Shown: positions 1 through 64,000 of the stretch, piece by piece
Layout: each line of letters begins with the position of its first letter
Numbering within the stretch: the first letter of the stretch is position 1
Assembly (NCBI GenBank): GCA_017939155.1
Contig: JAGAZZ010000048.1
Span: 23,083-87,082 of the forward strand
Length of the DNA stretch: 64,000 bases
Direction of reading: 5' to 3'
Source: Alphaproteobacteria bacterium
Lineage (GTDB): Bacteria; Pseudomonadota; Alphaproteobacteria; RF32; CAG-239
Notes under the pieces: model-generated
What the model saw: only the letters and a program-made list of their open reading frames with translations
Told to the model about the DNA's origin: nothing
Database searches by the model: none
Program-made: the position numbers and the translations under genes

Positions 1-13
1 GTTATTTCCGGAT

Positions 14-766
14 ATGACAACCAACAGCTACATTAAGCATTTTACCGGAAATATGTTTGTGACGTTAGTCCATACCATGTCGTTAACCACTTGCGGGTTA
101 ATTACGGTAGCTGGATTTTATGAAGATATATTCTGCGCAGCTTTCGGAATTTTTTATTTTTGTTTATTAATGACAGAGTTGTTGGGGCAATATAAAAAAG
201 ATTTTGCTTTTCTGCTATTGCCAAATTTGCTGTTTATGGCCGCGGTATCCTATAAGCCCTGGCACGCCGGAATACTCATCTTAATCATTATGCTGATATT
301 ATGGCAAAACCACAGTCAAAAAATCTCTAAAACACTTCTTGTCTACATCATTTTGTTTTTTATGGTGCAAATATACTGGAGCATAAGAGCGTTTGTACAG
401 GAAAAAAACGGCGCTTACAGCGCAGCGCCCGCCGTGCATGATTTTCTCAAACAAAAAAACATTTCAATAGATGAAACGGAGTTTTTAAGTTTTAACACAA
501 CCTCACTTTGCCCATACGATGAAACCAACTCTTGCACATATTGGGATTGGTGTAAGTATGGTTTTTTGAAAAAAGTCAAACCGATTGTCCTGCCGCAAAG
601 CGCCAAAGCCGTTCTCACCACTTGGGACCGTAAAACAATCAATAAGCAACTAACAAGCCAAGGATTCGTCTTAAAAGTATTTCCGTCAGAACACTTTTTT
701 GCCACCAGAGATATGTCCACGGATGAAACCATTTATCTGTATTATAAAGAGAGCAGCAATGAATAA
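14..766 (+). CDS. Polytopic membrane protein with soluble C-terminal domain; possibly 5'-partial
   Basis: 250-aa ORF. The N-terminal two-thirds is hydrophobic helices (GILILIIMLILW, LLVYIILFFMVQIYW). The frame stays open from window position 2 to the first ATG, so the gene may begin upstream. The stop overlaps the next start (ATGAATAA, 759-766). Confidence 0.5.
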   Translation: MTTNSYIKHFTGNMFVTLVHTMSLTTCGLITVAGFYEDIFCAAFGIFYFCLLMTELLGQYKKDFAFLLLPNLLFMAAVSYKPWHAGILILIIMLILWQNHSQKISKTLLVYIILFFMVQIYWSIRAFVQEKNGAYSAAPAVHDFLKQKNISIDETEFLSFNTTSLCPYDETNSCTYWDWCKYGFLKKVKPIVLPQSAKAVLTTWDRKTINKQLTSQGFVLKVFPSEHFFATRDMSTDETIYLYYKESSNE

Positions 767-2231
767 AAAAAGTGCGGATATTTCCTTGTTCATCTTGGTC
801 TTTGGGGCATTAAACCTGACGTTTTTGTTCTATGAAATCACGTTTTTTTGGGGCAATCATGATTGGGACTGGGTTAAAGGCACAACGCAGGTTTTGCAAT
901 TAAATACCGGTCTGTTTGAGGGTCGTTATGCCAAGTTTATCTTAAATGTTGTGCTGTTTGGCGGGCAGATTCTGCCGCTGTTAAATACGATTACAGCCTT
1001 TGCGTTTCTTGCCGTCGGTCAAGTGTTGTTGGTGAATTATTGGGGCTTAAAATCACCCTCATCTCGTATCTTAACCGCGCTCATACCGGCTTTATCGCCG
1101 TTTATTTTAGGCTGGTTGTTTTTCCCGATAAATATATTAGGTAATTTCTCAGCCGTTGCGCTGGTTGCGGGCGGGTTGCTCTTAACCGAAAAGCCACGTG
1201 TAGGGCACAAAATCGCCGCCGTGATATGTTTTATAACCGCGCTTGGGGTTTATCCGAGCGTGATGGAAATGCTCTTGCTCTGTTGGGCAGCTCGTCAAAT
1301 ATTGTTGCCGCCGACACAAACTAAACAAATGTTCTCATCTCTTATGGTCATTATCGCCGCTCTCATCGCCTTTAAACTTATTCTGTTGGGGCTAAATCAA
1401 GCAGGGCTGGTCTATATGGGGCATTATAATATGCAAACGGCAAGCTTAAGCGATATGTTCTCCCGTTTGCCGCAAACAATAACGCTGATGTTTAGCCAAA
1501 TGTTCGTAACGCTTCCCTTTTTGCCGTTTAGCTTAAAAGGGGCAGGGGGCTTGTTGGTGGTTTTAGCGTTTTATCTCTCTGCCCGCAACCTAAAAACACT
1601 TCTTTTGTGGAGCATAATGCTGGGCGCAACCGTTTTAAGCACGTTCTTGACCGCCGTGCCTGAAGAAACCGCTTATATGCCGCGGGTGAATTTCTATGGT
1701 TTGAATTATCTCTATGCCGCGGCGATAGCTATTCTCTTAAAGCAAAAAAAGCTCTATCGAAACCTGGGACTTGTCCTCGGTATACTGTATTTGTTAACCT
1801 CAGTAAAACAAAATCTTGAGGCACAAAAGGTTTGGTATTATGGCAAAAACGCTGAAGAAAAGCTTATTGAGCGGGTCATCAGTCGTATAGAGGAACAAGA
1901 GCCGCCTTTGCCAATAACACCGGTCATCGCCGGAGAAATGCCGCTTCGCCCGCGCTACTATGCCAACAGTTATATGAAAGCCGCCCCGTATCTTTTAGAA
2001 GCGCCGCTGATGGTTCGCCATATCCCGTCCGGAATGTTTAATTTCTATGCGCCAACGCCGCTTTTTACCGCTCATTCGCAAATTTCAACCCTGACCACCG
2101 AATTATATAACTATTTAAAAACCGCCACTCGCCCGTGGCCGGCACCGGAGGGGATGTATATAGACAATAATTATGTCATTTTACTTCTAACCCAAGACGG
2201 TATAAAAGCCATCCAAGCCCAACTGCCGTAA
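759..2231 (+). CDS. Polytopic inner-membrane protein, GT-C-like (putative membrane glycosyltransferase)
   Basis: Track ORF 699-2231. The preferred start is ATG 759 (MNKKSADISLFILVF), which overlaps the upstream stop. Many hydrophobic segments are followed by a soluble C-terminus of about 130 aa. The family assignment rests on architecture only. Confidence 0.55.
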   Translation: MNKKSADISLFILVFGALNLTFLFYEITFFWGNHDWDWVKGTTQVLQLNTGLFEGRYAKFILNVVLFGGQILPLLNTITAFAFLAVGQVLLVNYWGLKSPSSRILTALIPALSPFILGWLFFPINILGNFSAVALVAGGLLLTEKPRVGHKIAAVICFITALGVYPSVMEMLLLCWAARQILLPPTQTKQMFSSLMVIIAALIAFKLILLGLNQAGLVYMGHYNMQTASLSDMFSRLPQTITLMFSQMFVTLPFLPFSLKGAGGLLVVLAFYLSARNLKTLLLWSIMLGATVLSTFLTAVPEETAYMPRVNFYGLNYLYAAAIAILLKQKKLYRNLGLVLGILYLLTSVKQNLEAQKVWYYGKNAEEKLIERVISRIEEQEPPLPITPVIAGEMPLRPRYYANSYMKAAPYLLEAPLMVRHIPSGMFNFYAPTPLFTAHSQISTLTTELYNYLKTATRPWPAPEGMYIDNNYVILLLTQDGIKAIQAQLP

Positions 2232-2240
2232 AAAAAACTA

Positions 2241-2268
2241 TTGACAAAAAATAAACAAATGCTATACT
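2241..2268 (+). promoter_or_regulatory. Sigma70-type promoter (TTGACA-16nt-TATACT)
   Basis: TTGACA at 2241-2246 and TATACT at 2263-2268. The first 15 nt (TTGACAAAAAATAAA) are identical to the promoter at 3587. Confidence 0.5.
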
Positions 2269-2346
2269 CCTCTCCGCAATTAAAAATTATTTTAAAAAAT
2301 TATTGAGAGTTAGTATATTATGAATGTTTAATTAATCCCAAAAATT

Positions 2347-2889
2347 ATGTACACAGACAAATTAAATGAATTCGGAAGACGCTATGGTTATCCGATTTAT
2401 GTGATGGAAGACGGGTCGTTCTCTTCATCTAGAATCTCTGGTAAAAGAGTGTTGTTTACGGTCGAAGGTCCGATAGACAGCTCCTCTTATCCCAAATATC
2501 TCGAAGCGCAAAAAAAAGAACTTCCTCGCCGTACAACGGAGGTAATAAAAGCCTCTAAGGACTCCAAAGAGCGCACCGGCTTTAGGGGAAACGGCGGTTT
2601 CCTGAAAAATCTGGTTGACCGCTTTATAAAAAGCGAAAATATGGAAGTTCCCGTCTCTGATACATCTTCGGAATATACCGATTATGAAGAAGTAAAGGAA
2701 ACTGCGCCGACCAGAGTAAACACATCAAAAGGGGGTTCCGTGGCAAGAACAGAGCATCCCGGCAATGGCATTTTCCGTCATCATTCAAAAGATTGGAGCG
2801 TAGAAGCTCAGGGCGTTAGCGCTGTCAAAACCGCACATATTCGCGAAGGTGATAGAGAAATGTATGTGGCAAATTATGTGTTCAATTAA
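2347..2889 (+). CDS. Orphan protein, NEFG-RYGYP N-terminal family (paralog of 3661-4113)
   Basis: 180-aa ORF with its own promoter. N-terminal KLNEFGRRYGYPIYVMEDGSF matches QLNEFGKRYGYPFYVFDNGDI of 3661-4113. No SD upstream. Confidence 0.6.
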   Translation: MYTDKLNEFGRRYGYPIYVMEDGSFSSSRISGKRVLFTVEGPIDSSSYPKYLEAQKKELPRRTTEVIKASKDSKERTGFRGNGGFLKNLVDRFIKSENMEVPVSDTSSEYTDYEEVKETAPTRVNTSKGGSVARTEHPGNGIFRHHSKDWSVEAQGVSAVKTAHIREGDREMYVANYVFN

Positions 2890-2906
2890 CTTATATTCTA
2901 AGAAAT

Positions 2907-3518
2907 ATGGGTAAAGAAATTTTATTCTCTGACATACAAGCCGATAATACTGGCTATGTTATATTAGAGCAGAAAGAATGCATAACACTTAGACCGTATG
3001 GTAGCTGGGACAACGACAAAAGTAGGAGACCGATGAACTACCATATCCCCGGTTGTCCTACGATTCCGTATTCTGCTTCGCTAAACTTATACGGTTTTAA
3101 AAACTGTATGGTTGCTTTATATCTTGACCGAGAGGTGTATGGCAAGTTTGACTTTGTACATATCTGGTATTGTAAAAGCAAACCGAAATCGCGCTTCAAA
3201 CCGAAATCGCGCTTTCTGCGGTGGATAATCTCTAAATTGCCTTATTGGATTGCCCTAGATGTTGCTAATCAGGATGCTGCTTTTCTGCGGAAGACAATCT
3301 CTAAATTACCTTATTGGAAGGCTCGAGATGTTGCTAATCTGCACGCTACAGATGAAGGTTTTAAGATTATCACCAAGAACAACAAGTATGCCGAATTTGA
3401 AATCAGCTTTGCCGCAAATTCCGAAAAACCGGTTGAGCTGACGGCAGATGACGGCACGAAACTAAAAGTAGACACCGCGCTTAAAGACACCGGAATATGG
3501 TATATCTACGTTCACTAA
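2907..3518 (+). CDS. Orphan protein with internal tandem repeats
   Basis: 203-aa ORF starting 17 nt after the previous stop. It contains KPKSRF x2 and a 23-aa unit (FLRWIISKLPYWIALDVANQDAA / FLRKTISKLPYWKARDVANLHAT). Confidence 0.6.
   Translation: MGKEILFSDIQADNTGYVILEQKECITLRPYGSWDNDKSRRPMNYHIPGCPTIPYSASLNLYGFKNCMVALYLDREVYGKFDFVHIWYCKSKPKSRFKPKSRFLRWIISKLPYWIALDVANQDAAFLRKTISKLPYWKARDVANLHATDEGFKIITKNNKYAEFEISFAANSEKPVELTADDGTKLKVDTALKDTGIWYIYVH
3181..3340. repeat. Coding tandem repeats: 18-nt x2 (3181-3213) and 69-nt x about 1.8 (3214-3340)
   Basis: aaccgaaatcgcgct occurs at 3181 and 3199. ttctgcgg...tctctaaatt.ccttattgga...gatgttgctaatc occurs at 3214 and 3283. Confidence 0.85.
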
Positions 3519-3586
3519 AAAAAGATTTCCGTTTAAGATAGCATTGCTATTTTAAGCGGGAATTTTTTATGCCATTAAAATATTGC

Positions 3587-3616
3587 TTGACAAAAAATAA
3601 AAAATCGTCCATAACT
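3587..3616 (+). promoter_or_regulatory. Sigma70-type promoter (TTGACA ... CATAACT)
   Basis: TTGACAAAAAATAAA at 3587. A -10-like ATAACT lies 18 nt downstream of the -35. Confidence 0.45.
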
Positions 3617-3660
3617 CTTACATAAAGTTTATTATAAAAAAATTATTAAAATTAAATATT

Positions 3661-4113
3661 ATGGAAACAATAAAACAATTAAATGAATTCGGAAAGCGTT
3701 ACGGTTATCCTTTCTATGTCTTTGACAATGGAGATATAAAAAAGGATTTGCTGGATACAAACCCCTTCAAATTTATAGTAACCGGTTTGTTGGACGAACA
3801 AAAATCGCTTAGAAATCAAGCAATTATGCGTTATGAAACTTGGCTTAGAGCACCAAGTAGTCCCTCATCTCCGAAGCTTCCGGAAGAGCTTAGTATTCCG
3901 GCATATCTAAAGCCGAAAATATACAGTTTTCCGAAAAGTAATGCAACTGTTTATGCGTATGCAGAACCAAAAATCAGTTGTTTGTATAAAATTGTGCCGG
4001 ATACCGAAAACTTTAGAGTCGTCTTTTTTGCACCTCATATGCAGGTAAAGCAGGTAAATATGAAGGAAAAAAACGGAGAAATTAAGGTATTTGTTTACAT
4101 TTTTAGAGTGTAA
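3661..4113 (+). CDS. Orphan protein, NEFG-RYGYP N-terminal family
   Basis: 150-aa ORF. It shares its N-terminal motif with 2347-2889, including a 16-nt identical DNA stretch (attaaatgaattcgga). It is followed by a terminator. Confidence 0.6.
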   Translation: METIKQLNEFGKRYGYPFYVFDNGDIKKDLLDTNPFKFIVTGLLDEQKSLRNQAIMRYETWLRAPSSPSSPKLPEELSIPAYLKPKIYSFPKSNATVYAYAEPKISCLYKIVPDTENFRVVFFAPHMQVKQVNMKEKNGEIKVFVYIFRV

Positions 4114-4127
4114 AGTCTACTTAAAAA

Positions 4128-4152
4128 GCGCCGATAAAATCGGCGCTTTTTC
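4128..4152 (+). terminator. Rho-independent terminator
   Basis: gcgccgat-aaa-atcggcgc stem-loop followed by a T-run. Confidence 0.75.
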
Positions 4153-4168
4153 TTTATAAAAAAAAATA

Positions 4169-4197
4169 TTGACAAAATTTAGGCAATAGATTATAAC
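4169..4197 (+). promoter_or_regulatory. Sigma70-type promoter (TTGACA-17nt-TATAAC)
   Basis: TTGACA at 4169-4174 and TATAAC at 4192-4197. Confidence 0.5.
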
Positions 4198-4243
4198 AAA
4201 ATGCAGAAAAATATTTTTATGTCTAACTCTTAAATTTTTTATT

Positions 4244-5320
4244 ATGGAAAAAGTATCATTTATTTCAAAATTATTCGGATTTAACACAAAGAGAACATCT
4301 CCAGTAAAATCTCCAGAACCGGAATATTCCGGTCCGCTCACCTTTTTCGGTACACCGGAAAATCAGTATATATCAGGTCAGAATGAAGCCCGCGCCGCTG
4401 TTGCCAACGCATTTTCCCAAATGCTTGCTTATAACGAGCAAAGAAAGCTTGCAATAAACGATAAGGCAATGATGTGTCGCTCGGATTATCAAGCAAAATG
4501 GCAGTTACCAATGCTTCTTTATATCGAGTTGAACGATATGGTGATTATGTTTGAAGATTATTACAAAATCTTTGATTATCTGGGATTAGGCAAACTTTTA
4601 TCATCAAATAAATTTTCTTCTGCCCCAAAGTCTGTGCCAAAGAACCAAGGTGTTTACGGAAGTGTTGATATTCACTTAGATGAAAAAATAACCTTTAAAG
4701 GATATTTTGTTATAAGCCAAGCGATACCGGGTTGGGATGCTTATAGTCAGTTCGCCACATTTAAGTGCGGAGAATTCTGTATCTTCGTTATGCCCGGAAG
4801 TCGGCATATCTTGATAGGGCATCTGGACGGAATGGAACAGTGGAGGACTTATAGTCATGATTACAAAGCCTTGTATAACAACGTTTGGGTAAAAAAACGA
4901 GCTGCTTTTTGTTATAGCTCAGAGAATAAAGAGCAAACAATGTATATGAACTTTATCATAAACAAAAACAATAGCAGAGAATATGATGTTACCTTTAAGG
5001 ATAAGAAAAGAGAAATCTGTTATAAAAGCAGAGAGTTTTCACACGAGGAATTTTGTAGTCTGGTCAAAAGCGGAAGGCAGGAATGGCGAAAGCAGTTCTC
5101 CAAAATGACGAAAGAAATAGCTTTTTACTTTTGTAAAGAATATTCTCCGTTACACTTTACTAGAGTAAATAATCCGCTTCGTTATAGCTGGAATATAGGC
5201 TCTACACCGGCAGGTCGAATAGGCTTAATTTGTAATTTGATAGATAAAGATTATCTTCTGCCGGCAAGACCGCTCACAGACGTTTGTGTCAAGCTTCCGG
5301 ACAATCTTCTTTCTTGTTAA
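4244..5320 (+). CDS. Orphan protein (358 aa)
   Basis: Long ORF with its own promoter and terminator. I recognise no motif. The leader is AT-rich and has no SD. Confidence 0.6.
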   Translation: MEKVSFISKLFGFNTKRTSPVKSPEPEYSGPLTFFGTPENQYISGQNEARAAVANAFSQMLAYNEQRKLAINDKAMMCRSDYQAKWQLPMLLYIELNDMVIMFEDYYKIFDYLGLGKLLSSNKFSSAPKSVPKNQGVYGSVDIHLDEKITFKGYFVISQAIPGWDAYSQFATFKCGEFCIFVMPGSRHILIGHLDGMEQWRTYSHDYKALYNNVWVKKRAAFCYSSENKEQTMYMNFIINKNNSREYDVTFKDKKREICYKSREFSHEEFCSLVKSGRQEWRKQFSKMTKEIAFYFCKEYSPLHFTRVNNPLRYSWNIGSTPAGRIGLICNLIDKDYLLPARPLTDVCVKLPDNLLSC

Positions 5321-5339
5321 AAAAATCCGAATTTTTAGA

Positions 5340-5363
5340 AGCTCCGTTAAACGGAGCTTTTTT
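5340..5363 (+). terminator. Rho-independent terminator
   Basis: agctccgt-taa-acggagct followed by tttttt. Confidence 0.75.
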
Positions 5364-5377
5364 ATTTTTTCTTCCTA

Positions 5378-5409
5378 CTTGATTTTCTATAAGCGCATTT
5401 CCTACATAT
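5378..5409 (+). promoter_or_regulatory. Possible RpoH (sigma32)-type heat-shock promoter of clpB
   Basis: CTTGAT at 5378 and CCTACATAT at 5401. This resembles CTTG-N17-19-CCTATAT-like heat-shock promoters. The spacing is at the long end. Confidence 0.3.
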
Positions 5410-5425
5410 ACATTAAAGGAGAAAA

Positions 5426-7990
5426 ATGATGAATATGGAAAAATTAACCTTAAAAACCGGTGAAGCCATCAAAAATTCTGTTGATATGGCAGTTAAAGCC
5501 GGCAATCAGTTTGTCACCCCGTTGCACCTCTTAGGCGCAATGCTGGAGTTAAATGAACCCGTGCTGGATAATTTAATCAAAGAAAGCGGCGGCAATCTGA
5601 CATTATTAAAATCAGACGTCACCGCAGAGCTTAAAAAACTTCCTTCGGTAAGCGGTGAAAACATCCAAAGCTCATTATCGCAGGAATACAATCGTTTGCT
5701 TCTCGAAGCCGAGAGTTTTGCTGAGAAAAATAACGATAAATTCGTCACCTTGGAGCGCCTGTTTCAGGTTTTAGCTCAAAGTTCAGGAAATATTGCCTCA
5801 GAGCTTTTGAAAAAGTCCGGTGTTGACCCTGTCAAATTAAACCAAGCTGTCAGCGCATATCGTAAAGGTCGCTTGGCAGATAGCGAAACCGCCGAAGATA
5901 CGTTTGAGAGCTTAAAAAAGTTTACCACCGATTTAACTGCCCGCGCTAAAGAGGGCAAGCTGGACCCAGTTGTCGGCAGGGACGCGGAAATCCGCCGTAC
6001 CATTCAAGTCCTCTCACGGCGTACTAAAAACAATCCGGTGCTGATAGGCGAGCCCGGCGTCGGTAAAACCGCAATTGTTGAGGGGTTGGCGATGCGTATT
6101 ATCAATAAAGACGTCCCCGAAAGCCTAAGAAACAAACGCCTGCTTGCACTGGATATGGGCGCCTTAATCGCCGGTGCTAAATTCCGCGGAGAGTTTGAAG
6201 AACGCTTAAAATCTGTCTTAAAAGAGGTTGAAGAAGCCGCAGGGACGGTTATCCTCTTTATAGATGAAATGCACACCATCGTCGGTGCCGGTGCCGCTGA
6301 AGGCTCAATGGACGCCTCAAACCTCTTAAAACCGGCGTTAGCCCGCGGTGAACTGCATTGTATCGGCGCCACCACCTTAAACGAATATAAAAAATATGTT
6401 GAAAAAGACGCCGCTCTTGCCCGTCGTTTCCAGCCGGTTTATGTTGATGAGCCCGATGTCGAGGAAACAATCACGATTTTGCGTGGCATTAAAGACAAGT
6501 TTGAGCTTCACCACGGCGTGCGTATTTCAGACGGCGCGTTGGTAGCAGCAGCCGAGCTTGCCAACCGCTATATCGCCGACCGTTATATGCCGGATAAAGC
6601 TATCGACTTAATGGATGAAGCTGCGTCCTCTTTAAGAATGAGCATCGATTCAAAACCCGAAGAACTGGACACGCTTGACCGGAAAATCCTCCAGCTCAAA
6701 ATCGAAAAAGAAGCCTTAAAAAAAGAAACCGATGAGCACTCTCAAAACCGTTTGCAAGAGCTTGAAAAAGAACTGGCAAATTTAGAAGAACAGGCAAACC
6801 TCTTAACCGCTTCTTGGAACAAAGAAAAGGACAGTTTGCAAAAAATCACCGAAATCAAAGACAAACTCGATAAAGCCAAAAGCGAGGTGCAAATTGCCGA
6901 AAGAAACGGTTTATACGAGCGGGCAGGGGAGCTGCAATATGGCATTATCCCCAAGCTCTCCTCCGAGCTCACCGAGCTTGAAAAAACAGCTAAAAAGACC
7001 TCCGAGCAAACCGTAAGCGCGGAAGACATTGCCAAAGTCGTTTCCAAGTGGACGGGCATACCGACCGATAAAATGCTCTCCTCCGAGCGTGAAAAACTGC
7101 TTCATCTTGAAGATTATCTAAAAAAACGCGTCATCGGTCAGGATACGGCTATTCAAGCGGTGGCAAACGCCGTCCGTCGTTCCCGTGCCGGAATCGCAAA
7201 CCCCGGTCAGCCGATAGGCTCGTTCTTGTTCTTAGGACCGACCGGTGTCGGCAAAACTGAACTGAGCAAAAGCTTGGCGGAGTTTTTGTTTAATGATGAA
7301 AACGCTATGCTAAGGGTCGATATGTCCGAATATATGGAAAAGCATTCGGTGTCGCGCCTTATCGGTTCGCCTCCGGGCTATGTTGGTTACGATGAAGGCG
7401 GAATATTGACCGAGAGCGTCCGCCGTCGTCCGTATCAGGTTATTTTGTTTGACGAGATAGAAAAAGCTCATCCCGATGTCTTTAATATCTTGTTGCAAAT
7501 CTTGGATGACGGTCGTTTAACTGATAGCAAAGGGCGTACAGTCAGCTTCAAAAACACCATCATCATTATGACCTCAAATTTAGGCGCCGAATATCTGATA
7601 GACACAAGTCTTCCCATAGAAAAGCGGGAAGAAAAAGCCTATGAAACCTTAAAACAGGCATTTCGACCCGAGTTCTTAAACCGGATAGATGACATCATAA
7701 TGTTTAATCGTTTGTCAAAAGACAACATTAAGCAAATAACCGCGCTAACCATTGCTAATATCGAAAAGCGCTTAAAATCGCGGGGGATAACCCTGAAATT
7801 AACCCCTGAGGCTTTGGATTGGGTGGCAAATAACGGTTATGATGAAGTCTATGGCGCCCGCCCTCTAAAACGCCTCTTAAAAAAGGAGCTTGAAAACAAG
7901 CTAGCCTTAGCGCTTTTGGCTAACGAAATCTCTGATAATCAAGAGATTAAAGTTGAGCTCAAAGAAGATGGCTTGGCGTTTAAGGGATAG
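5426..7990 (+). CDS. clpB: ATP-dependent chaperone ClpB
   Basis: Two AAA+ modules with Walker A motifs GEPGVGKT and GPTGVGKT. Also a long coiled-coil middle domain, a Clp N-domain, and AAAGGAG upstream. ATG 5429 or 5435 are alternative starts. Confidence 0.97.
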
Positions 7991-8010
7991 TATGGCTAAA
8001 AAAGAGCAAA

Positions 8011-8042
8011 ATCCTCTGCTCATAAAGCAGGGGATTTTTTTT
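8011..8042 (+). terminator. Rho-independent terminator after clpB
   Basis: atcctctgct-cataa-agcaggggat followed by tttttttt. Confidence 0.7.
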
Positions 8043-8142
8043 AATTGTAACAAAATCTTCATTTTTACGCCCTAATAATAAGTATTGCAAAATGTCAAAA
8101 AATCTGCTAAAATAATCAAAAAAGCATAAGGGAGTAACCGAG

Positions 8143-9618
8143 ATGACTGATACAAAAAGCGCGATGAAAGATGATATGAAGCTGGCCAAAGCCAAAACAC
8201 TTCTTGTTCGGGCAGGTGTGGACGCAGACAAAACTCTAAAACAATTGGTCGCAAAATATGGTGCCAATACTTATGACATCGTCTTAAATGCAATGTTAAA
8301 ACCGACCGATATGATGATTGCAGCTGGTCAGAAATTTGCTAATACCAAAAAGACGATTGAGTATTATGCCTCTCATCAGGTTTCAGATGTGCAATTAGCA
8401 AAGGCTATCAATAAAACCAAAGCTGAAATTGCCAAGAGAAGTGCGCAAAAAGGCACATCTTCAACCACAAATAGACAAGCAAGCACAAGAGCCAGTGCGA
8501 GAAGTGAGAGGTTTAATAACCGGGTAAGCAATCGCACTCCGTCCAAAACATCAGCCGTGAACCAAAACAAACATAATGCAAAAACAAATGGAATTCCGTT
8601 TAAGTCAGAGGAAGGCTTAGGCTATAAAGCCCCGTGGAGTGCTAATAAAACGCCAACCCCAGCCAAATCACAAACAACCAAAAGAACCACTCAAAAAACA
8701 CCGGCGGTAAAAACGACCACATCCCCAAAGCAGACCACCAATTCAACGCCGGTGACAGTACCTTATGCAAATAATTCGGGTATAGTGGTTGAAATGCCTT
8801 GGCATAAGAACACTCAAGAAGAACAATCAGGTCAGTTTGCATGGCAAGGCGCAAAGGTTACAACTCCTGAAGATGTTTATAATAAGTCTTTTGAGGGCAG
8901 GTCAGACAAAGTATCGCTTGATGAATTAATGAAACAAACCGGCGTCACCCAAGCTGACATCCAAGCCGTTTTCAAAGCTCATCCTGAGATTGTTCAAGAA
9001 ATGGGCGGTGGTAAAACCAATCAGGCTTTGGCTAAAGCTGCCTCCAGAGTATCAGGTCGCAGTCAACACAATTGTCTTACCGGTGTACAAGAGATGCACT
9101 GTGCGGTTAACTCTGAAAATGGTGAATATATTGCTAAATATAATGCAAACTGGCCAGAGAAAATTCCGCAGGCAGACGGAAAAAATTCTGCCTGTAATGT
9201 GTATATTCCGTTGGAAAAAAGCGGCAAGTACATCACATTAACTTACCCTAATAAAGCTTATCACAAATCAGCAGATTCAAAAGAAGCTAAGGAAATGCGG
9301 GATTTTAATAAAAAGCTTCCTTCCGGAACAACCGTCTGCGTCGATAATGATATTCCCGACGGCCGTCGTGGTAAGATAGATAATCCGAGTAAAGTTCATG
9401 GTCATACCTGGATTTTAGATAAACAAAAAGTTTCATGTAGTGATTTCAGAGAACCAAACGGACCAGCTTTTTCTAATTATGGCAAAAATATGCACATTTC
9501 AATCGCGAAAGATAACTGCATTTCTAAAGATTTAGCCTTAATGCTGATTAAACAAAAACAAGAACGCGAAGCCTTAGCTCTTGCCCAAGCTCGCGAGCAA
9601 AATAAAGGGCGCGCTTAA
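8143..9618 (+). CDS. Orphan protein: helical N-terminus, T/S/K/P-rich linker, C-terminal Cys/His domain
   Basis: 491-aa ORF with an AAGGGAG SD. The central region is low complexity (TTKRTTQKTPAVKTTTSPKQTTNSTP). The C-terminal part has HNCLTGV and, about 110 aa later, VHGHTWILD. That spacing is compatible with a papain-like Cys-His hydrolase. Confidence 0.6.
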   Translation: MTDTKSAMKDDMKLAKAKTLLVRAGVDADKTLKQLVAKYGANTYDIVLNAMLKPTDMMIAAGQKFANTKKTIEYYASHQVSDVQLAKAINKTKAEIAKRSAQKGTSSTTNRQASTRASARSERFNNRVSNRTPSKTSAVNQNKHNAKTNGIPFKSEEGLGYKAPWSANKTPTPAKSQTTKRTTQKTPAVKTTTSPKQTTNSTPVTVPYANNSGIVVEMPWHKNTQEEQSGQFAWQGAKVTTPEDVYNKSFEGRSDKVSLDELMKQTGVTQADIQAVFKAHPEIVQEMGGGKTNQALAKAASRVSGRSQHNCLTGVQEMHCAVNSENGEYIAKYNANWPEKIPQADGKNSACNVYIPLEKSGKYITLTYPNKAYHKSADSKEAKEMRDFNKKLPSGTTVCVDNDIPDGRRGKIDNPSKVHGHTWILDKQKVSCSDFREPNGPAFSNYGKNMHISIAKDNCISKDLALMLIKQKQEREALALAQAREQNKGRA

Positions 9619-9635
9619 GAACAAGGAGAAAAGCT

Positions 9636-10481
9636 ATGGGAATGCAAAACATCAAAGACGCCATAATAGCAAGCGATGGGGTAAGTCAAGCTTTCAAAAT
9701 GGGGGATACAAAGAAAGCACTCGAAATTATAGAGCGAAATTCCGGTATTCAGGCAAGAGAGCTTTGTGAACGATTGATAAAGTATGGTATGACTCCTGAG
9801 GAATTAGGTCGTCTGTTTGCTAAAATTTCTGATTATATAGAAAATGCTGTTGGCAAGTTTGAGCGCAATCAGCGGTTTAAAGAATATGTCGAAAAGCAAG
9901 TGCAAATCGCCGTGGAGCAAAAAGCAAGAGCCGCGGAAGAACAAGCCAAAAGAATTGCGGCTGAGCAGAAAAAAGCTGATGAAGATTGGAAAAGATTTGA
10001 AAAAAGACTTGCAGACAAAAGAAAAGAGCGTGAAAAGCTGATGTCCGAACACGGCAAGCTCTCTGCAGAACACAAAAAGCTTGAAACCGAAAACAAAAAG
10101 CTCAAAGAACAGCACAAAAAAGAAAAAGATGCTAAAAAGAGAAAGAAAATTGAAGCTAGAATCAAGAAAAATGAAACGCGTCAGAAAAAAATCTTAAAAG
10201 AACAGACCAAAAAAGAACTGCGTTGTCAACGGTTGTTAAAAGAAGAAAAAGAACTTAAGGTAAGTCAGAAAAAGGTGTCGCTAAGAAAAGAAAATCTGCA
10301 ACAGCGTCGGCAAAAACTGCAAGTGGAGCAAGAAAAACTTGAAATCCTCCAACAGCAAAACCAGCAAAGAGATTATGCTTCTGATAAGCCTGGCGCAGAA
10401 ACACCGCAAACACAGCAAACACCAAGTCAGGATATTACCCAAATCCAAATTTTAAGGCGTGTCAATGGCGGTCGGTCTTAA
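9636..10481 (+). CDS. K/E-rich coiled-coil protein
   Basis: 281-aa ORF with an AAGGAG SD, starting 17 nt after the previous gene. It has long heptad-like KE-rich stretches (KLETENKKLKEQHKKEKDAKKRKKIEARIKK). Confidence 0.6.
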   Translation: MGMQNIKDAIIASDGVSQAFKMGDTKKALEIIERNSGIQARELCERLIKYGMTPEELGRLFAKISDYIENAVGKFERNQRFKEYVEKQVQIAVEQKARAAEEQAKRIAAEQKKADEDWKRFEKRLADKRKEREKLMSEHGKLSAEHKKLETENKKLKEQHKKEKDAKKRKKIEARIKKNETRQKKILKEQTKKELRCQRLLKEEKELKVSQKKVSLRKENLQQRRQKLQVEQEKLEILQQQNQQRDYASDKPGAETPQTQQTPSQDITQIQILRRVNGGRS

Positions 10482-11656
10482 AAGAAAATATTATAAAGAA
10501 ATGCCGCAAAAATAAACGCCATAAATAAAAATCCGGTCATCAATAGCACCCGATTAGCGTTAATCTCACGCCTTAAGCGCCAAGCGGCAGTAAAAACTGC
10601 TAAATAGCACACTAAAAATGCCCCGCTGGATAAATTGACAATCGCATTAAAATCAAACAAAATCGTTGCCAAAATAATGATAAGCGTTGTAAACAAATTG
10701 CCTTTCGTACCGAAGCGCCAAAATTTTTCATGGTAAAATGCCGGTAATTCTTTATCAAGCGATAAGGCTCTTGAAATGCGGAAAATACTGAAATAAGTCG
10801 CGTTAATTCCCGTTGCATAAGCAATAAAAATCGTCAGATACACCAAAACAAATCCCACTTTCCCGAAAAGTTTTTGTGCCGCAATGGCGACCGCTACGTT
10901 AGGATGGGCATAAAGCTCTGAAATATCGGTAAAATGCAACACAACAAAAGCTAAAGAACAATAAAGCGCAATAACCGCAAGCAGGGTGGTGTAAATGGCT
11001 GCGGGAATGGTTTTTTGCGGGTTTTGCACATCACCGGCCGCATTCGTGATAACCCCGTATCCGGCAAAAGCAAAAAACGTCACCCCGATACCGCCCCAAA
11101 AGCTTTTAAGCTCGGGAGCGGGCAGGGCAGCCGTGAAAGCTCTGTCATAAAACACTAAACTCAAAATAAATAAAAACACCAAAATAAACAGTTTTAACGC
11201 TACCAAAAACGTTTCGGTTTTGCTGGAATCTTCAGTTCCTAACATATTAAGAAACGCCATTGCCGTAATCAAAACAACTGCCGAGATATTGATGATAAAA
11301 ACATTATCTCCGTTGTGAAACAAATGAGCCGCGTATATGCCAAAGGATTTTGCCATCATCGAAATAGAAACCGCCGAGGTCAGCATATAAAGAATAGTCA
11401 AACCACCTGATAACCAACGGTTAGAAAAAGAATGATGAAAAAAGTCCGTTAATCCGCCCGAACTCGGGTACCTGGAAGATAATTTGGCATACGAATAGCC
11501 CGAAAACATCGCCGCCACCCCCGCAATCAAAAAAGAAGCATAGGTAAATTTTTGGGAAATCATAATAACCTGTCCCAAAAGCGCAAAAATCCCCGCCCCG
11601 ATAATCGACCCGATACCGATAGACACTACATTAAAAAAACTTAAATCCTTTGCCAT
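10478..11656 (-). CDS. APC-family amino acid permease
   Basis: N-terminal SIGIGSIIGAGIFALLG motif and about 12 TM segments. The preferred start is ATG 11656 (MAKDLSFF), preceded by GGAGGAG. Confidence 0.85.
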   Translation of the reverse strand: MAKDLSFFNVVSIGIGSIIGAGIFALLGQVIMISQKFTYASFLIAGVAAMFSGYSYAKLSSRYPSSGGLTDFFHHSFSNRWLSGGLTILYMLTSAVSISMMAKSFGIYAAHLFHNGDNVFIINISAVVLITAMAFLNMLGTEDSSKTETFLVALKLFILVFLFILSLVFYDRAFTAALPAPELKSFWGGIGVTFFAFAGYGVITNAAGDVQNPQKTIPAAIYTTLLAVIALYCSLAFVVLHFTDISELYAHPNVAVAIAAQKLFGKVGFVLVYLTIFIAYATGINATYFSIFRISRALSLDKELPAFYHEKFWRFGTKGNLFTTLIIILATILFDFNAIVNLSSGAFLVCYLAVFTAAWRLRREINANRVLLMTGFLFMAFIFAAFLYNIFF

Positions 11657-11773
11657 CTTCCATCTCCTCCAAGGCATATAATCAAAAAAATGCCTTTTTC
11701 CACCATAAAAGGGAAGAAAACAAAAATAATTTCATTTGATTAGGCTTATACGGACATAATTGAGTAGTCGTAA

Positions 11774-12316
11774 TTATTTGTTTTGAATATGCCTTATTTG
11801 CTTTAGTGCTTTTCTTTTTTGTTTATATCGTTTTTTTATTGCGCCAAAAGTTAACTTGCTTAATACCCAATACCCCCAATAAGATAACCTTGGGTGCAAA
11901 ACGGGAGTATCCGAAAGAATGTATGAACCGTTAAGCTCTTTAATCCGATAACCGCCTTTCGCTTTCAGGTTGAAAATAAAAATAGATAATAAAAATTCGC
12001 CAAGATACCCTAAAAAGCGCAGTCCTTGCGTGCTCATTTCGTTATGGTCAATTTGCCTGTCTACCTCTTTCAAAACCGCAAAACAAAACTCGCTGTATTC
12101 AAAAAAAAGCTCTTTTTTCATCACAAACATATTGCACAAATATTGTATCGAACCACGTTCGATTTTTTCTATTCCGGTCATATATTCGGGGTACAAACGT
12201 TTTACTGTTTTGATAAAAATATCAAAAGTAGCGCGTTCTTGCTCTGGTAACTTGCAATATTGCTCTCCTATACTACCGCTGTTAACGTGTTTAACATCAT
12301 AGGGCTTTAGCACCAA
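11774..12316 (-). pseudogene. 5'-truncated DUF4422-type glycosyltransferase remnant
   Basis: Retains the central and C-terminal family motifs (YPEY...NMFVMKKELF...GYLGEFLLSIF). It lacks about 90 N-terminal residues. The only start is TTG, 32 nt after the upstream stop. Confidence 0.5.
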
Positions 12317-12348
12317 ACAATCGCAGTCCTCAAGTTGCGCACGGATAT

Positions 12349-13317
12349 TTACCTTTTCTTCCTTTTCACTGTGAATTTACGCCCGAAAATTTCCAAAATA
12401 TTGGTTTTATATTCTAAATCTATTTTCTTGTAATAATGAAGCAATTTGCCAACGCGAAATTTCGTTTTACGCTGAACAGCATATTCATCAAAAATCTCTG
12501 CCCACTGTTCCATATTTTTCTGATGCACTAACTTTTGTTCGTAAAGTAGCGTTTTTAAAGCATATTTTACCATCATATCTCTGCGACGAAAAGTATTTTC
12601 CAGATGTTGTCTATAGGACAACAGTACTTCATCTATATACTTATATTTTCCTAATTTAGAAAGTTGCAAATGCATAAACCAGTCTTCCAAAGGGGCTTTC
12701 TTTGTACATAATGCTCTTTTCTTTTGGGCTGTTGTTCGTGTTAAAGCCCCATTGGGAATATAATTGTTTTGAATCAAACTTTTGTAACTACCAAATTCAC
12801 CAGATAAAAAATCAATTTCTTTTCTCAGATGCCTAAGATAAGTACCGAAAGTTTTATATCTTGCCTCGCTTAAACGGACATTAAAACCAAGTTCATCCCA
12901 ACCCATGCATTCAGAATTTTCTCCGATAAACTCATTATCTCCAACCACTACCACATAATCATTATGACTAATCATAAAATTAGTCAACGTTTCTATTGCT
13001 TGAGGTTTGGCTACATCATCAGAAGCGATGATGTAGATAAACTGTCCCTGCACTTTTTCAATTAATTTGTTAAATGTAATACAAGTCCCTTGATTATCCT
13101 GTGTTTCCATAACAACACGTTTAAATCTTTGTTCACATATCGGCTTTAATTCTAAAATTTTTTGATACGTTCTGTCACTGGACCCGTCATCAATAATAAT
13201 CAACTCAATATTTTGATATGTTTGAGCAATAATTGAGCGAATTGTTTCCTGTACAAATCGCTCATGATTATACGCCGAAATTATAACAGATACTAATGGA
13301 TAATTATTCATAGGCAT
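12349..13317 (-). CDS. Family 2 glycosyltransferase
   Basis: [42 protein letters not shown] is a classic GT2 N-terminus. The start ATG (13317 or 13311) lies inside the upstream gene's 3' end. Confidence 0.88.
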
Positions 13318-14392
13318 TGACAATATTTACAACTTTCTTGACTTCATCGTCAGTCATCACAGGAGAAATCGGCAAAGATATAATCGTTTTATGAATTTCC
13401 TCTGTAATGGGATAAGAGCGATTATTCCACTCTTGATAAGCCAACTGTTTATGTGGAGGTGTCGGGTAGTGAATAATTGTTTGCACCCCGTTATCCGTCA
13501 AATATTGCTGGAATCTATCGCGTTCTTGTGTTCTCACCACAAAGACGTGCCAAACGTGTGCCTGCTCATCATACGTTTGCGGCAGAACAATCCGTGGATT
13601 ATTGATGTTTTCACGATAATACTTCGCAATCACACGCCGACGAGTATTGTCTTCGTCTAAATGCGGCAGTTTTACATCCAAAATGGCTGCCTGAATTTCA
13701 TCAAGACGAGAATTTAATCCTTTGTAGATATGGTGATATTTCTTATCTGAACCATAGTTAGCAAGCGCTTTCACTTTATCTATTAACTCTTTATCATTAG
13801 ACACGACAGCCCCACCATCGCCCAAACAACCGAGATTTTTTCCCGGATAGAACGAAAATGCCGCCGCATCGGAGAGGTTGCCGGTACGTCTGCCTTGATA
13901 AATTGCGCCGTGTCCCTGCGCCGCGTCTTCAAACACTTTGAGGTTATACTTCTTCGCCAATGTCCAAATCTTTTCCATCTTCACCGCTTGCCCATATAAG
14001 TGAACAACCATAATAGCTTTGGTCTTCGGAGTAATTGCGGCTTCAACTAAGTCTGGATTAATATTGTATGTGTTAATATCCGGCTCTACTAAAACTGGTG
14101 TACAACCATTATCAGAAATCGCTAAAATCGTAGCAATATATGTATTTGCCGGTACGATAATTTCATCGCCTTCGCCAAAGCCGGAAGCTTTGATAATGAG
14201 CCTTAAAGCATCTAACCCATTAGCAACACCAATGGCGTATTTTGTGCCGCAATATTCTGCAAAATGCTCGGCAAATTTATCATTCTCCTCCCCTTGCAAA
14301 TACCACCCTTTATCAAGAATGTTTGTTAATCTTTCATCTATTTCTTTACGAAAACGATTATTTACTTTTGCTAAATCTAAAAATTTAATCAT
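13304..14392 (-). CDS. DegT/DnrJ/EryC1/StrS-family sugar aminotransferase (FdtB/QdtB-like)
   Basis: PLP-lysine motif [10 protein letters not shown] and the family's typical N-terminus (KFLDL...). It shares a locus with rmlA, rmlB and an FdtA-type isomerase. Confidence 0.88.
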
Positions 14393-14488
14393 ACTATAAT
14401 TCCTTTCTCATTTTGTTTTTCTTTGACTATTCCTAGTTTTTTCATAATTCTTCCTTTAATTTTTCTTTTTTCATAAAACTCCTCAAAT

Positions 14489-14779
14489 TTAGCAAAAGAA
14501 AGAGGGATAACCATATTGAATATCCTTACCGTCTATTGCTTGTTGTAATAACTTATTATAATCATTAAAATCTCTAGATGGTTTATACACACTACAACCA
14601 ATAGCCATACCTCCCAAACGAGCTAATCTTGCGTCTAATAGAAATTGCTCTTCATTTTCATCTACGGCTAAACAACAATCAAAAGGATCATTAAAATATA
14701 AAGGATTAGATATCAATAACGAGCAATTCTCTAATGTTTTCATGGCAGCTTCAGAAGTCATAAACTTGTATAATGGCAT
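14489..14779 (-). CDS. DUF2971-like N-terminal fragment (96 aa)
   Basis: LYKFMTSEAAMKTLENCSLLISNPLYFNDPFDC matches the DUF2971 N-terminal signature. The protein is less than half the usual length. ATG 14779 is preceded by GAGGAGAG. Confidence 0.45.
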   Translation of the reverse strand: MPLYKFMTSEAAMKTLENCSLLISNPLYFNDPFDCCLAVDENEEQFLLDARLARLGGMAIGCSVYKPSRDFNDYNKLLQQAIDGKDIQYGYPSFFC

Positions 14780-14790
14780 TTTATCTCTCC

Positions 14791-17490
14791 TCAATACGTA
14801 TCATTAACGTGTTCAATTAAAGATTGTTTAATTTTCTCGGCAACATTACCGGCTTTAAGGTTAAGTTTTTTGCAACAGTTAATTCGCTGATATTTCATCG
14901 AATCTTGCTGTTTATATAAAATATTCGTTATTTGTTCATCTAAGGCTGTAATAGAAGAAACATGGTAATAAACCTCCAAAATCTGCCCCGCCATTTCATT
15001 TAGCTCAAATTTCCGCTCTGTGTCGAAGAAAATCATCGGTTTTTCGCTAGGCAACCATTCTGCCAAGAATGATATTGAGTTATTGACAATTAAGTCTGCT
15101 GTTTGGAATAAATCAATATAATCTCCTCCCATATAAACTTGGGCATTTGGTAAAGCATTCATCGCCGCAATCATAGAATTGGCTTTGCTCTCTGTGATAT
15201 ATCCGCTTTGTGTCAGACCATTAAACAAATTCGGATGAGGCTTAACAATCAGTTCAACATCTTTATGGGCTTGAACGTAATTATAAAAATAGTCCCATAA
15301 GTTCAAAACACCGTTAGCCAATCCGCGGCTATGACCATAAGCCCACCAATGCGGCGACCAAATAATACGCTTTATTCTGGATTTTTTCTTTTTACGAATT
15401 TTCCAAATCGGCGAATCCTGTAGGTGTGAATTATATAAATCGAATCTGGGATATCCGGTAATTTCAATATTATCAGACCTATGAATGACTGATGATAATT
15501 GTTCTGCATGATATTGGTTAGGTGCGAAGATTCTAAAATAATCTTGCTGATAGCTCAATTCTTTATTATCAGAAGCGGACAATAGAAAAGCATGAGGAAT
15601 CAAACAAACTTTAGAATAAAGACGGATTATATTCGTTTTGTATTCCAATATTCGTTGCCTATCAAAATGAATTTGCACAAATACATAGTCGGGTTTTAGA
15701 TTATAAATATCAAACATCGTCCCATCAGCACCACGTGCATCAATGTATTCTATATTATTATCTTCCAAAAATTTAATATTCTCAGATTTAAGCTCAAGCT
15801 TATTTAAATGCGGGACAACCAACACAGGAATTGCTACCACAAACACTTCAAATCTTTCATCTTTCATCAGGGTTTCATATAAACTTTTCATTGATGACCA
15901 ATAACTGGCTTCTTGAAATAGGAAAACGACTCGGATTTTATTATTGTTATTATGTCTCACTAATTGCCTAGAGACCTTTGCAATATAAGATTCTTGATGT
16001 AATTTCAAATGATAGCTCGCATAAATAGGCGATGTTAAGCCATTATCAATTCTATATAGAACATCTATAAATCTTCTATGGCAAAAATCAAACCCTGTTT
16101 CCATACTTTTAGGCAATTGAGTAAAAAAGGGAAGAAAATACTGTTTATATACACTCTTAAATCTTTTGATTCTCAATTTTTTAGGAAATTTTAAAATCTT
16201 TTTTAAAAGAGATTTCTCCTTTTTCGTCTGCACTACGTCGGCTTTCTGAGGAGTTACCACTTGAACAACAGTTTTAGGAGCCTCTTTCTTAAAATCAGTA
16301 GCACATATTTGAGTTAATTTGCCTTGTTTCTTATTAAATAACTTAACGTTTGTAACGCTTTCAATTTGTTTAAAGCGATGTTCAAAGCGATACTCTGCAT
16401 CAATTGCTTTTTGAGAAGCCTTGACAATATCAAGTCTTTCATCTTCGTGATTAAGTAAATATTCGCACACTTTACGTGCATCCTGAGGATTACCATATTC
16501 AAAAGTCGGTAGTTTTACATATTTACCGAATAATTGTTCATAGCCTTTTTTATAATCTGTTACCAAGCAGGCATTAGAGGCCATCGAATCCAGTAATCTA
16601 AAGGAAAACCCAAATTCTGTTGCCTGTAAATGCGACATATTAAAGCTAATTTTTGAAGTATTTAAGATATCAGAAATTTGTTCTATGGAATATGTCGGTA
16701 TATCATTAAATTTACTGGCTAAGCTATATTGTGAAAACTGCCAACGTTGACCGTACAAATGTAAATCTAAATCTGATAAATTCAATAAAACTGTTTCTCT
16801 ATCTGTTGAAGACAGAGAGTGAATAATATCCGTTTCTTTCAATGGATAATCCAAAGGTATTTGTGATAATTTAAATGCTTGAGCAATATCATAATGAGGA
16901 TTTTCTCTAAAACATTTTTCTAGCATAACCACTTGTTCTACTGTTAATTTATGCTGTTCTAACAGCCTACGCAAAACATTATCCCAATAATATCCGATAA
17001 ATGAAATATTTTTATTTTGTTGTTTTTTGCTTGCTCTAATATCTGTTGCAAAACGGATAAGAGATATAGATTCTGGATTGAAAGCGTCTCTTAAGGGACG
17101 GATATCTTCTTCATTATTTGCAAAAAATAAATATCGGTTAGGAAATTGCTTTAAATTTTCTTTGTCAGAAAAAAAAGGCACGCTATCTACCCCCCAAACA
17201 ACAAAAGGGCAATCTAACAACGTATGAAGTTTTTTATATCTAAAATTATTAAACGAGATAACTAAATCCGGATTTATTTTTTTTATATATTTATCCAACT
17301 TATCTGCATCTAAACTAGATGAAATATCATTTGTTCTGGCCGAATAATTTTCAATAAATTCATTAGCAGCCATATAATAGACATCATTTCCGTTACGCTT
17401 TAATGCGGTTATTAATCCCTCGTAAAATGCATAAAAATGATATTTTCCATTTATGTTTTCAGCTGGAAATGATACAAGTATTTTAGACAT
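14791..17490 (-). CDS. Two-domain glycan synthase: CgeB-like GT (N-terminal) + TagF-like CDP-glycerol glycerophosphotransferase domain (C-terminal)
   Basis: 899 aa. The N-terminal half resembles the CgeB-like proteins at 18330 and 44960. A K-rich linker follows (KKEKSLLKKILKFPKKLRIKRFK). The C-terminal half has TagB/TagF-type motifs (IIWSPHWW...VKPHP...ADLIVNNSISFLAEWL...KPMIFF). Confidence 0.7.
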   Translation of the reverse strand: MSKILVSFPAENINGKYHFYAFYEGLITALKRNGNDVYYMAANEFIENYSARTNDISSSLDADKLDKYIKKINPDLVISFNNFRYKKLHTLLDCPFVVWGVDSVPFFSDKENLKQFPNRYLFFANNEEDIRPLRDAFNPESISLIRFATDIRASKKQQNKNISFIGYYWDNVLRRLLEQHKLTVEQVVMLEKCFRENPHYDIAQAFKLSQIPLDYPLKETDIIHSLSSTDRETVLLNLSDLDLHLYGQRWQFSQYSLASKFNDIPTYSIEQISDILNTSKISFNMSHLQATEFGFSFRLLDSMASNACLVTDYKKGYEQLFGKYVKLPTFEYGNPQDARKVCEYLLNHEDERLDIVKASQKAIDAEYRFEHRFKQIESVTNVKLFNKKQGKLTQICATDFKKEAPKTVVQVVTPQKADVVQTKKEKSLLKKILKFPKKLRIKRFKSVYKQYFLPFFTQLPKSMETGFDFCHRRFIDVLYRIDNGLTSPIYASYHLKLHQESYIAKVSRQLVRHNNNNKIRVVFLFQEASYWSSMKSLYETLMKDERFEVFVVAIPVLVVPHLNKLELKSENIKFLEDNNIEYIDARGADGTMFDIYNLKPDYVFVQIHFDRQRILEYKTNIIRLYSKVCLIPHAFLLSASDNKELSYQQDYFRIFAPNQYHAEQLSSVIHRSDNIEITGYPRFDLYNSHLQDSPIWKIRKKKKSRIKRIIWSPHWWAYGHSRGLANGVLNLWDYFYNYVQAHKDVELIVKPHPNLFNGLTQSGYITESKANSMIAAMNALPNAQVYMGGDYIDLFQTADLIVNNSISFLAEWLPSEKPMIFFDTERKFELNEMAGQILEVYYHVSSITALDEQITNILYKQQDSMKYQRINCCKKLNLKAGNVAEKIKQSLIEHVNDTY

Positions 17491-17517
17491 AGTTACTCAC
17501 TTTCGTGTTCTGAGTTT

Positions 17518-18333
17518 TTAACGACATTTATCTTCAATATGAATTGCAGCTTTAGCCAACTCAATCATTGCCACCATTTCATCTTTTGAAATTTCTGAAC
17601 TAAATTCAAGGCAACCGTGTCCCGCATTAGGTGTGTTATTTCTGCAGTCATAAACAGAAATAATATAATTCAACATTTCTTCCGGCAAATGTGAACGATT
17701 ACGATATCCTTCAAAAAATGATTTTAGTGTTTGATTTTGCACCGTTGGTGTTGCAAATACATTTTTAGCAAGTGCCTCAAAAATACTTGCTGTTGCATGT
17801 AACACTCCGGCACCATCATCCCTGTTAAGACAATTTTCTGCTCTATCCAATAGCTGTTGCATACTCGGATGTTTTTCTGTTTTTGTTGGTATATCATTCT
17901 CTAAAGATTGCAATCTTTCTATCACAACCTCTCCATCCTCGTGTTTATAATGCACAGGAATACCTACATTTTGAAAAAGCGAATTGGCTTTTTCAATAGG
18001 TAACCAATTATGCTCAATGATATTGCTCAAAGTTTCATATAAATCTAATGACGAGGCATTTTGAATCAGTGAAGGAATTTTATTATTTAAATATGTTTCC
18101 TCTTGATATGTCCACATCCCCCAATCATCCGGCATAAAATTAACCATTGAATTGCACAGAGTAGTTGCCAATATACTGTACAAATTTATTTTGCTTGCAC
18201 AGTTGACCGTACCATCATTACTCTGATTCGCTATTTTCATTAAACATCGAGTAATAGCAACTCTAGCCTCATGTGGAATAATTTGATTTTCCAAAAATTC
18301 TTTATCTTCATCTTTATAACAATGTAATTTCAT
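17518..18333 (-). CDS. AbiJ-like abortive-infection protein with C-terminal HEPN/Abi_C motif
   Basis: C-terminal RNNTPNAGHG followed by a helix (MVAMIELAKAAIHI) resembles the RN..(D)AHG HEPN motif of Abi_C. The middle segment FQNVGIPVHYKHEDGEVVIERL resembles the AbiJ N-terminal domain. Confidence 0.5.
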   Translation of the reverse strand: MKLHCYKDEDKEFLENQIIPHEARVAITRCLMKIANQSNDGTVNCASKINLYSILATTLCNSMVNFMPDDWGMWTYQEETYLNNKIPSLIQNASSLDLYETLSNIIEHNWLPIEKANSLFQNVGIPVHYKHEDGEVVIERLQSLENDIPTKTEKHPSMQQLLDRAENCLNRDDGAGVLHATASIFEALAKNVFATPTVQNQTLKSFFEGYRNRSHLPEEMLNYIISVYDCRNNTPNAGHGCLEFSSEISKDEMVAMIELAKAAIHIEDKCR

Positions 18334-19613
18334 TTTCCTTGTCTCCTTAAATATCGTGATTGTTTTTTATTTGTTCGGTTGAATTGACAAACAGGTGTGG
18401 GACCTCCCACATCTAACAGTTTCACTCTACCATATTCTTCAACTATTTTAAATACATTTTCGTAACGATGATTCTTATTTATGAATTGTTGGCAAGTCTT
18501 AACAATATCAGCTCTTTCTTTATCATATTTTAAGAAATATTGGCATTTATCTTTCAACTCTTTAGCATCATTAAAAGTAGGAACAATACCGCCGAATAAT
18601 CTAACTAAATCATCTGTCGGATTTGATAATAACATAGAATTAGAAGCCATAATATCACACACTCGCCATGAAAACCCTGTATTCACTTGTGCGTGTGGTA
18701 AACTCAAAGATATTTTACTTGCATTATAAATCTGTTTATTTGCTTTGATTGAATAAACAGCATTTAGGTGGCATTTTTTTAATAACGAATAGAAATTAGA
18801 AATACATCTTAAATTTTGGTCCCATGTATAAATATGCAAATCCATATCAGAGAGTACGGAAAGAAATTCTATTCGTTTTTCGGAAGTTAAAGCTCCAAAA
18901 ATTTCTGAAATTATTCTGTCATAACCTTTATCTCTCTTTAACAAAGCAATGATTTGTTTATAAATTTCTAGTGTTTTGACGCTCTTTTGATGAGATATTT
19001 TTAACTCATCAATCAGTTGAATAATAAGATTTCTTAATTTTTCCTTATTTTCATCACTTTGAATAGCCAAATCAGCAAAGAAAAAGTCAAATAAAAACCA
19101 ATTAGGATTATAAAAGTTACCAATAAATGTTATGTCTTTTGTAAATTTTACATTTTTACTACAGCGAACATCTGTTGAATAAGGAATTAATAACTGTCTT
19201 TCATAAGGAATATTATACTCACACCGCAAGGTATCTGCCATATCCGTATTGAAATAACATACCGAATATTGTCCGCTTTTTTTCTTCAACAAGTCTTTAT
19301 TGCGCCAATAAATTGGCGTATCAGATGCCACAACAAACACCGGACACGTAAAGTGACTAAAAAGAGCCGAATCAAAAGCATTATTAAAAGCAAAAACAAT
19401 TTCCGGATTAAATTTTTTAACTTCCTGCACTGCTTGCCAAGAATAAAGTTTCCGTTTCCATAGCTTACGATGTTCAAAATCTTTGCAAATATAAGGCATA
19501 ACTTGATTACCGTGCCGAGCAAGAACTTCAATAAAACTCTCAATATACGGTTCTAAACCAAAAGGAGAAAAAGCCCTGAAAAAACCGTCAGCACAAACAA
19601 GGACTCTAGCCAT
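18330..19613 (-). CDS. CgeB-like (DUF3880 / Glyco_trans_1_2) glycosyltransferase
   Basis: 427 aa. Similar in layout to the N-terminal half of 14791-17490, with a C-terminal ...NHRYENVF... typical of CgeB-like GTs. Its stop overlaps the next start (ATGA). Confidence 0.6.
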   Translation of the reverse strand: MARVLVCADGFFRAFSPFGLEPYIESFIEVLARHGNQVMPYICKDFEHRKLWKRKLYSWQAVQEVKKFNPEIVFAFNNAFDSALFSHFTCPVFVVASDTPIYWRNKDLLKKKSGQYSVCYFNTDMADTLRCEYNIPYERQLLIPYSTDVRCSKNVKFTKDITFIGNFYNPNWFLFDFFFADLAIQSDENKEKLRNLIIQLIDELKISHQKSVKTLEIYKQIIALLKRDKGYDRIISEIFGALTSEKRIEFLSVLSDMDLHIYTWDQNLRCISNFYSLLKKCHLNAVYSIKANKQIYNASKISLSLPHAQVNTGFSWRVCDIMASNSMLLSNPTDDLVRLFGGIVPTFNDAKELKDKCQYFLKYDKERADIVKTCQQFINKNHRYENVFKIVEEYGRVKLLDVGGPTPVCQFNRTNKKQSRYLRRQGK

Positions 19614-20775
19614 TGACCGCCTCCGATATACTTGGCTTTAATAACGATTTTATGATTTTAAGAGATTTTTCAATATTTTCTAAACTCTCAACACCTATAC
19701 CGAAACGAACAAAATCTTTAGTGCTTTCGCCATATGCAATACCGGAAACAACGGCAATATTATGTTCAATCAACAGTTTTTCGACTAATTCATCCGTTGT
19801 CCCATTATATTCTGATACATTGAGCAGAAAATAGAATGTTCCGACACCCCTTAAAGACTTTATGCCCACATTATTCAAAATCTCACAAACTTTTTTGCGC
19901 TTTTCAGCCATGGCTACTGCTTGAGGACGCGTATAAGCTAAAATTTCTTCAAAATGTTCCGCCATATAATCTTGTAAAATAGTAGGGGCACAGGTAATAA
20001 GGTGTTGATTGAGTTTCAAAATCTGTTTAATCACTTGTTCGTGGGCTATGACATAACCGACACGCCAACCAGACATTCCCATATTTTTTGATAACGAATT
20101 GACAATAATAATATTTTCCTTACTCTTATCAATCTGCGCCAAAGAAATAAAAGTGTCCGTCCTAACTAAAAAATCGCTGTAAGCCTCATCTGATAAGATA
20201 AAGAGATTGTGTTTACGAGCTAAATCGACCAGATAAGTCATTTCTTCTCGCGAATAGAGCTGACCTGACGGATTGTTCGGATTATTTATCACAATAGCCT
20301 TTGTCCTCGGGGTAATGTAATCAGCCCACTCATAAACACTTTTGGTATAGGGAACAGGAATATGGACACCACCGGCTAACTTAATTTGTTCTTTATAAGA
20401 TAACCAAGCCGGCTCAGCAACCAAGACCTCATCTCCAGCAGATAAAATTGTTTGAAATATCATAAAAATAAGTGGTTTAGAACCGGCACTCACCAGAACT
20501 TCCATTTCAGCATTAATAGGAGATTGATAATTATATTTATACATCTCAGCCAGCTTTTGCCGTAATTTAGGCTGTCCTAAACTTCCCGAATAATGATATC
20601 CTTTTTTCCAATCTTCATCAGAGATTTCAAAACGAGGAATATCAAAAAAGGCTTCTCCTAAAGAATATGTATAAACTCTTTCCCCACGAGATTTTTTATC
20701 ATAAACAATTTGATTGATTTGAATTGATAATGCCTCTGGAATACTTTTTACAATTTTATTTAACTCAGGAATCAT
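19606..20775 (-). CDS. Class I/II PLP-dependent aminotransferase
   Basis: NNPNNPSG and SLSKNMGMSGWRVGY (PLP lysine) motifs. Confidence 0.85.
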   Translation of the reverse strand: MIPELNKIVKSIPEALSIQINQIVYDKKSRGERVYTYSLGEAFFDIPRFEISDEDWKKGYHYSGSLGQPKLRQKLAEMYKYNYQSPINAEMEVLVSAGSKPLIFMIFQTILSAGDEVLVAEPAWLSYKEQIKLAGGVHIPVPYTKSVYEWADYITPRTKAIVINNPNNPSGQLYSREEMTYLVDLARKHNLFILSDEAYSDFLVRTDTFISLAQIDKSKENIIIVNSLSKNMGMSGWRVGYVIAHEQVIKQILKLNQHLITCAPTILQDYMAEHFEEILAYTRPQAVAMAEKRKKVCEILNNVGIKSLRGVGTFYFLLNVSEYNGTTDELVEKLLIEHNIAVVSGIAYGESTKDFVRFGIGVESLENIEKSLKIIKSLLKPSISEAVNG

Positions 20776-21434
20776 TTAATCTTCTCCAATAATGTTATAA
20801 AATTCTGATTAAGAAATTCTTTTTTATCCATGCGTTCATAATAGGCAACAACATCATCTTGACTGAAAAAAGGATAATCTGATGACATTAGAACTCGGTT
20901 CGCAAATGGCGATTCTAAAGCATATTGAATCGCTTGATTGATATAAGGTAATCCTTTTTTATTACCCAGATGCCCAAGTGTCGTATGTGTTAATGCAAAA
21001 TCTATCCATACATTCTTTTGAAAATGACAGATTTTAATAAAATCATTGATTAGATATCCGCCGGAATGAGGAAAAATGAATGGTAAATCAGGAAATTCTC
21101 TGGCTATTTTCCAATAATCATAAGGTGTCCAATATGGTTCATTAAGGGTATCTATCATCACACATTTAGGTTGATTAAGTCTGATTGACTTGATAACTTC
21201 ATCGGGAGTATATTGCTCTCGCCTTGGATGATATTTTACATATTTATGGCTGATTGCTACGCCTATTTCCGTACTCGCAACGTAATAAAAAGCAATATAA
21301 TTGTTTTTCGGATTATGCGCTGTTAATATTTCCTTGTTAGAAAGCGTTTCCTCAAAATACGGTTTTCCCTCTAAACCGATAATAAATCCACCGCTTTCTT
21401 TTGCCTTATGATGAATATGAGCATCAAAAAACAT
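20772..21434 (-). CDS. Amidohydrolase-fold metal-dependent hydrolase
   Basis: N-terminal FFDAHIHH (HxH), an internal FPHSGG, and C-terminal SSDYPF. This is a TIM-barrel amidohydrolase pattern. Confidence 0.7.
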   Translation of the reverse strand: MFFDAHIHHKAKESGGFIIGLEGKPYFEETLSNKEILTAHNPKNNYIAFYYVASTEIGVAISHKYVKYHPRREQYTPDEVIKSIRLNQPKCVMIDTLNEPYWTPYDYWKIAREFPDLPFIFPHSGGYLINDFIKICHFQKNVWIDFALTHTTLGHLGNKKGLPYINQAIQYALESPFANRVLMSSDYPFFSQDDVVAYYERMDKKEFLNQNFITLLEKIK

Positions 21435-21435
21435 T

Positions 21436-22656
21436 TTATTTCTCCAATATTTCTCTCAACATTTGTTGCTCTTGGCGCTTAATATAATCAATGGTCATCA
21501 TAGATTTTCGCCCTTCTAAAATCTCAAAACCAACACGAGCATTATCATTATCTATATTATCAAAGCAACGTCCTTCGACTAAATTTGAACGATTTGAGTA
21601 TCGGCTAATAATGGAGGATTCTAGAAAATCTGTAAAGTTAAACGGTTTTTTAATAATTGAGCCGGCAGGAAAATCATAGAAGAAATAAAGAGAAGATTTT
21701 TCTGTTTGTGGATGCAACCCATTCATAACTGGCATTCCATTTTGAACTTTAATCAAATCAGCTAAAAAATCTGAACCTGAAACAATATCTACTAAATCAG
21801 AAGCAATAAATCCACTAGAACGAGCTCCGATTTCAACTGGAGATAATGTTCCATCTTCTTTTAAGATAATTTCTAAATGACCTAATGACGCTGAAAATCC
21901 TAGAGCTTTATAGCATTTTATAGCTACATCTGCAATTTTGCGCTGTAAGTCATCAGGAACAGCATTATAATGCAATTTAACCGCAATTTTATTATTTACG
22001 GTATTTTTCGTGTGTGTTTTTCGAGACATTCCATAAACGCAAACATTACCATAGTCATCACCAATCATTTCAACTGTAAATTCAGTTCCCTCAACAAACT
22101 CTTCAACAACCACAATATTATTACTGGCCTCATTTTGAGCTTTTTCAAAAGCTTCCCAAACTAATTCATCAGGACTATTTTTTTCTAAAATAGTAATCCC
22201 CCTTGAAGATGCAGAGTTGTCGGGCTTGATAATCATTTTATAAGACTTATTAAAATCTATAATTTCTGACTGCATTTGCATGTATTTTTTTGAAATACGA
22301 TTAAGCAATCCCGATTCTTGCCATTTAGAGGCCATCATTGATTTTGATGAAGAGTATCGCAATCCATCATCACTGATTGTTCTTAAACCAATAGCCTTAT
22401 TTATTTTTGCAACAGAAGGAACAGCTAAATCAATTGAAGAATAAGCAAATGCCACTTGTTCCCAATATCCATCCTGCTGCAGAGAATGAATAATTGCATC
22501 AGCATCTTTAACATCCAAACGATAATGCTTATCGCCAGTCATTTGAGGGTGTTCATTCCAATCAATAACAAAAACAAGATATCCTTTGTCTTTGAATTTT
22601 TTTAAGATACCATAATTTAACCTATTTCCTCCAAGCAACAGAAAAATATTACTCAT
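21436..22656 (-). CDS. ATP-grasp ligase
   Basis: VVEEFVEGTEFTVEMI and LEIILKEDGTLSPVEIGARSSG are typical ATP-grasp core motifs. The start overlaps the fdtA stop (ATGA). Confidence 0.8.
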   Translation of the reverse strand: MSNIFLLLGGNRLNYGILKKFKDKGYLVFVIDWNEHPQMTGDKHYRLDVKDADAIIHSLQQDGYWEQVAFAYSSIDLAVPSVAKINKAIGLRTISDDGLRYSSSKSMMASKWQESGLLNRISKKYMQMQSEIIDFNKSYKMIIKPDNSASSRGITILEKNSPDELVWEAFEKAQNEASNNIVVVEEFVEGTEFTVEMIGDDYGNVCVYGMSRKTHTKNTVNNKIAVKLHYNAVPDDLQRKIADVAIKCYKALGFSASLGHLEIILKEDGTLSPVEIGARSSGFIASDLVDIVSGSDFLADLIKVQNGMPVMNGLHPQTEKSSLYFFYDFPAGSIIKKPFNFTDFLESSIISRYSNRSNLVEGRCFDNIDNDNARVGFEILEGRKSMMTIDYIKRQEQQMLREILEK

Positions 22657-23051
22657 GCTGCAATCTCCTTTAAAAATGTGTCATAATCTCTGATATAGTC
22701 GCTTTCGGCATAGTGCTCGGATGCCAAAACCATAATCACGCAATCAGCAGAGAAATTTGTAAATTCGCGCCATGTATTTCCTGGAATATAAAGCCCCTGT
22801 GTCGGATTATCCAAATGCACCGTTACCTTTTCCTGTCCATTATCTAAAATAAAATCACAAGAACCTGATGTGCAAATAATAACTTGCTCTAAATTGCGAT
22901 GCGCATGTTTACCACGCACAACATCATGTGCCGTGTCCCAAATGTAGTATACTCGTTTAATTTCAAACGGAAAATCATCGCCTTTTTCAAGAGCAATCAA
23001 CTTACCATCATGATTTCCTCTAACTCTAAAGTTTAACAATGCGTACATCAT
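22653..23051 (-). CDS. fdtA: FdtA/QdtA-type dTDP-4-keto-6-deoxyglucose 3,4-ketoisomerase (WxcM-like cupin)
   Basis: 132 aa. FPFEIKRVYYIWD...RGKHAHRNLEQVIICTSGSC...GLYIPGNTWREF matches the FdtA/WxcM cupin family. Confidence 0.85.
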   Translation of the reverse strand: MMYALLNFRVRGNHDGKLIALEKGDDFPFEIKRVYYIWDTAHDVVRGKHAHRNLEQVIICTSGSCDFILDNGQEKVTVHLDNPTQGLYIPGNTWREFTNFSADCVIMVLASEHYAESDYIRDYDTFLKEIAA

Positions 23052-23200
23052 TTAAAAAACTCCTGTTTAATACTTTTAATTCGTTGATATTCCTTATAAA
23101 ACTTTAATGAAGACCCTTGATTGGTCGAAACTCCATTATTTAGATACTCTTCATTATCCATAAGTGGCAGTACAAAAGATTTTGTGACGTAAATACTCAT
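23048..23200 (-). CDS. Candidate 50-aa small ORF coupled to fdtA
   Basis: Not in the ORF track because it is under 60 aa. I translated it as MSIYVTKSFVLPLMDNEEYLNNGVSTNQGSSLKFYKEYQRIKSIKQEFFK. AAAGGAG lies upstream, and the stop TGA overlaps the fdtA ATG (ATGA). Confidence 0.3.
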   Translation of the reverse strand: MSIYVTKSFVLPLMDNEEYLNNGVSTNQGSSLKFYKEYQRIKSIKQEFFK

Positions 23201-23293
23201 CTAAAAACTCCTTTCATAAACAATGTGTCCAACACCTCAGTATTTCAGGGTGCATTTCAAAACAACATATATGTACAATAGCCAAAACAGGTT

Positions 23294-24301
23294 TCATCTC
23301 AAATACCATTCAACCGTCTTAACAATACCGGTGTCAAAAGTTTCATCAGCTTTCCAACCAAGCTTGTTGACCAACTTCGTTGCATCAATTGCATAGCGAA
23401 AGTCGTGCCCGGCTCTGTCTTGAACAAATGTAATCTGCTCTGCATAAGATTTTCCGTCTGCACGCGGTTTTTTCTCATCTAAAATTGCGCATATAGTTCT
23501 AACAATCGTAATGTTATTGCGCTCATTGTGCCCGCCGATATTATAGGTTTCACCCTGTTTCCCGTTATGGAAAATAAGGTCAATCGCTTTACAATGGTCT
23601 AGAACATATAACCAGTCACGAACATTCTCGCCTTTACCGTAAATTGGAAGCGCCATGCCTTTGAGCGCACAGTCAATAATATGCGGAATCAACTTTTCGC
23701 GATGCTGCTTCGGACCATAATTATTAGAACAATTAGAGGTAGTAACATTCATTCCGAAAGTATGATGATAAGCTCTAACAATAAAATCAGAACTGGCTTT
23801 GCTGGCAGAGTAGGGAGAGTTCGGGGCATAAGGTGTCGTCTCACTAAAAAAACCTTCAGTCCCAAGTGTCCCATACACTTCATCGGTTGAAATATGATGA
23901 AAACGGCATTTTTCATACCCTGATTTAACTTTGTTGGGAGCATCCATCCATTGTTTGCGAGCCGCCTCCAAAAGGTTAAAGGTGCCGACAATGTTGGTGT
24001 TAATAAAAGCTCTCGGTCCTTTAATCGAGTTATCAACATGGCTTTCGGCTGCAAAATGAATAATTCCTCTGATGTCGTTTTCTTCAAAGAGTTTCTCAAC
24101 AAAAGCTTCATCACAAATATCGCCTTGCATAAAACGATAGTTGTTCATTTTTTCACATTCTTTGAGGTTGCTCAAATTTCCGGCATATGTCAGCTTATCC
24201 AAGTTTATAATGTTATATTCGGGGTATTTTTCACAGAAATACGGCACAAAGTTTGAACCGATAAAACCTGCACCTCCGGTAATTAAAATAGTTTTAGACA
24301 T
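23294..24301 (-). CDS. rfbB: dTDP-glucose 4,6-dehydratase
   Basis: ILITGGAGFIGSNF Rossmann motif, YSASKASSD catalytic motif and the HISTDEVYG region. The preferred start ATG 24301 (MSKTILITGG) overlaps the rmlA 3' end by 8 nt. Confidence 0.95.
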   Translation of the reverse strand: MSKTILITGGAGFIGSNFVPYFCEKYPEYNIINLDKLTYAGNLSNLKECEKMNNYRFMQGDICDEAFVEKLFEENDIRGIIHFAAESHVDNSIKGPRAFINTNIVGTFNLLEAARKQWMDAPNKVKSGYEKCRFHHISTDEVYGTLGTEGFFSETTPYAPNSPYSASKASSDFIVRAYHHTFGMNVTTSNCSNNYGPKQHREKLIPHIIDCALKGMALPIYGKGENVRDWLYVLDHCKAIDLIFHNGKQGETYNIGGHNERNNITIVRTICAILDEKKPRADGKSYAEQITFVQDRAGHDFRYAIDATKLVNKLGWKADETFDTGIVKTVEWYLR

Positions 24302-25184
24302 GTTTTTTATGCTCCCTAAGTACTCGCTTAAGATAATCTTGATAGGCAATTCCATCTTTTAATTTTTCAATTAAATGAATGAATTTTTGAGTACTGATAA
24401 AGCCTCTTCTATAGGCAATTTCCTCAATACAAGCTATTTTTAAGCCTTGTCTTTTTTCAATAAGTTGAACATATAAACCAGCATCCATAAGACTATCAGG
24501 AGTTCCCGCATCAAGCCATACCGTTCCACGTTTAAGAATGCAGGCATTTAATCGATTTTCTTCTAAATATTTACAGTTAAGGTCAGTAATTTCAAGTTCA
24601 CCGCGAGACGAAGGTATCTGTGTGCGAACTTTTTGTATAACATCATTTTTATAAACATAGAGGCCGACCACTGCATAGTTTGATTTGGGATGTTCAGGCT
24701 TTTCTTCAATAGAAATGATTTTATTATTTTGTAGTTCGTCTATTTCAACCACACCAAATCTTGTCGGATTACTGACATAATATGCAAAAATAGTTGCTCC
24801 TTTGTTATTATCTATCTGTTTTTTAAGAGAATGAATTTGGTCCCCCATATAGAAAATATTATCACCTAAAATCAAGCAAACATCATCATTTTGAATAAAA
24901 TCAGCTCCAATGGTGAAAGCTTGTGCAATTCCTTTAGGTTCATTTTGCACAGCATATTGAATGTTAAGTCCTAACTGTTCTCCCTTACCAAACAAATGCT
25001 CAATATTGGGAGTATCTTGAGGTGTAGATATAATTAAAATATCTTTAATACCAAAAAGCATCAATGTCGAAAGCGGATAATAAATCATCGGCTTGTCATA
25101 CACCGGGAGTAATTGTTTAGAGATTGTCATTGTAAGAGGATAAAGTCGTGTTCCACTGCCTCCTGCCAGTATAATTCCTTTCAT
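24294..25184 (-). CDS. rfbA: Glucose-1-phosphate thymidylyltransferase
   Basis: MKGIILAGGSGTRLYPLT...SKQLLPVYDKPMIYYPLS. The preferred start ATG 25184 is preceded by AGGAG and overlaps the upstream stop (TAATG). Confidence 0.95.
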   Translation of the reverse strand: MKGIILAGGSGTRLYPLTMTISKQLLPVYDKPMIYYPLSTLMLFGIKDILIISTPQDTPNIEHLFGKGEQLGLNIQYAVQNEPKGIAQAFTIGADFIQNDDVCLILGDNIFYMGDQIHSLKKQIDNNKGATIFAYYVSNPTRFGVVEIDELQNNKIISIEEKPEHPKSNYAVVGLYVYKNDVIQKVRTQIPSSRGELEITDLNCKYLEENRLNACILKRGTVWLDAGTPDSLMDAGLYVQLIEKRQGLKIACIEEIAYRRGFISTQKFIHLIEKLKDGIAYQDYLKRVLREHKKHV

Positions 25185-26023
25185 TAAGAATCTCCTATAC
25201 GTATTGAACAAATAGGAAGTTTCATAATTTTAATGACAGTTCTTCCTGTCTTTGTTACTTTCTTTTGCCAAAAAAATCTGTTAATAGACATCATAAACAG
25301 TTTCCAACGATAGTTGCCGTGGTCAATGGCGATAATCGGTGCACCCAAGATTCCGAATATCCGCTCCATAACGTGTGCAAGCGTTCCTTCTTTTACACGT
25401 CCGTCAGTTAAGTCAAAGTCCGAGAGCTGATATGCCAAAAGCGGTTTCAATGCCGCTGTGCGTACTATAAACATTGCACCTGCCACAAACGTCAGCCGTT
25501 GAACTTCCTTTAGTTCCATTTTTTGTAACGCTGCATTTACTCCGGGCAAAAGCTTCTCATAGTCCTGCGTTGCACTGGTTACGCAGTATTTGCTGCCGAG
25601 CATTTCGGCATCTTTTCGAGTATCTAAAATATTGAGGTTTTCTTGCAGAAGAGCAGAGGAGGCAAGCAGACTTTCCCATAAAATTCTACCCCACAGAGCA
25701 TTATCCATTCTGAAACCGTTTAAATGAGTGTAATTACCACTCTTTTTACCTTTGGTGTGTAATTTCAAAACATACTCATATTCATTCAAATCAATTCGAT
25801 GTAAAAATTCAATAAACGGTCCAATGTCATATCCTCGATTTTCCACCACCCAAATTTGCGCGCACGGATGCTCTGTTAAAATTTGCGCCGCTATATCTTT
25901 ATCTTCCTGTGTCATCGTCACAAATAAATCATATTCCACACCGTTTAGTGCCTGCAAATATTTCAATATTTCAGGTAATTGCTCAAAGTAATGCAAATGT
26001 AGATGGACTGCTAGTTTTTTCAT
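25184..26023 (-). CDS. Rhamnan-synthesis protein F (RgpF)-like domain protein
   Basis: LAVHLHLHYFEQL...VVENRGYDIGPF...KLHTKGKK resembles RgpF-family motifs (VENRGRD, HTKKS). It is single-domain length (279 aa). Confidence 0.65.
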   Translation of the reverse strand: MKKLAVHLHLHYFEQLPEILKYLQALNGVEYDLFVTMTQEDKDIAAQILTEHPCAQIWVVENRGYDIGPFIEFLHRIDLNEYEYVLKLHTKGKKSGNYTHLNGFRMDNALWGRILWESLLASSALLQENLNILDTRKDAEMLGSKYCVTSATQDYEKLLPGVNAALQKMELKEVQRLTFVAGAMFIVRTAALKPLLAYQLSDFDLTDGRVKEGTLAHVMERIFGILGAPIIAIDHGNYRWKLFMMSINRFFWQKKVTKTGRTVIKIMKLPICSIRIGDS

Positions 26024-26613
26024 CTATATTCCTCTCCTGCAAAACTCCTTCTAACCTCCGGATGTTCCCGATAAAAAACGTATAATGTCGTTGGGGTAAC
26101 GCCCAACGCTTGAGCAATTTTTAAGTTCGATTCTCCGTTTAATTTGCGGGAGATGATTTCCTCTTCCTTGCCGTCCAAAGTGCGTTTTTTATTTCGCGTT
26201 TTGCGACCAAGCGTAAATCCTTGCGCTTTTTTATCATCTAATGCTCTCTTGGTGACGATTGAGGATAGCGAATTTCTGATATTAATGACCAGCTCCAGCC
26301 CCGCCGGTATCGTTTTCAAATCATCAGGTTGCCACACATACCCTTCTTTAACCAAAACAATCGTCAAATTTTGTTGTGCCAACAGCAAAACACTCTCTTT
26401 TATCTGCAAAAGTGACGTGCCCAACGCAACAATATTGGCAAAGATAACTGTATGATTATTTGTTTTTAAACTGGATTGCAACGCCTTGATTTCAGATTCT
26501 TGAACAAACATATCAACCGTAAGCCCATTTTCTGAGGCATAACAAAGAATTTGTCGCCGTTGGCTCTCAACGTCAATATTCTTGTTATTGTTATCCAAGT
26601 ACCCTAAAATCAT
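26020..26613 (-). CDS. Resolvase-fold protein lacking catalytic residues, with C-terminal HTH (likely regulator)
   Basis: It aligns to serine recombinases (MILGYLD.. vs M.IFGYARVS; C-terminal LKIAQALGVTPTTLYVF HTH). The nucleophile position reads GYLDNNNKN (no Ser) and LDRLGR reads IVALGT. Confidence 0.6.
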   Translation of the reverse strand: MILGYLDNNNKNIDVESQRRQILCYASENGLTVDMFVQESEIKALQSSLKTNNHTVIFANIVALGTSLLQIKESVLLLAQQNLTIVLVKEGYVWQPDDLKTIPAGLELVINIRNSLSSIVTKRALDDKKAQGFTLGRKTRNKKRTLDGKEEEIISRKLNGESNLKIAQALGVTPTTLYVFYREHPEVRRSFAGEEYR

Positions 26614-26865
26614 TATAACTTCCGCTTCTAAAGCTAAAAAAGTATCTTAGCCGATTGTGTTTAACGAACGCTAGTTACAGTAGCTATCGAACGTTAGGCG
26701 CAAAACTTATGAAATATTGCAGAAATATCGGCTTTTACTTTGTTTTTTCTAAAAAAAGAGAGGATTTATACTTGACTTATATAATAAAAAAAAGTATTAG
26801 AAATTAACGTTCCTTAAAATCTAACACCATAAAATAACCTATTTATGTATTATAATCAAATGGTT

Positions 26866-27009
26866 CTAATGAGGTTTAGATTTCAAAAATTCATAAATTG
26901 TAAAGATACTGCACCCCATCAATTTGGCAATCTTAGTCTTGGGAATTCCCTTGTTGATAAGTAACAGGATTTCTTTTTCTTTGCCATCTAAAATGTGCTT
27001 TTTATTCCG
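26866..27009 (-). pseudogene. 3' fragment (HTH part) of a second resolvase-like gene
   Basis: My translation is RNKKHILDGKEKEILLLINKGIPKTKIAKLMGCSIFTIYEFLKSKPH*. It parallels RNKKRTLDGKEEEIISRKLNGESNLKIAQALGVTPTTLYVFYREHPE of 26020-26613. An in-frame TAG and unrelated GC-rich sequence lie upstream. Confidence 0.6.
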
Positions 27010-27125
27010 ACAGCCTTTCGCTGGTAGTCCGCCGCTACGAAAGGCGTTGCCTTTCTACTTGCGGAAACAACTAACCCTTGCAGGGGCTACGCCTGCAAAG
27101 CTAAGAGAAGTTTCGCCCCCTTTTT

Positions 27126-27158
27126 CCAGGGTTCTCATCCAGCACTTCTAACCATAAC
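27126..27158. repeat. 33-nt conserved block, copy A (copy B at 27548-27580)
   Basis: ccagggttctcatccagcacttctaaccataac vs ccagggttctcatccggctcttctaaccataac (2 mismatches). Each lies next to a terminator hairpin and a tRNA 3'-end copy. Confidence 0.85.
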
Positions 27159-27186
27159 AAAAAAAACTCGGATAAACCGAGGCTTT
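27158..27186 (-). terminator. Intrinsic terminator following tRNA 3'-end copy 3
   Basis: Minus strand: CCTCGG-TTTAT-CCGAG followed by TTTTTTTT. Confidence 0.6.
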
Positions 27187-27192
27187 TCTTTA

Positions 27193-27208
27193 TGGTAGGC
27201 GCGCAGGG
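27193..27208 (-). repeat. Direct copy (16 nt) of the tRNA-Lys 3' end incl. CCA
   Basis: tggtaggcgcgcaggg is identical to 27612-27627. Confidence 0.9.
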
Positions 27209-27402
27209 CTGAGGGATAAAAAACAATTTGGGGAATTGTTTTTTGCCCGAAGGCGAGAAAAACTTTAGCTTTTAAAAGTGGTATAAACCACGCATAAAAA
27301 GCTTAGGTTTTCGAGTGACCGAAGCAGAGTTGGCGGGCGCAAGAAGCGCAAGCCATACGAAGCAAGACCGAACCCGTGGGGGGAGAATACCTGCCGCTAT
27401 AA

Positions 27403-27430
27403 CAAAAAACCTCGGATAAACCGAGGCTTT
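27403..27430 (-). terminator. Intrinsic terminator following tRNA 3'-end copy 2
   Basis: Minus strand: CCTCGG-TTTAT-CCGAGG followed by TTTTTT. The hairpin is nearly identical to the one at 27158-27186. Confidence 0.6.
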
Positions 27431-27436
27431 TCTTTA

Positions 27437-27455
27437 TGGTAGGCGCGCAGGGATT
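27437..27455 (-). repeat. Direct copy (19 nt) of the tRNA-Lys 3' end incl. CCA
   Basis: tggtaggcgcgcagggatt is identical to 27612-27630. Confidence 0.9.
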
Positions 27456-27547
27456 GACTTCGTTTCACTGCGCCGCACGGGCGCTCATCGGCTCTCGCCG
27501 ACCGGCGTTCTTCCGCACGCCTTTCGCTTGTAGTCGAACCCTTTTTT

Positions 27548-27580
27548 CCAGGGTTCTCATCCGGCTCTTCTAACCATAAC
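27548..27580. repeat. 33-nt conserved block, copy B
   Basis: See 27126-27158. Confidence 0.85.
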
Positions 27581-27606
27581 AAAAAGCCTCCACGAGGGAG
27601 GCCTTT
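27581..27606 (-). terminator. Intrinsic terminator of tRNA-Lys
   Basis: Minus strand: GCCTCC-CTCGT-GGAGGC followed by TTTTTG. Confidence 0.65.
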
Positions 27607-27611
27607 TGTTA

Positions 27612-27688
27612 TGGTAGGCGCGCAGGGATTCGAACCCTGGACCCACTGATTAAGAGTCAGTTGCTCTAGCCAACTGAGCTACGCACCC
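27612..27688 (-). tRNA. tRNA-Lys (anticodon CUU)
   Basis: I folded the cloverleaf by hand. Acceptor GGGTGCG/CGCGCCT, D-arm GCTC-AGTTGGCTA-GAGC, anticodon arm ACTGA-CTCTTAA-TCAGT (CUU), T-arm CAGGG-TTCGAAT-CCCTG, discriminator A, encoded CCA. The acceptor stem has G1-U72 and U4-G69 wobbles. Confidence 0.92.
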
Positions 27689-27833
27689 ATAACCAAAATC
27701 TTCGCTTACTATAATCGAAAGATTTTTTTTTGCAATAGTTTTTTTTAAACTTTTTAATATTTTTTTTGCTTACAAGAAAACCCTTGCCAAATAAGGAGTT
27801 AGCCATTATATTTTTTAAAGAAAAGGAGTGAAA

Positions 27834-29075
27834 ATGCAAATATACAGAGTTGGCGGCGCCGTGCGTGATAAACTTTTAGAAAAAAAGTCAAATGATAACG
27901 ACTACGTTGTCATAAATTCAAGCGAAGAAGAAATGCAAGCGTTAGGCTATAAAAAAGTCGGCAAAGCCTTTCCTGTTTTTCTTCACCCCAAAACCGGCGA
28001 AGAATATGCACTCGCAAGAAAAGAAATCAAAACCGGCTCCGGGCATTGTGATTTTGAGTTTATCTTTACACCCGATATAACCTTAAAGGAAGATTCGTTT
28101 CGCCGTGATTTTACCTGTAACGCCCTTTATCAAGATTTAAAAACCGGTGAAATCATTGACTACCATAATGGCATAGCCGATATAAAAAATCATCTCTTGC
28201 GCCACGTTTCGCCTCATTTTCAAGAAGACCCTTTAAGGGTTTTAAGAATGTGTCGGTTTGCCGCAACGCTGAATTTCAAGGTGGCGCCGGAAACTATGAC
28301 ATTATGTCAAAAAATGGTAAAAGAAGGGGCTTTAAGCCATTTAAGCTCAAACCGGCTCTGGCAAGAGTTTGAAAAAGCGCTATCCTCGCCAAATTTCTTT
28401 CGTTTTATCGAAACCGCGCGCGAATGTGGGGCGCTCAAAGCTTGGCTTCCTGAGGTCGAAGCGTTGTTTGCAATTCCCGAACGGCTTGACTATCACCCTG
28501 AAGCCAACAGCGGCGCTCATACCCTCCTTGCTCTAAAAGCCGCGCAAAGCACCGATTCTCTTATTAACTTTACCGTCTTGTTTCATGATATAGGTAAAAC
28601 CAAAACCGACCCTGCCTTTTGGCCCTCGCACCATGGTCACGATAGGCTAGGGGCAGAGCTGATAAAACAAATCGGTCAAAGAGTGAAGTTTCCCAAAGAA
28701 TATGTTGCCTTTGCCTCTTTTACAATCGCAAGGCACATGCTTTATCATCAACCATTAAATAACATCAAAGATAAGCTGGCAGAAATTGCCGTCAGTTTAG
28801 CGCATCATCAAAAAAAGGAATATTTTGCCAAATTTCTCTCAGTGCTTAATGCCGATATGTTGGGAAGAAAACGTGTCATCCCTCAAAAAGACATCAAAGA
28901 GTTTGAAAACTTTTCATCATATTTGCAAAAACTTGTTGCCACGGCAAAAGAGCATAAAATTTCAGAGCTGCCTGAATTTCCCCGTTTAATGGAAGCCTTA
29001 AAGCAAAATAAACTTTCACCATCAGATTTAAACGAGGCGTTTCAAAATTTTATTTTAGAAAAAGTATCGCTCTAA
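27834..29075 (+). CDS. cca: CCA-adding enzyme (tRNA nucleotidyltransferase with HD domain)
   Basis: YRVGGAVRDKLL, RRDFTCNAL and an HD region (LFHDIGK). AAGGAG lies 6 nt before ATG 27834. The track start 27828 is GTG. Confidence 0.9.
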   Translation: MQIYRVGGAVRDKLLEKKSNDNDYVVINSSEEEMQALGYKKVGKAFPVFLHPKTGEEYALARKEIKTGSGHCDFEFIFTPDITLKEDSFRRDFTCNALYQDLKTGEIIDYHNGIADIKNHLLRHVSPHFQEDPLRVLRMCRFAATLNFKVAPETMTLCQKMVKEGALSHLSSNRLWQEFEKALSSPNFFRFIETARECGALKAWLPEVEALFAIPERLDYHPEANSGAHTLLALKAAQSTDSLINFTVLFHDIGKTKTDPAFWPSHHGHDRLGAELIKQIGQRVKFPKEYVAFASFTIARHMLYHQPLNNIKDKLAEIAVSLAHHQKKEYFAKFLSVLNADMLGRKRVIPQKDIKEFENFSSYLQKLVATAKEHKISELPEFPRLMEALKQNKLSPSDLNEAFQNFILEKVSL

Positions 29076-29187
29076 CAAAATCAAAATCCCTCTGTGCAAA
29101 TCAGAATTAATGCTTTAAAAAAAAGATAAATGCGCTTAAATTACAGTAAACATTTCTATTTTTAACTTATTAAATTATGGTGCCGTG

Positions 29188-32100
29188 ATGAAAAAATTGC
29201 TCGTTTTAACCTTGATGTTAATGTTAAGTCTGCCGGTTTTATCCCTTCAAGCTAAAGAAGAGGAACAAGCCAAACATTATGAGCTTGATGAAGACAAAGC
29301 CACCCGTTTTAAGTTAAAAGAAACCGAAGCGGAAGTTGCCGCAACCCCGCAAACCGATTCGCAAAAGCAAACAATAATCAATGAAAATATCCCGCATATC
29401 ATCACTGAGGAATTTCCCGGCGGCAGGGTCGAAAAGTTGGTTGATGAAACCGGCAAAGTTATTGCGGAAAAAACAATTGAAAATGATAAAATAGTAAAAA
29501 AAGTCTTAAACTATTATTACCCGACCGGTGAATTATCTCGCAAAGTTATTGCTAATGAAGATGACCAAGGCTTTTATGCCGAAGAGTATTATACTAATTC
29601 AAAACTTGCTTCGCAGGCAACCTATATTAATGAGCAAAGCAAAATCGGTAAAGAAAAAAAGTATGATGCCAACGGCACTTTACGACAAGAAGTTTCTTGG
29701 GTCTTGCCCCAAGAAGAGCTTAAAAAACCGATAGAAGAACGTCAAACCGTGCGCCACGGCAACATCATTACCTATTATCCTGACGGTAGAATTGCCGCTT
29801 CGTTCCCCATCGGGCAAAAAGGAAAAACCATTTTCTTTAATCGCTACGGCAGACCTCTAAAAGAAATTGCTGATGCCAAGATACTTAATTTCACTAAAGA
29901 GCTGACCGAGGCTGATTGCCAAAGAGCCGCGATTAAACTTGAGCTTGAAGAATTAGTCGAACTCTATGAAGATGAGGGGGATATTTCATATAACAAATGC
30001 GGCTTGCCGTATCGGGAAAATTTTGTTTATGATGTTTATGAAGTCAATGGGCAGGACGAAACCAAGTTCAGTTATGACGAAACCGGAATGTTGCGCCGTA
30101 TCACGCCATATAAAGAAGGGCAAAAACACGGTTTGGAGCAAAAATTTGACGCTCAGGGTAACGTTATTGCTGAAATAAATTATAAAGACGGTCAAAAAGA
30201 CGGTTATGTCAACGGCTATTTCCCGACCAGACAAAACGCTTTTCGTAAGCGTTATGTCAACGGTAAGGTTGAAGGAAAGTTGACCTGCTATTTTCCGAAC
30301 GGTGACATCGCTGCGGAGTTTTCTTATAATAATGGTTTGAAAGAGGGTCCCGCCGTCATAAACAGTCCGATTAAACGTAACCTTGAATTTAAAGCCGGAA
30401 AAATGCTCAATACGCCGGAAAAATCCACGCGCCGTGAAATGATTTCTAATCTTTCAGCCCTTGAAAAGCCGGAAGAAAAATGTTTGGATATTGATAATAA
30501 ATTAGCCGAAATCCTTTTGGATATAAGTATGAACGAGCAAATGCTCTCCGCCCGTTTTGCCATAGAATATCCCAAAGGCTGTGAAGATATAGCTGCATAT
30601 AAGCCTGAAAGGAGCAGTTTAGTGTGTTATGACGAAAACCAAAAGCTACGCGCTATTTCGCCGGTGGCACACAAACGCGGGGACTACGCAATCCAAAAAA
30701 TATACGCAAGTGATGGTAGCCTGAGTTATGAAATTCCGTACAAAGGAAAACAGCGCCAAGGCTTAACGAAGCAATATGATAATCAGAAACGCCTGCTCGC
30801 TGAAATGTTCTTTGATAAAAATAATTTAACGCAAACCTCAAGAACCTATTATCCGGATGGCAATGTCAAAAGTGTCCTCTCTTTTGCCGAAGGAATGCCG
30901 CGTAAGCTTTTGGCGCGTTATGAAGAAAACGGCGCTTTGGTGTTCAGCCTGACCTATAAAGATGACCAAAAGCAAGAGGCATATCTTAGCCGAGCCAAAG
31001 ATAAACAAGACGTTTACATTCATTTTTATAACAACAAGCCGGAAAGTATCCGTATCAGCAGCCAAGACAATCCTTATGATTTCAGCGAATATAACTTGGC
31101 GCTCGGCGAATATACCGTTTATAAAAATAACGAGTTGGTTAGCGGTGGCAAATTGTGCAACTATACCATCGCCTCAGATATTGATGTCATAACTCACCAA
31201 GACCTCGCTAAAGCGGCGCAGTCGGCTGTGATGCAAACTCAAAAATCTGCCCCAAAAGCAGAAAAGCCGGAAGCATCTGCCTCAAAAACGGACGATTTGG
31301 AACCGTTGACCGAAGAAGAAATTGCTGAGTTTGATAGGAGTATGGCAGATTATAAGCTCGAAAATGCCATTATCCCGACCGCAGAGGAAAAACATCGTCA
31401 GGAACTGGCCGCACAAAATATCGGTCCGGTGGCAAAACCGGCTCTAAACGAGCTTTCCGATGTGGTGCAAAAAGAAAAGCTTGAAGCAAACAGTTCAGCC
31501 GATGTCACAGAAAGTCCGGCTAAAACTGAAAAGCTTTATTATCCGAACCAAAAATTGCGCAAAACCATCAAAACCCGTGGCTCACGCACCGAGGAAGTCA
31601 AGGAATATTCCAAAACAGGGCTCTTGCTGACAGATATAATGTATAATAAAGACAATATCGTCACCGAAAAGTATAACGGTTCGGGCGGTGTGCGCCGTAA
31701 GAGCAAAAAATCTTATGATGACAACGCCGTACTGGCCTTTCTCTCAAGGGAAGATTTTTATGACACCGGCACGCCGCGTTACGCTATCGAGCGCAAACCT
31801 GAAACATTGTTGTTTATGGAAAAGCAATATTATCCTGACGGTACCCTGAAATCAGAAACAACGCAAAACGCCCCCTTGTCATTTACCATCAAGGAGTATG
31901 CTAAAGATGGTAAATTGGTTAAAGAAACCAAAGAAGAAGGGTTTAATAGCTTGGTTGCCGAATATAATGCAGACGGTCAAATAACCAAAGCTATGCTAAA
32001 CAACAGCGCTGTTCCGGCTTCATTAGCTAAAGAAAGTAAAAAGGTCTTTAAGGACAATGCTAAAATATATAGCGACAAAGGTAGCTTAAAAGCAGCTTTC

Positions 32101-32466
32101 AAAACCTCAAAAGACGCTAATACATTGGTAAACTATTATAAAAACGGGCAGGCAAAAACCAAGCTCAGCTTCAAAAATAATGGAGAAATTGCCGTGACGG
32201 CTTATGCTAAAGACGGCACGCCGGTTAAATCAGCAACACTGGCGCAAGACGGAAAATTATACATCAAAAAGCCTGAGCTCCGCGTTATCCCGTCTTATCG
32301 GGAACGGTATTGGGTAGATTATAATAATCCCCGCTGGATAGAAAACCAAGATAAATACTCTATTAAAGCCATTAAAGAGCTATACTTGGATACAGTCGCT
32401 TATATCCTAAATGAGTTGGAGATTAGCATTCCTGAGGAATTAAAAAAACTAAGGGAACAAAAATAA
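29188..32466 (+). CDS. Secreted MORN-variant (YwqK-type) repeat protein, about 1092 aa
   Basis: Signal peptide MKKLLVLTLMLMLSLPVLSLQA. It has dozens of degenerate repeats of type Y(Y/F)PxG(x)L..(x)..Y.(N/D)G...G, followed by an acidic or low-complexity middle and further repeats. Confidence 0.75.
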   Translation: MKKLLVLTLMLMLSLPVLSLQAKEEEQAKHYELDEDKATRFKLKETEAEVAATPQTDSQKQTIINENIPHIITEEFPGGRVEKLVDETGKVIAEKTIENDKIVKKVLNYYYPTGELSRKVIANEDDQGFYAEEYYTNSKLASQATYINEQSKIGKEKKYDANGTLRQEVSWVLPQEELKKPIEERQTVRHGNIITYYPDGRIAASFPIGQKGKTIFFNRYGRPLKEIADAKILNFTKELTEADCQRAAIKLELEELVELYEDEGDISYNKCGLPYRENFVYDVYEVNGQDETKFSYDETGMLRRITPYKEGQKHGLEQKFDAQGNVIAEINYKDGQKDGYVNGYFPTRQNAFRKRYVNGKVEGKLTCYFPNGDIAAEFSYNNGLKEGPAVINSPIKRNLEFKAGKMLNTPEKSTRREMISNLSALEKPEEKCLDIDNKLAEILLDISMNEQMLSARFAIEYPKGCEDIAAYKPERSSLVCYDENQKLRAISPVAHKRGDYAIQKIYASDGSLSYEIPYKGKQRQGLTKQYDNQKRLLAEMFFDKNNLTQTSRTYYPDGNVKSVLSFAEGMPRKLLARYEENGALVFSLTYKDDQKQEAYLSRAKDKQDVYIHFYNNKPESIRISSQDNPYDFSEYNLALGEYTVYKNNELVSGGKLCNYTIASDIDVITHQDLAKAAQSAVMQTQKSAPKAEKPEASASKTDDLEPLTEEEIAEFDRSMADYKLENAIIPTAEEKHRQELAAQNIGPVAKPALNELSDVVQKEKLEANSSADVTESPAKTEKLYYPNQKLRKTIKTRGSRTEEVKEYSKTGLLLTDIMYNKDNIVTEKYNGSGGVRRKSKKSYDDNAVLAFLSREDFYDTGTPRYAIERKPETLLFMEKQYYPDGTLKSETTQNAPLSFTIKEYAKDGKLVKETKEEGFNSLVAEYNADGQITKAMLNNSAVPASLAKESKKVFKDNAKIYSDKGSLKAAFKTSKDANTLVNYYKNGQAKTKLSFKNNGEIAVTAYAKDGTPVKSATLAQDGKLYIKKPELRVIPSYRERYWVDYNNPRWIENQDKYSIKAIKELYLDTVAYILNELEISIPEELKKLREQK

Positions 32467-32469
32467 GTC

Positions 32470-32497
32470 TTGACTCAAAGCATAAAGAGGGTATATT
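32470..32497 (+). promoter_or_regulatory. Sigma70-type promoter (TTGACT-16nt-TATATT)
   Basis: TTGACT at 32470-32475 and TATATT at 32492-32497, upstream of 32548. Confidence 0.45.
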
Positions 32498-32547
32498 CCC
32501 CAACAGTTAGCTTATTAATATGTTTAATTATAAAAAAATGAATTATT

Positions 32548-33309
32548 ATGGAAAAAGAAAAAATCAGTGCAAAAGAAATTGCCGAGATTAAGGAAAAAGC
32601 TGAAGCTAAAAGACAAATGCACCGAAAAATTGTCGAAGAGATTGATAGGTTGGTGCATGACGAAAAAGCAGAGATGTCGCCGGAGCGCCAACTTGAGATT
32701 ATCAAGCGCGGTTATAGTGATGAAATCAGGGCGTTGTTAAAAGCCTATAATAACAAACGCACGCTCTGCCCGGAGGCTCAGTTGTATATCTATACGCATA
32801 AGCAAGACTATCGTGAGGCGTATGCCTATATGATAGAGAATATGCGTTTGTGCTTTGAAGTTGAAAAAAAGCTCTTGGCCGATGTATTTTGCACCAAGCT
32901 CCGCCGGTATTCGCCGCAGGCTGAAATTTATATCGTTCAAAAAGTTCTTGCTGAAACGGATGAAATTCCGCCTAAACGCGTTTTTTTGAATCTATTTAAA
33001 GAGTATAGCAAAAACTATAAGTTGAGTGTCGATGCTGAAACCTTAATGGTTAGGGAGTTTTTAGGTCGTAAGCACGGTCTTATGATTGATGAGTTGCACA
33101 ATCGGGTTGAAAAATACTTTGAAACACATCAGGTTTTTTCCGCGCTGGCCCAGCGGGAAATGGTTAAAGCAAGCTACCATCCGCTGATTATGGCTTATAT
33201 CAAAAAAGCTCGTAAGGGGCTAAATGATGAAACAGCGGTTAATCTGCTCTTAGAACGGGCAGACCGTGCTGAAATTGAAGCGTACTATGAACGCTATGTC
33301 GAACTCTGA
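32548..33309 (+). CDS. Orphan helical-repeat protein
   Basis: 253-aa ORF with recurring helical units (PEAQLYIYTHK.., PQAEIYIVQKV.., DAETLMVREF.., ETAVNLLLERA..). No SD. Confidence 0.6.
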   Translation: MEKEKISAKEIAEIKEKAEAKRQMHRKIVEEIDRLVHDEKAEMSPERQLEIIKRGYSDEIRALLKAYNNKRTLCPEAQLYIYTHKQDYREAYAYMIENMRLCFEVEKKLLADVFCTKLRRYSPQAEIYIVQKVLAETDEIPPKRVFLNLFKEYSKNYKLSVDAETLMVREFLGRKHGLMIDELHNRVEKYFETHQVFSALAQREMVKASYHPLIMAYIKKARKGLNDETAVNLLLERADRAEIEAYYERYVEL

Positions 33310-33313
33310 AAAC

Positions 33314-33346
33314 AAAAAACGCGAGGCTTTATCCCCGCGTTTTTTG
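33314..33346. terminator. Bidirectional terminator between convergent genes
   Basis: aaaaaacgcgagg-cttta-tccccgcgtttttt. Confidence 0.65.
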
Positions 33347-33364
33347 TTTATTATCGCTTAAAGC

Positions 33365-33895
33365 TTAAAAGCTCTCCCAATGAACTTTTGCCAGATTAAG
33401 CCTGTCTTCGGGCGTTTTCGGTGTTTCTTCCGGATAACCGATAGGAATAATGGCAATCGGTAACATGGTTTCCGGCATATTAAATTTAGCTCTCAAATTA
33501 TCCACCACCATCGGCATCGGTGCCGCCCCGCAAAAACAAGCGCCAAGCCCTTTGGCATGGCAGGCAAGCAATAAGTTTTGCGCCGCTAATGCGCCATCAA
33601 TTTGCGCATAATTCCAGCCCTCTTTTTCGCGGTGGAAAGTTTCTTCTGTATCTGCGCAAACAATAATCGCCAAAGCAGCGTCTTTGGCAAAAGATGTCCA
33701 CGGTTGAACCGAACGCAAACTTTTCAAAACTTCTTTATCTTCAATCACTAAAAAATGCCACGGCTGTTTATTATGCGCCGAAGGAGCAAAGCTTGCCGCT
33801 CTGATAAGGTCTAAAATCTCATCTTTGGTTAACGTTTTCTCCGGGTTATATTTGCGAATAGAGCGTCTGCTCAAAAGTCCGTCATAAAGTTCCAT
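33365..33895 (-). CDS. Nitroreductase-family protein
   Basis: LLSRRSIRKY...IRAASFAPSAHNKQPWHFLVI is the signature N-terminus. Confidence 0.88.
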   Translation of the reverse strand: MELYDGLLSRRSIRKYNPEKTLTKDEILDLIRAASFAPSAHNKQPWHFLVIEDKEVLKSLRSVQPWTSFAKDAALAIIVCADTEETFHREKEGWNYAQIDGALAAQNLLLACHAKGLGACFCGAAPMPMVVDNLRAKFNMPETMLPIAIIPIGYPEETPKTPEDRLNLAKVHWESF

Positions 33896-33904
33896 AATAC
33901 CTCC

Positions 33905-34516
33905 TTAATTTAAAACACGCTGTAATTTTTCAATATGCGGCAAAACAAAATGTTCAATCAAAAAGCTCAAAGTCTTTTCAACCGTTTTATCGGTGTTTTG
34001 TACAACCTGATAAACGTCTTTCGGGTTTTCCTGCCGCTCAAGCCGTTGGGAAAGTGTTGTATAAACCCCGGCTAAGTCGGAAAGAGAAGAGATGAGTTCT
34101 GCTGCAAATTTAGGGATGTTCAAACTTTCTAAACCGCCCCAAAAACCCTCAACAAAGCCAAGCTCAATGGCATTCGCGCGAGCGTTGCAAAAAGCGCTTA
34201 CAGCTTCTTTGCTGTTTTTATCTCCTAAAAAAGCAGGAAGTTTTAATGTGTTAGTGCGAACCATAACAAACATTTCATCCCAAAGCCCCATAAAAAACTT
34301 GAAGAATAATTCAGCTTCTTTTTTGGTTACAAGCCGCGGTTGGTTGTCTTCATAAAACAACGAAGCAATCACGTCTGTCGGTCGCAAATCAGGGTTTGGG
34401 CTGGAAATCGCGCCGGCAAATTTAAGCTTAACCGTCAAAAGCGGGGTAGGGCAATTATAATGTTCCAAAAACTTTTGGAATTTATCATCCCCAATATATA
34501 CATTTTCGCTTTGCAT
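33905..34516 (-). CDS. UPF0149/YecA-like family protein
   Basis: The pattern FAGAISSPNP..PTDVIASLF...EAELFFKFFMGLWDEM...AFCNARANAIELGFVEGFWGG resembles UPF0149 family proteins. Confidence 0.45.
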   Translation of the reverse strand: MQSENVYIGDDKFQKFLEHYNCPTPLLTVKLKFAGAISSPNPDLRPTDVIASLFYEDNQPRLVTKKEAELFFKFFMGLWDEMFVMVRTNTLKLPAFLGDKNSKEAVSAFCNARANAIELGFVEGFWGGLESLNIPKFAAELISSLSDLAGVYTTLSQRLERQENPKDVYQVVQNTDKTVEKTLSFLIEHFVLPHIEKLQRVLN

Positions 34517-34575
34517 TTTATTTCATTTTCTTCTATAATACCAAACATACATCAATTTAATGGGAGATTTGCAAA

Positions 34576-34890
34576 TTGTCTACTCTAAAATTATCAATAT
34601 TGCTTTTTTTGTGCGCGCTGGTTTCGGCTTGTGCCGAATTTGCACCGTTTGAAGACCGCAGACGTGAACCGGGAACGGAATATGTCTATGTCGGCGCCTC
34701 CAAACTGGGACAACCGGCAATCTGCTATAACCCGTTGTTTTATAGCAAAGAAGAGATAAAAGAACGCGCGGACGCTCTCTGTAAGAGCCATCAAAAAAAC
34801 ACGCACGCCGAATTTGTCGATGTTGATTATTTTACCTGCAGGCTGTTTGTCCCTTCCAAGGCCTACTACAAATGTGTTGTTGATAAATAG
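34576..34890 (+). CDS. Small lipoprotein
   Basis: Lipobox LVSAC after a hydrophobic leader (LSILLFLCALVSAC). TTG start 9 nt after GGGAG. Confidence 0.6.
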   Translation: MSTLKLSILLFLCALVSACAEFAPFEDRRREPGTEYVYVGASKLGQPAICYNPLFYSKEEIKERADALCKSHQKNTHAEFVDVDYFTCRLFVPSKAYYKCVVDK

Positions 34891-34917
34891 CCATTTGTCA
34901 TCAAAAAGGAGGACGTT

Positions 34918-35628
34918 ATGAATATATATGTTTTTGATATGGACGGAACGCTCACCCCCGCGCGCCAGCCGATGAAACCGGATTTTGCCCGCCGTTTTAT
35001 TCCTTGGGTAAAAGCGCATATTGCTTATCTTGCCGCAGGTTCAAACTATGAAAAAGTCGCCGAGCAGCTTCCTGCAGACGCCATCACCGCTTTTAGCGGC
35101 ATTTATAGCTCAATGGGCAATGTCTTTCATCAAAAAAATAAAGAAGTTTATCGTCAGGAGATTAAATTAAAAAAGGAACTCTTGCAAACCTTAGAAGCCT
35201 ATCGGAAAAACACCCTCTATCAAGGCAAGCTCTATGGCAATTATCTTGAGCTCCGTCCCGGAATGTTAAATTTCAGCGTTTTAGGGCGTAACTGTCCGTT
35301 TGAGGCACGCGCGGATTATAACGCTTGGGATAATCAAAACCATGAGCGTGAAACAATGGCTTGCGAGCTCAACCGCAAATTCCCGGAATATGAAATAAGC
35401 CTTGGCGGCAAAATCTCGCTTGACATCGTCACCAAAGGTTTCGGTAAGGAGCAAATTGCAGGTAAAATAAGACAAGCCCACCCGAACGATAAAATTATCT
35501 TTTTTGGTGACCGCACCGCTCCGGGCGGGAATGATTACGCCTTGGCGCAAGCCCTCTTAAAAATGGAAAATACCGAGGTCATTGCCGTCAATACTCCCGA
35601 AGACGTGCTAGCGTTCTTGAAAATATAA
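34918..35628 (+). CDS. Eukaryotic-type phosphomannomutase (HAD superfamily, PMM family)
   Basis: FDMDGTLTPARQPM, GSNYEKVAEQL, ELRPGMLNFSVLGRNC, ISLGGKISLDIV and IIFFGDRTAPGGNDYAL align along the whole length with eukaryotic PMM1/2-type sequences. They do not match the bacterial ManB/AlgC type. Confidence 0.85.
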   Translation: MNIYVFDMDGTLTPARQPMKPDFARRFIPWVKAHIAYLAAGSNYEKVAEQLPADAITAFSGIYSSMGNVFHQKNKEVYRQEIKLKKELLQTLEAYRKNTLYQGKLYGNYLELRPGMLNFSVLGRNCPFEARADYNAWDNQNHERETMACELNRKFPEYEISLGGKISLDIVTKGFGKEQIAGKIRQAHPNDKIIFFGDRTAPGGNDYALAQALLKMENTEVIAVNTPEDVLAFLKI

Positions 35629-35652
35629 GGATAAAATATCACATAAAAAAAT

Positions 35653-35705
35653 TCCCCTTTGAACTATCCAATTTATGAGCGGACAGTTCAAAAGGGGAGT
35701 TTTTA
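35653..35705. terminator. Long hairpin between convergent genes
   Basis: tcccctttgaact ... agttcaaaagggga (13-bp stem, one bulge) followed by ttttt. Confidence 0.5.
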
Positions 35706-36695
35706 ACAGCATCCTAAAAGATATTGCTTATAAGCTTCTTTTAGAGAGAATTCTTTGCCCGAAAGGCACTTTGTCAGCAAAACCAGATAATCAAACATCT
35801 GGCGGGAAATATCTCCCTCAACGCTGCCAAATTCATAAACCAGGCTGGACAAGGCGCCAAAAATTTCAGCTTTTGACATGGTCACGTCAAGAACTATAAA
35901 TTTGCCATCAAAGTCAATGGTCAAATAATGCTCAGCCATCATACGAATATAAGCCCCAAATGGCCACTCGGCAAATTTTTGCCCGTCTTTCATGTAGCAT
36001 TGGTGGCAAGAATGACACCTTGTTTTAGTCTTGGTCGCTTTTTCGTCCATAGTTTTATCAGTCGCATCGATGAGCTTTCTATGCTCAACATCGACCTTAA
36101 AAAAACGAAAGTTCTTGTCACAAGCAGTTATACTGCCGTCTTTCTCAAAACAAAAAGCCTCTAAAGCATGGTCAAAGGGGATAACCTGATTGTTTTTATC
36201 AAGCAATTCTGCAGAATAGGCATAGTGAAGCGCAATAAGTCCATCTTTGCTTTCAGCAAATCCGGTTATTTTAGCAACCTTTAAGATAAACGGTGCGTGA
36301 ATGTCCTGATTGACCCGATAAAGCTTATAGCAATCTTTGCCTTGACACACAAAAGCGTTATGCCGACCAACACAATGCACTTGGTCAAATGACTGTAAAA
36401 TCATACCGTCTGCATCAACAAGCTTTCCGTCCTTGTCACAATCTACCACAAGTTTATACCCGTTATCAAACACATAAAAGCCTGAAATTCCCTGATAAAT
36501 CCACTCTCCGTTTGTGTCATAAACGTCGATACTTTTGGTTGTAGAGTTAACAAGGGAGATAAAACCGTTTTTATGCAAAGTCACACCGCCGGCAAGTTTC
36601 TCCGTAGACATATTGCCAAAGAAACGCCAATAAAATTTTAACCGGGCAAATTTCAAAGAAAAAGCACCGGAAGCTGAAGAACCTAAATTTTCCAT
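35703..36695 (-). CDS. WG-repeat-like orphan protein
   Basis: 330 aa with repeated beta-rich units around (K/E)NG(F/Y)..., DGK(L/F), YD.NG. In tandem with 36795-37829, behind a homologous promoter. Confidence 0.6.
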   Translation of the reverse strand: MENLGSSASGAFSLKFARLKFYWRFFGNMSTEKLAGGVTLHKNGFISLVNSTTKSIDVYDTNGEWIYQGISGFYVFDNGYKLVVDCDKDGKLVDADGMILQSFDQVHCVGRHNAFVCQGKDCYKLYRVNQDIHAPFILKVAKITGFAESKDGLIALHYAYSAELLDKNNQVIPFDHALEAFCFEKDGSITACDKNFRFFKVDVEHRKLIDATDKTMDEKATKTKTRCHSCHQCYMKDGQKFAEWPFGAYIRMMAEHYLTIDFDGKFIVLDVTMSKAEIFGALSSLVYEFGSVEGDISRQMFDYLVLLTKCLSGKEFSLKEAYKQYLLGCC

Positions 36696-36734
36696 AAATA
36701 TATTTTTTTTATTAATAATACAATTGTCACCCTA

Positions 36735-36762
36735 AAAATATCAAAAATCAAAATTTTGTCAA
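36735..36762 (-). promoter_or_regulatory. Sigma70-type promoter (TTGACA-16nt-TATTTT)
   Basis: Minus strand TTGACAAAATTTTGATTTTTGATATTTT. Nearly identical to 37869-37896. Confidence 0.5.
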
Positions 36763-36763
36763 T

Positions 36764-36793
36764 AAAAAACTCTCCTTGAAGGAGAGTTTTTTT
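36764..36793 (-). terminator. Rho-independent terminator
   Basis: aaaaaactctcc-ttgaa-ggagagttttttt. Confidence 0.7.
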
Positions 36794-36794
36794 A

Positions 36795-37829
36795 CTAAAG
36801 ACCTAAAACTTGTTTCACGCGCATGGCATACTGTCTGTCACAATGAATCTTAATTGGAACAAAAAATTCCTCCGATAACGGAACCATGAAAAACCTGCCG
36901 CTGTTCCAAAAACAGAATAAATCTGAGTTTGATTTGAAATTAGACAGCTTAAAGGTTTTTCCCGGCCAAAACCCTTTTCTGTTTTTAGAGCCATAGTCTA
37001 TCGTGTAAGCATAGATTTTATAACCGTTTTTAGAAACAGCTAATTCGTTTCTGTACTCATCGATAAACGAGCCATTTTCATCAACCAAAAGCGCGTTTTG
37101 ATAAACGCAATGACACTTGTCCGCTAAAGGCATAATACCAAATTCTTCAACCGAAGATAACAGCGGTGTTCCCTTAGAATCATAGAGAGCACAGCCAAAT
37201 GGAGATGACGTAAAACAGCTCCAAAAACGCACGATAAAATTTCCGTTTTTCAATAACTCAACCTGATTGGTTTCATTGGGAAGACGAATAACGGCAAAAT
37301 CAGTTTTTTTCTGCTCAAGAGGAGAAAAAACATACCAAGCCGAAGACGCATCCTTTGTTTGAACCTTTAAAAAGACACTCCCAAAATCACTTCCGTCCCC
37401 CTGAAGAATGGTGAAGCCGTCTTTCATCTCAAGATAAGTCGAAACGAGCTCGCTTGCTGTCTTGTAAGGACGTCCCACAAAGAATATCTCCGTTTTATTT
37501 GAAACATCAATAAACTTGACGGCATTGTGAAGAGAAACGAGGTTGCACGTCGGTTTATATTCAAAAGAATGGCATAATTTGCCGAGATAATATACCGACG
37601 CTTCACCTTTGCTTGCAGTCAGAATATGTCCGTTCTCAAAAACGCGAATGTAATCAAACTGGCTCTTAAAAAAGACCGTCACCTCATCACATTCGTTTTC
37701 GTTGAAAAGAAAAACCCGAACCATACCGTCCTTCTCAATGGCAAAATGCGTATCATCCCAAAGATACACCTGAGCATCACGCGGGAATTGTCTGGTACTG
37801 AAATACTGATAATAATTCTCTAAATTCAT
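36795..37829 (-). CDS. WG-repeat-like orphan protein
   Basis: 344 aa with ENGHIL, KDGFTIL, KNGNFIV, ENGSFID and KNGYKIY repeats. Confidence 0.6.
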   Translation of the reverse strand: MNLENYYQYFSTRQFPRDAQVYLWDDTHFAIEKDGMVRVFLFNENECDEVTVFFKSQFDYIRVFENGHILTASKGEASVYYLGKLCHSFEYKPTCNLVSLHNAVKFIDVSNKTEIFFVGRPYKTASELVSTYLEMKDGFTILQGDGSDFGSVFLKVQTKDASSAWYVFSPLEQKKTDFAVIRLPNETNQVELLKNGNFIVRFWSCFTSSPFGCALYDSKGTPLLSSVEEFGIMPLADKCHCVYQNALLVDENGSFIDEYRNELAVSKNGYKIYAYTIDYGSKNRKGFWPGKTFKLSNFKSNSDLFCFWNSGRFFMVPLSEEFFVPIKIHCDRQYAMRVKQVLGL

Positions 37830-37868
37830 AATTTTTATGTTTTAATTAATAATAAAGTTATCGCTCTG

Positions 37869-37896
37869 AAAATATCAAAAATTAAAATTTTGTCAA
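37869..37896 (-). promoter_or_regulatory. Sigma70-type promoter (TTGACA-16nt-TATTTT)
   Basis: Minus strand TTGACAAAATTTTAATTTTTGATATTTT. Confidence 0.5.
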
Positions 37897-37903
37897 GAAA
37901 AAT

Positions 37904-38389
37904 TTAGCCTTTAAGCGCCGCAAACCATAAGCTGCGCCGTTTGGCTAAAGGAATAGACGCGTTTGCCGGGCTGGTTGACGGCAAAACTAAATAAGTTTTG
38001 CCGCTTAACAGCGGCGCGTGAAACCGCTTAAATAAGTCAAACGCTTTTTTGCCGTTAAATAACAGCCGCTCAATCTTCGGATAGGCTAGAAATAAACTAT
38101 AAAAATCATTAGGGGAAACATCTTTAATATTCGAATCAAGGCTCCCATCGCGCACGCAAGTTCCCGCCGCGTCCCATAGCCCGATTGAATGTTGAAGTAA
38201 AAGTGTGGTTTTGTGCAGGTAATCAGGTGCATTGAAATCTTCTTCAAATGCCTCAAACACAAACCGCCAAAACAAATTTTGTGGATGGGCATAATACTCT
38301 CCAGCCTCCAAAGAGGCAACGCCAGGCATAGACCCGATAATAAGGGTTGTCGTCTTCTCATTAACGATATAATCAAAACTTTGCGGCAT
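37904..38389 (-). CDS. DNA-deoxyinosine (hypoxanthine) glycosylase, UDG superfamily
   Basis: LIIGSMPGVASLEAGEYYAHPQNLFWRF and C-terminal LPSTSPANA. Confidence 0.8.
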   Translation of the reverse strand: MPQSFDYIVNEKTTTLIIGSMPGVASLEAGEYYAHPQNLFWRFVFEAFEEDFNAPDYLHKTTLLLQHSIGLWDAAGTCVRDGSLDSNIKDVSPNDFYSLFLAYPKIERLLFNGKKAFDLFKRFHAPLLSGKTYLVLPSTSPANASIPLAKRRSLWFAALKG

Positions 38390-38455
38390 TTTTTTATCTC
38401 CTCCCTCAAACCTACCGCAAAAAAGAAAAAAACAATATGCAAAAAGAGGTTACGC

Positions 38456-38485
38456 ACAAAAAAAAGCACGTTAGAAACGTGCTTT
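38456..38485 (-). terminator. Rho-independent terminator
   Basis: Minus strand AAAGCACGT-TTCTA-ACGTGCTTT followed by a T-run. Confidence 0.7.
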
Positions 38486-38491
38486 AAAGTC

Positions 38492-39178
38492 TTAGAGAAA
38501 ATCGCCCTTATCGTGACGACCGGGACTCTGGTTTTCAGATAAGTTGTCGTTGCGGCTTGCTTTTTTGGAAAGTAAATCGCCAATATCTCTTGGCAAATAT
38601 TCTTTCAAATAAAAGCCGCCGGCAAGCTGAGCATTGTTACGATATTCGGAAATATCTTTTCTGAACACGACCGGAACGAGCGCGGTATCACAAATATGCA
38701 ATGCCTCAAGCTTCTTTTCGTTCAAACAAAACAGACAGGCCTGCCATTTTCCATAGTGGGTAAAGCAAACAACAGCCTTTTTCTCATCGTCCAAATAAGC
38801 CCATAAAGAGGGATACACCAACACGCTGAGACAAGCTTGTTTTTCTTTATCCGCATCATCCCACAACCCGGGAATACTGGCGCCACTATTCAAAACCTCC
38901 AGATAGTGCAACACAATCTTTAAGGCTTCGCCTTGTTCGCTTGAAAACATACATTTATCTTCAAGCGCCAAAATCTGCTCGCTCTTGTTGTTGTCAAGCA
39001 AAGCAAACGCTAAATCTTTAAGAGCGGCTTTGTCAGAAGCTTCAGGGGCAGTGGACAAGGCTTGCGCAATTTTGACAATCTCAAAGTCAGCTTTTCTGCC
39101 CTCAATTTGCTCAAATTTAAAGGGTGCAAAATACTCTTTGCAATCCTCATAAAATACGGATGTTAAAATATTTTCCAT
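38492..39178 (-). CDS. Orphan protein (228 aa)
   Basis: ORF with its own TTGACA promoter and terminator. No recognisable motif. Confidence 0.55.
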   Translation of the reverse strand: MENILTSVFYEDCKEYFAPFKFEQIEGRKADFEIVKIAQALSTAPEASDKAALKDLAFALLDNNKSEQILALEDKCMFSSEQGEALKIVLHYLEVLNSGASIPGLWDDADKEKQACLSVLVYPSLWAYLDDEKKAVVCFTHYGKWQACLFCLNEKKLEALHICDTALVPVVFRKDISEYRNNAQLAGGFYLKEYLPRDIGDLLSKKASRNDNLSENQSPGRHDKGDFL

Positions 39179-39225
39179 AAATCAAAATTTTTAAGTAATA
39201 CATAAAATAATATCAAATCACCCTT

Positions 39226-39254
39226 AATCATAAAGAGATTTTCTTTTTTGTCAA
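39226..39254 (-). promoter_or_regulatory. Sigma70-type promoter (TTGACA-17/18nt-TGATTA)
   Basis: Minus strand TTGACAAAAAAGAAAATCTCTTTATGATTA. Confidence 0.4.
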
Positions 39255-39282
39255 ATATTTTTTATCCTGACTTAAAAATCAT

Positions 39283-39314
39283 AAAAAAAGGGAGCCAAAG
39301 CCCCCTTAAAAAAT
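39283..39314 (-). terminator. Rho-independent terminator after the Mla/Pqi-like operon
   Basis: Minus strand AAGGGGGC-TTTG-GCTCCCTT followed by TTTTT. Confidence 0.65.
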
Positions 39315-39324
39315 CAAAACAAGC

Positions 39325-39888
39325 CTAAAGTTTAGCTAAATCTGCGGCAATCTGCGCGCTTAGAGCGCCCAAAAGCCCGCTTTGCGCCGGAATATAGGCT
39401 TCATAATCACCGTTAATTGCTCTCTTTTCACTCATAGTACCGGATTTAATCACATTTCCCGCGCGGTTTTGAATAAAATAAACCGCTTCAAGCGCCGCAT
39501 AGTCGTCCAGCCTGCCGCTTAAAGAAGAAATCTCCACCATCACTGCGTATTGATAATTTTTTTTCAACGGTGTCTGTCTTTCAATCGTCGCTTTTGGCAG
39601 ATAAACATTTAAATTTTGTGCAATGGTGCGGGCAATCAATTTTTCCGGAGCCGCCCCCCAACGGTTAAACTCGTCAATTTTAAGCTCAAAATCTTCTTTG
39701 CCGAGTGTTGTAATTTGCGGTCTTGCCGCTTCCGCCGGCAATAAAACCTGTTTAACCAAAACGGTTTTCTTAAAATTCGGATAGTTTATCTCCGCTTCTG
39801 AAATCGCCGTCGGCTGATAAAAATTGGGGGTAGGGCTGCAACAAGCCGTTAAAGCAAACACCAAAACCAAAATCAAACTTTTTTTCAT
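39325..39888 (-). CDS. ABC-transport auxiliary lipoprotein (PqiC/DUF330-like)
   Basis: Lipobox LTAC plus NFYQ shortly after it. It lies directly downstream of the MCE-domain gene. Confidence 0.7.
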   Translation of the reverse strand: MKKSLILVLVFALTACCSPTPNFYQPTAISEAEINYPNFKKTVLVKQVLLPAEAARPQITTLGKEDFELKIDEFNRWGAAPEKLIARTIAQNLNVYLPKATIERQTPLKKNYQYAVMVEISSLSGRLDDYAALEAVYFIQNRAGNVIKSGTMSEKRAINGDYEAYIPAQSGLLGALSAQIAADLAKL

Positions 39889-39889
39889 C

Positions 39890-40711
39890 TTAGTAATCCT
39901 TTCCTGTAATCAATGCGTTCGGATACATCTGTAAATAATCCGTCAAATTTTTCATGGAAGCCGCCGCCGCGGAAAAACTTTCAATCATCGCTGAAATGCT
40001 CTCGGCGTTTTCGCCCACCAGCGCGTCGATAGATTGTGCCGCACCGCCGACATTTTCAAACATAACCTGAGTGTTGTCGCGGTTTTCTTTTAAGATGGTA
40101 TCAACCGTTGACAATGTCGAGTTCATTTTTTGAAGTAAAGGCGGTAGCTCCTGATTAAGCGATTGCGTGATATTATGAACATCTTGAGCAATCTTAGCCA
40201 CCGGCATAACCTGCAAGCTCTTGGAAATTTCGGCAAATGGTGAATTAATCGTCGGAATTTCATAATTGCCTTTTGCTTGTTCATGCAAAATAACCGGTGT
40301 TTTCGGGAACATATCAAGCTCGATTAACAATTGTCCGGTAATCACCGAGTTAATCGCCAACTGTGCTCTTAAGCCGCTTTTGATAAATTTGTTCAGCCGT
40401 TCCTGTTCGTCATCTGTATCGGTGATTAAAGATTTGCCGTTATAAATCTTGGCATATACCGGAATAAGAAATTGCATGGTTTTAAGATTAGCCCTAAGGC
40501 GAACCGATGAAACCTCGCCGATTTTCACTCCCTTAAACAAAACCGGTGCGCCAACCTCAAGCCCTTTGACCGATTCGTCAAAAAACATCACCACCGTGGT
40601 TTCGTTGTCATTAAACTTTGATTTCAAAAAGTATCCGAACAGCAAAATAAACGCTGCTACGCTTACACTGATAAATAATCCTATAAGTTTCATATTAGGT
40701 TCTTTAATCAT
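39890..40711 (-). CDS. mlaD: MCE-domain (MlaD-like) substrate-binding protein
   Basis: N-terminal TM anchor followed by GLEVGAPVLFKGVKIGEVSSVRL, an MCE signature. The alternative start is 40693. Confidence 0.8.
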   Translation of the reverse strand: MIKEPNMKLIGLFISVSVAAFILLFGYFLKSKFNDNETTVVMFFDESVKGLEVGAPVLFKGVKIGEVSSVRLRANLKTMQFLIPVYAKIYNGKSLITDTDDEQERLNKFIKSGLRAQLAINSVITGQLLIELDMFPKTPVILHEQAKGNYEIPTINSPFAEISKSLQVMPVAKIAQDVHNITQSLNQELPPLLQKMNSTLSTVDTILKENRDNTQVMFENVGGAAQSIDALVGENAESISAMIESFSAAAASMKNLTDYLQMYPNALITGKDY

Positions 40712-41459
40712 TCTTTTTTCCTCTGGTTAAAAATTCATAGATTTCTTCATTCGGCGGGTTTTTGAGCAACGCGTTGGGATTGCCGCGTCCGGTAATGTTT
40801 TTAATTTTCCCGTCTAAAAAGATAGAGTTTGTGCCAATGCTGAAAATAGATTGAAGCTCATGCGTCACAATCACAAACGTTGTCCCTAGTGTCTGGTTAA
40901 GCTCCGAAATCAAATCATCAAGCCTTTTAGAACTAATCGGGTCAAGTCCGGCAGACGGTTCGTCACAATATAAAATCTTCGGGCTTAATGCCAGAGCTCT
41001 GGCAAGTGCCGCTCGTTTTTTCATGCCGCCCGAAATCTCTGAGGGATAAAAATCATCAAACCCCGCGAGCCCCGTCAAAGCCAGTTTGTAAGAGGCAATC
41101 TCGTCAATCTCTTTTGCATTAAAAGAACTGTACAGCTCAAGCGGCATTTTAACGTTTTCTTTCAATGTCATTGAAGAAAACAGCGCCCCGCTTTGATACA
41201 TTACGCCGCATTTTTGCATAATCGCGTTTTTTTCTTGAGCACCCGCACGTGAGAACTCTTTACCGTCCACCAAAACATCTCCTTTAACCGGCACCACAAG
41301 TCCGGTTAAAACGCGCAACAAACTGCTCTTGCCGCAGCCGCTGGCGCCCATAATGATAAAGACATCGCCTTTATTGACCTCAAAACTGATGTCATCAAAC
41401 AACACAAAATCGCCGTATGCCACTCTCAGGTCTTTAACTGTAATAATCGGTTCGCTCAT
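40704..41459 (-). CDS. mlaF: ABC transporter ATP-binding protein (MlaF-like)
   Basis: Walker A GASGCGKSS, signature ISGGMKKR and Walker B ILYCDEP. Confidence 0.9.
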   Translation of the reverse strand: MSEPIITVKDLRVAYGDFVLFDDISFEVNKGDVFIIMGASGCGKSSLLRVLTGLVVPVKGDVLVDGKEFSRAGAQEKNAIMQKCGVMYQSGALFSSMTLKENVKMPLELYSSFNAKEIDEIASYKLALTGLAGFDDFYPSEISGGMKKRAALARALALSPKILYCDEPSAGLDPISSKRLDDLISELNQTLGTTFVIVTHELQSIFSIGTNSIFLDGKIKNITGRGNPNALLKNPPNEEIYEFLTRGKKND

Positions 41460-42547
41460 ATATTAAGCACCTCCAAAATAACCGTTAAAATCCCCGTGGC
41501 CACAATCATCCAAACCAATGCCGTCACCACCGCTCCCGTTGTCGCTTTGCCGACCGCATCCGCGTCCCTTCCTGCATTAACACCGGCATAACAGCCGCAG
41601 ATTGAAATAATCACGCCGTAAATCAAACTATGCAACAGCCCGACTAAAATATTTCTTAAACTCAAAGCCCTAATCGCATAATCAAAATAAGAGGATGAAG
41701 AAATATCCAAAAATAAAACGCCGACCACAGCCCCGCCCAAAATGCCGAGCGCGTCCGCCAAAAGCGTTAAAAACGGTATCACCAAAATCAAAGCAACCAG
41801 CCGCGGCGCCACTAAATAATCGGTAATTTTCACCCCGAGCGTTTTTAAGGCGTCTAATTCTTCATTAACCTGCATCGTGCCGAGTGTCGCCGCGTATGAA
41901 GACCCTGTGCGCCCGGCAATGATAATGCCGGCCATAATCGCCGCCATAATCCGCGTCATACCGATAGAAACCATACTGGCAACAAAAATCCCCGCGCCGA
42001 AAGTCTTAAGCTGTAATGCGCCGACAAACGCCAAAATCAGCCCCACCAAAAAACTCACAAGCGCTATAATCCCGACAGCCTTATACCCGCAGTCGGCAAA
42101 AATAAACCAAAAATCTTTCTTGCGGAAAATCGCCCGACCGGAAAAAAATCTCCCCAAAGAAAACAACGTTTCTTTCATAAACCCCAAAGCATTTTTAATC
42201 CTGCCCCAGAGGTCGTAGCCTTTTTCGCCGATAAGAGCCAAAAATCCGCCCGAGCTTTGAGTTTGTTTCGGCGGCGTGTTGGCAGGGCTTAAAGACAATA
42301 AAATCAGCGCCCGCATATTTTTAGGCAATCTTTCAAAATTAAAGCTGATACCGGCATTTTGAATCTTTTTGCTCCAAGTATAAATCCTTGCTTCCAAAAC
42401 CTCGGAAATGTCCGTTGCTTCAGTTTCGGCAAAAACGGTTTTAACCTTGGCTTCTTTTAAACGCCGCAAAATCTCCTCATCTGCTGCTTCTTTTGGGTCA
42501 TTGTTAAATAAAAGCACCGCTTGGTTATTATTGATTGAAAGTTGCAT
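41456..42547 (-). CDS. mlaE: MlaE-type ABC permease with N-terminal STAS-like extension
   Basis: The C-terminal 250 aa match the MlaE pattern (TGSSYAATLGTMQVNEELDAL). The roughly 110-aa N-terminal soluble domain resembles a MlaB/STAS module. Confidence 0.8.
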   Translation of the reverse strand: MQLSINNNQAVLLFNNDPKEAADEEILRRLKEAKVKTVFAETEATDISEVLEARIYTWSKKIQNAGISFNFERLPKNMRALILLSLSPANTPPKQTQSSGGFLALIGEKGYDLWGRIKNALGFMKETLFSLGRFFSGRAIFRKKDFWFIFADCGYKAVGIIALVSFLVGLILAFVGALQLKTFGAGIFVASMVSIGMTRIMAAIMAGIIIAGRTGSSYAATLGTMQVNEELDALKTLGVKITDYLVAPRLVALILVIPFLTLLADALGILGGAVVGVLFLDISSSSYFDYAIRALSLRNILVGLLHSLIYGVIISICGCYAGVNAGRDADAVGKATTGAVVTALVWMIVATGILTVILEVLNI

Positions 42548-42562
42548 GCTTTTTTCTTTCTC

Positions 42563-43429
42563 CTACTTGTTTCTTGAGGCTTTACAAACCGCCGCCGCGG
42601 CGGCATTTGCTTTGAGATGTGCTTCTTCTTGTGTTGCGTTTTGTAAAAGCGCTGCCATAAACGTTCCTCCAAAAGCATTTCCCGCGCCAAAAGCAAAGGC
42701 TTGGTGCAATCTGCTGTTTTTAACCGAGGTTAAACCGTCCTTACCCCAAATCCGTGTTTCTTTAGTCCCGTCAGATAAAATAAGATATTTCAAGCCGTAT
42801 TTTTCTTTGAGTGCCAAACAAACCTCTTCAACATTGCCCGAAAGTTTAAGCAACGTCTTAATCACTTTAAGCTCATCAGTATTAAGCTTGAGAATGTCAG
42901 CTCTTTCTAACAGGCTTAAAACAAGCCCGGCATCATAGTAGTTCTGCCTGAAGTTGACATCAAAAAACCTATAAGCTGTTGATGGCGCCATATCAATTAA
43001 TTCAAGCATTGTCGTTTTAGAATAAGCTTTGCGCAAGGCAAGCGTGCCAAAATAAATGGCGTCCGCTTTTTTAATACACTCTTCGGCAGCCGTGGTCAGC
43101 GGAATATAATCCCAAGCGGCATTTTCCAAAATATGGGCAGACCGTCCGCCTGATGGCGTATTGATAATCAACACTCTGCCGGTCGGATAAGGGGTTATGG
43201 CTAAAACCGGATTAATCTCAAATTTTTGTAACTCGCTGATAACTTCTCTGCCCAAATCATCGGCGCCAATCGCACTGACAAGGTATCCTGAAACGCCGCC
43301 CATCACCGCATGATGCAAAAAATCAGCCGGTGCGCCGCCTAGTTTGCGGCAGTCAGGCAGAATATCAAAAACAACTTCGCCCAATCCGACAACCACGGGC
43401 GCATTTAACTTATCAGCCATAACGCTCAA
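42563..43429 (-). CDS. PfkB-family sugar kinase (fructokinase-like) with GAGN instead of GAGD
   Basis: GLGEVVFDILP..LGGAPADF N-terminus. The C-terminal motif reads FGAGNAFGG where the family has TGAGDAF. Confidence 0.75.
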   Translation of the reverse strand: MSVMADKLNAPVVVGLGEVVFDILPDCRKLGGAPADFLHHAVMGGVSGYLVSAIGADDLGREVISELQKFEINPVLAITPYPTGRVLIINTPSGGRSAHILENAAWDYIPLTTAAEECIKKADAIYFGTLALRKAYSKTTMLELIDMAPSTAYRFFDVNFRQNYYDAGLVLSLLERADILKLNTDELKVIKTLLKLSGNVEEVCLALKEKYGLKYLILSDGTKETRIWGKDGLTSVKNSRLHQAFAFGAGNAFGGTFMAALLQNATQEEAHLKANAAAAAVCKASRNK

Positions 43430-43473
43430 AACCTTAAAAGTTAATAAATTATTAATACTATAACTGTTTTTTT

Positions 43474-44970
43474 TTAAGAGTCAACGCCTTTAATCTTTTT
43501 TAAGCGCAGCTCAAGGCTGTTTTTAAGCAACATCTCCGAGTACTCTTTAGAAATTTTACAGAGCTTGATATTCTGTCCGCGCCGATAAATCGAAGTATAT
43601 GTCAAACAATCATCTAAATCATCTATTTTGTTATAAATGGAGAGTATGAAGTTTACTTCCTGCATTTCATCAGAGTAATAAGCGATATTTTTCATCACGC
43701 TCGGTTTGCGCAAAATCTCTCCTTGTTCGCCGACAATCGCCAAACAGGTATATTCCGGCAGATAATATTCACAAAAGAGGTTGCTGTTGTCTAATGTCAT
43801 AAGTTTATAAGATTTTGGAATATATGTCTTAATTTGCGTCACCGCGTTTTTAATTCCCAAATCAAAAGAAATCTCCGCAATATCATAATAAGAAAAACCA
43901 AACAGCGCGATTGCCGTAAAAATAAAAGTTTTTCCGATGGTTTTAATGTTGCATAAGATAACCGCACCCGCCGCATACCAAATCAAAGCAAAAATCTTTA
44001 AATATCTTGCCGTTACCAACGGTCTGATGACAAAAGAAAGCCCAATCAGAATAAGATATGTCGCGACAAAAGTCCCAAAGGCAAATAAAAATAATTTCTT
44101 TTCTTTAGTCGTGAAGTGCGCCAAGCTAAAAACACCGCACAAAACCACAAAAGAAAAAGCCGTCGTTACAAAATATGTCGCCATATAAAAAACAGACTGT
44201 AAAATTTCCGGTTCAAACGGATTTAAGAAAAACATCGGGCTTAATTTGACAAACTCTTTAGTCACATACCAAAACTTGCTAATATCTCCACCCGTTGTCA
44301 ACGGCACAATAAGCCACGGGATAAACAGCCCGAAAGCGACACCTGCGGTTAAAAAAAACTTTTTTCCGCTTTTTTGTAGCTTTTTTTCTCTCAACAAGCA
44401 ACATAAAATCCCCGTATAAAGGCAAAACAGCCACACCAGAGAGTAATAATGCGAATAAAGCGCCAAAACCGTCGTGAACGCCAACTTAACAAAGTCAGAA
44501 TTTTTCGGCTTATCTAAAATCCGTATGCCGTAAATCAACGCCACAAACAATAAAAAGGCGGAGAGCATATAGGTTCTGACTTCAAACGCCAGCCAAAGCG
44601 AGCAGGGCATAAGCACAAATGTTGCCGCCATAACCAAAGACAGCCTATCGCCATAATCTTTTCTGACCTCAGTTAAAACAAAGACCAAAGCGCCTATAAA
44701 AAGCAACAACGAGGCAAAATGTGCCGCCCAAATTTCATACTCTTTAGGAAATAAAACAAGGATAACCTTTAAATAAGCGTAATAAAGCGGCGGTTTGGAA
44801 TCTTCGGTCAGCAAAAGTTCCCACATCTCTCCCCAACTGTCCTTTGCCATCAACACCGAATAAAGCTCATCGCTCCATAAATTTAGGTTATTTAGCAAAA
44901 AGCCGTATAAAACCGTTGCTATCAAAACAAGGCTTCCGCCCAAAAAACGAAAATTAAGCTTAAATGTCAT
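43474..44970 (-). CDS. GT-C membrane glycosyltransferase (ArnT/PMT_2-like)
   Basis: About 12 TM segments. The first loop has LWSDELYSV...KPPLYY, typical of family 39/83 transferases. Confidence 0.75.
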   Translation of the reverse strand: MTFKLNFRFLGGSLVLIATVLYGFLLNNLNLWSDELYSVLMAKDSWGEMWELLLTEDSKPPLYYAYLKVILVLFPKEYEIWAAHFASLLLFIGALVFVLTEVRKDYGDRLSLVMAATFVLMPCSLWLAFEVRTYMLSAFLLFVALIYGIRILDKPKNSDFVKLAFTTVLALYSHYYSLVWLFCLYTGILCCLLREKKLQKSGKKFFLTAGVAFGLFIPWLIVPLTTGGDISKFWYVTKEFVKLSPMFFLNPFEPEILQSVFYMATYFVTTAFSFVVLCGVFSLAHFTTKEKKLFLFAFGTFVATYLILIGLSFVIRPLVTARYLKIFALIWYAAGAVILCNIKTIGKTFIFTAIALFGFSYYDIAEISFDLGIKNAVTQIKTYIPKSYKLMTLDNSNLFCEYYLPEYTCLAIVGEQGEILRKPSVMKNIAYYSDEMQEVNFILSIYNKIDDLDDCLTYTSIYRRGQNIKLCKISKEYSEMLLKNSLELRLKKIKGVDS

Positions 44971-45988
44971 CTCTTTTTGCCTTTTCTAAAATCTTTTTCG
45001 CCGCGGCTTTATTCGTAAAATATTTTAACGTGATTTCTCTTGCTTTTTGAGCTTTTTCAAGCCGTTTATCTTCATGGCTCAAGTAATACGCCAGTTTTTC
45101 CTTAAGCTCCTCTTTGTTTTTATACATCGGAACGCTGTCGCCATAAACCTCTTCAATCTCTTTCATATAATCGGAAATCACCAAAGCTCCTGCCGCCGTC
45201 GCATCATAAATCCGGTTATTGATAAATCCTTTTTCTTTCATATCCGGTCTGTGGTCGTTTAAAACAATTTTAGCCGACGCATAATAGCGGTGAAGCTCCT
45301 CATTTTTGATATAAGGGGCTTTATAAAGAGGGGCAGGCACCACACCTTGCCAATTATAGCCGTAAACGTCCACCTCAAACCCTTCTTCCAAGGCAAACCT
45401 TAAGCTCGTCCTGTCATGCCAGTTTGACCCCACAAACAAAATATCGGTTTTAAGTTCCTCAACCGGCTCGGGATAAAACTTTTCCGGGTTGGTAAATTGC
45501 GGCACATAGATAGCTTTAATGCCGTTTTTATTTAATTCTGCCGCATAGCTTGCCGAGGCAACCGCCAAAATATCAAAATTCTGCCAGTCATCGTCAAGCA
45601 TAGCATCTTGAGGCTGCGCCAATCTATGATTTAATTCCTTTTTGCTAGGTTTATGTGCGGACTTTTCATTATAGGTCATCGGATAATACACATAAAGCAC
45701 ATTAACGCCCTCAGGGTAGGGGGGAAGAAATTTCGTATAGCCGCGCATAAAAAGGTTAAGCTTCGGCTCTTCTTTATGCACACGGTGATATTCGCCTCGA
45801 TAGTCAATCACAACACTTTTGCCAAGCGCTTCAAACCCTTTGGCAAAATCATAAGCCAACTGATAATCCCCAATATCGGTTTCCCCTCGGTTTGTGGTTG
45901 ATTTGACCGCCACATCATAAGCAAAGCTATGAAAAGGAAACAAACCAAGCATTATGCCAAATAATAAAAATAAAGTCCGTCTTATCAT
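44960..45988 (-). CDS. CgeB-like glycosyltransferase with signal peptide
   Basis: The C-terminal RYYASAKIVLNDHRPDMKEKGFINNRIYDATAAGALVISD...YLSHEDKRLEKAQKAREI matches the Glyco_trans_1_2 pattern. The preferred start ATG 45988 follows GAGAGGG. Confidence 0.7.
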   Translation of the reverse strand: MIRRTLFLLFGIMLGLFPFHSFAYDVAVKSTTNRGETDIGDYQLAYDFAKGFEALGKSVVIDYRGEYHRVHKEEPKLNLFMRGYTKFLPPYPEGVNVLYVYYPMTYNEKSAHKPSKKELNHRLAQPQDAMLDDDWQNFDILAVASASYAAELNKNGIKAIYVPQFTNPEKFYPEPVEELKTDILFVGSNWHDRTSLRFALEEGFEVDVYGYNWQGVVPAPLYKAPYIKNEELHRYYASAKIVLNDHRPDMKEKGFINNRIYDATAAGALVISDYMKEIEEVYGDSVPMYKNKEELKEKLAYYLSHEDKRLEKAQKAREITLKYFTNKAAAKKILEKAKRDDI

Positions 45989-45999
45989 CCGTTTCCCTC

Positions 46000-47328
46000 T
46001 CAAAACAGCGTGTCTTTTTTCTTATCTAGCCGAAGCTTGGCTTCCAAATCTTTGGCGCGTAACTTAATATCCGAGCGCAACTCTTGTTTCAAAGCTTTTT
46101 TAAGCTGCCTTTGGGCAATCTCTTTTTCGCCTAAAGCATAATTATATTCGGCAGCAAAATAATCCGCTTCCGCTAAATGTCCCAAATCAGCATAAACTCG
46201 CCCGAGATGAAGATACGCTGACGGATAAGCCCCGTTGCGTCCCGCTTGTTCTAATAAGGCAATAAGTTTTTTTAACTCTTGCGCCGTGGGTTTTCCCGCT
46301 AAAACCGCCTCGGCGTAATTGAGCTTAAACAAATCCGACTGCGGTTTAAAGCTTAAAGCCTCTTGATAGAGTTGTGCCGCTTCCCTAAATCTCCCGCCTT
46401 CAAATAAAATTTGCCCTTTTAGCTCTAAAAAATACGGATTTTGCGGTTCTTTATCAATCAAAATATCTGCATACTTCAAAGCTTCCGCCTGTTTTCTCTG
46501 CCGCATATAATAAACCGTGTGCGCAACATTTCCGGCAATACTTGTATCTGTAAGCGGATATTTCCTCATCACCTTATCAAGCGGGGCTAAATAAGCAAAC
46601 AATTTTGCTCTAATCCGTCTAAGCCGTTCGTCTTTGGCAAAATCACTCACAACGCCGCGCTCTTTTTTTAGCCTATCATTAAAAAAGCCCACTCTCTCCG
46701 AAGTGACCGGGTGCGTCCTGAAATAAGGCATTTCCTCAATTCCCTGCAAGCGGTTGGCATTTTGAATTTTCGTCATAAAATCTTTAAGCCCTTTAACCGA
46801 TTTATGGTTCTTGCCCAAAAGCAAAACTGCCGTTTCGTCCGCTGCTCTTTCTTCGCTCATCTGATACGCACTCATGGCGTTGATGGCTGAGCTTTGCGCG
46901 CCCAACACGACCGCTATCGCCGCATCTCCTCTGCCGCTTGCCGCTGCCGCGCCTGCCGCCGCCACCATTGAGGCTAACGTCGCTTTTTGCAAGTCCTGCA
47001 TTTTAATTTTAAGCCTCAAGATATGTCCGCCTAAAATATGTCCGGTTTCGTGTGCCAAAACGCCCTCAATTTCATTGCTGTTTGTCGCCTTAATCAAGGT
47101 TCCCGTATGCACAAACATTCGGTTTTGGTCCCCCACAAACGCGTTTAAGCTGTCATCTTTGACAATATGGATATAATCTCGTCTGAGCGGAAGTTCTGCC
47201 GCGTTAAAAATCGGTTTTAAAATATCATACAAATAGCTTTCTGTCTCTTCATCAGAAATCAGGCTGACCGCTTTGGCATTAAAGCCCAAAAAACAAAACA
47301 TCATTGCTAAAATAAATATCCGGCGCAT
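46000..47328 (-). CDS. M48-family Zn-metalloprotease with C-terminal TPR (BepA/YfgC-like)
   Basis: HETGHILGGH (HExxH), signal peptide MRRIFILAMMFCFLGFNAKA and a TPR-like C-terminal half. The preferred start ATG 47328 follows AGGAG. Confidence 0.85.
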   Translation of the reverse strand: MRRIFILAMMFCFLGFNAKAVSLISDEETESYLYDILKPIFNAAELPLRRDYIHIVKDDSLNAFVGDQNRMFVHTGTLIKATNSNEIEGVLAHETGHILGGHILRLKIKMQDLQKATLASMVAAAGAAAASGRGDAAIAVVLGAQSSAINAMSAYQMSEERAADETAVLLLGKNHKSVKGLKDFMTKIQNANRLQGIEEMPYFRTHPVTSERVGFFNDRLKKERGVVSDFAKDERLRRIRAKLFAYLAPLDKVMRKYPLTDTSIAGNVAHTVYYMRQRKQAEALKYADILIDKEPQNPYFLELKGQILFEGGRFREAAQLYQEALSFKPQSDLFKLNYAEAVLAGKPTAQELKKLIALLEQAGRNGAYPSAYLHLGRVYADLGHLAEADYFAAEYNYALGEKEIAQRQLKKALKQELRSDIKLRAKDLEAKLRLDKKKDTLF

Positions 47329-47411
47329 CTTAAAACTCCTGCTCATTTAAGCCAAAAATAAAATATAATCGTTTGATAGTCAAATCAAATAACAAGCATG
47401 GGGATTTTTCT

Positions 47412-47440
47412 AAACAAAAAGCCTCCGCAACCGGAGGCTT
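47412..47440 (-). terminator. Rho-independent terminator of the atp operon
   Basis: Minus strand AAAGCCTCCG-GTTG-CGGAGGCTTT followed by TTGTTT. Confidence 0.75.
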
Positions 47441-47450
47441 TAAATGGACT

Positions 47451-47822
47451 TTAAGGTCTGAATGCTTTGTCTGTTTCATACACCTTTTCAAGCCAAGCAT
47501 AAAACGGATTGGGAAATTCCTCATTGAGTGCCTTAACTTGAGCCAAATCAAGAGAACTTTTTTCAAACGCTGCCTCGGTCAAAATTGTGCAGGTATCTTC
47601 TTTAATGTCAGCCGCGCCGCCGGAAATATAATATTCCTCAACAGCCTTATTGCTTTCATCCAAAATTTTAACCGCACCCATCTCTAAAGGCAGTAAAGTC
47701 GGCGCTCGTCCTTTAATCACCGTCAGCGTGTTTCCTTTATATGGCAACACCACACGATAAACCTTTTTGTGGGTAATCAGTTTTTCCGGTATATAAATTT
47801 TAAGCGCAATATCTAAAGCCAT
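47451..47822 (-). CDS. atpC: F1 ATP synthase epsilon subunit
   Basis: Position after atpD, size 123 aa, beta-sandwich N-terminus. Confidence 0.85.
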   Translation of the reverse strand: MALDIALKIYIPEKLITHKKVYRVVLPYKGNTLTVIKGRAPTLLPLEMGAVKILDESNKAVEEYYISGGAADIKEDTCTILTEAAFEKSSLDLAQVKALNEEFPNPFYAWLEKVYETDKAFRP

Positions 47823-47824
47823 CT

Positions 47825-50297
<2,473 letters not shown>

Positions 50298-50309
50298 GTC
50301 AAAAAATCC

Positions 50310-51881
50310 TTACGCAGTCTTCTTTGCTTTTTCTTCAAGGTTGTGTGCCGCCTTAAAATCAGCCGTTGCTTTTTCTAAGAACGCGCACATCTTGGCATTA
50401 AGCTCATCGGAAATAACTTTTTTCTCGCGGATTTCTTTTAAGATAGCGTGCTGTTCGCGCCGTATTGTATCCAAAAGATACGCCTCATATTCCTTAATCT
50501 CTGAAAGAGCCAAATCATCCAAAAAGCCCTTTGAGCCGGAAAACAAAATAACCACTTCTTCTTCAACCGGCAACGGATGGTAAACCGGTTGTTTCAAAAT
50601 TTCGGTTAATTTGGCGCCACGGTTTAAAAGCTGTTTGGTTGAAGCATCCAAATCAGATGAAAACTGCGAAAACGCCGCCATTTCCCGATATTGTGCCAAA
50701 TCAAGCTTCATCGTGCCCGATACTTGTTTCATTGCCTTAATTTGTGCGGCAGAACCCACACGGCTGACCGATGTCCCGACATTAACCGCCGGACGCACAC
50801 CCTGATAGAACAACGATGTTTCCAAAAAAATCTGTCCGTCGGTAATCGAGATAACATTAGTCGGAATATAAGCTGAAATATCCCCCGCCTGCGTTTCAAT
50901 CACCGGCATCGCCGTTAACGAACCGCCGCCTCTGGCTTCATCAAGCTTTGCCGCTCTTTCCAAAAGCCGTGAATGCAAATAGAACACATCTCCGGGATAT
51001 GCTTCACGCCCCGGTGGACGGCGTAACAACAAAGACATCTGGCGATATGCCGTGGCTTGTTTGGATAGGTCATCATAAAAGATAACAGCGTGCATACCGC
51101 GGTTACGGAAAAACTCACCCATCGCACATCCGGCGTATGGGGCGATATATTGCAAAGGTGCCGCGTCTGAAGCCGTTGCCGCAACCACAATCGTATACTC
51201 AAGCGCGCCGTAATCTCTTAAAGTTTTTACCACCTGAGCCACGGTCGAGCGTTTTTGCCCGATAGCAACATAAATGCAAAACAACTTGTCTTTATCGCTT
51301 TTCGCCGCGTCATTAACCGCCTTTTGGTTAATAATCGTATCAACTAAGACCGAGGTTTTACCCGTCTGTCTGTCGCCGATAACCAGCTCTCTTTGTCCTC
51401 TGCCGATAGGAATAAGCGAGTCGATAACTTTTAATCCTGTCTGTACCGGCTCATGCACGCTCTGGCGCTCAATAATCCCCGGCGCTCTGGTTTCAACGTT
51501 GGCAAATTCTTTTGCTTTAATATCGCCAAGTCCGTCAATCGGCTGACCGAGAGCGTCAACCACACGTCCGAGCAACTCAAAGCCGACCGGTACGCTGACA
51601 ATTTTATTTAGTCTTTTAACTTTGTCGCCTTCTTTAATATCCGCATCCGAACCGAAAATCACGACGCCGACGCTGTCTTCGCCCAAGTTCAAAGCCATAC
51701 CTTTAACGCCTGAGGAAAACTCAACCATTTCATTATACTCAATGCCTTGAAGACCGTAAACCGTAGCAATGCCGTCCCCGACCGAAAGCACGCTCCCGAC
51801 CTCGTTTAATTCGGCGCCAAAATTATGCCCTTCGATTTTCTCTTTCAAAATTGCGGAAATTTCTTCTGCCTTAACCGTCAT
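50310..51881 (-). CDS. atpA: F1 ATP synthase alpha subunit
   Basis: GDRQTGKTS Walker A and the general alpha-subunit pattern. Confidence 0.96.
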
Positions 51882-51937
51882 ATCTTAAGCCTTTCCTAAG
51901 ATTATATTTATAAAAACTCTCATCTCATCCTCACTCT

Positions 51938-52483
51938 TTATTTTGCCGTCATCGTCTGCTTAATTTGTTCAAGCTTGAAAGCAAGCGTATCATCAATCAA
52001 AAATGACTCAAACGAAATCGCCAATCCTCCCAAAACTTCCGGTTTCAGACGATAAACAAGCATAACCTCTTTGTCAAGCATCCCTTGCAAAACTTCTTTA
52101 AGTTTTTTATCTTGCTCGGCAGATAAGTTAACAGCCGTGTCAACCGTAACCTCGACAATTCCTTTTTCCTGATAATAAAGCTTTTGAAAATCTCTTAAAA
52201 TCAGCTCTAAAAGCTTTAATCTGCCATTTTGGGCAATTTCTTTTAAAGCGGCACTGCTGATTTTGGAAAGTTTAAGTTTTTTAGCCGCTTCTTCAATCAG
52301 CTGCGTTTGTCCTTCTTCAAGAGGGGAGGCAAGCTTGTTCCATAAAGCCGGCTCTGCTTCAACGCTTTTAAGCATTGCAGAAACCTCCTTATAAGCCAAG
52401 TCCTGCTCTTTAAGGTCTAAAGCCGCGCCAAACCACGCTTTGGCGTATGTGTTAGCCGTTTTATATTTAGAAACTTTCTGCAC
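51938..52483 (-). CDS. atpH: F1 ATP synthase delta (OSCP) subunit
   Basis: First gene of the atpHAGDC order. 181 aa, YAKAWF N-terminus, GTG start. Confidence 0.85.
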   Translation of the reverse strand: MQKVSKYKTANTYAKAWFGAALDLKEQDLAYKEVSAMLKSVEAEPALWNKLASPLEEGQTQLIEEAAKKLKLSKISSAALKEIAQNGRLKLLELILRDFQKLYYQEKGIVEVTVDTAVNLSAEQDKKLKEVLQGMLDKEVMLVYRLKPEVLGGLAISFESFLIDDTLAFKLEQIKQTMTAK

Positions 52484-52645
52484 GTTATTTTCCGTCGTTA
52501 GTTATCAAAAAAGGCATAAATGCCACTTCATAAATATCAGATACATGAAAAATATTTATTTTAAATTAAAATTTCCACAAGAATTGACATTTTTTCACAG
52601 ATAAATAAAAAAAGCTTTCTCCGCAAAGGAAAAAGCTTTTTTGAA

Positions 52646-53290
52646 TTACAGACGGATTTTAGGCATTAAAAATCCGATAAAGATTAAATACACTAAAGGA
52701 AGCTCAATACCGTCTTCCTTGCCGATGAAAAACGTTCCCGTGTCGTCATAAAGGCTGCCATCTGAGATAAACCAGCCGTTTTTAAGGAGCTTGAAGTCAG
52801 AGTCGTTGCAAGAAAACACTTTTGTTTTATTAGGGGTAAAAAGTCCTCCATTCTTACTCTCTCCCTTTGGCTCGACAGACATATAATAACGCCCGTCCTT
52901 AAAAACTTCAGCTTTTCTCAAATGCTTGCCGACAACCTCATTTGATGCGTCATAAAGCAACAAAAGCCCGTTTCCTTCCGCCACGCGATACCACCCGTTA
53001 AAAAAGAGTTCGTTTTGCTTGTCAAATAACGTAAGCATTTTGCCGCTTTTGTCATAAACAGCTTTCTCTCCCGTTTTAAGGGTCAGCATAAACTTGCCGT
53101 CATTTGCTTCAAACACTTTTTTTACATTTTTGACAATCACCTCACGCAAGTTGTCATAAAACAAAACGATGGAATCATCTTTAAGCAACAGATAATGCCA
53201 ACCGTTTTTTAACGTTTTTCTTTTTTTAATCTTGCCGGCGTATACAGATTCGTATCCCGTCAGCTTGTCTTTTTTAAACTTAAACATCAT
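52646..53290 (-). CDS. WG-repeat-like orphan with C-terminal hydrophobic tail
   Basis: LKNGWHYLLLKDD, FFNGWYRVAEGNG, FKDGRYYM and LKNGWFISDG repeats. The last 18 aa (LPLVYLIFIGFLMPKIRL) are hydrophobic. Confidence 0.6.
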   Translation of the reverse strand: MMFKFKKDKLTGYESVYAGKIKKRKTLKNGWHYLLLKDDSIVLFYDNLREVIVKNVKKVFEANDGKFMLTLKTGEKAVYDKSGKMLTLFDKQNELFFNGWYRVAEGNGLLLLYDASNEVVGKHLRKAEVFKDGRYYMSVEPKGESKNGGLFTPNKTKVFSCNDSDFKLLKNGWFISDGSLYDDTGTFFIGKEDGIELPLVYLIFIGFLMPKIRL

Positions 53291-53324
53291 AATATAGAAA
53301 CTTAAAAATTTTTTTACGATATGA

Positions 53325-53352
53325 AATATAAACTTTTCAGATTTTTTGTCAA
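53325..53352 (-). promoter_or_regulatory. Sigma70-type promoter (TTGACA-16nt-TATATT)
   Basis: Minus strand TTGACAAAAAATCTGAAAAGTTTATATT. Confidence 0.5.
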
Positions 53353-53390
53353 TAAAAAAGACGTGATTTTAAAGAAAAAATAACCGAAAA

Positions 53391-55571
53391 TTACATAAAC
53401 GAATACGGGTTAATATCCACATCAACTCTGACATTGCTTTTGACCTTAACCATGGCAAGCCATTTTTTTAAAATCTCTTGAATATTGATGTTTTTTGCTG
53501 TTTTAAGTAACAGGCGATAGCGGTATTTACCGCGTAAAACAGCCATTGGGGCAGGGGCGGGACCTAGCGTTTCAATCAAATCCGTCTGCGGTGCGCATTT
53601 GCCGAACTTATAGGCTGTTGTTTCCGCCGCTTCTTGGTTGGAAGAAGAGATAATCAGCGCCGCAAGTTTGCCGTATGGCGGCATTTTAAGCATCATTCTT
53701 GAATTTTTTTCAATTTCGATGAATTTCTCCCGATTATGTTCGATGACTGCCTCTAAAACCAAATTGTCGGGATATAGCGTTTGCAGATAAACCACGCCTT
53801 TTTTACTGCCTCGTCCGGCGCGTCCCGACACCTGCGATAAAAGCTGAAACGTCTGCTCACTTGCCCTCAAATCCGTTCCCATTAATCCCAAATCAGCGTC
53901 AACCACACCCACAAGCGTCAAATCCGGAAAATTATGCCCCTTTGCCAAAATTTGTGTGCCGATAAGAATATCCACTTCTTTTTTCGCCGTCTTATGGATA
54001 ACTTCGGAAATAGCCTTGTAATTTGTCGTTATATCAGAAGATAAAATCGCCGTCCGAGCCGAGGGAAACCGCTTGGCAACTTCTTCGGCAATTCGCTCAA
54101 CCCCGGGACCGCACGCGGTCAAACCGTCTTCAGAACTGCATTCTGGACATCTTTTGGGCGTAAACATTTTAAATCCGCAGTGGTGGCAAATCAACTCTCC
54201 CGTGAGTCGATGTTCCGCGAGCCACGCTGTGCAATGCGGACATTGGATTCTATGCCCGCAATCTCGGCAAATCATAAGCGGCGCATAGCCTCGACGATTC
54301 AAAAACAGCATAGACTGCTCGCCTCTTTCAAGATTGCCGTTAATCGCCTCAATCAGCGTCGGTGCCAAAAAAGACACGCCCCATTCTCCTTTTTGCGGTT
54401 TGTCTTTTTTCAAATCAATAATTTTAATCTCGGGCAAAACCGCTTTGGCAAAACGTTTTTTGAGTTGAACGCAGTCGTATTTTCCTTCTTCAACGTTGAC
54501 AATCGTTTCCAAATCAGGCGTTGCGGTTGAAAGAATAACCGGAATTTTCTCTAAATGTGCTCTGAGCACCGCCATATCCCGCCCCTGATAAGTAACCAGG
54601 CTTTCCTGCTTAAACGAATGGTCGTGGCTCTCATCAACCACGATAATCCCCAAATTATAAAACGGCAAAAACAAAGCCGACCGCGCCCCGACAATAACTT
54701 TCGCTTTGTTTTGCATCACCGCTTTCCAAACTCTGGCCTTGTCTTTTACGCCCACTTCCGAGTGCCAGATATAAGGTGTGACGCCAAACCGTGTTTCAAA
54801 CCGTTTCAGCCATTGCGTGGTCAAAGAAATTTCCGGTACCAACACCAAAACCTGTTTTTTCATCTCCAAAGCCTTGGCGACCGCTTCAAAATAAACCTCA
54901 GTTTTACCCGAACCCGTCACACCGTCCAATAACGTTGCCGAAAAACCAAAACCGACTTTTTTAACCAAAATATCCGAAGCCCTTTGCTGTTCATCTGTAA
55001 GGGTTGCTTTTTTATCTAAATTGACAATCTGTTCTTCGGTTTGTTCATTGCAAAGAACTTCTTTCTTTGTCAAAAAGCCGCTCTTAATCATCGCGCTAAT
55101 AACGCTGTCGCTGACATGAGTGGCGCTGATAATTTCTTCTTTTGTTGCCTCAAGATGCGTTTCAAAAAAGTCAAACACGGCTTTTCTGGTTTCCGTAATC
55201 CTCACCCCTTTGAGGTTTTCGTTTTTAATATGCAGGCTGTAAAGATAAATTTTTTCTTTAGGCAACTGGTTGGTCTTTTGTCCCAAAACCATTTTAAGCA
55301 CCAAGCCTAAAGGTGCCATATTGTACGCCGCCGTTTTTTTGATAAACTCGAGCAAAGCGTCGCTTAATCGCCCCAAATCAGGAACTTCTTTGATTTTTTT
55401 AATCTTTTTTATATCAATATCAGCACTTTTACCAAGCTTAAAAACAACGCCGGCTAATTCCTCTCTCCCGAACGGCACAATAACAATCTGCCCGATTTTA
55501 AGCTCCTCATCTGCTTCATAATCAAACACATCGTCAAAGGGCAGGGGTAAAAGGACACCGTACACCGCCAT
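53391..55571 (-). CDS. priA: Primosomal protein N' (replication restart helicase PriA)
   Basis: DGVTGSGKTEVY Walker A, DESH box, and a Cys-rich Zn-binding insert (CRDCGHRIQCPHCTAWL...CHHCG...CPEC). Confidence 0.95.
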   Translation of the reverse strand: MAVYGVLLPLPFDDVFDYEADEELKIGQIVIVPFGREELAGVVFKLGKSADIDIKKIKKIKEVPDLGRLSDALLEFIKKTAAYNMAPLGLVLKMVLGQKTNQLPKEKIYLYSLHIKNENLKGVRITETRKAVFDFFETHLEATKEEIISATHVSDSVISAMIKSGFLTKKEVLCNEQTEEQIVNLDKKATLTDEQQRASDILVKKVGFGFSATLLDGVTGSGKTEVYFEAVAKALEMKKQVLVLVPEISLTTQWLKRFETRFGVTPYIWHSEVGVKDKARVWKAVMQNKAKVIVGARSALFLPFYNLGIIVVDESHDHSFKQESLVTYQGRDMAVLRAHLEKIPVILSTATPDLETIVNVEEGKYDCVQLKKRFAKAVLPEIKIIDLKKDKPQKGEWGVSFLAPTLIEAINGNLERGEQSMLFLNRRGYAPLMICRDCGHRIQCPHCTAWLAEHRLTGELICHHCGFKMFTPKRCPECSSEDGLTACGPGVERIAEEVAKRFPSARTAILSSDITTNYKAISEVIHKTAKKEVDILIGTQILAKGHNFPDLTLVGVVDADLGLMGTDLRASEQTFQLLSQVSGRAGRGSKKGVVYLQTLYPDNLVLEAVIEHNREKFIEIEKNSRMMLKMPPYGKLAALIISSSNQEAAETTAYKFGKCAPQTDLIETLGPAPAPMAVLRGKYRYRLLLKTAKNINIQEILKKWLAMVKVKSNVRVDVDINPYSFM

Positions 55572-55576
55572 AACGC

Positions 55577-56194
55577 TTAATCTCCGATAACAAGCGTGTT
55601 CTTATCTCTTTTAATCTCAACATCGCTCCCTTTAAGATACGCCATCATAAAATAAAGCGGCGCGTAAGCCGATGGATTTTCTTTAACCTCGTTCCCGTTG
55701 AGAATCAAATCAATGTGAGCAAGCTTTGCTTCATCAAGCGCAAAATCAGATAACGCCGTCACCTTAACCCCGGAAGCGTTTTGCTTAACCTCTAAAACCC
55801 CGCCTTTAATAATCACGTCTGCCATCATCATCACCGCCGGCATAATAATCTTGTGAATCTTCGGTGTTTCAATCTCCATCTTAAGCTTAATCGGTCGTTC
55901 CGGATTACCAAGTGTTGAGAGGTAGTCGGCGCAAATCTCATAAAGCTCATCAATGCTTTTAACCGCGGCATTTGACAGTCCAAAACAAACTCTGAAAAAT
56001 TTAAGCCTTTTGCTTAACACTTTAGCACTAAAATCTAAAATATTTTTAATGTCTTCAATGTCATCTCCCTCGTCGCACTCGCTAAAGAGTTCAACCGCGT
56101 TGTTTACCGCGCCGATATTGCCAATCAGGTCATGTGATAATCTTGTTGCCGTCACTTCTTCTAAAAAAATGCTGTTCATCATAAATCCTATCAA
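55577..56194 (-). CDS. chpT: ChpT-type histidine phosphotransferase
   Basis: TATRLSHDLIGNIGAVNNAVELF matches the ChpT/HPTransfase signature (..R.CHDL..P.GA..NG.EL). Confidence 0.75.
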   Translation of the reverse strand: MIGFMMNSIFLEEVTATRLSHDLIGNIGAVNNAVELFSECDEGDDIEDIKNILDFSAKVLSKRLKFFRVCFGLSNAAVKSIDELYEICADYLSTLGNPERPIKLKMEIETPKIHKIIMPAVMMMADVIIKGGVLEVKQNASGVKVTALSDFALDEAKLAHIDLILNGNEVKENPSAYAPLYFMMAYLKGSDVEIKRDKNTLVIGD

Positions 56195-56202
56195 TTTTCA
56201 AA

Positions 56203-57177
56203 TTAAAACGTGTAATAAGGCATATTAGCAAAGCGGGAATCCTCATTTAACATTCTTGCCATATCCATATTTTTTAAAAGCGGGTCAACCAGCTCTAACT
56301 TGCCGGTTTCAGCCCTTAAATACGGTTTTTTCCCGCCAAGCCCCCATTTAACCTCGCTCTTGTTGTCAGGCGGACCGTATCTCAAGTCAATTCTCTGCCA
56401 AAAGTCATAAATTTTGAGGTTGTTGATATAAACGTTTTTTGAAGCCTTGCTGAAAGACAGCGGAATATTGCTCACATAATAGATTCGGTGCGCCAAATTA
56501 TCTGTAAAAGTTGAGGTGTAAAAAATATTAATCGTTTCTTTGGAATATGACCGCGTATACGTTTCATGCTCAATAAAACGATAGCCGTTTTCTTCCGAAA
56601 CTTGAGTGGCGCAGGCCTTAAGCCGCTCAAAGCCGATAACGCCGCCTTGCCGGCAGAGTTCCTCACTACGCCATTTTATAAAGTTTGGAATTTCAAATGT
56701 TTGCAAAACTTTTTTGTAGCCTTGCCTGGTTAAAATCTCTTCAATCTCTTTAGGACTCATTCTCAGTTTAACCCCTGAAATATCTAAGTTAGCCGCGTTA
56801 GAGCGCCGTCTTAAAAGCACCTCTTCAAGGCGCTTTTTCTCGGCTGCAGCCTCTTTGGGGTCTGTCGCTTTTAAGATTTTTTCCGTGCCGCTTGAAAGCA
56901 GGCTTTTAAGCCATGTTTCCGATTCGTTTTTGTCTTGTGTCTTATTCTCATCAGGGTTCTCAAGCGTTTCGCTGAAAGTTTTTGCTCCTTTGGTAGTGCT
57001 TTTTTGTTCTTTTTTCTCGGTTTGAGCCGGTTTTTCTTTATCTTCGCTTAAAAGGTCTAACTCAAAATCAGCCTGAGCCGCCGCGCTTTTTATCATAAAA
57101 AGCCCGCCAGCCAAAAGAAGCATAATAACAGTTAACACCTTGTTTTTAAACATATCCCTAAATCCTATTTCCTCCAT
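56203..57177 (-). CDS. Secreted or periplasmic protein of unknown function
   Basis: 324-aa ORF. Signal-like VLTVIMLLLAGGLFMIKSAAAQA, followed by a charged linker and a globular C-terminus. Confidence 0.6.
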   Translation of the reverse strand: MEEIGFRDMFKNKVLTVIMLLLAGGLFMIKSAAAQADFELDLLSEDKEKPAQTEKKEQKSTTKGAKTFSETLENPDENKTQDKNESETWLKSLLSSGTEKILKATDPKEAAAEKKRLEEVLLRRRSNAANLDISGVKLRMSPKEIEEILTRQGYKKVLQTFEIPNFIKWRSEELCRQGGVIGFERLKACATQVSEENGYRFIEHETYTRSYSKETINIFYTSTFTDNLAHRIYYVSNIPLSFSKASKNVYINNLKIYDFWQRIDLRYGPPDNKSEVKWGLGGKKPYLRAETGKLELVDPLLKNMDMARMLNEDSRFANMPYYTF

Positions 57178-57273
57178 TATAACAAAGCTTTTTTAAAAAT
57201 CACCTGATTTTTTATATTTACAAACCGAAGATATATTTCTATAAACTAAGGAATACAGAAAAAGGAGACCCTG

Positions 57274-58623
57274 ATGGAATTAAAAGCAAATGTCGTCGGC
57301 GCAGGGCTGGCCGGAGCGGAAGCCGCTTGGCAACTGGCGCAAAGAAATATAAATGTAACCCTATATGAGATGAAGCCGCTCAAACGCTCTCCCGCGCACA
57401 AAACAGACCTGTTTGCCGAACTTGTCTGCTCTAACTCGTTTCGCTCGGATGATTATGTTAATAATGCCGTGGGGCTTCTGCATGAAGAAATGCGCCGGGT
57501 CGATTCTCTAATCATCAAAGCCGCGGATGAAACCAAAGTCCCCGCCGGCGGCGCGCTTGCCGTAGACCGTGACGGTTTTGCCAAGTATGTCACCGATAAA
57601 CTCAAAAATCACCCCCGCATAACCATTATCAATCAAGAAATAACCGAACTTCCCGCCAAAGAGGAGGGGTTAACAATCATTGCCACCGGTCCCTTAACGT
57701 CCGAAGCTTTGGCAAACTCAATTTCAGACACAATCGGCGGCGAAAAATTATCTTTTTATGACGCTATCGCTCCGGTCATTTATAAAGACAGCATTAACTT
57801 TGACATTGCCTGGTATCAATCCCGTTATGACAAAGGCGATAAATATGACTATATCAACTGCCCCTTAAATAAAGAACAATACGAAACCTTTGTGGACGCC
57901 CTCCTAAATGGTGAAAAAACAGAATTTCACGAGTTTGAAAAGCCTGAATATTTTAACGGCTGCCTGCCCATTGAGGTTATGGCAGAACGGGGACGTGATA
58001 CGCTCTTGTTCGGACCGATGAAACCCGTCGGCTTAACCGACCCGCACACCTCTTCTCGTCCGTATGCTGTCGTTCAGTTAAGGCAGGATAACAAAGAAGA
58101 TACATTAAGAAATCTTGTCGGTTTTCAAACCAAATTAAAGCATAGCGCCCAAACCCAAATCTTCCGCCTGATTCCGGGGTTAGAAAATGCCGTCTTTGCC
58201 CGTTTGGGCGGAATACATAAAAACACGTTTATCAAGTCGCCGCTTTTGCTGGATAACTATTTGCGCTTAAAATCACATCCGCATATTATGTTTGCCGGTC
58301 AAATCACCGGTACCGAGGGGTATGTCGAAAGCGCCTCAATCGGCTGGCTTGCAGGCTTTTTTGCTTCTCACCTGTTAAAAGGTGAAAGGCCTGTTCTTCC
58401 TCCACGGGAAACAGCGCTCGGCTGTCAGCTTGCTCATTTATCGGATTCAATAGAAAATAGTCGTTTTGAGCCGATGAATATTAATTTCGGTCTTTTCCCT
58501 GAGCTACCTAAAACCTTAACCGCCAAAGGAAAATTAAGGCACTTGAAAGGCACGGAGAAAAAAGCCGCTTTAACAACCCGCGCGCTTGACGCTCTAGAAG
58601 GATGGCTCAATGAAATTTCCTGA
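57274..58623 (+). CDS. trmFO: Methylenetetrahydrofolate--tRNA-(uracil54-C5)-methyltransferase TrmFO
   Basis: VVGAGLAGAEAAWQLA FAD motif, ELVCSNSFRSD and FAGQITGTEGYVESA. Confidence 0.93.
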   Translation: MELKANVVGAGLAGAEAAWQLAQRNINVTLYEMKPLKRSPAHKTDLFAELVCSNSFRSDDYVNNAVGLLHEEMRRVDSLIIKAADETKVPAGGALAVDRDGFAKYVTDKLKNHPRITIINQEITELPAKEEGLTIIATGPLTSEALANSISDTIGGEKLSFYDAIAPVIYKDSINFDIAWYQSRYDKGDKYDYINCPLNKEQYETFVDALLNGEKTEFHEFEKPEYFNGCLPIEVMAERGRDTLLFGPMKPVGLTDPHTSSRPYAVVQLRQDNKEDTLRNLVGFQTKLKHSAQTQIFRLIPGLENAVFARLGGIHKNTFIKSPLLLDNYLRLKSHPHIMFAGQITGTEGYVESASIGWLAGFFASHLLKGERPVLPPRETALGCQLAHLSDSIENSRFEPMNINFGLFPELPKTLTAKGKLRHLKGTEKKAALTTRALDALEGWLNEIS

Positions 58624-59353
58624 TAATCTTCCCCCCTTAACCCTCTACGAACGCTTGGTGCCTCACCAAGAGCAAGCACTCTTTTTATCTTATTTAGGTT
58701 GGGTACAGTTGCTGGCTGTCCGCGGTTTGGGGCTAAAAAAAATCACCCCGAAAACTTTTGACCGCCTCTATCGCGCCGTCTTAAAACCAAAATCGGCAAA
58801 TACTTTTTTAGGTCACCTGCAACAAGAGTTTATCAAAAAAAATCTCTCTTTGTCCCTGCTTTTAGAACCCTTAGACGGTTTCGAGTGGCTTTCAAAAAAT
58901 CGTTATCCGTTGGTTTTTTCCAACGCCTCGCCGGTCATTTTGACCATAATTTCACCGCTCACCCGCTTTATAAGCGTTTTAAACAATCAACACCCGCCGT
59001 TTTATCAGCCTTTTGCTAATCTGATGTTTGTTTATTTGGCGCTATATGTGCTAAATCTCCCCGAGTTTGAAAAAATCTTAAAAAATGCCGGCGTGCAAAC
59101 GGACACCGCAACGCTGACCGGCAATCTGCCGCTCATCTTGAGAGAAGCTAAACAAGTTCTTCCCGTAACCGGCGGGGGAATTTTTAAGCTCAAAATTGCC
59201 TTTTTTCTGGCGCTAGCCCGTCAATTAATCAAAAAAAATGCCATACATACCAAAAATAAAATAGATTTTCTTGATTATGTTAACGCATTTTTATATGGTT
59301 TGTGGTATATCCTAACCATACGGGCAACCCCGTTAGGGAAAAACAAATTATAA
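58610..59353 (+). CDS. Hypothetical protein, weakly squalene/phytoene-synthase-like
   Basis: 247-aa ORF overlapping the trmFO 3' end by 14 nt. Helical. LLEPLDGFEW is reminiscent of the isoprenoid-synthase fold, but there is no Asp-rich motif. Confidence 0.5.
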   Translation: MKFPDNLPPLTLYERLVPHQEQALFLSYLGWVQLLAVRGLGLKKITPKTFDRLYRAVLKPKSANTFLGHLQQEFIKKNLSLSLLLEPLDGFEWLSKNRYPLVFSNASPVILTIISPLTRFISVLNNQHPPFYQPFANLMFVYLALYVLNLPEFEKILKNAGVQTDTATLTGNLPLILREAKQVLPVTGGGIFKLKIAFFLALARQLIKKNAIHTKNKIDFLDYVNAFLYGLWYILTIRATPLGKNKL

Positions 59354-59365
59354 AAAGGAAAAAAA

Positions 59366-60214
59366 ATGAGTTCAATCGGACGTATCGTCAGAAAAAATCA
59401 TTCTGCCGTTTTTTGGTGCACCAGACACTATCCTAAGGTCAAACGCGAAGCGGTATACACGCTCTATGCGTTTTTTAAGCATCTGGATGATTTAAGCTCA
59501 AGTACGCTTTCTAAAAAAGAAAAAGCAGACATCTTAGACGCTTGGCACCGTGAGATTGAAAACATCTATGAAACCAAAGTTCCCGCCACCGACATCGGTC
59601 GTAGGATATATAAAAACTGTATGCGCTTTAAACTGCAAAAACAATATTTTGAGCAGATTTTGCAAAGTTATGCGCTGGATTGTCCAACCCCGTTGGTCGC
59701 ACCATCGCTTGCAACGTTTGAAACCTATTGTCAGGGGGTGTCGGAAATTCCGTGTTATCTTATCTTAAAAATCATCGCCGAGTTTGATGATGAAACCACC
59801 AAGGCTCTAAGCGCCGTCATCGGTCGTGCAGTTGAAATCACCAATATCTTAAAAAATGTCAAAGAAGATGCTCTGCGCGGTCATGTTTATTTCCCAAAAG
59901 AGTTTTTAGAAAAATCAGCGATTGCCCCAACCCTAACCCCAAAAGAGATTTTAACCCATAAAAATCTCAATGCCGTTCGTGAGCAACTGGCAGACATCGC
60001 CCGCACATCATATACCGAGGCTTATCGTCTGCTTAAAGAAAACCATAATAAAAACTCCAAGCCGGTCGTTTATATGTTAAATCTTTATCAAGCTTATTTT
60101 GAGCTGATGGACACTCGCGGTTGGGAAATCATCTCCCCCAAGCCAGAGCTCAAATTCAAAGACCACTTAAAGCTCATCTTCCGCGCCCTGTTTAGAAGCG
60201 GTACCCCGGCATAA
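59366..60214 (+). CDS. Squalene/phytoene synthase family protein with degenerate Asp-rich motifs
   Basis: AVYTLYAFFKHLDDLSS and ITNILKNVKEDALRGHVYFP align to the YAFCR..DD..D and NILRDV.ED...GR.YLP family motifs. Confidence 0.7.
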   Translation: MSSIGRIVRKNHSAVFWCTRHYPKVKREAVYTLYAFFKHLDDLSSSTLSKKEKADILDAWHREIENIYETKVPATDIGRRIYKNCMRFKLQKQYFEQILQSYALDCPTPLVAPSLATFETYCQGVSEIPCYLILKIIAEFDDETTKALSAVIGRAVEITNILKNVKEDALRGHVYFPKEFLEKSAIAPTLTPKEILTHKNLNAVREQLADIARTSYTEAYRLLKENHNKNSKPVVYMLNLYQAYFELMDTRGWEIISPKPELKFKDHLKLIFRALFRSGTPA

Positions 60215-60221
60215 ATCATAC

Positions 60222-60253
60222 AAAAAAAGGAGCGCAAAAGCGCTCCAAAATTT
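60222..60253. terminator. Bidirectional terminator
   Basis: aaaaaaaggagcgc-aaaa-gcgctccaaaatttt, between convergent genes. Confidence 0.75.
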
Positions 60254-60269
60254 TAGCTCAAAAACACAT

Positions 60270-61511
60270 CTACCTCTCAAGCGCCTTTTTGCGTCTGATT
60301 TCTCTACCGACCTCCGGCGTAATCGTCCGCTTTTCTTTACCGGAAATCTTATCTCTGGCAATCTCGTCTGCCATCACCACACCGGAAACATTATACTTTT
60401 GACTGTGTTCATACAATTCGTCATAAAACTTGTCTTTTTCCTTACGAAAGCTTTCTTTACGTTTTTTTATCTCACTTTTTTGCGTATCATCAGCTAAAAG
60501 CTCTTTTAAATCAAAATTAAGCGCTTTAAAGTCTAAAACCATTCCTTTCTTCCCTCGTCTATAAAAAGCTTTGAAAGAGGCTCTTTCTTCACGCAAATCT
60601 TCTTTCTGTTCTTCCGTTTCAGCTTTTTCAATAGCTTTTTCAAACAAAAGCATTTGTTTTTGTTCCTCCTTATCTGCCTCAAATAAATTCTTCTGTATGG
60701 TATTTTGGGCTTTGATAAGAGCTATCGTTTTGCTTAAAAGCTCTTTTTGCTCTTTGCTTGTGGCATAATCAAGAGCTGTCTTGCCGCTAATACTTTGGGC
60801 ATTAATATCAGCACCTGCCGCAAGCAAAAGTCTGCTTTGTTCCATTGTCTTGGCAAACATAAGCGCTGTTTTTCCGTAGTCGGTCTTGCTATTAACATCA
60901 GCCCCGGCTTCAAGCAAAAGTTTGGTTTGCTCTGGCGTTTTAGCCACCATAAGAGCTGTCCTACCATCCTTATCTTTGGCATTAACATCAGCCCCGGCTT
61001 CAATTAAAAGTTTGGTTTGTTCTGGTGTCTTAGCTAACATAAGAGCTGTCCTACCATCCTTATCTTTGGCATTAACATCAACCCCGGCTTCAATTAAAAG
61101 TTTGGTTTGTTCTGGTGTCTTAGCTAACATAAGAGCTGTCCTACCATCCTTATCTTTGGCATTAACATCAGCTCCGGCTTCAATTAAAAGTTTGATTTGT
61201 TCTGCTGTCTTAGCTAACATAAGAGCCGTTCGACCACTATCATCTTTGACATTAACATCAATCCCGGCTTCAATTAAAAGTTTGATTTGTTCCGGCGTTT
61301 TGGCATTGGCAAGCGCAATCATTGCCACGTTATCTTCATAATTGTAAATATCAGCTCCGGCTTTCAAAGCCTTTTTTGTTTCTTCGACCGTTTGCGCATT
61401 CATTAAAGCGTTATTCGCTGCAGTTTGTTCATAAACCTTGCGTTTTTTTCTACTCTCCATTGTATCTGAAATAACATTGCGTATATTTTTTAATCCCGGA
61501 ATATTCATCAT
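60270..61511 (-). CDS. Ankyrin-repeat protein with coiled-coil C-terminal region
   Basis: About seven 33-aa ANK units (GRTALMLAKTPEQTKLLIEAGADVNAKDKD). AAAGGAG SD. Confidence 0.88.
   Translation of the reverse strand: MMNIPGLKNIRNVISDTMESRKKRKVYEQTAANNALMNAQTVEETKKALKAGADIYNYEDNVAMIALANAKTPEQIKLLIEAGIDVNVKDDSGRTALMLAKTAEQIKLLIEAGADVNAKDKDGRTALMLAKTPEQTKLLIEAGVDVNAKDKDGRTALMLAKTPEQTKLLIEAGADVNAKDKDGRTALMVAKTPEQTKLLLEAGADVNSKTDYGKTALMFAKTMEQSRLLLAAGADINAQSISGKTALDYATSKEQKELLSKTIALIKAQNTIQKNLFEADKEEQKQMLLFEKAIEKAETEEQKEDLREERASFKAFYRRGKKGMVLDFKALNFDLKELLADDTQKSEIKKRKESFRKEKDKFYDELYEHSQKYNVSGVVMADEIARDKISGKEKRTITPEVGREIRRKKALER
60690..61380. repeat. 99-bp coding tandem repeats (ankyrin units), near-identical core about 60880-61310
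   Basis: For example, 61021-61119 and 61120-61218 differ at only a few positions. Confidence 0.9.
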
Positions 61512-61663
61512 TTTTCTCCTTTATAACTGACCATCTGCTGATTTTAATTGTACGTTTTTTTGCAACAATTTGGAGAAATGATAAGTCGTTGTTTTAAACG
61601 AAATTAATATTTGTTGACAACTGATGAAAAAAAACGTACCTATTTTTTCATCACTCAAAAACA

Positions 61664-61691
61664 CAAAAAAAATCCCCGCTCAACACGGGGA
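61664..61691 (-). terminator. Rho-independent terminator
   Basis: Minus strand TCCCCG-TGTTGAG-CGGGGA followed by TTTTTTTT. Confidence 0.75.
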
Positions 61692-61709
61692 AGAAAGAAA
61701 AACTTTTGC

Positions 61710-62594
61710 TTACAAAACGCGCTTCTTCCGAAAACTGCCATCTGCCTTTTTCTGATAGCTGACCGGCTTAAAATCCGTCGTTTTGTTGTCTTTCTTGGCA
61801 AACTTGGCGCCGGCTTCTTTGCTCTTAAACCTGCGCTCCGGTTTGCGGGCGGCTTTTTCTTCGCTCATCGCTTTGCTTTTGGCAAAACGTGGTTTTTTAT
61901 CCTTAACCTCAATCACCTCAACGCCGTTTTCCATAAAGCTTCCTTTAGCCGCGCGCTTAAATTTAACCGCGCTTTTTTCCTTATTAAATTTCTTATCGGC
62001 TTTAACTTGTGTGGCAACACTCGGCGCTGTCTTTTGCTTTTTCTTTTCAACTGAAAAGCCGAATTTGCCGATTTTGCGCCCTAAAGTGTAATAAAAACCG
62101 TGCGCATAGGCGAGAAGTCCCGCTTTTTCCAAGTCAAGTGCGCCGTTCTCGTCAATATATGCTTCATCAACGTTAACCGCCACAACTTCGGCTAAAAACA
62201 TATCATGCGTGCCAAATTTCCTGACCTCTAAAACTTTGCACTCCAGCGACACCGGACACTCGGCAATTTGCGGCGCTTTAACCTGAGTTGAAGCTTCCGC
62301 GGTCAACCCGCACAATGCAAATTTGTCATAATCGCGTCCGGACTTCACGCCGACCGTATCTACTGCCTCGGCAATCTTCCACGTCGGAATGTTAATCACA
62401 AACTCTTTATTTTGACTGATAAGCTCATGCGTGTAGCGTGACGGTCTGATAGAAACGTATGTAATCACCGGCTCCGAGCAAATAATGCCGGTCCACGCGG
62501 CGGTCATCACATTTTTTGTATTCATATCCCCCGAGCTAATCAGCGCCGGTGGGAGAGGGGCAGTCAACGTCCCCGGTTTCCATGTCTGTTTCAT
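61710..62594 (-). CDS. Flavin reductase-like domain protein with about 115-aa lysine-rich C-terminal tail
   Basis: The N-terminal 180 aa match the flavin reductase-like fold (NVMTAAWTGIICSEPVITYVSIRPSRYTHELI). The tail is K/A/F-rich (KKKQKTAPSVATQVKADKKFNKEKSAVKFKRAAKG...). Preferred start ATG 62594. Confidence 0.75.
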   Translation of the reverse strand: MKQTWKPGTLTAPLPPALISSGDMNTKNVMTAAWTGIICSEPVITYVSIRPSRYTHELISQNKEFVINIPTWKIAEAVDTVGVKSGRDYDKFALCGLTAEASTQVKAPQIAECPVSLECKVLEVRKFGTHDMFLAEVVAVNVDEAYIDENGALDLEKAGLLAYAHGFYYTLGRKIGKFGFSVEKKKQKTAPSVATQVKADKKFNKEKSAVKFKRAAKGSFMENGVEVIEVKDKKPRFAKSKAMSEEKAARKPERRFKSKEAGAKFAKKDNKTTDFKPVSYQKKADGSFRKKRVL

Positions 62595-62663
62595 CAAAAA
62601 AATCCTTCTTAATAAATTCGCTCAACCATAACAGGAAGTTTTAAAAAAGTAAAGCGGGATTTA

Positions 62664-62690
62664 TAAAAAAAACGGAGCCAAAGCTCCATT
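62664..62690 (-). terminator. Rho-independent terminator after hydF
   Basis: Minus strand GGAGC-TTTG-GCTCC followed by GTTTTTTTT. Confidence 0.75.
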
Positions 62691-62692
62691 TT

Positions 62693-63904
62693 TCATTTTT
62701 GAAGAAGCGGAGCCGCCGTGCGCTCCAAAACACCTTGCGCCAAAGAAATCACCATCCCGTAGTTTGTCGCAGGAATGCCAGCCGCTTTGCACAAATCAAG
62801 CCGTCGTCTTATTTCTTTTTTATTTAAAACACACCCGCCGCAATGCACCACTAAAGCATAGCGGTTCAAGTCATCGGGAAAGTCCCCGCCCGAGCAAAAC
62901 TCAAAGTTTAGCTTTTTGCCGGTATATTTTTGCATTAATGCCGGAATTTTAACCCGCCCGATGTCATCGCAGGTCTGTCTGTGCGAACAGCCCTCAACAA
63001 TCAAAATCGTGTCATCGTCTTTTAAGTTTTTGCAATCAAGCGCGCCGCTCATCTGTTGCTCAAAGTTGCCTTTCTGCCGTGAAAACAACATCGAAAAAGT
63101 GGTGAGAGCGACCTCTTGCGGCACGAGCTCGGCAACTTTTTTAACCGCTTGTGAATCCGTAATCACCAGAGCCGGTTTCAAATGAAGATTTTTGAGCGTT
63201 TGCACTAAAGTGTTTTCTTTCGTAACATAAGCCATAGCCCCTAAATCAAGCGTTTCGCGCAAAACCTGAACCTGTGGCATAATCAACCGCCCTTTAGGCG
63301 CCGCCAAATCAATCGGCGTAACTAAAACCACCGTGTCGTTTTCTTTAACCAAATTTCTTAAAAGCGAATCATCTTCGTTTTTTGCCAAAATCATCTCCGC
63401 CATTTTTTGCTTAAGTTCTTCCACGCCGACACCTGTTTTGGCCGAAACAAAACAGCCCTGATAAAGTTGCGCCACCGCTTTGGTATATTTATCAGCCGCG
63501 ACCACATCGCAAAAGTTAAACACCGGAATAAACGCTTTCCCCTCAAGATTAAGCTTTCTTAATTCTTCTTCAATTGTTCCGTCAAGTCCGTCTTTGCCAA
63601 TGACATATAAAATCAAATCAGCTTTATTTAAGATTTTTTCACTTGCCTTAACCCGGTTTCTGCCCAAATCGTCTGCGGTGTCATCAAGCCCCGCCGTGTC
63701 ATAAAAAGAAACCGCTCCCGCCGGAATAAGCTCGTAGGTTTTGCATACCGCGTCCGTCGTCGTCCCCAAAACATCAGAAACGATAGAAACCTCTTGTCCG
63801 GTTATAGCATTTAAGAGCAAAGATTTTCCGGCATTGCGCTTTCCGGCGATGACGATAACCGGACGCATCCCCGCATGCGGTGTCAAGTTCATTTCGGTAG
63901 TCAT
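62693..63904 (-). CDS. hydF: [FeFe]-hydrogenase H-cluster maturation GTPase HydF
   Basis: GTPase motifs GKRNAGKS, DTAG and NFCD. The C-terminal cluster-binding signature is EGCSH ... HCGGC, with about 50-aa spacing. Confidence 0.85.
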   Translation of the reverse strand: MTTEMNLTPHAGMRPVIVIAGKRNAGKSLLLNAITGQEVSIVSDVLGTTTDAVCKTYELIPAGAVSFYDTAGLDDTADDLGRNRVKASEKILNKADLILYVIGKDGLDGTIEEELRKLNLEGKAFIPVFNFCDVVAADKYTKAVAQLYQGCFVSAKTGVGVEELKQKMAEMILAKNEDDSLLRNLVKENDTVVLVTPIDLAAPKGRLIMPQVQVLRETLDLGAMAYVTKENTLVQTLKNLHLKPALVITDSQAVKKVAELVPQEVALTTFSMLFSRQKGNFEQQMSGALDCKNLKDDDTILIVEGCSHRQTCDDIGRVKIPALMQKYTGKKLNFEFCSGGDFPDDLNRYALVVHCGGCVLNKKEIRRRLDLCKAAGIPATNYGMVISLAQGVLERTAAPLLQK

Positions 63905-63999
63905 TGTTGATTATTCCTTTCTTTAGCTTCGTTAATAGGTTCTTTAGGCAATAAAACAAAATCTTTTAGCGCGTTTTGCCAATTAATATGTCCTAAATC
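63901..63999 (-). CDS. 3' end of an upstream gene translationally coupled to hydF (partial)
   Basis: My translation of the open frame is DLGHINWQNALKDFVLLPKEPINEAKERNNQQ*. The stop TGA overlaps the hydF ATG (ATGA). Identity is not determinable from 32 aa. Confidence 0.4.
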   Translation of the reverse strand, partial: DLGHINWQNALKDFVLLPKEPINEAKERNNQQ

Positions 64000-64000
64000 T

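What the first reader, a model, noticed from the sequence alone, without database searches (positions are those of the whole stretch)
62693..64000. HydF [FeFe]-hydrogenase maturase, coupled to an upstream gene, in an otherwise aerobic-looking alphaproteobacterial context
HydF is recognisable by its GTPase motifs (GKRNAGKS, DTAG) and its C-terminal CSH...HCGGC cluster-binding signature. Its ATG overlaps the stop of an upstream gene that runs off the window (ATGA, 63901-63904). That arrangement is typical of hydE/hydG/hydF operons. F1Fo ATP synthase and other alphaproteobacterial markers sit nearby. A nitroreductase and a flavin reductase are also in the window. This suggests fermentative or anaerobic H2 metabolism in a lineage with host-interaction repeat proteins. 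That is of interest for anaerobic symbioses.
Basis: partly seen in the sequence, partly recalled or inferred. Interest (0 to 1): 0.6.

Follow-up and report, generated by a model that had tools for sequence, protein, structure and literature searches.

The report
Ordinary HydF maturase, anaerobic gut alphaproteobacterium
The gene is a genuine, intact HydF, one of three helper enzymes that build the iron-iron hydrogenase cofactor, in a strictly fermentative gut alphaproteobacterium whose relatives nearly all carry it, as was published for sister species in 2016, so it is real but ordinary.

Summary
Window 62693-63904 (-) encodes a 403-aa HydF: TIGR03918 scores 482 bits against a cut-off of 326, all three HydF domains are present, and it matches solved HydF structures over its full length. 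Its ATG overlaps the stop of an upstream gene (ATGA, 63901-63904).

- The upstream gene is not hydE or hydG. It is a genus-restricted membrane protein of about 883-913 aa. Its predicted fold matches the periplasmic domain of ScsB, but the membrane and thioredoxin-domain cysteines are missing.
- hydG lies 17.6 kb away. hydE and the only hydrogenase gene, a group B monomeric [FeFe] enzyme, are on other contigs.
- The genome is not aerobic-looking. It is rated 100% complete, yet no haem-copper oxidase, cytochrome bd oxidase, NuoD or RnfC was found, and it has pyruvate:ferredoxin oxidoreductase.
- HydF is not a recent import. It is in 172 of 201 sampled genomes of the order but only 18 of 401 across the class, and its composition is within the genome's range.

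HydE/F/G with [FeFe] hydrogenases and PFO in human-gut alphaproteobacteria were reported in 2016 (PMC4967309). This scan has also noted scattered hyd genes in many other gut alphaproteobacterial genomes.

Small new points: a genus-wide N-F/Y-x-D variant of the GTPase G4 motif, and the conserved pairing with the ScsB-like gene.

The parts
62693..63904 (-). hydF coding sequence, 403 aa: GTPase domain, dimerisation domain and [4Fe-4S]-binding (tetramerisation) domain
   Evidence: ORF. TIGR03918 at 481.7 bits against a cut-off of 325.55. Pfam MMR_HSR1, HydF_dimer and HydF_tetramer. Full-length match to solved HydF structures 5kh0, 3qq5 and 5lad at E about 1e-95.
63821..63844 (-). G1 / P-loop GKRNAGKS (residues 21-28)
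   Evidence: Read from the sequence. G21, N24, G26, K27 and S28 are invariant in the genus alignment.
63689..63700 (-). G3 motif DTAG (residues 69-72)
   Evidence: invariant.
63506..63517 (-). G4 motif NFCD (residues 130-133). The canonical Lys of NKxD is replaced by Phe.
   Evidence: All 12 HydFs of the genus clade read N-F/Y-x-D. The other HydFs of the 108-row set, the remaining alphaproteobacterial ones included, read NKxD or NKxE.
62981..62989 (-). CSH (C306, H308), first half of the Fe-S cluster-binding signature
   Evidence: C306 and H308 invariant. Aligns with the CTH of the solved HydFs.
62831..62845 (-). HCGGC (H354, C355, C358), second half of the cluster-binding signature
   Evidence: H354, C355, G356 and C358 invariant.
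63901..64000 (-). Last 33 codons of the upstream gene. The whole gene is G000:C39:86983-89724, 913 aa from the first start, and more likely about 883 aa from Met31, where a signal peptide begins. It is an ScsB/DsbD-like membrane protein without the membrane and thioredoxin-domain cysteines. Its TGA overlaps the hydF ATG.
   Evidence: ORF; no sequence family; only 14 homologues; predicted fold matches the ScsB N-terminal domain 6c29, E 5e-11, TM-score 0.76 on the target; only C368 and C375 conserved.
63915..63920 (-). Shine-Dalgarno-like AAAGGA, 10 nt before the hydF ATG and inside the upstream gene
   Evidence: Read from the sequence. Its role is inferred.
62665..62687 (-). Intrinsic-terminator-like hairpin GGAGC-TTTG-GCTCC followed by G and T8, starting 5 nt after the hydF stop
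   Evidence: Sequence. The same hairpin is listed by the scan on the opposite strand at L125 271-284. Its function is inferred.

Best explanation
The gene encodes HydF, the GTPase scaffold on which the di-iron part of the [FeFe]-hydrogenase active site is assembled from the products of the radical-SAM enzymes HydG and HydE, and from which it is passed to the hydrogenase. In this genome the client is the single group B (monomeric, ferredoxin-type) [FeFe] hydrogenase on contig 41.

The organism is a small-genome (1.78 Mb), strictly fermentative alphaproteobacterium of a gut-associated, uncultured order. Pyruvate:ferredoxin oxidoreductase reduces ferredoxin, and the hydrogenase disposes of the electrons as H2.

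The hyd genes are scattered. hydF is the second and last gene of a two-gene transcription unit whose first gene is an unrelated envelope protein, and the pairing is most likely inherited synteny with no functional meaning.

Shown: family membership, motifs, gene content and distribution. Inferred: enzyme activity, the direction of H2 metabolism and co-transcription.
For: - HydF identity.
- Complete partner set, all intact ORFs above curated cut-offs: HydG 730 bits at C39:104566-105984; HydE 392 bits at C32:27880-28965; one Fe_hyd_lg_C hit in the genome that is TIGR04105 'monomeric [FeFe] hydrogenase' at 458.5 against 450 bits, with the H-cluster motifs TSCCP, GPCLAK and MSCEGGCIAGPG; PFOR 1775 bits.
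- Anaerobic make-up: no COX1, cytochrome bd, NuoD or RnfC.
- Alphaproteobacterial identity: GcrA at 137 bits; a ChpT-like protein in the window; the nearest public HydFs are labelled 'Acetobacter sp.' or 'Alphaproteobacteria bacterium'.
- Lineage-wide trait: 172 of 201 genomes of the order.
- Published function of group B enzymes in gut bacteria, namely reoxidising PFOR-reduced ferredoxin: PMC12578642.
- Published presence of HydE/F/G, [FeFe] hydrogenases and PFO in gut metagenomic alphaproteobacteria: PMC4967309.
- The upstream protein is not dedicated to Hyd: genome G004 keeps it on an intact contig with hydF deleted, and has no HydG or HydA either.
Against: - No expression or activity data.
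- The G4 motif lacks the canonical Lys (NFCD), so GTP binding could differ from studied HydFs.
- The hydrogenase scores only just above the TIGR04105 cut-off.
- The tight hydF linkage to the ScsB-like gene is kept in every genus genome where both genes were found. This could mean more than synteny.
- The genome is a 58-contig draft, so absences rest on a completeness estimate.
Confidence: 0.86

Rival explanations
1. One reading: an otherwise aerobic alphaproteobacterium recently acquired hydF, as part of a hydE/G/F operon, by lateral transfer.
For: - HydF is rare across the class: 18 of 401 sampled genomes.
- Alphaproteobacterial HydFs cannot be forced into one clade (AU p = 0.001), so transfers have occurred at some depth.
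- The nearest HydFs outside the class are from Desulfovibrionaceae and Shewanella, at about 49% identity.
Against: - HydF is in 172 of 201 genomes of the order and 18 of 22 genera.
- The genus forms its own clade (SH-aLRT 98), sister to other alphaproteobacterial HydFs.
- GC and GC3 lie at the 80th-82nd percentile of the genome's long ORFs, like PFOR.
- No oxidases or complex I were found.
- The upstream gene is not hydE or hydG.
Confidence: 0.03
2. The ScsB-like membrane protein and HydF form a functional pair, for example membrane tethering of cofactor assembly or envelope-linked control. The genus-wide G4 change (NKxD to NF/YxD) would then reflect an altered nucleotide switch.
For: - The same-strand, overlapping or near-abutting arrangement is kept in every genus genome where both genes were found, despite only 30-45% protein identity.
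- The G4 variant is confined to the same clade.
- The ScsB-like protein is found only in this group: 14 homologues among 5.8 billion proteins.
Against: - G004 keeps the membrane protein after losing hydF, hydG and hydA.
- The protein has a signal peptide, periplasmic beta-sandwich domains and a periplasmic thioredoxin-like domain, whereas HydF acts in the cytoplasm.
- Conserved adjacency within one genus is expected from descent alone.
Confidence: 0.06
3. hydF here is a decaying or re-purposed gene that no longer serves hydrogenase maturation.
For: - In two sister species (G013, G020) hydF is cut down to a 230-aa piece without the GTPase domain, and hydG was not found. Decay of the system therefore does occur in the genus.
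- The G4 motif is non-canonical.
Against: - In this genome HydF is full length, with every cluster ligand and the G1 and G3 motifs intact.
- HydE, HydG and HydA are all intact and above their cut-offs.
- A 91% identical orthologue exists in a sister species and a 95% identical protein in public data, so the gene is conserved.
Confidence: 0.04

Closest known systems
HydE/HydF/HydG of uncultivated human-gut alphaproteobacteria (Acetobacter sp. CAG:977, Azospirillum sp. CAG:239 and CAG:260, Acetobacter sp. CAG:267; Degli Esposti et al. 2016, Biol Direct 11:34, PMC4967309)
   Same: Small-genome gut metagenomic alphaproteobacteria with all three maturases, a short ferredoxin-domain [FeFe] hydrogenase (their 'type A') and PFO. 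The nearest named public relatives of this HydF carry the same provisional 'Acetobacter sp.' label.
   Different: This genome shows only one hydrogenase gene (group B). The long NuoG-like 'M3' form with NuoE/F partners reported for CAG:977 and CAG:239 was not found. I could not fetch the paper's accessions, so whether this genus is one of their organisms is untested.
Structurally solved HydF of Thermosipho melanesiensis (PDB 5kh0, 5lad) and Thermotoga neapolitana (3qq5)
   Same: Alignment end to end at E about 1e-95. Same three domains, the same CxH...HCxxC ligands and the conserved PKGRLI(M/L)PQVQ and DIGRVKIP blocks.
   Different: The G4 motif reads NFCD where the solved HydFs have a Lys (NKID). 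A Cys-Asp (C312-D313) sits where the Thermotoga-type proteins have Thr-Glu.
Clustered hydEF, hydGEF or hydEGF maturase genes of Shewanella, Desulfovibrionaceae, Clostridia and others
   Same: Orthologous proteins at 43-51% identity for HydF.
   Different: In those genomes hydE and/or hydG lie within a few kb of hydF. Here, and throughout the genus, they do not, and hydF follows an unrelated membrane-protein gene.
Group B [FeFe] hydrogenases of gut Bacteroides and Firmicutes (Welsh et al. 2025, Nat Microbiol, PMC12578642)
   Same: The presumed client enzyme of this HydF belongs to the same NCBIfam subfamily (TIGR04105) and co-occurs with PFOR, the published electron source.
   Different: The host is an alphaproteobacterium, a group that paper does not name (0 occurrences). 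The score is only marginally above the cut-off.
ScsB (DsbD superfamily), N-terminal domain structure 6c29 from Proteus mirabilis. This comparison is for the upstream gene only.
   Same: Predicted two-beta-sandwich periplasmic domain (Foldseek E 5e-11, TM-score 0.76 on the target) with a conserved Cys pair. It is followed by a helical membrane domain and a thioredoxin-like end domain.
   Different: No sequence-level family match. The membrane-domain cysteines are replaced (LMPG/LMPA) and the CxxC of the end domain is absent (WSPxS or worse), so the electron relay that defines DsbD and ScsB cannot run.

Membership tests
HydF ([FeFe] hydrogenase H-cluster maturation GTPase, TIGR03918) | Full-length match to the equivalog model above its curated cut-off | tested here: met
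   481.7 bits against 325.55, profile positions 3-391 of 392.
HydF ([FeFe] hydrogenase H-cluster maturation GTPase, TIGR03918) | Three-domain build: N-terminal GTPase, dimerisation domain, C-terminal cluster-binding domain | tested here: met
   Pfam MMR_HSR1 17-130, HydF_dimer 181-279, HydF_tetramer 284-397. End-to-end alignment to 5kh0 and 3qq5.
HydF ([FeFe] hydrogenase H-cluster maturation GTPase, TIGR03918) | Fe-S cluster ligand signature CxH...HCxxC | tested here: met
   C306, H308, H354, C355 and C358 are invariant in the genus and aligned with the solved HydFs.
HydF ([FeFe] hydrogenase H-cluster maturation GTPase, TIGR03918) | Canonical GTPase motifs G1 (GxxxxGKS), G3 (DxxG) and G4 (NKxD) | tested here: inconclusive
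   G1 GKRNAGKS and G3 DTAG are present. G4 reads NFCD, with the Lys replaced by Phe throughout the genus clade. The effect on GTP binding is unknown.
HydF ([FeFe] hydrogenase H-cluster maturation GTPase, TIGR03918) | Co-occurrence with HydE, HydG and an [FeFe] hydrogenase in the same genome | tested here: met
HydF ([FeFe] hydrogenase H-cluster maturation GTPase, TIGR03918) | GTP hydrolysis and transfer of the 2Fe subcluster to apo-HydA | not testable with these tools
   Needs biochemistry.
Clustered hydE/hydG/hydF operon | hydE or hydG adjacent to and co-oriented with hydF | tested here: not met
   The upstream gene has no Pfam or NCBIfam match and an ScsB-like predicted fold. The downstream gene is a flavin reductase. 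hydG is 17.6 kb away on the other strand and hydE is on contig 32.
Group B monomeric [FeFe] hydrogenase (TIGR04105), the presumed client | Subfamily model above its cut-off, plus the H-cluster motifs | tested here: met
   458.5 against 450 bits. TSCCP, PCxxK and MxCxxGCxxG are seen in the translation. Fe_hyd_lg_C plus two 4Fe-4S domains.
ScsB/DsbD reductant transporters (upstream gene) | Three cysteine pairs: periplasmic N-domain, membrane domain, thioredoxin-like C-domain | tested here: not met
   Only the N-domain pair (C368, C375) is conserved. There is no conserved Cys in the membrane or C-terminal domains.
ScsB/DsbD reductant transporters (upstream gene) | Fold of the N-terminal periplasmic domain | tested here: met
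   Foldseek against PDB: 6c29_A, E 5.3e-11, probability 1.00, TM-score 0.76 on the target. The model has mean pLDDT 73, and 80-90 in that domain.
Alphaproteobacteria (host assignment) | Lineage-typical cell-cycle regulators and labelled relatives | tested here: met
   GcrA at 136.9 bits; among the controls it rings in Caulobacter and one archaeon only. A ChpT-like protein at E 1e-13, below its cut-off. The closest public HydFs are labelled Acetobacter sp. or Alphaproteobacteria bacterium. No rRNA or marker-gene tree was made.

The most novel reading that the evidence does not exclude
The genus-wide two-gene unit, a redox-dead ScsB-like envelope protein followed by HydF with an N-F/Y-x-D G4 motif, is a functional module. 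In this reading HydF has been rewired, with altered nucleotide handling and a membrane partner, compared with all studied HydFs.
Probability: 0.06. Interest if true: 0.45.

Novelty: already known. Interest (0 to 1): 0.15.

Why it matters
It matters little as a discovery. HydF with scattered hydE, hydG and hydA in strictly anaerobic gut alphaproteobacteria was published in 2016. NCBI already names close relatives HydF, and this scan has met the same situation in many other genomes.

Its use is as annotation. It shows that this genome belongs to an H2-evolving fermenter (PFOR, ferredoxin, group B hydrogenase) and not to an aerobe, which corrects how the rest of the window should be read. The order-wide presence against the class-wide rarity of HydF, and the rejection of a single alphaproteobacterial HydF clade, are modest data points for the debate on where eukaryotic hydrogenase maturases came from. 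No eukaryotic sequences were compared here.

Tried and rejected
- **hydEFG operon idea.** Rejected. The contig was extended. The upstream ORF is 913 aa with no Pfam, NCBIfam or PDB sequence match, and tblastn of the genome's own HydE and HydG finds nothing beside hydF in any genus locus.
- **'Aerobic context'.** Rejected by family searches of the whole genome.
- **Recent lateral transfer.** Rejected from distribution, the tree and composition. The deeper history is not resolved: the tree is a quick search, and the AU test only shows that the alphaproteobacterial HydFs are not one clade.
- **Upstream protein as a dedicated Hyd accessory.** Made unlikely by G004, which keeps it without hydF, hydG or hydA.
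- **HydF-less genus members.**
  - G024 and G048: contig ends fall exactly at the ScsB-like/hydF locus, so these are assembly gaps, not shown losses.
  - G008 and G005: the flanking gene was not found either, so these remain undecided.
- **PF28432.** This Pfam tag on homologues of the upstream protein is not in the local library, so its name could not be read.
- **Literature on the gut order.** A search for RF32 / CAG-239 with hydrogenase gave nothing useful. I did not verify that this genome belongs to that GTDB order; that name is from memory only.

Full report
**Observation**

The minus strand of the window holds an uninterrupted ORF at 62693-63904, 403 aa.
- It matches the NCBIfam equivalog for HydF (TIGR03918) over practically the whole profile, at 481.7 bits against a curated cut-off of 325.55. 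Generic GTPase families (MnmE, Der, Era) match only residues of about 15-180, at 84 bits or less.
- Pfam finds the three HydF domains: MMR_HSR1 17-130, HydF_dimer 181-279 and HydF_tetramer 284-397.
- It aligns end to end with the solved HydF proteins 5kh0, 3qq5 and 5lad at E about 1e-95.
- The start ATG (63904-63902) overlaps the TGA (63903-63901) of a frame that is open to the window's edge.
- An AAAGGA lies 10 nt before the ATG. A GGAGC-TTTG-GCTCC hairpin with a T8 tail starts 5 nt after the stop.

**What lies upstream**

The window is G000:C39:23083-87082 in a 1.78-Mb, 58-contig assembly rated 100% complete. Reading on along the contig, the upstream gene is not hydE or hydG.
- It is a 913-aa ORF, more likely about 883 aa from Met31, where a signal peptide begins and where the homologues start.
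- It has no Pfam, NCBIfam or PDB sequence match.
- Only 14 homologues were found among 5.8 billion proteins.
- An AlphaFold model built on 12 homologues has mean pLDDT 73, and 80-90 in the folded domains. It shows two periplasmic beta-sandwich domains, a helical membrane domain and a thioredoxin-like end domain.
- Foldseek matches the beta-sandwich part to the N-terminal periplasmic domain of ScsB from Proteus mirabilis (6c29, E 5e-11, TM-score 0.76 on the target).
- Only the N-domain cysteine pair (C368, C375) is conserved. The membrane-domain motif reads LMPG or LMPA with no cysteine. The thioredoxin-like domain has WSPxS or worse where CxxC would be.

It is thus an ScsB/DsbD-like envelope protein that cannot run the cysteine relay that defines that family.

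**Is the pairing meaningful?**

In every genus genome where both genes were found, the ScsB-like gene sits directly before hydF on the same strand. The junction ranges from an overlap to a gap of about 70 nt.

In one species (G004) an intact contig shows the ScsB-like gene followed directly by the usual downstream gene, with hydF gone. That genome also has no HydG and no hydrogenase. The envelope protein therefore persists without the Hyd system, which argues that the pairing is inherited synteny. I give the functional-pair reading 6%.

**The rest of the Hyd system**

| Gene | Place | Evidence |
|---|---|---|
| HydG | C39:104566-105984 (+), 17.6 kb from hydF | 730 bits against 312 |
| HydE | C32:27880-28965 | 392 bits against 255 |
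| HydA | C41:6530-7972, 480 aa | only Fe_hyd_lg_C match in the genome; TIGR04105 'monomeric [FeFe] hydrogenase' (group B) at 458.5 against 450 bits |
| PFOR | C33:1347-4895 | 1775 bits |

- HydA has two 4Fe-4S domains and the H-cluster motifs TSCCP, GPCLAK and MSCEGGCIAGPG.
- HydA has no NuoE/F-like neighbours.

**The host is not aerobic-looking**
- Whole-genome family searches found no COX1-family haem-copper oxidase (this family includes cbb3), no cytochrome bd, no NuoD and no RnfC. The same searches ring in the expected control genomes.
- The F1 ATP synthase genes are in the window, but they do not indicate respiration.
- The lineage does look alphaproteobacterial. GcrA is present at 137 bits. 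A ChpT-like protein sits at window 55577-56194 (below its cut-off). The nearest public HydFs are labelled 'Acetobacter sp.' or 'Alphaproteobacteria bacterium'.
- Earlier notes of this scan call the genome an uncultured gut alphaproteobacterium. I tested that only through the markers above.

**Distribution and descent**
- HydF above the cut-off is in 172 of 201 sampled genomes of the order and in 18 of 22 genera.
- It is in only 18 of 401 genomes drawn evenly across the class, mostly ones with small genomes.
- In a quick maximum-likelihood tree of 108 HydFs, the genus, including the record named 'uncultured Acetobacter sp.', forms a clade with SH-aLRT 98.
- That clade is sister to three other alphaproteobacterial HydFs. 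Both lie inside a larger, moderately supported cluster with further alphaproteobacterial lineages, Desulfovibrionaceae, Shewanella and Cloacimonadota.
- Two other genera of the same family fall elsewhere in the tree, and one alphaproteobacterial HydF sits among Bacillota.
- An AU test rejects a single clade of all alphaproteobacterial HydFs (p = 0.001). Transfers have therefore happened in the class, but nothing points to a recent one into this genome.
- hydF has GC 0.46 and GC3 0.485, at the 80th-82nd percentile of the genome's long ORFs. hydG, hydE, hydA and PFOR are similar.

**Synteny elsewhere**

In many other phyla hydE and/or hydG lie within a few kb of hydF. In this genus and in most other alphaproteobacterial loci examined they do not. 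The scattered layout is the lineage's norm.

**One genus-specific detail**

All 12 HydFs of the genus clade have N-F/Y-x-D where the other HydFs in the set have the canonical G4 motif NKxD or NKxE. What this does to nucleotide binding is unknown. It is the only feature of the protein that departs from the family pattern.

**Comparison with what is known**
- Degli Esposti et al. 2016 (PMC4967309) reported HydE, HydF and HydG, short and long [FeFe] hydrogenases and PFO in human-gut metagenomic alphaproteobacteria, and discussed them in relation to eukaryotic hydrogenases.
- Welsh et al. 2025 (PMC12578642) showed that group B [FeFe] hydrogenases of gut bacteria are active and reoxidise PFOR-reduced ferredoxin.
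- NCBI already names close relatives HydF.
- This scan's earlier follow-ups on other genomes reached the same verdict for scattered hyd genes in gut alphaproteobacteria.

**Verdict**

The gene is a real, intact and ordinary HydF in a fermentative gut alphaproteobacterium. I class it as already known and of low interest.

**Limits**
- The tree is a quick search without eukaryotic sequences.
- Absences rest on a draft genome.
- The GTDB name of the order was not verified.

Noticed in passing
window 63506-63517 (HydF residues 130-133): The GTPase G4 motif reads NFCD. All 12 HydFs of the genus clade have N-F/Y-x-D, while the other HydFs compared have NKxD or NKxE. It is a clade-wide replacement of the base-contacting lysine by an aromatic residue.
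   Followed up: partly
G000:C39:86983-89724 (window 63901 onward, beyond the edge); loci L125-L141: A genus-restricted membrane protein of about 880-1140 aa with an ScsB-like periplasmic domain (predicted fold match to 6c29), a helical membrane domain and a thioredoxin-like end domain. Only the N-domain Cys pair is kept. It looks like a redox-dead DsbD/ScsB relative of unknown function.
   Followed up: partly
L134 2907-3599 (G020) and L135 2883-3575 (G013): Two sister species carry a 230-aa HydF remnant that lacks the whole GTPase domain and has a degenerate PKGRLILPQVQ block. It sits directly after the ScsB-like gene. HydG was not found in either genome, yet a group-B-like hydrogenase gene is kept. 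This may be a maturation system in decay.
   Followed up: partly
L136 (G004:C23:23900-30500): A sister species has the ScsB-like gene followed at once by the usual downstream gene, with hydF cleanly absent. HydG and HydA were not found in that genome either (rated 90% complete).
   Followed up: partly
L112 (G041) and L119 (G042), same family as the window's genome: HydFs of two other genera of the same family fall in different parts of the HydF tree from the window's genus and are only 42-50% identical to it. This suggests replacement of hydF within the family, or very uneven rates of change.
   Followed up: no
L028 (record titled Limosilactobacillus gorillae, contig CAVCSV010000004.1): This contig carries a HydF nearly identical to that of an alphaproteobacterial genome (G226, same class as the window). 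The record is probably a mislabelled or contaminated bin.
   Followed up: no
window 61710-62597 (-): A flavin-reductase-domain protein with a lysine-rich tail of about 115 aa lies just downstream of hydF. The same gene follows hydF in several genus members (L020, L022, L025, L128, L129), at 62-94% identity.
   Followed up: no
window 55577-56194 (-): A 205-aa protein matches the ChpT histidine phosphotransferase models at E 1e-13 but far below their cut-offs. It is a divergent member of the alphaproteobacterial CckA-ChpT-CtrA relay.
   Followed up: no
L147 (G024:C60) and L142/L148 (G048:C25): In two high-completeness genus assemblies the contigs end exactly at or inside the ScsB-like gene. Their apparent lack of hydF is therefore an assembly gap, and this locus seems hard to assemble.
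   Followed up: partly
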